Source of the DNA: Eledone cirrhosa
Lineage: Eukaryota
DNA: 64,000 nucleotides
Direction: 5' to 3'
Assembly: GCA_964016885.1 (NCBI GenBank)
Contig: OZ024744.1
Location: 69,750,001-69,814,000, forward strand
The notes beneath the pieces are model-generated. The model saw nothing but the letters and a program-made list of their open reading frames with translations. It searched no databases and had not been told where the DNA came from. The position numbers and the translations under genes were made by a program. Positions 1-64,000 of the stretch are shown piece by piece. Every line of letters begins with the position of its first letter. Positions within the stretch are counted from its first letter, which is position 1.

Positions 1-13260: not shown

Positions 13261-15593
13261 ACAACCTGACCCCACCATATATAAGGAATTTTTGGTAACA
13301 TGTATTTATTATTTCTTCAAACATTTTAAACTTAGCTCCGTTTAAATGATTATTTATCTAGTTAATTTCTACGGACTAAAAAGAAATTTTGGGTAAATTT
13401 TATTTGATTGTTCTTCAAAATTGTATTTGATTGTTCTGTGTGTGTGTGTGGGGGGGGGGGGGGGTATACAAAAGAAGAAAACAAAGAGAAAAGATGGAGT
13501 AAGTATAGATACAGAAAATACTGGTCATTGAAAAGGTCACATGGTGTGTCGAAAAGGCTTTGGCAAATAATTAGTTGATCAATCCATTCTTTGATGGGTT
13601 GATTACCTGATTAATGTAACTGAAGTGAAATACAACCGGTGTCTCGGTGTATGTGCGTGTCTGTGTATTATTTTGACAAGTTATTATGTTTACCAGCCTA
13701 AGATAGACCAAACCATCGCTACCCCAATGATACAAGCCCGAACAGTGTGGACTTGTATGCAAAACACCAGGCGCAAGCCACCTTGTGGTTTAAAGGGACA
13801 GAATGCAGAAATCGTTACCCAGGAGAATCACGGAGAGAGACGCCTTGTAATAGCTATAACAGGGGTCAGCAACCCCTGGCTCGCCGGCCACATCCAGCCC
13901 TCGAGTGATTTATGTCCGTCCCGCCATCTTACACTGGACACTAATTATCTAATTAGTATTGAATACAGATACAGTAGTTCACTTCAAGGTTGTGCCGACC
14001 TGATGCCCATCACAAATCGCTGCTCATACCGTATATATTTACAGATACCTTTGTAACCTTATTATATTTTCCATTTATTATTATTTCCTCTTATCCATCT
14101 TTTTCTGGGCTTTCCGCCAAGCATTATATCACCATTATTATTATTTTCTGTGATTTAATGTATGTGTTTTTGTTCCATTCAACAAACACAGGTGTTGGCT
14201 GGAAGTATGAATTTTCGTCAGCGACTGGAAGGTATACTACCTTACGGTTCACGACTCGCTTTTATACCCATATTGTCATTCAATAAAATCACTCGTGAAT
14301 TATTGTCGTCTTCGTTTTCCTGACCTTACCTGTGCCCCCCCCCCCCCTCACGTAAAGCTGTCCTTGGAAAAATTACTTCGTTCCCTCCTCCCCAGAGTAT
14401 TTTCATTTGAGTTTGTTGTCTGGTAATATAACAACTATACAGTAGGTATCTTTATTCGATAATAACGGTTATTTAATTATTTGTGATAAATTGTGTGAAT
14501 TATTATTATTAGAATTAGGCCAAAAGTGGTTTAAAAAAACAAATGGCAACCCTGATCTAACAACGTCGTTAGAAACCTGGTTTTACATAATTTATTCACA
14601 ATTATCATATTTTATCGCATTACTGTATTTGCATTTACATTTGTTTTCATTGTTTCTTATTTCTTCATTCTGATTATTATACTTTTTGTTCTTTTTCCTT
14701 TCCATAAATCTTTTTTGTTTGAACATAAAAAACCAGCCCATGGAAGCTAAGAAAAGAAAAGTTGATTTGGAGTGCCGAACTTTTAACGATGGCTGGACAC
14801 TTAGCTATTTTTTCATTGAGCACTTCGGAAAATGTGTTTGCTTAATTTGTCAAGAAACCATTGCCGTGAAGAAAGTTTCAAATATTAAACGGCACTATGA
14901 AACTCGTCATAATCATTACAATAGTTTTACTGGAAAAGCACGAGTAAACGAAGTTGCACGGCTAAGAAATAATGTAACAAAGCAATCATCCTTTTTCACT
15001 AGAAAAGTTGAAGAAAGTGACCGAAACACTCGTGCTAGGTACGAGGTGTCAAAACTAATTGCAGAAAGGATGAAACCTTTTACTGATGGAGATTTCTTCA
15101 AAGAATTATTGTTGAAGGAAGCAGATGTTGCTTGTCCAGATAAAAGGGAATTATTTTCTGCGATCAGCTTATCGGCAAGAACAGTAACAAGGCGAATTGA
15201 AGAGCCGGCAGCAAATGTCAGAAGTGGCTTGGAGGGCATTTTAAATAATCTGGAGTATTATTCCATTGCTATCGATGAAACCACAGATGTGAAGGATATT
15301 TGTCAACTTGCAGTGTTTGTGAAGGGTGTAACACCAACATTTAATATTGTGGAAGAATTTGCTCAATTGATTCATATGAAGGACACTAGCACTGGAGCAG
15401 ATATTTTGGAAAGCAAAATAAAATGGATTACCGAAATGAATCTGAATTTATCAAAGCTTTCTGGAGTAATCACAGATAGAGCACCAGCAATGGTTGGAGA
15501 GAAAAAGGGGTTTGTTGCATTGCTCCAAAACCACATGGGTATTGATAAAAAAAACTAATTAAACTTCATTGCATTATTCATCAAGAAGCATTA

Positions 15594-17561
15594 CACCGTG
15601 TAACAAAACATTTTTTGTTCTCTGTTCCTAGCTTGTAATCACTTTTTTTGTGTTGCTTAGGTCCCAAATAAATTTTTAAAAAAAGTGCTATTAAACAGTT
15701 AAAAGTTTGGGTTTGTAAAAATTCTAAGCTATTCACTAGCATTATTTGTATGCTGGATTTTACGTTGTATGTAAGTTTAATTTGCTTATGTTAAATGAAT
15801 TTTTTATATATGTTTCAGGTTAAATTAAAATTATAAAATAAAGAGTAATGCCTAAAGAAAATTATAAAAGTACAATAAAGTATAAAATTGTTAAAAAGTG
15901 GATTAAAGAGATTTATTGATACTGGATTTTCGTACTCTGAATAAAGGGTAAGTTGTGTTTTAAGCACGAATTTTCATTAGTATGATTAGTGTTCTTTTAT
16001 ATTATTTAAATATTTATTTCCTTTTCCAATATTTATTTTGTATTCCAAGACAAGTATTCTGAATAAGAAGAGAAGATGGATGCTGAGGACTTGGATTACC
16101 TGCCTGAGGTACCAGAAAAGGTTCCTCACTTCCCAAACCAAAAAGAAGTCAATGACTTGGTCAGAGATATGGGTCTAACCAAGTCCAATGCAGAGCTATT
16201 CGTCTCCAGGATGAAGCAGTGGAGGTTGGTCAAGGAAGAAGTGCAGGTGACAAGTCAGAGAAGTCGACATGAACCTTTCTCAGGCTTTTACACTCTTAGG
16301 GATGGCTTCTGCCATGACGTGCCTGGACTGTTTGACGTTATTGGGGTGCCGTTTGTGCCCAAGGAGTGGCGGCTATTTATAGACAGCCCCAATACAAGTT
16401 TGAAGGTTGTCCTCCTCCACAATGGAAACAAGTTCCCGACACTGCCCCTAGCTCATTCAGTCTGCCTGAAAGAAGATTACTACAGTGTGAAAGTCCTCTT
16501 GGAAGCTCTGCAATACCAGTACAATTGAGAAATCATTGGAGACTTCAAGATGGTGGCTTTCCTGCTTGGACTCCAAGGAGGCTTTATCAAATTCCAATGC
16601 TTCCTCTGCCTTTGGGACAGCAGAGCTACCTCTGACCACTACAAAAGAAAGAACTGGGAGCAGCAAACAGAATTTGTAGTTGGGACCCGGAACGTCATGT
16701 GGGAGCCACTGGTTGATCCCAGGATTGTGCTCATGCCACCACTGCACATTAAATTGGGGTTGATGAAGCAGTCTGTGAAGGCTCTCAACCAAGAATCAGC
16801 CGCTTTTAAGTACCTTCTTGAGTTCTTCCCCAAGTTATCTGAGGCCAAAATCAAAGGTGGAATTTTTGCTAGACCTCAGATAAAGAAGGTGTTTGAGTCT
16901 ACCGAGTTCTCCAATAAGCGCAATAGGATTGAGAGAACAGCATGGAATTGTTTCAAGGCAGTTGTTAAGAGCTTCCTGGGCAACTGCAGAGCTGAAAACT
17001 ACCAGCAACTGGTGCAGGATCTGGTAAAGGCTTTTGGTGCCATGGGATGCAGGATGTCGCTTAAACTCCATATGCTGGACGCTTACCTGGAAAAGTTCAA
17101 GGACAATATGAGCGCCTACTCAGAAGAATAAGGCGAACGATTCCACCAAGATGTGAAAGAAATAGAGCGGAGGTACCAGGGCCACTACAATGAAAAATGT
17201 TAGGGGACTATATCTGGGGGCCAGTGCGGGAATGCGACCTGGACTACAACCGCAAATCCAGGAAATCCAGTCATTTCTGACGTGTATAAGTTGCTTTATA
17301 AGTGTTATTTGTTTTTACTTGTTTGCTTTTGATAAGCTTGTGTAATAAAATAAATATATACTCTGTTGATTTAATTATATGAACTGATAAATTTTTTTAA
17401 AATGTGTTTTTTTTTGAAAAATATGAATATTTCGAAATATCAAACTCCTGATCACAAACCCAAACTTCTGATTAAATAATAGTTTTTTTTTATAATAATG
17501 GGATATAACAAACCATGAAATGACACTTAGAACCGGGGAACAAAAAATATGTTACACGGTG
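15594..17561 (+). mobile_element. Chapaev3-like (CMC) DNA transposon nested in the hAT
   Basis: Termini CACCGTGTAACA…TGTTACACGGTG. TTA duplicated at 15591-15593 and 17562-17564. Removing the element restores HQEALCAK. Confidence 0.88.
16076..17280 (+). pseudogene. Chapaev3-like DDE transposase, disrupted
   Basis: WRLFIDS, LLHNGN, GDFKMV, CFLCLWDSR, PPLHIKLGLMK, MSLKLH and SEE*GERFHQD motifs, with in-frame stops at 16526 and 17129. The N-terminal part is not visible. Confidence 0.85.
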
Positions 17562-19014
17562 TTATGTGCAAAGTCACTGAATTTTAAGGACATGATGTCA
17601 GTGGTCGTGAAAACAGTGAATTTTATACTGTCTAGAGGACTAAATCACCGCCAGTTTCAAGAATTTCTGAAACAAATTGAAGCAGAGTATGGTGACCTTA
17701 CATATTTTTCAAATGTTCGATGGCTTAGCCGTGGAAAATGATAGAACGAGTATATGCATTGAGAGAAGAGATTTCTATGTTTTTAGAGAGCAAAGACCAA
17801 GATAATTCTTACTTTCAGGATCTACAGTGAGTTGTCAAGTTAGCTTTTTTAGTGGACATCACGACTCACATGAACACTTTGAATCTTGAGCTTCAAGGAA
17901 AGAACAAGGTTGTATTTGAGATGTTTGGTCAAATTACTGATTTTGAGAGAAAACTTCGACTGTGGGAATCACAACTTCAAAAAGAAAACTACTCTCATTT
18001 CCCAAGTCTCCAAAATCACAAGAGAGATATAATACCAGACATCTTTGTGAGCTCTATTAAGGATTTGAGAAGCGAGTTTTCCTCTCGTTTTGCTGACTTC
18101 CGGCAATATGGAACTCTATTTAAGTTATTTGGTACTCCTTACGAAACAGGTGTGGAGCAAGTGGCAGAAGAATATCAGTTGGAGTTAATTGACTTACAGT
18201 ACGACGAATCTTTGAAATCAAAATTTCAGTTCGAATCCACTACTGACTTCTACAAGAAATATATATTGCCAAGCGGAAAATATAGAAACATCTTGACTAA
18301 TGCGAAACTGATGATATCATTATTTAGAAGTACATATGTTTGTGAACAACTTTTTTCCAAAATGAAATATACTAAAAGTCATTTAAGAACAAGGTTTCGT
18401 GACGACCACCTGGATGATGTTTTGCTCCTGTCATCGACAAATATGTCACCTGATGTGGAGAAGTTATCGCACAATAAGCAGAAACAAGTGTCTCATTAAA
18501 TCATTTACCATTTCTAACTGTATTTCGTTTGTAGCAAGGAATTTGCTTTTTTTTTTTTGTTGATTGTGATAGTAGTTGTTTTTCTGTTATTCCTGCAGTA
18601 AAATAAGGAATTTGCTTTTTCTTTTGTTGAATGTGTTTGTAGTTTTTTTTCTTTTGTTTTTTTGTTATTCCTGCAGTAAAATAAGGGGCCTTGTTAAAAT
18701 AAAATTATATTAAATTCCTTCTTTTGCTTTAAACCTCCAGAAAATTTATTTACATATTTAATAACATAGCCCTCCTCCATGACACTGCATAGCTGTTTGG
18801 CCCTCTCTCTCCAAATGGTTGCCGACCCCTGAGCTATAAGATATACGATATAAGTTTTCGATCGAAGGTATTATCGGCACCATCCTGAATAAGGGAAAAT
18901 ATAACAGTTATCTGAGGCCATCCTTGTTATTGGACTTATCTCCTTTACAGAATAGTTAATGATAACAGGAAAATGCGCACCAAGTGAAGCATGAATATTT
19001 AATATCATGGGTAG

Positions 19015-19250
19015 TCATTGAGCGAGACACTTTATTTCACGTTGCTTCAGTTTACTCAGCTGTAGAAATAAGTTGCGACGTCACTGGTGCCAAGCTGTAT
19101 CAACCATAGCCTTTCTCTTGGACAACATCTGTGGCATGGAGAGGAGAAACTGGTATGCATGGCCGACTGTTGGTCTTCCACAAACAACCATACCCGAATT
19201 TGAGCCACGGACTTTCTAGGTGTAAATCCCATGGTCATTCGTGACCGATG
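19015..19250 (+). mobile_element. SINE-like remnant sharing a core with 19896-20123
   Basis: TTTCACGTTGCTTCAGTTTACTCAGCTG matches the core of the SINE at 20 kb; the 3' part differs. Confidence 0.5.
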
Positions 19251-19514
19251 GAGTTATTTACCCATTAACGTTGTGGGAATTATCCAGATGTGTTATAATG
19301 AAATAGCTTCATGTGATTAATTTCCTCACATATGAGGGGTCTCGGTAGGTGCAACATAGGCAATACCAATCCCGATTCTCTGGCCATTCCATCCATGTGC
19401 ATACATCCATCGCTGCTTTGATAATTGCTGCAGAATCATTAAATGATACTAAATTAAAGAAGATGGGTTGGGATTGACAAGACAATTGGAGCAAAGAGCC
19501 ATGCTGAAAATCAA

Positions 19515-19580
<66 letters not shown>

Positions 19581-19895
19581 AATATATTAATATTTCTCTA
19601 GCGAGAACGTTTTAATACAAGTGAATTCATGTTTAATTGCTTACATCATAAACTTTTACCACATATTCCCATCCTAATCTTATATAAACGCTGACCTTTA
19701 CGCCTCTTTGATCAGAGAGTACTCCTTCAGTCAATGTTTTACTGCCATATGGTAGTAGAAAAGTGCAGATCACCCACACCATGGCTAAGGAGTCATATCT
19801 ACTCTTCTTTTAGTGACGGTACGCTTGAGATTTGGGCGCACTTTAGAGTCTAGTCTAAAGTCTGTCTTAAGCTAGAAGGCTCGTTGGGCAGGTGC

Positions 19896-20123
19896 TTATC
19901 CTGGTTTCAAGGTGTGAAGCAACCGAGAGTACAAGACTACCCCCTGGACAGGACGCCAGTCCATCGCAGGGTTAAACCCCCAGCTATTGCTGGTACTCAT
20001 TTTCAGCTGAGTAAACTGGAGCAACGTGAAATGAAGTGTTTTGCTCAAGAACACAACACGTAACCCAGGAATCAAACCCCTGACATTATGATCGTAAGTC
20101 CAACACACTTACCACTAGGCCAC
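19896..20123 (-). mobile_element. tRNA-derived SINE family 2
   Basis: Minus: GTGGCCTAGTGGTAAG (A box)…GGTTTGATTCC (B box), then a core, then CCTGCGATGGACTGGCGTCCTGTCCAGGG (resembles the V-SINE domain). Confidence 0.75.
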
Positions 20124-20418
20124 TTTAAAACAGGTAAAAAAAAAAAAAGTATCTATACAAAAGAATTATTTATAGATTTTGACAATGTTTTCATTCTTAG
20201 TATAGTTATTTCCTATTTGAAAGCTATATATATATATATCAACCTTTTTGCGAATCTTAATTTGTATTTTTCAGATTTTGAAATATTTTCCTCTTTTACG
20301 GCGCCCTACTTGCAAAACCCACTATATCGGACAGATGTTTTGACAGAACAAGGGCTTATCTCTCTCAAAGTGATTTTAAAGTGCGTTTGTTTGCATACAC
20401 ACACCCACATACATATAC

Positions 20419-20485
<67 letters not shown>

Positions 20486-20515
20486 AATATATGTCTGTCT
20501 GTATATGAGCATGTG

Positions 20516-20552
<37 letters not shown>

Positions 20553-20553
<1 letters not shown>

Positions 20554-20956
20554 TAGGGTGGGTAAAATTCCCGAGATCCATGGACGAGTTCTCTCCAGCG
20601 GTCTCTGTCCCTCATTATCGCTGCCATGTCCTGCGTCTCCAAGAGACCAGTGTCTGTACTTCGAGCATCAACAGGTCTCTACGAAGGTCCGACTTCCACA
20701 CAGACTTCAAGCTGTGGCACGGCGCCCAGGACTTGCTCTTCCTCTCGACCACATCATCTTCCGTATTCCCAATGCAGGAGGTGGAGACTGTGTCGATGAG
20801 TGTGGGGCTGAGAATGAAGGAGATTAAGACGAAGTATCTGGTAGAGAATATTAAGAAGCCAGAGAATATTACTAATGTAGGCGGGAAGCCGATAGAATTG
20901 GTTGAGGACTTCCTGTATCTGGGAGCAAAGATTGGGAATACAGAAGATGATGTGGT
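20553..20956. pseudogene. RTE-like RT fragment with internal inversion
   Basis: Plus: VGLRMKEIKTKY…VEDFLYLGAKIGNTEDDVV. Minus from ~20772: IGNTEDDVVERKSKSW…LKSVWKS. Confidence 0.7.
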
Positions 20957-21276
20957 ATATATATATATACACGTGCAAAGCCTTTCCTCACTTAAAAAAG
21001 CTTCAAGCACAGGCACTACTTGATATGTGACATTTTTCGCGATATATTTATATATATAGGAGAAAGTATGACCCCGACGGCAGAGCTCAAGCCGTTTCGA
21101 CGGCTATTTCTGGACTAAAATAAGAGTTTGTTTTACTGTAGTCCAGAAATAGCAGTCGAAACGGCTTGAGCTCTGCCGTCGGGGTCATACTTTCTCCTAT
21201 TATCCACTCTACTACCCTAAGTATTGAGTACTCTAGTGCGTTATGGTCCATCTGGTTCCTTACCACAACTCCTTCG

Positions 21277-21375
<99 letters not shown>

Positions 21376-21691
21376 CAGTTGTACCCCGGTATTCGTGGAG
21401 GTTACGTTCCTACAGCACCTGCGAAGAGTGAAAAAATCGCGAATAATGGACGTGGACCATAAAAATGGCTATAAACGTCAAGATATAACTAAAATGTAAT
21501 TTTTAAAAAAAAGGGGCCGTCTTATGCGAAGGGGTGTCAAATAGGCCGGCAAATACGGTATATTGTTATTAATAATTTAGCGTTAAAAAAGCCATAAAAA
21601 ATTGTGGAAGATATTTACGATTCCGCGAATACGCAGTGGTTTCCACGAACAATTATTGGTTAGGTTGTAAGGAAAATTCAGCGAATAACCA

Positions 21692-21695
<4 letters not shown>
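21376..21695 (+). mobile_element. Tc1/mariner (Tigger/pogo-like) MITE, truncated
   Basis: Starts TA|CAGTTGTACCCCGGTATTCG. A homologous reverse copy at 41992-42363 has both ends. Confidence 0.65.
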
Positions 21696-21773
<78 letters not shown>

Positions 21774-21967
21774 GATTCTACAGGACTAGAACTGTTTCCT
21801 TCTTTATAAATCATCAGGGATTCCACATGATTTCTAAAGAATGAAACAGTTCTAGTCCTGTAGAATCTCATCTATATTAAAACTTGTATACTCTGCTATG
21901 TATTGAGTACCTTACTTACTGTGCTTGCCCCCGATTGAACCCGGAATAACTTACCTATATATATATC

Positions 21968-22080
<113 letters not shown>

Positions 22081-22559
22081 TTCGATTTTGTATTTCTTTT
22101 GCAAGATTTCTTATCTGAAAATCTATGTCAAAACAGATCTGTTATACTTTGGTAAGGTCATGCTGCCAATAAAAACCCACCTGTTGGTTTTCACTTCAAT
22201 TTATTATGAATTTCCAGTCGGTTAGTTTAATAACCGCATGGTTTTCTATTTGTCCATTGTCAAAGTTCTTTCGTTACACAAAGAAAGAGCTTTGACAACA
22301 AAAAAATATAAAATATCCGGTTATTAACCTACCGGAAATTGATAATTGATAATTGATTGAAATGAAAACACATGGGCGTGTGATTTATTGGTAGCATGAC
22401 CCTCCCAAAGTATAACTATATACATATATGTATCTTTTCCTATTATCCACTCTACTATCCTAAGAATTGAGTACTCTGGTGCGTTATGGTCCATCTGGTA
22501 TCTTACCACACCCTCTTTGTTATATATATATATATATATATCTTACCACACCCTCTTTG

Positions 22560-22610
<51 letters not shown>

Positions 22611-22787
22611 TATAGATAGATATATATATATATATATATATATATAAGAAGAAATTAAAAGATGGTTAAAAAAGTTCCATGTATTTTATTATGCACATTT
22701 CAAAAACAAATATCATCCTGGGACGATAAAATAGGGAGACATGATATGATGCCTAAAAAAACACTTGTGAACAAGGTAGTGCCTAGT

Positions 22788-22854
<67 letters not shown>

Positions 22855-22860
<6 letters not shown>

Positions 22861-22980
22861 TAGGAATAACCAAAGAGTGCTTAGAAATGCATTGTTTTAT
22901 TAGCTAACAGTGGATGAAACACTCTTAGTTAATAAAACAATGTATTTCTAAGCACTCTTTGGTTATTCCTATAACTATAA
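22855..22980. repeat. Inverted repeat in (TA)n
   Basis: ~55-bp arms, TATAGTTATAGGAATAACC… / …GGTTATTCCTATAACTATA. Confidence 0.8.
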
Positions 22981-23083
22981 CGGCTCTGTAGTATACTAGT
23001 TATCCTACATTGAGCTAAAACCATACTGTCATACCAAGGGCTATATATCTGCCTGTCTGGGCATATTGATATATTTGTCAACG

Positions 23084-23147
<64 letters not shown>

Positions 23148-23267
23148 AAAATTAAGATAGATTAAAAGAATTCAATCAGAATCGAAATTATGGGTGTCAT
23201 TCCTTAACGGAATGCGCCATATCGCCCGGAAAATAAGCTCTAGGACTTTGTAAGTACGAGCATTTTA

Positions 23268-23841
23268 ATAACTAGGAATTGATCAACATATATATAAATA
23301 AATATAAACATGAAAAATCACAGGAGATAATTTTTACAAGCGTGTAACCACGCATGGCTAGTAGGTAACAAATAAATAAAGTTAACTAGAACTTCAAAAA
23401 TATATACCTTTTAATGATTAATCTTCCCTGTATATATTTCATTAAAGAAATATATTTCACCAATTAATCAGATGGTAAGTCACGGAAAGTGGATATTATT
23501 GGATTATCAGCATGACCTTACCAAAGTATAAGATTTTTAGCAGTTTAAGATTTTGACTCGAAGTGTAAACATGGATCGCTTGATATTGTTCTTCCTTGTT
23601 GATAATCCAATAATATCCACTTTCTGTGACTTACCATCTGATTAATTGGTGAAATATATTTCTTTAATGAAATATATACAGGGAAGATTAATCATTAAAA
23701 GGTATATATTTTTGAAGTTCTAGTTAACTTTATTTATTTGTTACCTACTAGCCATGCGTGGTTACACGCTTGTAAAAATTATCTCCTGTGATTTTTCATG
23801 TTTATATTTATTTATATATATGTTGATCAATTCCTAGTTAT
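23268..23841. repeat. Inverted repeat with ~240-bp arms
   Basis: 23268-23509 is the reverse complement of 23600-23841, with a ~90-bp spacer. Confidence 0.85.
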
Positions 23842-23905
23842 ATATATATATATTATAATAAAATGCCAGGAGGCTGGACTTGAGTAAATCCTTGAAAGGT
23901 TTATT

Positions 23906-23963
23906 ATACTATGATCATTTCAATGACCGGGTTCCGTATGAATCCGGTGATATCATCAGGTAT
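23906..23963 (-). ncRNA. Type I hammerhead (family M)
   Basis: Minus: ATAC-CTGATGA-tATcACCGGaTTC/GAAcCCGGTcATt-GAAA-TGATCA-TA-GTAT. Palindromic stem III. Confidence 0.72.
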
Positions 23964-24299
23964 TCGAAATATAATAAGTGAATGTAACAGATAAAATCCA
24001 TGGGGCTGAAAATCAAAGACCGGAGGACGACCGCCATCCAGCATCTTCCACCTTTGCCGGTCGCCCTCAAGTGAGGGGGCTAAAGCTTATAGTGTGCTAC
24101 TACCGGTCAAATAGGGGAAAACAGAAAAGGAGAGGAAGATAAGTCAGCGTTAATTTCATGCCACAAGAAAAAAGAAGAAGCGGGAAGGAAGAAAAGGAAG
24201 AAGAAGAAAAGTCAGGGTTAATGTTCAGCTACAAGAATAAAGACAGAAAGAAAGAGGAAGAAAGGTTGGTACTAATGTCAAACTACAGTCAGGCCAGGA

Positions 24300-24344
<45 letters not shown>

Positions 24345-24348
<4 letters not shown>

Positions 24349-24935
24349 TCTTCTTCGCACACTTATTCCCGTGGGTGCAGAGTCCTCAAACATTCCTTCT
24401 AACAGGCCCTGTTAGAAGCAACCGTCTCCAACATTTCCCCAAGCGAGACCAGCCAAGCTCATGGATGTTATCGAACCATCTTGCTCAGAGTCTACCCCCG
24501 GGTCTCTTGCCGACTGCTTTTTCCCGTAAAATCTGTCCATAGATTCTTTCCTGAGACATTCTAACCACATGTCCACAGTATCGGAGCTGTGATCTCTCAA
24601 TTCGAAGAAGTAGTGGCTTCTACCTGGAGTGACTCTCTGATCTCCGAACTACGCAATCTATCAAGTAACGTTACTCCAAAGACCCTTCGGAGGAACCCCC
24701 ATTTCGGCCGCTTTCTATTCGCGATCGTATTCTTTCGGTCATTACCCAAGATTCATGACCATAGGTAAGGATTGGTACAAATACCGAATTGGAGATAGCG
24801 AGTTTGGCTTTTACACCTACCTCTCTTCTTCTGATTACTGAATACTGAAGTTACGCATTACTGCACCACCTCCTGCAATTCTTGCACTTAATTCAGCCTC
24901 CTACCTTCCATCGCTCATGGATACGGCCCCAGCGA
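24345..24935 (-). pseudogene. RTE-like LINE 3' fragment
   Basis: KAKLAISNSVFVPILTYGHESWVMTERIRSR and AAEMGFLRRVFGVTLLDRLRSSEIRE motifs. Partly duplicated at 49281-49651. Confidence 0.75.
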
Positions 24936-25263
24936 ACGTTTCCACGAACCAAAGTATCGTCTTCCTGTCTTCCTCCGGTTGCAACGTTTTTTGAAATATC
25001 CAGTTCTGCGTTTACAGATTGACTTTGTTAGTTTCAGAAGATCCCGTTAAGGGTGAAAGCAGCGATTCTTTGCTTAAATATATCTGTTATTTTAATAAAT
25101 ATTTGCTCTACGGTTCTTATATATTTGATATATATTTATCCTTATCGAGCCCTCTTTGGATTTTAGTCTTCAATTTTATTATTATTACTATATATATATA
25201 TATATTACCAGTAATGTACTGGGTAATTTCTGGCCTTGTGCCAATAGTAGAAACAATTATTAT

Positions 25264-25384
<121 letters not shown>

Positions 25385-25414
25385 CATATATATATATTTA
25401 CACATATATATATA

Positions 25415-25467
<53 letters not shown>

Positions 25468-25484
25468 ATATATATATATATACG

Positions 25485-25571
<87 letters not shown>

Positions 25572-25611
25572 GTGTGTGTGTGTGTGTTTTAAGCTTCTTA
25601 TCATGTCACCC

Positions 25612-25682
25612 TATTTTATCTGATGAGAACGCAAATAACATCCCATGATGATATTTGTTTTTGAAATGCGCATAATAAAATA
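25612..25682 (+). ncRNA. Type I hammerhead (family J, related to B)
   Basis: TATTTTAT-CTGATGA-long stem II-GAAA-TGCGCA-TA-ATAAAATA. Perfect 8-bp stem I and palindromic stem III. A copy with a deletion lies at 22660-22750(-). Confidence 0.82.
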
Positions 25683-25717
25683 CATGGAACTCTTTTAACC
25701 ATCTTTTTATCTTTTAT

Positions 25718-25748
<31 letters not shown>

Positions 25749-25924
25749 ATATATATACTCTCTCTCCCTCTCGCTATATATATATATATATATATATAAC
25801 GAAGGAAATGTGGTAAGGAACCAGGGGGACCATAACGCACCAAAGTACTCAATACTTAGGGTAGTAGAGTGGGTAATAGGGACGAGTAGGACCCCGACGG
25901 CTGAGCTCAAGCCGTTTCGACGGC

Positions 25925-26001
<77 letters not shown>

Positions 26002-26553
26002 CGAGAGGGAGAGAGGGAGGGAGAGAGAGAGAGAGAGAGATGTATATATGGATATATAGAGATATATTAGATTTTGGCTTTGCTTGATTAACAAGTGTGA
26101 AAACCATATCGACCTGGAGTCGGGTCTATAGCATTAATATAGATCGAGAGCCACCCATCTGTGAAACAGTCGTAACTATATATAATCAATAAAGACTTCA
26201 ATGTGAAGCCTCGCTTTGTTTTCAATATATACACTCTGCCTTAGCATAGAGTACTGGTTTCGGTACCCTCCTCAGTAAACCACGAATATACGGAACCACC
26301 TATTATATTGGAGGTAAATTAAGTTCACGAAATCTATTTTTAGACGCATTGTGAAAGTTACAACATTTTTGAAAATGAAGTTAATTTAGTGTAAAGTAAA
26401 CGGCTAGAACATATGGTATATGGAAGTGTAAGTTCGAATTCCAAGGGTAACGCTGTCCACTTCCGTCCATCACCACAGGGCTTATATGCACAACTTAGAA
26501 TATATTTTATAGTCACACACAAACACACACACACATATATATTAATATATATT

Positions 26554-26733
<180 letters not shown>

Positions 26734-26746
26734 GACATACATACAT

Positions 26747-39885: not shown

Positions 39886-40351
39886 CTCACTCTGCCTTTT
39901 TCCTTTATCCTATTTCTTCCTCTCTCTCTCTATCTCTCTCACTCTACTTCTCCGTTCTCTTTCTCGTTTTACACGAGCAGTTCCTCTCTCTATCTCTATC
40001 TCTTTCTGTATCTCTATCTCTATCTCTATCTCAATCTCTTTCTGTATCTCTATCTCTATCTCTACCCCCTCACTCTCTATATCTCCTCTCTCACTTTCTA
40101 TCTCTGTCTCACTCACTCCCCCCCCCCACATCCTTTTACCCCCTCTCTCTCTCTCTCTCCTCCCCTCTTCTCCCTCTCTCCTTCAGTCACTCTCTTTCTC
40201 ATCTTTTCACTCTCACCACCTTAAGTTAATGTGAAAGCACGTCATGGGTTGGCTGTGATGCGTTCTTAAGCAGTATGTCCGATTGAATGAATGAATGAAA
40301 GCGCGCGCACGCCTGCGTATGTGCGCGTGAATGTATATGGGTGTATGCATA

Positions 40352-40432
<81 letters not shown>

Positions 40433-40497
40433 TGCCCCCTGTTTCCTTGATCTCGAGACTTTTATATTACACCTTTTTTTCACTCTGTATCTCCCTG

Positions 40498-40534
<37 letters not shown>

Positions 40535-40615
40535 TACATTTATTGTATTCAGCCATGTAGAGCGAACATTTTTTTAATTTATTTTTATATATATATATAT
40601 ATAAATTTAAAAAAA

Positions 40616-40655
<40 letters not shown>

Positions 40656-40847
40656 AACCAGTAAGACCCCGACAGCTGAGCTCAAGCCGTTTCGACGGCT
40701 AATTCTGGCTAAGTCCAGAATTAGCCGTCGAAACGGCTTGAGCTCAGCTGTCGGGGTCTTTGGTTCCTATTACCCACTCTACTACCTCAAGTATTGAGTA
40801 CTTTGGTGCGTTATGGTCCACCTGGTTCCTTACCACATTTCCTTCGT

Positions 40848-40884
<37 letters not shown>

Positions 40885-41179
40885 ATATATATAGGAGAAA
40901 GTATGACCCCGACGGCAGAGCTCAAGCCGTTTCGCCGGCTATTTCTGGTAAGAGTTTTTTTAGTCTAAATTTTTTTAGACTAAAAAAAACTCTTACTTTA
41001 GTCCAGAAATAGCCGTCGAAACGGCTTGAGCTCTGCCGTCGGGGTCATACTTTTTCCTATTTCCTACTCTACTACCCTAAGTATTGAGTACTCTGGAGCG
41101 TTATGGTCCATCTCGTTCCTTACCACAACTCCTCCGTTATATACAGTATATATATAATTACATATATATATATATACAT

Positions 41180-41470
41180 ATATGCAAAAGTTCTATTTAA
41201 ATTGTTGGGATACAACAAGCAAATATTTTTATAACTGATATAAAGCACTCAACAAGTATTTGGAGTAAACATACGATATTAACAAATGGAAACTATATTT
41301 ATAAAACCATATTTATTTCATTATACATATTTTAAGGGTATGTCAATATTTATTTATAAAACTGATCTATATTATATTTTGTCTGATGAAAGCAAACCAT
41401 AATTTAACTTGGTGTCCTTGAAATATGTATAATGAAATAAATATGGTTTTATAAATATAGTTTCCATTTA
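41180..41470. mobile_element. Family B head-to-head pair, hammerhead at 41375-41439 (+)
   Basis: The left arm is the inverse 3' part. The right arm has CTGATGA…GAAA-TATGTA-TA-ATGAAATA. Confidence 0.72.
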
Positions 41471-41958
41471 TATATTTACATATATATATATACTATAAAG
41501 TATGCCCATAGAATCATTTGATAATATATATACATCATTTCCTCACCCAATTAGCATAATTAACCACACAAAAAAAATTAATTAGACCAGGCTATAAGAT
41601 TAAAAGGCACCTATGAAGAAACAGTAAATAAATAAACGATAGCAATCTCTTCGCGATCAACAGCTATAGAATATTTACCCAACATTTCAACAGCACGTGG
41701 AAATAAATTAAATATACGGTCAACCATACACAATTAGGTATAAAATTAAAGTTAGAAATGCTTATATACCAGGATTATATTGAATTGGCAGTATCGGTAG
41801 AGGGTTGCACGCCATGCTTTCCAGCATAGTTACGTCTCTTTACGATCTGAGTTCAAATCCCGCCGAGGTTGACTTTGCCTTTCATCCTTACGAGGTCGAT
41901 AAAATAAAGTACCAGTAATGCACTGGGTAATTGCTGGCCTTGTGCCTAAAGTAGAAAC

Positions 41959-41991
<33 letters not shown>

Positions 41992-41994
<3 letters not shown>

Positions 41995-42363
41995 TGTACC
42001 CAGAATTCGTGGTCCTGACATTCGCTTCACGGTTATTCGCGGAATTTTCCTTAGAATCTAATTGATAATTGTCCGTGGAGAGGACCGCATATTCGCGGAA
42101 TCGTAAATATCTTCCGCGGTTTTTTTATGCCCTTTTTCGTGGTAATATATATATTTTTAACACTAAATTATTAATAACAAAATACCATATTTGCCGGCCT
42201 ATTGGACGCCCCTTCGGAAAAGACGCTCACTCTTTTTTAATTATATTTTTCGTTATATTTTCACGTTTAGAGGTATATTTATGGAACACGTCCAATATTC
42301 GCTGTTTTTCGCTCTTTGCGGGTGCTCTAGTAACGTGACCCCGCGAATACCGGGGAACAACAT
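41992..42363 (-). mobile_element. Tigger/pogo-like MITE
   Basis: Degenerate TIRs. Homologous to 21376-21695. Confidence 0.6.
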
Positions 42364-42429
42364 GCACACATACGTACATATAACAACATACACACATACG
42401 TATATGCAACATGTACATACGTACATATA

Positions 42430-42935
42430 TATGTGTGTGTATGTATGTATATATATATACTACTGTACGTCTGTACACATATATGTATGTACGTATACAT
42501 ACTTATATTTAAGTATCAGCCGTACTAAGAGTGAGAAATGAAATTTCGTTTCATTTTTTCCGTTTATCGTTTTCGGTGCGGCCGGCCGATTAACTCACTC
42601 GATATGCAAATTAGGCTGCTCAGCCGTTAATATGCATAAGGAAAGTATATACTTTCAGACGTTCAATCATCTGGCAGGAAGGTATACGTTGCTGACGATA
42701 GCTAATAAGCTTGAAACAAGAACAGCGTTCCTTTGTCATTGTTGAACAAATGAGCAACGATGGTTGCTAGACACTACGGCTTAATACGGGATGTTTGTTT
42801 ACAAACACACCGAGCATTATAATAAATGTTCGGTGAATCCATACGTATATATATATATATGTGTGCATGTATATATATATACATACTACTGTACGTCTGT
42901 ATACATATATGTATATACGTATACATACTTATATA
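42430..42935 (+). mobile_element. Diverged family A unit (degenerate hammerhead at 42686-42728)
   Basis: ACGTTG-CTGACGA-tAGCTaataAGCTt-GAAA-CAAG-AA-CAGCGT. Confidence 0.75.
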
Positions 42936-43004
42936 TATATGTATACGTACATACATATATGTATACAGATATATATATACATATATATATACAGATATAT
43001 ATAT

Positions 43005-43071
<67 letters not shown>

Positions 43072-43076
<5 letters not shown>

Positions 43077-44392
43077 AAAATGGGGAGAAAATACTGCTGG
43101 TAGCACATGGATAACATGTAATAAAATAAGTCCCTCATCAGTGATTTGCCGACGATCATAGATATTTCATTGCATTAAAAATCATATACCTCACGTCGGT
43201 GCAATAATAACTAAATTAAGTTATTAGGACAATTAAAACGCGTAAAGCGAGTGAGACAGGAAAACAACAAAGAGTAGAGCTAACCGTAGAAGGAAGGAAA
43301 CGAGCTTCATAGTTATTCTGTTAGCATAAGCTAGGTGAATATATGAGCGCTTAGAAAAAAGACCTTTCGCGAACGAATGCAATGTGAGAAAGAGAGAAAT
43401 TGCCTTCGTCGCGAACGGGGTGAAGTGAGGAGAGGAGAAACAGTGAGTGAGTGAGTGGAAGTGTGAGGAAGAGTTAACTGACATGACAGAGGGGGCGAAA
43501 GAAAGTAGGAGAAACAGAGAGAGTGAGGGAGCAGTAAGAGAGAGAGAGAGAAAAAAACAGAATCGCAGTTTAGGTAAATATATGTGATAAAATGGGAAGA
43601 AAAATACTGCTGGTAGCACATGGATAACATGTAATAAAATAAGTCCCTCATCAGTGATTTGCCGACGATCATAGATATTTCATTGCATTAAAAATCATAT
43701 ACCTCACGTCGGTGCAATAATAACTAAATTAAGTTATTAGGACAATTAAAACGCGTAAAGCGAGTGAGACAGGAAAACAACAAAGAGTAGAGCTAACCGT
43801 AGAAGGAAGGAAACGAGCTTCATAGTTATTCTGTTAGCATAAGCTAGGTGAATATATGAGCGCTTAGAAAAAAGACCTTTCGCGAACGAATGCAATGTGA
43901 GAAAGAGAGAAATTGCCTTCGTCGCGAACGGGGTGAAGTGAGGAGAGGAGAAACAGTGAGTGAGTGAGTGGAAGTGTGAGGAAGAGTTAACTGACATGAC
44001 AGAGGGGGCGAAAGAAAGTAGGAGAAACAGAGAGAGTGAGGGAGCAGTAAGAGAGAGAGAGAGAAAAAAACAGAATCGCAGTTTAGGTAAATATATGTGA
44101 TAAAATGGGAAGAAAAATACTGCTGGTAGCACATGGATAACATGTAATAAAATAAGTCCCTCATCAGTGATTTGCCGACGATCATAGATATTTCATTGCA
44201 TGAAAAATCATATACCTCACGTCGGTGCAATAATAACTAAATTAAGTTATTAGGACAATTAAAACGCGTAAAGCGAGTGAGACAGGAAAACAACAAAGAG
44301 TAGAGCTAACCGTAGAAGGAAGGAAACAAGCTTCATAATTATTCTGTTAGCATAAGCTAGGTGAATATATGAGCGCTTAGAAAAAAGACCTT
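43072..44392 (-). repeat. Family G: 513-bp tandem array (~2.6 units), each unit with the permuted hammerhead-like motif
   Basis: Motif at 43130-43230, 43643-43743 and 44156-44256. Flanked by (TA)n. Confidence 0.85.
43130..43230 (-). ncRNA. Candidate non-circularly permuted, pseudoknotted hammerhead-like RNA
   Basis: Six helices are conserved with 5907-6007, four of them by compensatory changes. CUGAUGA, GAAA and UH each sit at the helix junctions expected for an HHR. Confidence 0.6.
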
Positions 44393-44394
44393 AG

Positions 44395-44441
<47 letters not shown>

Positions 44442-44776
44442 GTGTGTGTGTTGGTGAATTGGCAGTATCGGTAAAGGGTCTGTCGCCATGCTTTGCAGCA
44501 AAGAGTTACGGCCTTTTATGGTCTGGGTTCAAATCCCGCCGAGGTTAACATTGCCTTTCAACCTTACGGGGTCGATAAAATAAAGTACCAGTAATGCGTG
44601 TATATATGTGTGCATGTACATGTGTATATATAGATTTAGAAATATGTATAAATAACATGTTTTCAGCTTGTAGAAAAATCCCTAGGGATCTAAATGAGAT
44701 GTGTGTGTGTGTATATACATATGTAATGTATGTATATGTATGCGTGTATGTATATATATATATATATATATATACA

Positions 44777-44897
<121 letters not shown>

Positions 44898-44999
44898 CAC
44901 CACCTTCACCACTAATTGATTTGACAGATGTCTTTAACCCATTGATACCAAAAATTATTTGGTCAGTAGTTCGTGTGTATGTGTAAGTATGTATGTACA

Positions 45000-45074
<75 letters not shown>

Positions 45075-45078
<4 letters not shown>

Positions 45079-46625
45079 AATACAATAACAGAGATAGTTT
45101 AAAGCTAAACTCTGACTGGTAACCATCTCACTCAACAAACATTAGGTTATATTTTAATATAAACCCAATTTAAGTGTTTGGGGTGCTAACAATATGTATT
45201 ATGTGGAAAAGCCAGTTGTATTATTTTATGAGATATAATTAAAGTTAAAATATATCTCTCTTTCCAAACAATTGTTTCATTATAAGTTTTCTACAAATTG
45301 GGAGAATATTTCCAGTTTATGTAGAAGCCTAATATACATTCATGTAAGAATATATTTAGGTGGGCACTTATAAATCATCAGTGGAAGCCCATTAAACTTT
45401 GATATAAGAAAAAAATTCTTACCGCAGTTAAAAATCGTGTATGTTAAGTTGCTCCCTCTCGCATCGAATGACCGCCAAATTTGAAATTCCAGTAGTTTTT
45501 GACTGAGGAAGTATTATAGCGTCACGAAGCGGGAAGGGGAGACAACTACGATCCACGAAAGGATGAAAAAAAATAATATACACGCGGGTTAATTAGTTTT
45601 TACGGAAACATTATCAATCCAACGTGTTAAGAACTCAATTGAAATTTTAAAAATAAATATATGCGTGTATAAATTACACACGCATATAGATATTTTCTTA
45701 GGCTAAAATCAGAAGTTGTACCCGAATAAGAGACCGCATCTCATAACCGTAGTAAATACGGAAAGTTATGCTTTAAAGGGCAAATGGGAATGTAAATCTC
45801 CGGCCGAATTAAGAGTAAAATATAAAACACACGCGGGTTATATTAGTTATTTCAAAACCAACATCAATTCCTCGTGTTAAGAACTCAATTAATTTTAAAA
45901 AATAAATGTATGCATGTAATTATATACATAGGCATATATATATTTTCTTAGGTTAAAAAACAGAGAAGTTACAACAACAAAAAAACACAATATCCCACAA
46001 CAGTAATAAATACGGAAAGTCAAATTTATAAGGTACCTGGAAATAAACACCTCTGGCCAATCAAGAGTAAAATATTTAATACAATAACAGAGATAGTTTA
46101 AAGCTAAACTCTGACTGGTAACCATCTCACTCAACAAACATTAGGTTATATTTTAATATAAACCCAATTTAAGTGTTTGGGGTGCTAACAATATGTATTA
46201 TGTGGAAAAGCCAGTTGTATTATTTTATGAGATATAATTAAAGTTAAAATATATCTCTCTTTCCAAACAATTGTTTCATTATAAGTTTTCTACAAATTGG
46301 GAGAATATTTCCAGTTTATGTAGAAGCCTAATATACATTCATGTAAGAATATATTTAGGTGGGCACTTATAAATCATCAGTGGAAGCCCATTAAACTTTG
46401 ATATAAGAAAAAAATTCTTACCGCAGTTAAAAATCGTGTCTGTTAAGTTGCTCCCTCTCGCATCGAATGACCGCCAAATTTGAAATTCCAGCAGTTTTTG
46501 ACTGAGGAAGTATTATAGCGTCACGAAGCGGGAAGGGAAGACAACTACGATCCACGAAAGGATGAAAAAAAAAAATATACACGCTGGTTAATTAGTTTTT
46601 ACGAAAACATTATCAATCCAACGTG

Positions 46626-46628
<3 letters not shown>
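45075..46628 (-). repeat. Family H: 999-bp partial tandem with extended-stem-II hammerheads (45262-45386, 46261-46385)
   Basis: Minus: TTCCA-CTGATGA-tTTATAAGT…~80 nt…ACTTATAAt-GAAA-CAATTG-TT-TGGAA. Confidence 0.72.
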
Positions 46629-46695
<67 letters not shown>

Positions 46696-46701
<6 letters not shown>

Positions 46702-47153
46702 AATGGAAAACTATATTTATAAAACCATATCTATTTCATTATATATATTTCGGGGATATCATATTAACAATATGCTATGCCTTCATCAGACAAAATACAA
46801 TATAAACAGTTTTATAGATAAATATATTCGACATACCGTAATAAACATCGACTTCATTTGAAGAGGTTTACGCTAGCAGTGAAAATACAGAGAGAAAGAA
46901 AGAAAAGAGGGAAAAAAGAAAGAAAGACAAAACGAAGAAAAGGAAGAAAAAGAAGAAAAAGAAAAAGAAAAAGAAGAAATGCATGGAACCAAATAGAGAG
47001 ATGGAAAAACAGATAAAGCGAAGAGCTTCATGTAAAGAGACAGAAAGATATATATATATAGAGAGAGAGAGGAAATAGAGATAGATACATATATATATAT
47101 ATAGAAAATTAGGTAGTGGGAGGTCATTTTGAGTAAGTGTATCAATGATACAT

Positions 47154-47188
<35 letters not shown>

Positions 47189-48372
47189 GCTCAAGTATTA
47201 ATGTAAGGGAGATATATAGAGAGATATAGAGAGATATATAGAGAGAAAAAAATTTAAAAATAGCCAGACATATTCGAGGCGTAGAAAACCCTATGTTTTA
47301 ATGTATTAGTATTTATAAAACTTACACTATATTGTAAATATCAGTATTCCTGAATGAAACAAGTATTCACAATGTGTGAAAATTCATTATCTTATGTTTA
47401 GTTTTAAAAAATTCATATGTTTATGTGACAGCTACAAACATCAATGTGAATCCAACTGATTCACTCTGCAAACTCTAAATAACCGGAAAACATTCTCAAT
47501 GTGGTATAAAAATTTGAGCGTATTATTATTCTTGCGATTACTCTACAAGATTATCTATCAAGCAGAAATAGAGAGCAGATTTCAATATACTAATCAAAAA
47601 TATATATTATATTATAAACAAAACTAAAAATAAAAAGAAAACAATAATAATAATAATAAGTAAAAATATATAAAAATATAGAGTAGAAAACTAAAAAAAT
47701 ATTACGAAAGAATATTACATAATAAAAATATTGCATATTAAAAATACTACGTATTAAAAAATATTACGTATTAAAAATTTACATATAAAAATATTAAAAA
47801 TAAAATAAAAAATAAAAAATATTATAGAATACTACCATACTAAAAGAATAAAAATAAAAATAAAAATAAAAATAAAAATAAAAATAAAAATAAAAATAAA
47901 AATAAAAATAAAAATAAAAATAAAAATAAACCACAAAGAACAACCCTTCAAAGTTAATTGACAATATATTGCCAAGTTCATTACAAGACAAAGCCAAAAA
48001 TTATCTATCAAATCACATCTAGCAAAGAACATCTCAAAAAGATTATGATGTCCAATTATGTCTACATATGTTCCTATATTTAATATAGAAGTTTATCTAG
48101 TGTAAGGTTAATTCAAAAAATTTGGAGCATCGGCTTTTAGGGTAGCTTAATTTTTCATGAGGAATGTTTAGATAAAAATAAAAACACATTGTGAATACTT
48201 GTTTCATTCAGGAATACTGATATTTACAATATAGTGTAAGTTTTATAAATACTAATACATTAAAACATAGGGTTTTCTACGCCTCGAATATGTCTGGCTA
48301 TTTTTAAATTTTTTTCTCTCTATATATCTCTCTATATCTCTCTATATATCTCCCTTACATTAATACTTGAGC

Positions 48373-48407
<35 letters not shown>

Positions 48408-48965
48408 ATGTATCATTGATACACTTACTCAAAATGACCTCCCACTACCTAATTTTCTATATATATATATGTATCTATCTCTATTTCCTCTCTCTCTATA
48501 TATATATATCTCTTTCTGTCTCTTTACATGAAGCTCTTCGCTTTATCTATTTTTCCATCTCTCTATTTGGTTCCATGCATTTCTTCTTTTTCTTTTTCTT
48601 TTTCTTCTTTTTCTTCCTTTTCTTCGTTTTGTCTTTCTTTCTTTTTTCCCTCTTTTCTTTCTCTCTTTCTTTCTCTCTGTATTTTCACTGCTAGCGTAAA
48701 CCTCTTCAAATGAAGTCGATGTTTATTACGGTATGTCGAATATATTTATCTATAAAACTGTTTATATTGTATTTTGTCTGATGAAGGCATAGCATATTGT
48801 TAATATGATATCCCCGAAATATATATAATGAAATAGATATGGTTTTATAAATATAGTTTTCCATTTATTTAATATTGTAAATATACTCCAAATATTTGTC
48901 GAGTGCTTTTATATCAGTTATAAATATTTACTAGTTGTAACCCAACAATTTTAAATATAACTTTC
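46696..48965. mobile_element. Family B-variant element: ~680-bp inverted arms around an ~800-bp spacer, hammerheads at 46732-46797 (-) and 48770-48835 (+)
   Basis: 46696-47377 is the reverse complement of 48184-48870. HHR stem III is ATATATAT. Confidence 0.8.
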
Positions 48966-48966
48966 C

Positions 48967-49094
<128 letters not shown>

Positions 49095-49104
49095 ATATAT
49101 ATAT

Positions 49105-50342
49105 ATTTATTTATTAAAATAACAGATTAAAGTTTAAGCAAAGAATCGCTGCTTTCACCCTTAACGGGATCTTCTGAAACTAACAAAGTCAATCTGTAAA
49201 CGCAGAACTGGATATTTCAAAAAACGTTGCAACCGGAGGAAGACAGGAAGACGATACTTTGGTTCGTGGAAACATTCGCTGGGGCCGTATCCATGAGCGA
49301 TGGAAGGTAGGAGGCTGAATTAAGTGCAAGAATTGCAGGAGGTGGTGCAGTAATGCGTAACTTCAGTATTCAGTAATCAGAAGAAGAGAGGTAGGTGTAA
49401 AAGCCAAACTCGCTATCTCCAATTCGGTATTTGTACCAATCCTTACCTATGGTCATGAATCTTGGGTAATGACCGAAAGAATACGATCGCGAATAGAAAG
49501 CGGCCGAAATGGGGGTTCCTCCGAAGGGTCTTTGGAGTAACGTTACTTGATAGATTGCGTAGTTCGGAGATCAGAGAGTCACTCCAGGTAGAAGCCACTA
49601 CTTCTTCGAATTGAGAGATCACAGCTCCGATACTGTGGACATGTGGTTAGAAGCATACACACACACATATTTATATGTGCGTGGTTTTGTATACCTATGG
49701 TAAGGTTTTGCGTATGCTTGTGTATGTACGTATCTGTTTGCGTGTATGTATTTATTTGTTTCTATTACTTCTGTATTGTATTTATTTACTTTGTTCTTAA
49801 CTCTGTAGCGGAGATTCATTTGGTCTCCTAGTTAGAATTTTAGTCTACGACTTCTGCCATACCATTTACGTGGTTTTGTCTTTGCGTGCTATTGTTCTCC
49901 ACGATCCAAATATGACTTATTATCTTCGTTTTTTTGTTCATTGCCAGAGAACGTCTCTATGCACCACCTAAGAGAACATTAGTCTACGACCTCTTTTATA
50001 CCATAAACGTGGTTCTGTCTTTGCGCGTAATTGTTTTTCACCGCTCCTATTAATGACGTATTATTCGGTTTCCCCCGTTCTTTGCCAGCGAACGTTACCA
50101 CGAACCAAAGTATCGTCTTCCTGTCTTCCTCCGGTTGCAACGTTTTTTGAAATATCCAGTTCTGCGTTTACAGATTGATTTTGTTAGTTTCAGAAGATCG
50201 CGTTAAGGGTGAAAGCAGCGATTCTTTGCTTAAACTTCAATCTGTTATTTAAATAAATATTTGCTCTACGGTTCTTATATATTTGATATATATTTTCCTT
50301 ATCGAGCCCTCTTTGGATTTTAGTCTTCAATTTTATTATTAT

Positions 50343-50345
<3 letters not shown>
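49105..50345. mobile_element. Family N head-to-head pair with a captured RTE fragment
   Basis: 49105-49280 is the inverse of 50089-50260. 49281-49651 is the inverse of 24560-24930. Confidence 0.75.
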
Positions 50346-50385
<40 letters not shown>

Positions 50386-50474
50386 TATATTTGCTGGATT
50401 TCCAACAAATTAAATATCTCTTATATATATATATATTTCGTTTCTGAAGTATAACAATATATATATATATATAT

Positions 50475-50880
50475 AAACGGAAAAAATGAAACGATATTTC
50501 ATTTTCCACTCTTAGAACGGCTGTTACTTAAATACAAGTATGTACACGTACATACATATATGTATACCGACGTACAGTAATATGTATATATATATATACA
50601 TACATGCACACATATATATATGCACGTATGGATTCACCGAACATTTATTATAATGCTCGGTGTGTTTGTAAACAAACATCCCGTATTAAGCCGTAGTGTC
50701 TAGCAACCACCGTTGCTCGTTTGTTCAACACTGACAAAGGAACGCTGTACTAGTTTCAAGCTTCTTAGCTATCGTCAGCAACGTATACCTTCCTGCCAGA
50801 TTGTTGAACGTATATACTTACCTTATGCATATTAACGGCTGAGTAGCCCAATTTGCATATCGAGTGGGTTAATCGGCCGG
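50475..50880 (-). mobile_element. Diverged family A unit with intact hammerhead (50742-50784)
   Basis: Minus: ACGTTG-CTGACGA-tAGCTaagaAGCTt-GAAA-CTAG-TA-CAGCGT. Confidence 0.8.
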
Positions 50881-50893
50881 GTAAACATTTTCC

Positions 50894-50924
<31 letters not shown>

Positions 50925-51873
50925 ATAGGGATCCTCTTTTATTAGAACATCAATTGTTAAAGGTAACTATTTTTGTATCAGATGTTTCTATTTTCTTATA
51001 ATTCCTTTGTTGTTTCCTAAATACTTACGCAATTGAAAAGTTTAAACTTGATCACAGTCGTGTCTTTAAAAACATGTGTCTAGAAGAGAAACAGTTCATT
51101 TTTGGCAGTATCGGTAGAGGGTCGGACGCCATGCTTTGCAGCATAGAGTTACTGCCCTTTATTGTCTGAGTTCTAATCCCGCCGAGGTTAACTTTGCCTT
51201 TCATCCTTACGGGGTCGATAAAATAAAGTACCAGTAATGTACTGGAAATATTTGCTGGCATTGTGCCTAAAGTAGAAAACAACTCTTATCTAATGTGATT
51301 GACTATTATTTGGACGGCTACGTTTGAAATTTCAGACTTTCCCAATTCTTCCTAAGTTAACGTTGTGGGACCCCATTTGCTCATTATACAGAGAGATGGG
51401 GACGATGGCGGTGGGAGTTCGACTCTTCCGTGTTCGGACACATTGCACCTGTCAAGAGTGTATTTTCATAGTTGTTTCATTAATCAACGATCAGTCCAGC
51501 CACTGTCAGTCATGCTCAGAGGTTGAAGATTTAAACTTTTATCCACTGGTTTAAACTCTTCTTTAAAAAAGGAGGAAGTAATAGTTATTAACTCTTTAGC
51601 TAAGTGATTAACAGATTGGCTCGGCATCCGAAGGATGTGAGGTTTGATTCCATACAGGGTCTTCTATTTACTTTTTTTTACAATCATCAGAAGTACTTTA
51701 CCGGATTTTCTCAACTACTATTTATAATTACCGACTATTATAATGACGGGGTCGATAAAATAAAGCACCAGTAATGCACTGGTATTAATTGCTGGCCTTG
51801 TGCCAAAAGTAGAAACAATTATATTGGTCATTTCTGAATTGGAACAGCTACAAATTTCTAATTTCAAACTGTA

Positions 51874-51994
<121 letters not shown>

Positions 51995-52164
51995 AAATAG
52001 AAATATAAGGCTTCGCCGTAACATTTAACTAAATAACATAGTCTTAATAACGGGGCGTATAAACCCTCTAAACGGAAAAACATGGTTGGCAACATACACA
52101 CGCCCACACTCTCACAAACACTCATATATATATATATATATATGTGTGTGTGGAGAGAGAGAGA

Positions 52165-52233
<69 letters not shown>

Positions 52234-52298
52234 CACGCTTCTTTCCTTTACCTTTTTCTACGGAAATACACACACACGCATATATATATATACATATA

Positions 52299-52408
<110 letters not shown>

Positions 52409-52654
52409 TGTTTCTTTATTAGCCACAGGGGCACAAAAGAAGGGGACAAATACAAAGGGGCAAGTTTACATACAATAAAAACGTAAAATATTATCACAAA
52501 TGCAATTTAAAAAATTAGTCGATTTACCCCAATAGGGGGAGACAGTTCATATGGGTAACACATACCCACCTCCCCCCCAAAAAAATGTGCAACCCTCATC
52601 TCCAGGAGTACGAAGAGTTTGTACTCCTTTCCTCTCCTCCTCCTTTTCCTCAAC

Positions 52655-55600
52655 CTACAGGCTGATATAGAGAGAAGGCCCATTCACTCGGGCCATTCTC
52701 GCCACTTTCACCCACCTTTCATAAAACTTGCTGGGATACAGCACCTCTCTCTCCATCCTGATTCTTCTTCCAAAGTGGTATTTGAAAAAAAGAATCAGTT
52801 GTTGGCCGGAGAGAAAGGTGTCTGACCTCAGCCCTTTCAACCTTGTCCACCATACAACCTCTTTCGCCATAGCTATCACACAAAGGAAAACCGCCTCTCC
52901 TTCGTTTTTGAAGGAGGGTGGCGGTTTGATCATGATAATGGACTCGGTGGTCAACTGGATTCGTCCCACCCGCGACAATAGTCGTTCTACATAGCCCCAC
53001 AGGTCAGTGACGCCCGGGCAGTGTATGAATGCGTGCGCGACGGTTTCTTCGTCTCGCACGCACCTCGGACAGATCTTTTTTACAGGGTCCCTGCCCGGGC
53101 GCCCATGTCTGTAGAGCTTGTCTCAAACTGGTAGAGCTCCTCGGTAGCACTGCCAGGCCAGGGACTTTTGGAAGTTGTCCATCGATCCCAGGCGGAAGGT
53201 CCTACCGAACAGACTGGCCAGTTCATCTTCCTCTACGCCTAGAGTTTCACCGAGCGCGTCGTCGCACTTGCTGCGGACCAACCCTCTATAGAATGACGAA
53301 GTGGAGTCTCCACTGATCGCCGGGTCCGCCTGCCAGAGGGCTGTGAGCGCCTGAGCACATTCGATGTGCCAGTCGCCCATTTTCCTCGGTCTTTGCTTGA
53401 CCCAGGACTGCAGCTCGGTCAGCGAGACGAGTCGTGGGAAGGCTCGCCTCACAAACGGGGCCCACACCGGTTGTCCGGTGAGGAATACGTAGAAATGCCG
53501 CAGCCTGAGCGCGTGTTTGCGCATCGTCAGCCACGGCAACCCCAGCCCTCCGTTGGAAGGGTGTTGGCAGCAGATGGATCTTCTCACCAAAGGAGTCCGC
53601 CTCTTCCAAAGGAATTGGAAGAGTGCGCGCTCCATTTTGGTGAGTGTTTTGGCTGGACAAGGCACGACGGTCAAGCGGTAGTAGATGGCGGACGCTATAA
53701 AAGTGTTCGCCACCTCCGCTCGACGTTTCAAGGATAGTTTACACTCGGCCCACTTCTGGGTGAGTGCAAACACCTTGGCCATCACCTCGTTCCAGTTCTT
53801 CTCCACCTGGAGGTCCGGACCAAACCAGACCCCGAGCAGCTTTACCGGTCCTTCCGTCCAGCGTCCGCCGACGCCATCGGAAGGCATCGGTTTGCCTCTC
53901 CACGATCCGAGTTGCAAACCGAAGGTCTTGTCCCGGTTCAGCTTCGCTCCTCTGAAACCTTCGTATTCCTTCAGTAAGGTGCCGACTTCCTCGATTTGCG
54001 AGGCGCTCGACACCATTACTGCTTTCCGCAGTCCTGGTTCCAGAGGGATTCCCTTCAATAGCTCCAACTTCCGCAGTAGTTGCTCGAGAGTCAGTACGTA
54101 CAGAAGGGAGGAGAGAGGGCATCCCTGTCGAATGGATCGCGTGATATGGAACGGCTCCAAGAGGTAGCCGTTCACCTTGACCCTTGAGTAGATGTTGCTG
54201 TTGTGCATTGCATAAACCATCCCCTGAACACGGGTCCGAAGCCTGGCGCCTCGAGCACCGCATCCAGGTAACGATGGTCAACCCTATCGAAAGCCTTAGA
54301 CTGATCCAAGTTGATCAGGGCCACACCGAAGCCGGGTTTACACCGTACCCTCTCTATGATGTATCGCATGAGGTGGAGGTTGTCGTGTATGGACCTGGTC
54401 GGGATTGCGCATGTCTGCGCTTCTCCCACCTGGTTGTCGACGACAAGCGCCAGCCTCTTTGCTAACACCTTGGTCAAAATCTGTAACTCTGTGCTTAGCA
54501 GAGTTATGGGCCGGATGTTGCCTATGTCATTCCCCTTATTCTCGTCCTTCCTGACCAGTGTGACTACGCCCCTGGTCACAGAACTGGGAATTCTCCCGTT
54601 CTGTTTCCAGTTGCAGTAGACCGCTTCCAGGAGACCGGAGAATAAGTCCGGCATTGCTACGTAAAATTCGTAGGGTAGACCGTCGAGACCTGGAGATTTG
54701 CGTTTGCCGCATTGGCTCAGTGGCTGAAATCGACTTTTTGCAGAACTTTGTCTTGCTGTCCGAGAGTCGCGGTAGGCCCGGCCCGCCTCCCTGCCCGAAC
54801 AGTTGAGCTGAAAGCCGCACACATCTGCTCGGCTCACGTATCACGCGTCCGTTTTGGTGCTTCACAGACCGAATCGTGGACTTGTTGCCACTTTTTGCCT
54901 CCGTCACTCGGGCCCAGCTAACAGCTTTGGCTCACTCGTTTCCCAGAGCGCGTATTTTGCTTCTGACAACGCAGCCCTCGTTCTTTGCGTCGAAGAACTG
55001 GTCCAAGGCCGTTCTCGTTGCTAGCACGCTGGTTACGTTGCCACTTCTAATTGGCTCTTCTACTTTATCTACCAGTTCCTTCTCGGTTCTATTTCTATCT
55101 AACGCTAATTCTTTACTAAAAACTATCGAGTCTAATCTAACTGTCCTCTTGAGAGAGTACCACCATCTGTTGTTGATAATGGCCCCTGTCAAGTGCTGTT
55201 TAACTAAAGTGCTAATCCGTCTACTGTAGGCTTTGCTTGTCGGTAACGACAAGTTCAGCTTCCAGCCGGGTCCTTGTTTATGGGTTCTATCAAGGTTGGC
55301 CATGCAGGTCACTAGTTTGTGATCTGAATAGGCAACCATGAACATTTGTGGACAGCTTAACATGTCCCTATCCTTATTTCTAACTAGAACCCTATCTCGG
55401 TACGATCTAGATGTTCCGCTAAGATTAGTCCACGTCCACAGTGGCACAGTCGGAAAATCTAGTCGATATCTATCGGCCAGGTCAAATCGGTCGATTAACT
55501 GTTTGAGGCTGTTACAGCCCCCTTTATCGGGACATGCTCCCACATAGTCCCAACATGCATCTAGGATTCCATTCCAGTCCCTCACTAAAAGCAAGGAGCG

Positions 55601-55985
55601 GGACGTTCCCAGAAAAGTCTCTAGACGTTTGAAGAAGTCTGGCCGCGGTGTCCCAGATGGGGCATATGCAACCACCAGCCTGAAGGCTGCACCTTTACTA
55701 CCGTCAACGTCTAGGACCACCAGTCGACCTTCCTGGTCCAGATGTACCGTCTGTGTTACGAGGCCCAGGTGTTTCCGCAGCAAAAGGGCCCTCACCCCCA
55801 GCTCCCGGTCGACAGAGGAATGCGTAGATCTCAAAGTCATCGAAGATGGGGGCTAGCTGTCGCTCGCTGTGGATCCTGGATTCGCAAATGGCTACTACAT
55901 CCATACTGTGCGACCTGAGGTCGTTTAAGAGTTTGCCCTGTTTCCAGGGCATCCCCAGGCCGCGTACGACTCTTATATTGGCCAT
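52655..55985 (-). pseudogene. Tx1 ORF2 (AP endonuclease and reverse transcriptase), frameshifted
   Basis: DVVAICESR, SDHKLV, KSPGLDGLPYEFY, RPITLL, LDQSKAFDRVDH, RQGCPLS and EETVAHAFIHC motifs. The YADD motif is absent (deleted near 54020). Confidence 0.9.
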
Positions 55986-56022
55986 GTTGGTGCTGAAAAG
56001 TTAAAAGAGGAAAAGAAATCAC

Positions 56023-57953
56023 TCACCCTTCGTCTCCTGGGGACCAGGCTGCACGATTTCCATGGGGGTGTTGGATGGGTTGTCTGGGTGGGTGGTGGTT
56101 TCCGGCGGGGTGGGGACGGAGATGTTTGTTGGGGGAGGGGGGTCTGGGAGGGGGGTCTGGGAGGGGGGTCTGGGAGGGGAGACATTTGAGAAGGACGCGG
56201 TTAAGTGGTTTCACACAGGAATTCCCCACATCCTTTTCAAATGTTTCTTTTAGGGACCTATAAGTTTGTATACGGACCCTAATCAGTTTTAGGTTCAGTT
56301 TTTTGTTATTTTTAATAGAGTGGGCGAAAGTTTTCCCTTCGGTGAAAACCGAAGGGTTGTTCGTGATGGTCTCCATTAGTGTTTTGTTTTCAGGGTTTAT
56401 GTAAGTGTAAGTGTAATTTTCTTGTGTTGTGTTTGTTTTTGTCTGAAGTTCTTGTGTGTGCTTTCGTTTTGTTGTAGGTATTTTGTTTTCAGGACGTGGG
56501 GGTTTTGTTTGTGATGTTTTTGTTGTTTGTGTTGGTGGTTGTATGTTTGTGGTAGTGTTTGCTGGTTTTTTGCTTTTGTGGTGTCTTTTCTTTCTTTTCG
56601 AGCGATGGGGTTCTCCCTCGTCGTCACTGGGTGATGGCGAGATAGCCTCATCTGTTGTATCGTCTGTGTGATTGGGGAGGGGTATGTCTTGGCGAGCTGT
56701 TGTGTCTGTATGTGATTTTGCAGTGGTTTTAGGTGGAGTGGGGTTGGGTGGAACTGTGTTTGTTGTGGTTATTTTTGTGTGTTGGTGTTGTTGTTGTTGT
56801 GGTGGTGGTGTTGGTGGTTGTGTTATTTTGATGGGTGTCGGCAGAAGAATCTTTTTTTGACTCATTAATTTAGGACAAGAAGCCCTCAGGTGACCCCTGC
56901 TAAAGCAGTGGTAACATGAAGGCCGCCTACCCGCAACCGAAAAGTTTATGTAGGTGAGTCCGTCCAGGAGTACACGTTGTGGGATCATAGCTATTCGCTC
57001 TGGGCTCATTTGCACCAGAACTTCAACGCTAGTCCCATTGAATACATCTCTGGGGGACTTTCCTACTGACAGTATTCTGTCTTCATCAAAATTGATGAAG
57101 CCGCACAGTATCCACCATATGTTTACCTTTGGTGTGACACTCGTCATTCTAATCTTTTGTGTCCTTTTTCCCATGTATGTAGGGAAAAAGGTATACAGGT
57201 TGGATACAAGTGGCGACACAGAGTAATTTTGGGTCGTCAATTGATCCTTCATGAGTACCGAAATACTCCCAAAGAGTTTGCTTCTTTGAATGAATGAAAT
57301 ATCATTTATTGAATTTTTGAAAACCAGTCCAATTTTTTTTTGTGACAATTGGACTGGTTTTCGGGTAGAATTGGAAACTGTCCTAAAAACTATCGTTTTG
57401 AGAGCAGTTTCCTTGCGAATTTCTACCGGAGAATTGATGCTGAAAGCACCATTTTTTCGAAAGTAACATATCTCCTAGCGTCCTTTAAAAGTTGTTCGGC
57501 ATTTGTTATGTCGAGATATGTTAGCTCCTCCTTTTTCTGAACTGTCTGTGCAAAGGAGATTTTCAGTTTCTTCGTGGAATTATCCGTGTTGGTGGTGTTG
57601 TCATTATTGTTGTTATTCTTGTTGTTATTCTTGTTGTCACTGATATTGATATTGTTCGTATTTTCCTTGGTGTTGGTGTTGTCTTTGATGCTGGTATTAT
57701 TGGCGTTGTCTTTATTTTTTTCTTTGTTGTTGTTGTCATTGTTGTTTTTATCATTATTATTGGTGTTGTTGTTGTTATTTTTGTTGTCATTGTACTGTTT
57801 GGTGTCATTTGTGTTGTTTGGATATGAATTTGTTTTTACAATTTCATTTCGTCTTTCCATCTCCATAGTATCTAGGGAAGAAGACAATGTTGACTGCGAG
57901 CTATGTAGTCTTACCGACTCTCCACCACCATTATCGTCGAACGCAGCGTTCAT
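56023..57953 (-). pseudogene. Tx1 ORF1 (gag-like), frameshifted
   Basis: CYHCFSRGHLRASC zinc knuckle, with N-rich and P/T/K-rich linkers. Split across ORFs 57423-58055 and 56023-57348. Confidence 0.8.
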
Positions 57954-58205
57954 AACGTAATCAAACTTCTTACGATATTTTTTCCAAAATTCGATGGAGA
58001 AATATTTTTCAAACGAATATTTCGACCCTGTAGGGGCGAAAATGAGTTGACCCACCGCCTGAAGGTCCAGACGGGGGGGGGGGGTGTCAAGTTACACAAT
58101 AATATAAAATTTTAACTGAAACTCACGTTTTTTTCTTACATAAATTAACGGAAACTTCTCCGCGAAGTTACACACGTCTGGTAGAGAGATAGATAGATAG
58201 ATAGA

Positions 58206-59490
58206 TATGTTTCTTTATTAACCACAGGGGCACAAAAGAAGGGGACAAATACAAAGGGGGAAGTTTACATACAATAAAAACATGTAAAATATTATCACAA
58301 ATACAATTTAAAAATTAGTCGATTTTCCCCAATAGGGGGAGACAGTTCATATGGGTAACACATACCCCCCCCCCAAAAAAAAATGTGCAACCCTCATCTC
58401 CAGGAGTACGAAGAGTTTGTACTCCTTTCCTCTCCTCCTCCTTTTCCTTAACCTACAGGCTGATATAGAGAGAAGGCCCATTCACTCGGGCCATTCTCGC
58501 CACTTTCACCCACCTTTCATAAAACTTGCTGGGGTACAGCACCTCTCTCTCCATCCTGATTCTTCTTCCAAAGTGGTATTTGAAAAAAAGAATCAGTGTC
58601 TGACCTCAGCCCTTTCAACCTTGTCCACCATACAACCTCTTTCGCCATAGCTATCACACAAAGGAAAACCGCCTCTCCTTCGTTTTTGAAGGAGGGTGGC
58701 GGTTTGATCATGATAATGGACTATTATTGTGCTGGTGTTGCAGGTGTTGGCAGTAGTGCCTTTTTTTGGCTAGTTAGCCGAGGACAGGAAGCTCTCAGGT
58801 GACCCCTGTTTAAGCAGTGGTAACATGAGGGCCACCTACCCACGACCGAAATGTTTATGTATATATGCCCATCCAGCAACACACGTTCCGGGATCCTAGC
58901 TATTCGTTCTGGTGTCATTTGGACCAGAACTTCCAGGCTAGTTCCGCTGAACAGGTCGCCGGAGGACTTACCTACCGATATTATATAGTCTTTTTCGTGG
59001 TTTAAAAATCCACATAGTACCCACCAAATATCAATATTTGGTGTGATAGTTTGGATTTTTATATTCTGTGTTCTTTTCCCCATGTAAGTGGGGAAAGGAG
59101 TGAACAGCGGTGACACAATTGGCGACACAGAATATTTCTGTGCCGTCAATTGGTCTTTCATTAAAATGGATAAACTCCCGTAGAGTCTACCCTTCTGAAT
59201 AAAAGCAATGTCTTTTAAGGCAATTTTTAAAGCCAACTCAATTTCGCCTTGTGAAAGTTGAGTCGGTTTTCGGGTTTTGTTTGATACTGTCCTGAAAATC
59301 ACAGTTTTCAAGGCAGCTTCTCTTCGCAAATTTGGGGGAGAGTTTATGCAGAATGATCCGTTCTCCCCAAAAGTTACATATTGTCTGGCGTTATTCAAAA
59401 GTTCATTTGCATTTGAAATATCTACCGGGGTATAGCTTACCGTTTTCTTTACGGTTTGCGCAAACGATATTTTGGCGTTTACTTCCTTGG
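58206..59490 (-). mobile_element. Chimeric or internally deleted Tx1 copy
   Basis: 58206-58722 is nearly identical to the 3' end at 52407-52943. 58723-59490 is a diverged ORF1 piece (CYHCLNRGHLRASC). Confidence 0.85.
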
Positions 59491-59522
<32 letters not shown>

Positions 59523-59523
<1 letters not shown>

Positions 59524-59872
59524 TTCTTTATTAGCCACAAGGGCGCAACAAGAGAGGGGACAATACAAAGACATGCCGGGGATTTTACATACAGTCGTGT
59601 AAAAAATATAAAAACAAACAATTTCAACAATCGAAATCCCCAATAGGGGGGAGGCGCCACAAATGGGTTGTTTAATACCCCGTCGATAGAACAACCCTCA
59701 ACTCAAGGAGCGTGTTGTGCAAGTGCTCCTTTCTTCCTTTTGCTCTCTTCCTCAACCTACAGGCTTATAAACAGAGAAGGCCCAATCACTCGGGCCATTT
59801 CGCTTCATTCACCCACCTTTCAGTAAATTTACTGGGGTGCAGTGCCTCTCTCTCCACCCTGATTCTCCTTCT
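59523..59872 (-). mobile_element. 5'-truncated Tx1 3' end (second subfamily)
   Basis: TTTCTTTATTAGCCACAAGGGCGC terminus and ORF2 C-terminal homology, with (GATA)n on both sides. Confidence 0.85.
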
Positions 59873-59939
<67 letters not shown>

Positions 59940-60021
59940 TAGATATAGACAGATAGATAGATAAAGAGGAAGAGAAAGCGAGACAGAGAGATAATCTAAA
60001 CCCATAATCGTTGTATGCATG

Positions 60022-60064
<43 letters not shown>

Positions 60065-60267
60065 TTGTGTGGATCTGTGAGTGTGTGGTGCATGAATGTG
60101 TGTGTGTGCGTATTTGTGAGTGTATGTGTTTGTTTATAAATGCTTGTTTTCTTTTTCGTTTTGTTTTATTGTATTATCTTTTCTCCCCAATTCAACAATT
60201 ATATCTTCAGGAAAATTGTTGTTTTACTCTCTCTCTTTCTTTCTTTCTTTCTCTCTCTCTCTCTCAC

Positions 60268-60314
<47 letters not shown>

Positions 60315-61261
60315 CTACCACTCTCTCTCCCTCTCTCTTTATTATTCTCTATTTCTCTCTGTACCTCCCTCTCTCTTTATTTTTCTGTCTTTCTCTTTCT
60401 ATTTCTCTCTCTTTTTCTCTTTCTTTTTCCTCTCTTTGTTTCCTTCTCTACCTCTCTCCCACTCCCTACCTCTCTCTCCTCATCTCACTCTTTAATTCTC
60501 CTTTAGGTCTTTTTTGTTATTGTTGTTGTTCAACTTTTCTTTTTACCTTTCACTCATAATCTTAAGAGATTTTGTTGTTTTTTTCATTAAAATTCTTTTT
60601 TTTTTTTTTTTCTTAATTTTCACTAATCGTTCCTGTCTAGAAAGTTCTCTCGAATCCAAATCCCTTTTTTTTTCTGTTTCATTTTTATTTCTAGCCCTCA
60701 CATTTCAGTCAATCACCAATACACGCACCCCTTTATTTCGTTAAGGTCTCAAAAGATTTATTCCTCAATTCTTGAACATTTCTTGACATGGGTGTTATTT
60801 TCTTTTCATTTTTCTTGTTTAAAAAAAAACAAAAAAAAAAACATTAATTGTTAATTATGATAATTAGTTCCAAATTTTGTCATTATTTTATATATTTATA
60901 TTTCATTTATATATTTATTGATTCATCAATTTATTTATTTCTATATATTTACTGCTGTTATTGTTGTTGTTGTCGTTGTTGAAGATGATGATGTTTGGTA
61001 CATTATTTTGCTGTTTGTTACTTTTTGAAGAATAAATATATATGTAGGATATTTCAATGAAAGAACGAAAGAAAGAAAGAAATAAACAAACAAACAAACA
61101 ATCGAACAAAGTCGATGAAACGAATAAAGATTAGAGACAAATTAAAATGATTGAAAATAAAATTACCGAAGCCAAACAAAAGGGAAAAACAACAGTAAGT
61201 GAGGATTGCAAAGAATGGTAAATGCTGGTGTCCATAGTAAGAATTCGAATTCGAAGGATGT

Positions 61262-61615
61262 AGAACCCTCATCTGGAACGCTACATGTTTTGACATGTTC
61301 TCCGTCTCCAGCTTTGCCGCTTCGGCCACAAGCCTCGGTACTGCGGCCCGCAATGCAGAGGAAAGGAAGACCAACAAATACCAAGGATTGTCCGGCCGCT
61401 TCCTCTTCGCATTGGTCACCGAAGAAACCTCAGGCGTCCTTGAATCCTGTACCTGCGAGCTCCTCCACAAGATCGGAACGACAGCAGCCCCTCTGAGGAG
61501 GGAGCTCCACGAGGTGGGGTGGCTGTTACAGCAGCTGTCACTGGCCATTGTCCGCGAGAATGCTTTTGCAGTCTTGTCCACGACGCGCAGCCCCAATACC
61601 ACCGCGCCCTAGGCC
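61262..61615 (+). pseudogene. CRE-like non-LTR retrotransposon C-terminal RLE fragment
   Basis: TLIWNATCFD…AEERKTNKY…ETSGVL…QQLSLAIVRENA. Confidence 0.7.
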
Positions 61616-62145
61616 TAGAGCCCATCCCCTTCCCCTTCCCCTTCCCCATTCTTCTGTGACACTAGAGCCGTTACCTTTCCCTTCCTTTTCCATTTTCATA
61701 ACCAGAAAAGACACTTGAATATTCAATGTAACTCTACTTTGTGTCGTAAGTACTGTTTTTATTTGCTTATATATGTTCAATATTTGAATAAGCCAAAATT
61801 ATTCTTAGTTTCACAAGTAAAAAAAAAGGTTTATTGGAATTGAAATGAAACATTTCTTTCATACTTGTTTTTTAAAAAATAAGGTAGTTGTTTTGGGGGC
61901 ATTATTTTCTTTTTGGAAGAGGCTACGTGATCCTACTGTCACGCCCACGTTCAAACGTGCTTAACTTCTGGCTCACCAAAGTTTGGGGTTGTAAGAAATT
62001 TATTCTCCTTTCCGTGACACTCACTCAGTCATCTTTTTTTTTTTTTTTTTTTTTTTTGTCTCTATAAGCCTAACTAACCAATTTGTCCTTCCTTACAAAT
62101 TGTTCAATTTAAATATCGAACTCTTATTTATCTATCTATCTATCT

Positions 62146-62495
62146 CAGAGGTTCTCAAACTTTCTGGGCTACCGACCTCCTCACGGCCACGTAATACCCT
62201 CAGTGCTCCCACCCCTATTTCCTGAGAGACCTGCCTACATGCAAATTGTAAATAATATATAATAAATAAAATCGTTAATTTATATATACTAAATAATATA
62301 ATATATATTATATATAAATAATTATTATATATTTTATATTTTACTTTATATAATAAGTATCATTTGATATTTAATACATTGTTGTATCATTTCTACCACC
62401 CTGCTCCCGCTCCCACTGCCACCTTAGGTTCCCAGCGCCCCCTGGACCTTCTCAACGCCCCTGGGTGGACGGTAGCGCCTACTTTGAGAATTCTG
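62146..62495. mobile_element. hAT-type MITE
   Basis: Ends CAGAGGTTCTCAAA / TTTGAGAATTCTG. Imperfect 8-bp flanks ATCTATCT / ATCCCTCT. Confidence 0.65.
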
Positions 62496-62507
62496 ATCCC
62501 TCTATCC

Positions 62508-62553
<46 letters not shown>

Positions 62554-62784
62554 ATGTCTATCTATCTATCTATCTATCTATCTATTTATCTAGGCGATGG
62601 ATTGGCAGAACCGGTAGAGCGTCAGACGCCATGCTTTCCAGCATAGTTACGTTCCTTTACGGTCTGAGTTCAAATCCCGCCGAGGTTAACTTTGCCTTTC
62701 ATGCTTACGGGTTCGATGAAATAAAGTACCAGTAATGCACAGGGGTAATTGCTGGCCTTGTGCCAAAAGTAGAAACAATTATTA

Positions 62785-63180
62785 CGCCCTTGTGGCAAAT
62801 AAAGAAATCTATCTATCTATCTATCTATCTATCTAGTGCTCGGGCGACTCTAGGCGTCGAAGACGACGAGTTCACCAGTCTGTTCGGTAGGACTTTCCGC
62901 TCGAGACCTATGGACAACTTCCAGAGGTCCCTAGCCTGCAATGCTACCGAGGAGCTCTACCCGTTCGAGATAATATCTACAAGTACGGACGCCCCAACAG
63001 GGATCCTTCCAAGAGGACATTCCAAGATGCAAGCAGGACATTGAAACCGTCTTGCACTGCCCGGGCGTAAGCGACCTATGGAACTATGCAGAACAACTGC
63101 TGTCGCGTATGGGACAAATCCAGTTGACTGCCGAGTCCATAGTAAGGATCAAACCGCCAGCCTCTTTCAAAAACGAGAGC
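62785..63180 (+). mobile_element. Tx1 3' end, then (TCTA)n, then a Tx1 ORF2 fragment
   Basis: CGCCCTTGTGGCAAATAAAGAAA(TCTA)n followed by TLGVEDDEFTSLFGRTFR…HCPGVSDLW…IKPPASFKNE. Confidence 0.8.
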
Positions 63181-63327
63181 TGGTTAATTATAATAATAGA
63201 TGAAGAGAATATGGATACATTAAGAACAGATGATGCTAAAAAATCTTCAATTAAAGTTAAAATAATATGACCAGTACTAATATTAGCAACAATTCGAATA
63301 ACTAAAGTGATAGGTTGTACTATAATA

Positions 63328-63500
63328 CTGTATTCCCCGGCGTCGAAGACGCTACTTTTTTCCTAAAATAAGTCTTAAAAAATCTACCATACGTCATGGA
63401 GGCCGAAGGTTATTTATTATCTTTTTTTTTCAAATTTTTGGTTGTCAAAATTAGGGAGTCGTCCACGAGGATGAAGTGTCTTCGGCGCCTGGAAATACGG
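63328..63500. mobile_element. Tc1/mariner-pogo type MITE
   Basis: TA|CTGTATTCCCCGGCGTCGAAGAC … GTCTTCGGCGCCTGGAAATACGG|TA. Confidence 0.7.
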
Positions 63501-63755
63501 TACTTAGAAATTCAATTTGAGGAATAAGTATACATGAAATTAGTAATCATATTTGGGAACTAATGCATATGTGTTTGTGATATATTCAGTTTATGAGGGT
63601 GTATGTAAGATTAGCGTATGTAATATGTGATGTATATGAGTGTATAGTGGTTTGTATGTGGTTTGATAGGCTGTATTGGGGTAAACGTCGCTGCACTGTT
63701 CAAACCTAAGGGAACACACATACAGACAGAAAGGAAGGAGAAAAAGAAAGAAAGT

Positions 63756-63787
<32 letters not shown>

Positions 63788-63941
63788 AAGAAAGTAAGAA
63801 AGAAATAAAGAAAGAAGAAAGAAAGAATGAAAGAGAAAAAAAGAAAAAGAATGGAAGAAAGGAAGTAAGAAAAAAGGAAAGAAACAAAAGAAATGAAGAA
63901 TGAAAGAAAGAGCGAAAAGAAGAAGAAAGAAGAAAGAAAAA

Positions 63942-63973
<32 letters not shown>

Positions 63974-64000
63974 AAAGAAAAATACTGAAAAGTGAAGAAA

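Follow-up and report, generated by a model that had tools for sequence, protein, structure and literature searches.

What RNA does a 101-nt motif encode that stands three times, at 513-bp spacing, on the minus strand of an Eledone cirrhosa window (the whole stretch of DNA analysed, 64 kb), and what kind of element carries it? We consider it probable that this motif, which recurs in two diverged copies (the F motifs) at 5.9–6.6 kb of the window, is a type-SGC non-circularly permuted hammerhead ribozyme, residing in a non-autonomous Penelope-like element (PLE) derived from the 3' end of a Naiad. The arrays concerned are as follows.

43072..44392, minus strand: G array, 5' truncated, with 2.57 units of 513 bp between (TA)n tracts
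44156..44256, minus strand: putative SGC hammerhead copy 1, predicted cut 44211/44210
43643..43743, minus strand: putative SGC hammerhead copy 2, predicted cut 43698/43697
43130..43230, minus strand: putative SGC hammerhead copy 3, predicted cut 43185/43184, after AUA, from hammerhead numbering
5897..6602, minus strand: F array, about 1.15 units of a 618-bp relative
6007-5907, minus strand: full F motif, predicted cut 5961/5960
6602-6525, minus strand: 5'-truncated F motif

The tandem 513-bp array described in an initial annotation of this DNA was recovered, with 2.57 units across 43072-44392, and on re-reading the sequence each of the paired segments that it had assigned to 43230-43130 was found at its place on the minus strand. 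The two full units of the G array differ by 1 base, copy 1 of the motif carries a single change in the stem I–P3 linker, and the array ends about 113 nt beyond the last predicted cut. The 513-bp unit is non-coding, with a GC content of 0.40. For the F motif the location proposed earlier (6007-5907) was right but its details needed correction: the F hairpin contains a single A.C mismatch, stem III differs from that of G by a change on one side only, and position 11.1 is A in both window F copies and C in other genomic F copies. The F unit measures 618 bp and its upstream motif copy is cut off 5' of P3; its likeness to the G array is confined to the surroundings of the ribozyme and one 48-bp stretch. 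An HMM built from 104 genomic copies found exactly these five motif copies in the window and no others. The window contains the string CTGATGAG 8 times where 1.37 occurrences are expected (8 or more in 0 of 100 shuffles), and five of these occurrences belong to the SGC motif. Those at 25620 and 32326 stand in other contexts, with no evident hammerhead stems.

Read 5' to 3', the first half of the motif comprises P1, the P2 hairpin, P3, a single nucleotide, P4, UGA, stem III ending in U16.1, A17, and stem I. A 5-nt linker then leads into the P3 partner, position 11.1, GAAA, the stem III partner, a 3-nt bulge, GA, a pyrimidine, and the P4 partner, and the 3' part consists of one nucleotide, the stem I partner, CUGAUGA, nucleotide 10.1, and the P1 partner. 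In copy 3 these parts are placed as follows.

43201..43230, minus strand: junction arm replacing stem II, with the P1 5' strand (43230-43227), the P2 hairpin (43226-43205), and the P3 5' strand (43204-43201)
43191..43199, minus strand: P4 5' strand (43199-43194) and the non-bulged strand of the kink-turn, UGA (43193-43191)
43179..43190, minus strand: block S, with the stem III 5' strand, U16.1 (43186), A17 (43185), and the stem I 5' strand
43161..43173, minus strand: block G, with the P3 3' strand, U11.1 (43169), GAAA (43168-43165), and the stem III 3' strand
43149..43160, minus strand: bulged strand of the kink-turn (3-nt bulge, GA, U) and the P4 3' strand
43130..43147, minus strand: block C, with the stem I 3' strand, CUGAUGA (43141-43135), G10.1 (43134), and the P1 3' strand

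In hammerhead numbering, the core (C3-U-G-A-N-G8-A9, G12-A-A-A15.1, and U16.1-H17) is complete in all three G copies, and the cut site predicted earlier between 43185 and 43184 holds up on that numbering; hammerhead cleavage leaves a 5'-OH and a 2',3'-cyclic phosphate. The blocks read S-G-C, in agreement with the non-circular strand order that had been proposed; this does not match the orders of types I, II, and III (CGS, GSC, SCG) and does match that of type SGC. No continuous stem II exists between CUGANGA and GAAA, where at most one pair (10.1:11.1) can form. The CUGAUGA strand instead pairs with P1 and the GAAA strand with P3, upholding the earlier view that a junction replaces stem II, and it is for want of a continuous stem II that we file the motif as a hammerhead variant. 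A canonical type I or III fold spanning neighboring units was ruled out, the stem II strands being non-complementary in every unit. The idea that the conserved feature is a 1-bp stem II was dropped as well: in several of nine published Naiads read by eye, pairing between positions 10.1 and 11.1 is impossible and each of them lengthens P1 or P3 instead, in support of the earlier view that stem II is replaced.

The loop between stem III and P4 has a 3-nt bulge followed by tandem G.A and A.G pairs between two helices, as in the definition of a standard kink-turn (PMC8191799). The TGA and TAYGAY linkers, singled out as conserved by the initial annotation, together form its consensus. The -1b:-1n pair is C:G in 22 of 22 aligned rows, and 3b:3n is non-Watson-Crick in the window copies. 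The loop, here a predicted fold, differs from the standard form in having U at 2n in older families (4/27) and A at 3b in some subfamilies.

The initial annotation regarded the architecture as unrecognised. This stands for the split stem II and the genomic setting, which are new, but not for the permutation, which is not new because the order has been published as type SGC (HRIMA-1; Eckert et al. 2023, PMC10085705). HRIMA-1 shares with the window motif the S-G-C order, the full core, and a short linker from stem I into the strand preceding GAAA. In HRIMA-1, however, stem II lies between blocks G and C as a single helix, and stems I and II are connected by an extra helix. The window motif has neither an intact stem II nor a helix that connects the outer strands of stems I and II; its stem II strands are non-complementary and pair with the 5' junction arm, its stem III runs through the kink-turn-like loop into P4, and its setting is a genomic retroelement. 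According to PMC10085705, type SGC was found in metatranscriptomes only, with none in genomes of known organisms, and five natural examples cleaved in vitro. The window motif fails the descriptor of Eckert et al. because that descriptor needs a continuous stem II and CGAAA; the pattern is blind to motifs of this type because their CUGAUGA-side strand pairs with P1 and their GAAA-side strand with P3. Rfam likewise returned no hammerhead match to the array at E up to 10, and neither a hammerhead nor another credible family among the best 150 of the 269 window matches or among the six array matches. We describe the motif as a new structural variant of type SGC, the novelty lying in the split stem II (the P1/P2/P3 junction) and in the kink-turn-like loop.

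Covariation among genomic copies, on which the initial annotation had made its reading depend, was found. Within 22 younger-subfamily representatives, picked by hand from the 104 copies to the exclusion of older families with other spacings, and chosen by patterns that fix TGA and GAY, pairing holds in 96.0% of 748 cells and both sides have changed in 18 of 34 pairs. Neither value was reached in any of 500 shuffles, a control that ignores the relatedness of the rows, and partners slid out of place pair in 29%–44%. All seven helices show at least one two-sided change, including the crossing stem I and P3. Stems I and III, which flank the core, covary (5/6 and 2/5 pairs), as do P4 (5/6), P2 (3/8), P1 (1/4), and P3 (1/4), so that the key crossing helix P3 has only one such pair in this genome. 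Further pair types were no more numerous than in shuffled alignments, 401 of 500 shuffles reaching the count, and one row (F_L039) is out of register at P1. The 10.1:11.1 pair, the lone remaining pair of stem II in young families, covaries: it takes four standard forms in 19 of the 22 rows (U-A 7, G.U 7, A-U 4, G-C 1) and is unpaired in 3. Its recurrence as C.A in unrelated families (L057, L062, L067, and L390-L406) suggests a tolerated non-canonical pair. The junction varies in older motif families, one of which lacks P2; loci L043-L046, L101-L103, L105, and L426 belong to an older family in which the P2 hairpin is missing, the core is followed by extra bases, and the junction is simpler.

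The abundance of the motif was assessed across the 3.0-Gb Eledone cirrhosa genome. A family pattern gave 4,909 matches against 0 in the control, the invariant bases with free stems 10,809 against 11, and the bare core at fixed spacing 23,340 against 626; with both kink-turn GA steps added to the core, 16,754 matches (about 74%) were obtained against 3. Among the first 30 bare-core loci, picked regardless of the kink-turn, 27 were motif copies, two were chance matches, and one was truncated. These 27 copies all retain the GA of the bulged strand, while A at 1n is kept in 25 and U stands at 2n in 4. At least 13 of 15 positions in stems III, I, and P4 were paired in 73 of 90 distinct matches from the genome itself, which are related copies rather than independent draws, compared with none of 110 matches from metagenomes and none of 119 from viral sequences; among the matches listed, metagenome and viral contigs yielded chance matches only. 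Local folding gives modest z-scores (-1.9 for G and -0.4 for F). Folded as a circle, the 513-nt unit is more stable than shuffles (z = -3.5), and the ribozyme helices are minor in it (about 0.15 for III and P4 and about 0.02 for I) under a model without pseudoknots. Judged from sequence, the motif is very probably a self-cleaving hammerhead, and there is little doubt in our minds that a hammerhead has been selected for cleavage in the source elements.

The copies have the ends of a mobile element. Array 3' ends lie at +105 to +119 past the predicted cut in 38 of 81 cases and at +60 to +69 in 11 of 81, with (TA)n beyond them; the 5' ends vary in position, tandem spacings range over 445–706 bp, and the 5' part is inverted in loci L001, L011, L026, L028, and L031. 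All traits of a non-autonomous PLE are thereby present: partial tandems, a fixed 3' end, 5' truncation or inversion, a (TA)n target, and no ORF. The earlier description of a retrozyme-like array was accurate as to the tandem arrangement, but the element is better seen as a dispersed non-autonomous PLE linked to the Naiad clade than as a local satellite. Non-LTR retrozymes (Cervera and de la Pena 2020, PMC7229834; bioRxiv 10.64898/2026.07.22.740005) are similar in their non-coding tandem units with one hammerhead each, low GC, thousands of copies, and proposed PLE origin. They differ in carrying type I hammerheads, in their demonstrated circular RNA, and in units of mostly 150–450 bp, whereas the unit here carries type SGC rather than type I, measures 445–706 bp, and has circles that are only predicted. 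The bioRxiv survey covers type I only and no mollusc.

We picture the process as follows. P3 and P1 would stack under the A9.G12 pair in the place of stem II, with the junction adopting two registers one base apart, with or without a single 10.1:11.1 pair. P4 would leave stem III via the kink-turn and come back to stem I and P3 at their outer ends, holding the two together much as the loop 1–loop 2 contact does in ordinary hammerheads. A tandem transcript would be cut after AUA, once per unit, into 513-nt monomers with a 5'-OH and a 2',3'-cyclic phosphate, which could be ligated into circles. A Penelope-type RT/endonuclease acting in trans would nick (TA)n DNA, and reverse transcription would start past the cut site, at a distance of about 110 nt or, in some cases, about 65 nt. 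Crossing of that site by the RT, on a circular or uncut template, would produce arrays whose 3' end is fixed while the 5' end varies and is sometimes inverted. An enrichment of 5' ends at the cut site was not seen: 178 copies have (TA)5 before it, about 0.8% of core matches, and because so few copies begin there, the RT presumably reads across the site as a rule. The data fit a circular and an uncut template alike. Circular RNA processing of the monomer is plausible, and we hold the case for a circular intermediate to be evenly balanced. The fixed end downstream of the ribozyme parallels the Anolis PLE, in which, as published, reverse transcription initiates internally, while hammerhead cutting needed protein, was not needed for in vitro insertion, and left uncut RNA as the main substrate.

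A link to Naiads is suggested by the published 3' ends of that clade. Naiads are reported to have (TA)n targets, partial tandems, and 5' truncation and inversion, and to be without canonical hammerheads, a "core" or "half core" being flagged in 18 consensi (Craig et al. 2021, PMC8557442). They encode an RT with an N-terminal GIY-YIG, unlike the 513-bp unit, which encodes nothing. We read by eye about 300–380 nt of the 3' end in 53 of the 54 consensi of File S5 of that paper, together with places 27-56 of 62 for CTGATGA and the first 15 places each of CTGACGA (of 23) and CTGAGGA (of 25). Non-circular hammerheads were recognised in at least 20 of the 54; none was parsed in the other 34 within the passages covered. 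Nine have S-G-C order with the P1/P2/P3 junction (Amil, Aacu, Anas, 3_Chem, 2_Movir, Plae, EuTe, Obim, and Ovul), the spider entries Ptep and Smim have S-G-C order with a hairpin between S and G, and two are incomplete S-G-C forms (Bfor, with a stem I of 2-3 bp, and Esco, with a decayed junction). Seven nematode entries (1-3_Nbra, Hcon, Hpol, Asuum, and one Pristionchus entry) read C-S-G, with stem II intact and a closing helix; type CSG previously comprised two unique sequences (PMC10085705). Only the two octopus entries have the kink-turn loop, plain bulges taking its place in non-cephalopod Naiads, and their P2 loop resembles that of several Eledone cirrhosa subfamilies.

Some other Naiad 3' ends fall outside these wirings. 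Strings at the 3' ends of 1_Movir, Mley, Mgal, Bpla, Mphi, Scon, and Mmer are presumably twister-like. In the same File S5 (PMC8557442), the oyster, hemichordate, and 2_Chem Naiads have another conserved paired motif at the 3' end, and the ostracod (Dst-1 to Dst-4) and Sdum entries contain both core halves in an unparsed arrangement, possibly representing further wirings. Naiads may swap ribozyme classes.

Within the Eledone cirrhosa genome the protein side of this link is decayed. No Naiad-like RT occurs in the 137 motif loci or the window, and the 513-bp unit has no ORF. A Naiad RT motif pattern matched six places, and a Naiad-like RT fragment used as query gave 153 genome matches; the 150 of these that were listed are fragments, mostly with stops, and contain no intact Naiad ORF. 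Protein search found no full-length relatives of this RT, neither it nor the other PLE fragments matched a Pfam family credibly, and no GIY-YIG domain was found on either side of the RT in 12 extended loci, for which reason we call the RT Naiad-like only by its DKA and GxPMGxN motifs. A motif HMM detected no window-type motif at 36 RT loci. In 4 of the 12 extended loci, an SGC motif does lie 764–1247 nt 3' of the decayed RT. This RT-linked family has hairpin wiring, unlike the window motif, and when searched with position 8 free and C or U allowed at position 3, its core has U3 in 17 of 17 copies and A8 in 14 of 17. Such a C3-G8 to U3-A8 covariation has been reported in PLE hammerheads, and we see no easy explanation for the swap other than selection acting on the active fold. 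Nested insertions in L398 and L411 are the only sequence that the 513-bp unit has in common with the Naiad-like RT remnants. On balance a Naiad origin of the element is likely, and the motif probably represents, for many Naiads, the ribozyme that they seemed to lack. We also lean towards the wider view that, in much of the Naiad clade, the ribozyme normally found at the 3' end is a non-circularly permuted hammerhead, of type CSG in nematodes and of type SGC with its stem II split in cephalopods, arthropods, cnidarians, and an acanthocephalan. A bolder step from there, which we consider unlikely, is that the cephalopod motif is a natural hammerhead under the control of a host protein that binds the kink-turn. 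The literature searched, from which most subscription papers were absent, held no report of permuted hammerheads in Naiads or animal genomes.

Could the motif be hammerhead-shaped and yet cut little, or only with protein, serving to present the template to a retroelement protein or to bind L7Ae-family proteins at the kink-turn, with insertions made from uncut linear multimers? U.U is the usual 3b:3n pair of box C/D kink-turns. The window G copies have U.U there too, and box C/D kink-turns have been described as folding only with protein; the protein-dependent cutting and largely uncut substrate of the Anolis PLE, the absence of in vitro cutting for 8 of 9 Xenopus retrozyme dimers, the A-U-rich stem I of G, and the fact that nearly all genomic copies span the cut site point the same way. 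We nevertheless judge this reading improbable, as the catalytic nucleotides stay constant over many subfamilies while the stems turn over, the related family, through its U3-A8 swap, keeps intact a pair that is particular to the active fold, and stem III has its full 5 bp, unlike the minimal PLE motifs that require dimers. Very remote is a satellite or microsatellite-associated repeat with hammerhead words arising by chance, or a box C/D-like RNA: CUGAUGA is similar to C/D boxes and Rfam gave weak C/D snoRNA matches (17–19 bits vs thresholds of 65–85), but the crossing helices show compensatory changes, none of 229 chance matches paired equally well, and the identical architecture appears, to the eye, in Naiads of several phyla with unrelated stem sequences (in the parts of File S5 covered).

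A self-cleaving SGC hammerhead, our preferred reading, leaves room for another partner. Remnants of a PLE with a C-terminal endonuclease, which we take from its CxxC linker to be Neptune-like, lie near motif copies and include the end of the RT, the CxxC linker, and GIY-YIG.

L044, 1795-3290: PLE remnant
L032, 1-1280: PLE remnant
L036, 309-1160: PLE remnant
L043, 310-1841: PLE remnant

The family appears fairly young because the L032 protein is 95% identical to that of L044. It is conceivable, though clearly the less likely case, that present copies of a real ribozyme were moved by this younger non-Naiad PLE, an estimate that bears on the partner question only. The Naiad-like RTs are decayed compared with the young arrays, the PLE remnants lie within 2.5 kb of motif copies in all four loci, and just 5' of the F array, at 6726-6937 of the window, stands a perfect inverted repeat (104-bp arms, 4-nt loop) resembling the tail of the PLE in L044. 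The closeness of PLE and motif can, however, be attributed to a shared target sequence, and this PLE has its own canonical type I hammerhead, present in L044, L032, and L036, is separated from the motif copies by the PLE tail and (TA)n, and occurs in mixed orientations. We did not accept the C-terminal-endonuclease PLE as parent of the motif.

If our reading is true, it explains why the very successful Naiad clade seemed hammerhead-free. The Eledone cirrhosa genome would hold more than 20,000 copies in a retrozyme class invisible to type I searches, and non-circular permutations, so far a few hundred environmental sequences, would rank with the largest families of ribozymes in the genome of an animal. 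A hammerhead that does without a continuous stem II, and is built instead on a four-way junction and a kink-turn, would be a new solution for a much-studied catalytic core, with the implication that animal ribozyme counts based on descriptors are too low.

Other repeats surround these arrays in the window. At 27480-30309, head-to-head arrays of a 491-bp unit are present in 2.8 and 3.0 copies, with relatives at 42393-42967 and 50481-50876; every unit carries a minimal type I hammerhead of the canonical kind, lying about 130 nt from the start in the unit that begins at 28833, and this is an ordinary retrozyme in the neighborhood of the permuted one. An Rfam match to mir-3910 at 6726-6937 is below threshold. 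The sequences at 26729-27121, 14674-18499, and 52655-59527 are presumably remnants like a non-LTR restriction-like endonuclease element, DNA transposases, and an L1-type element, and a 3-kb degenerate (TGG)n-based minisatellite with periods of 18, 36, and 54 bp extends over 35310-38364.
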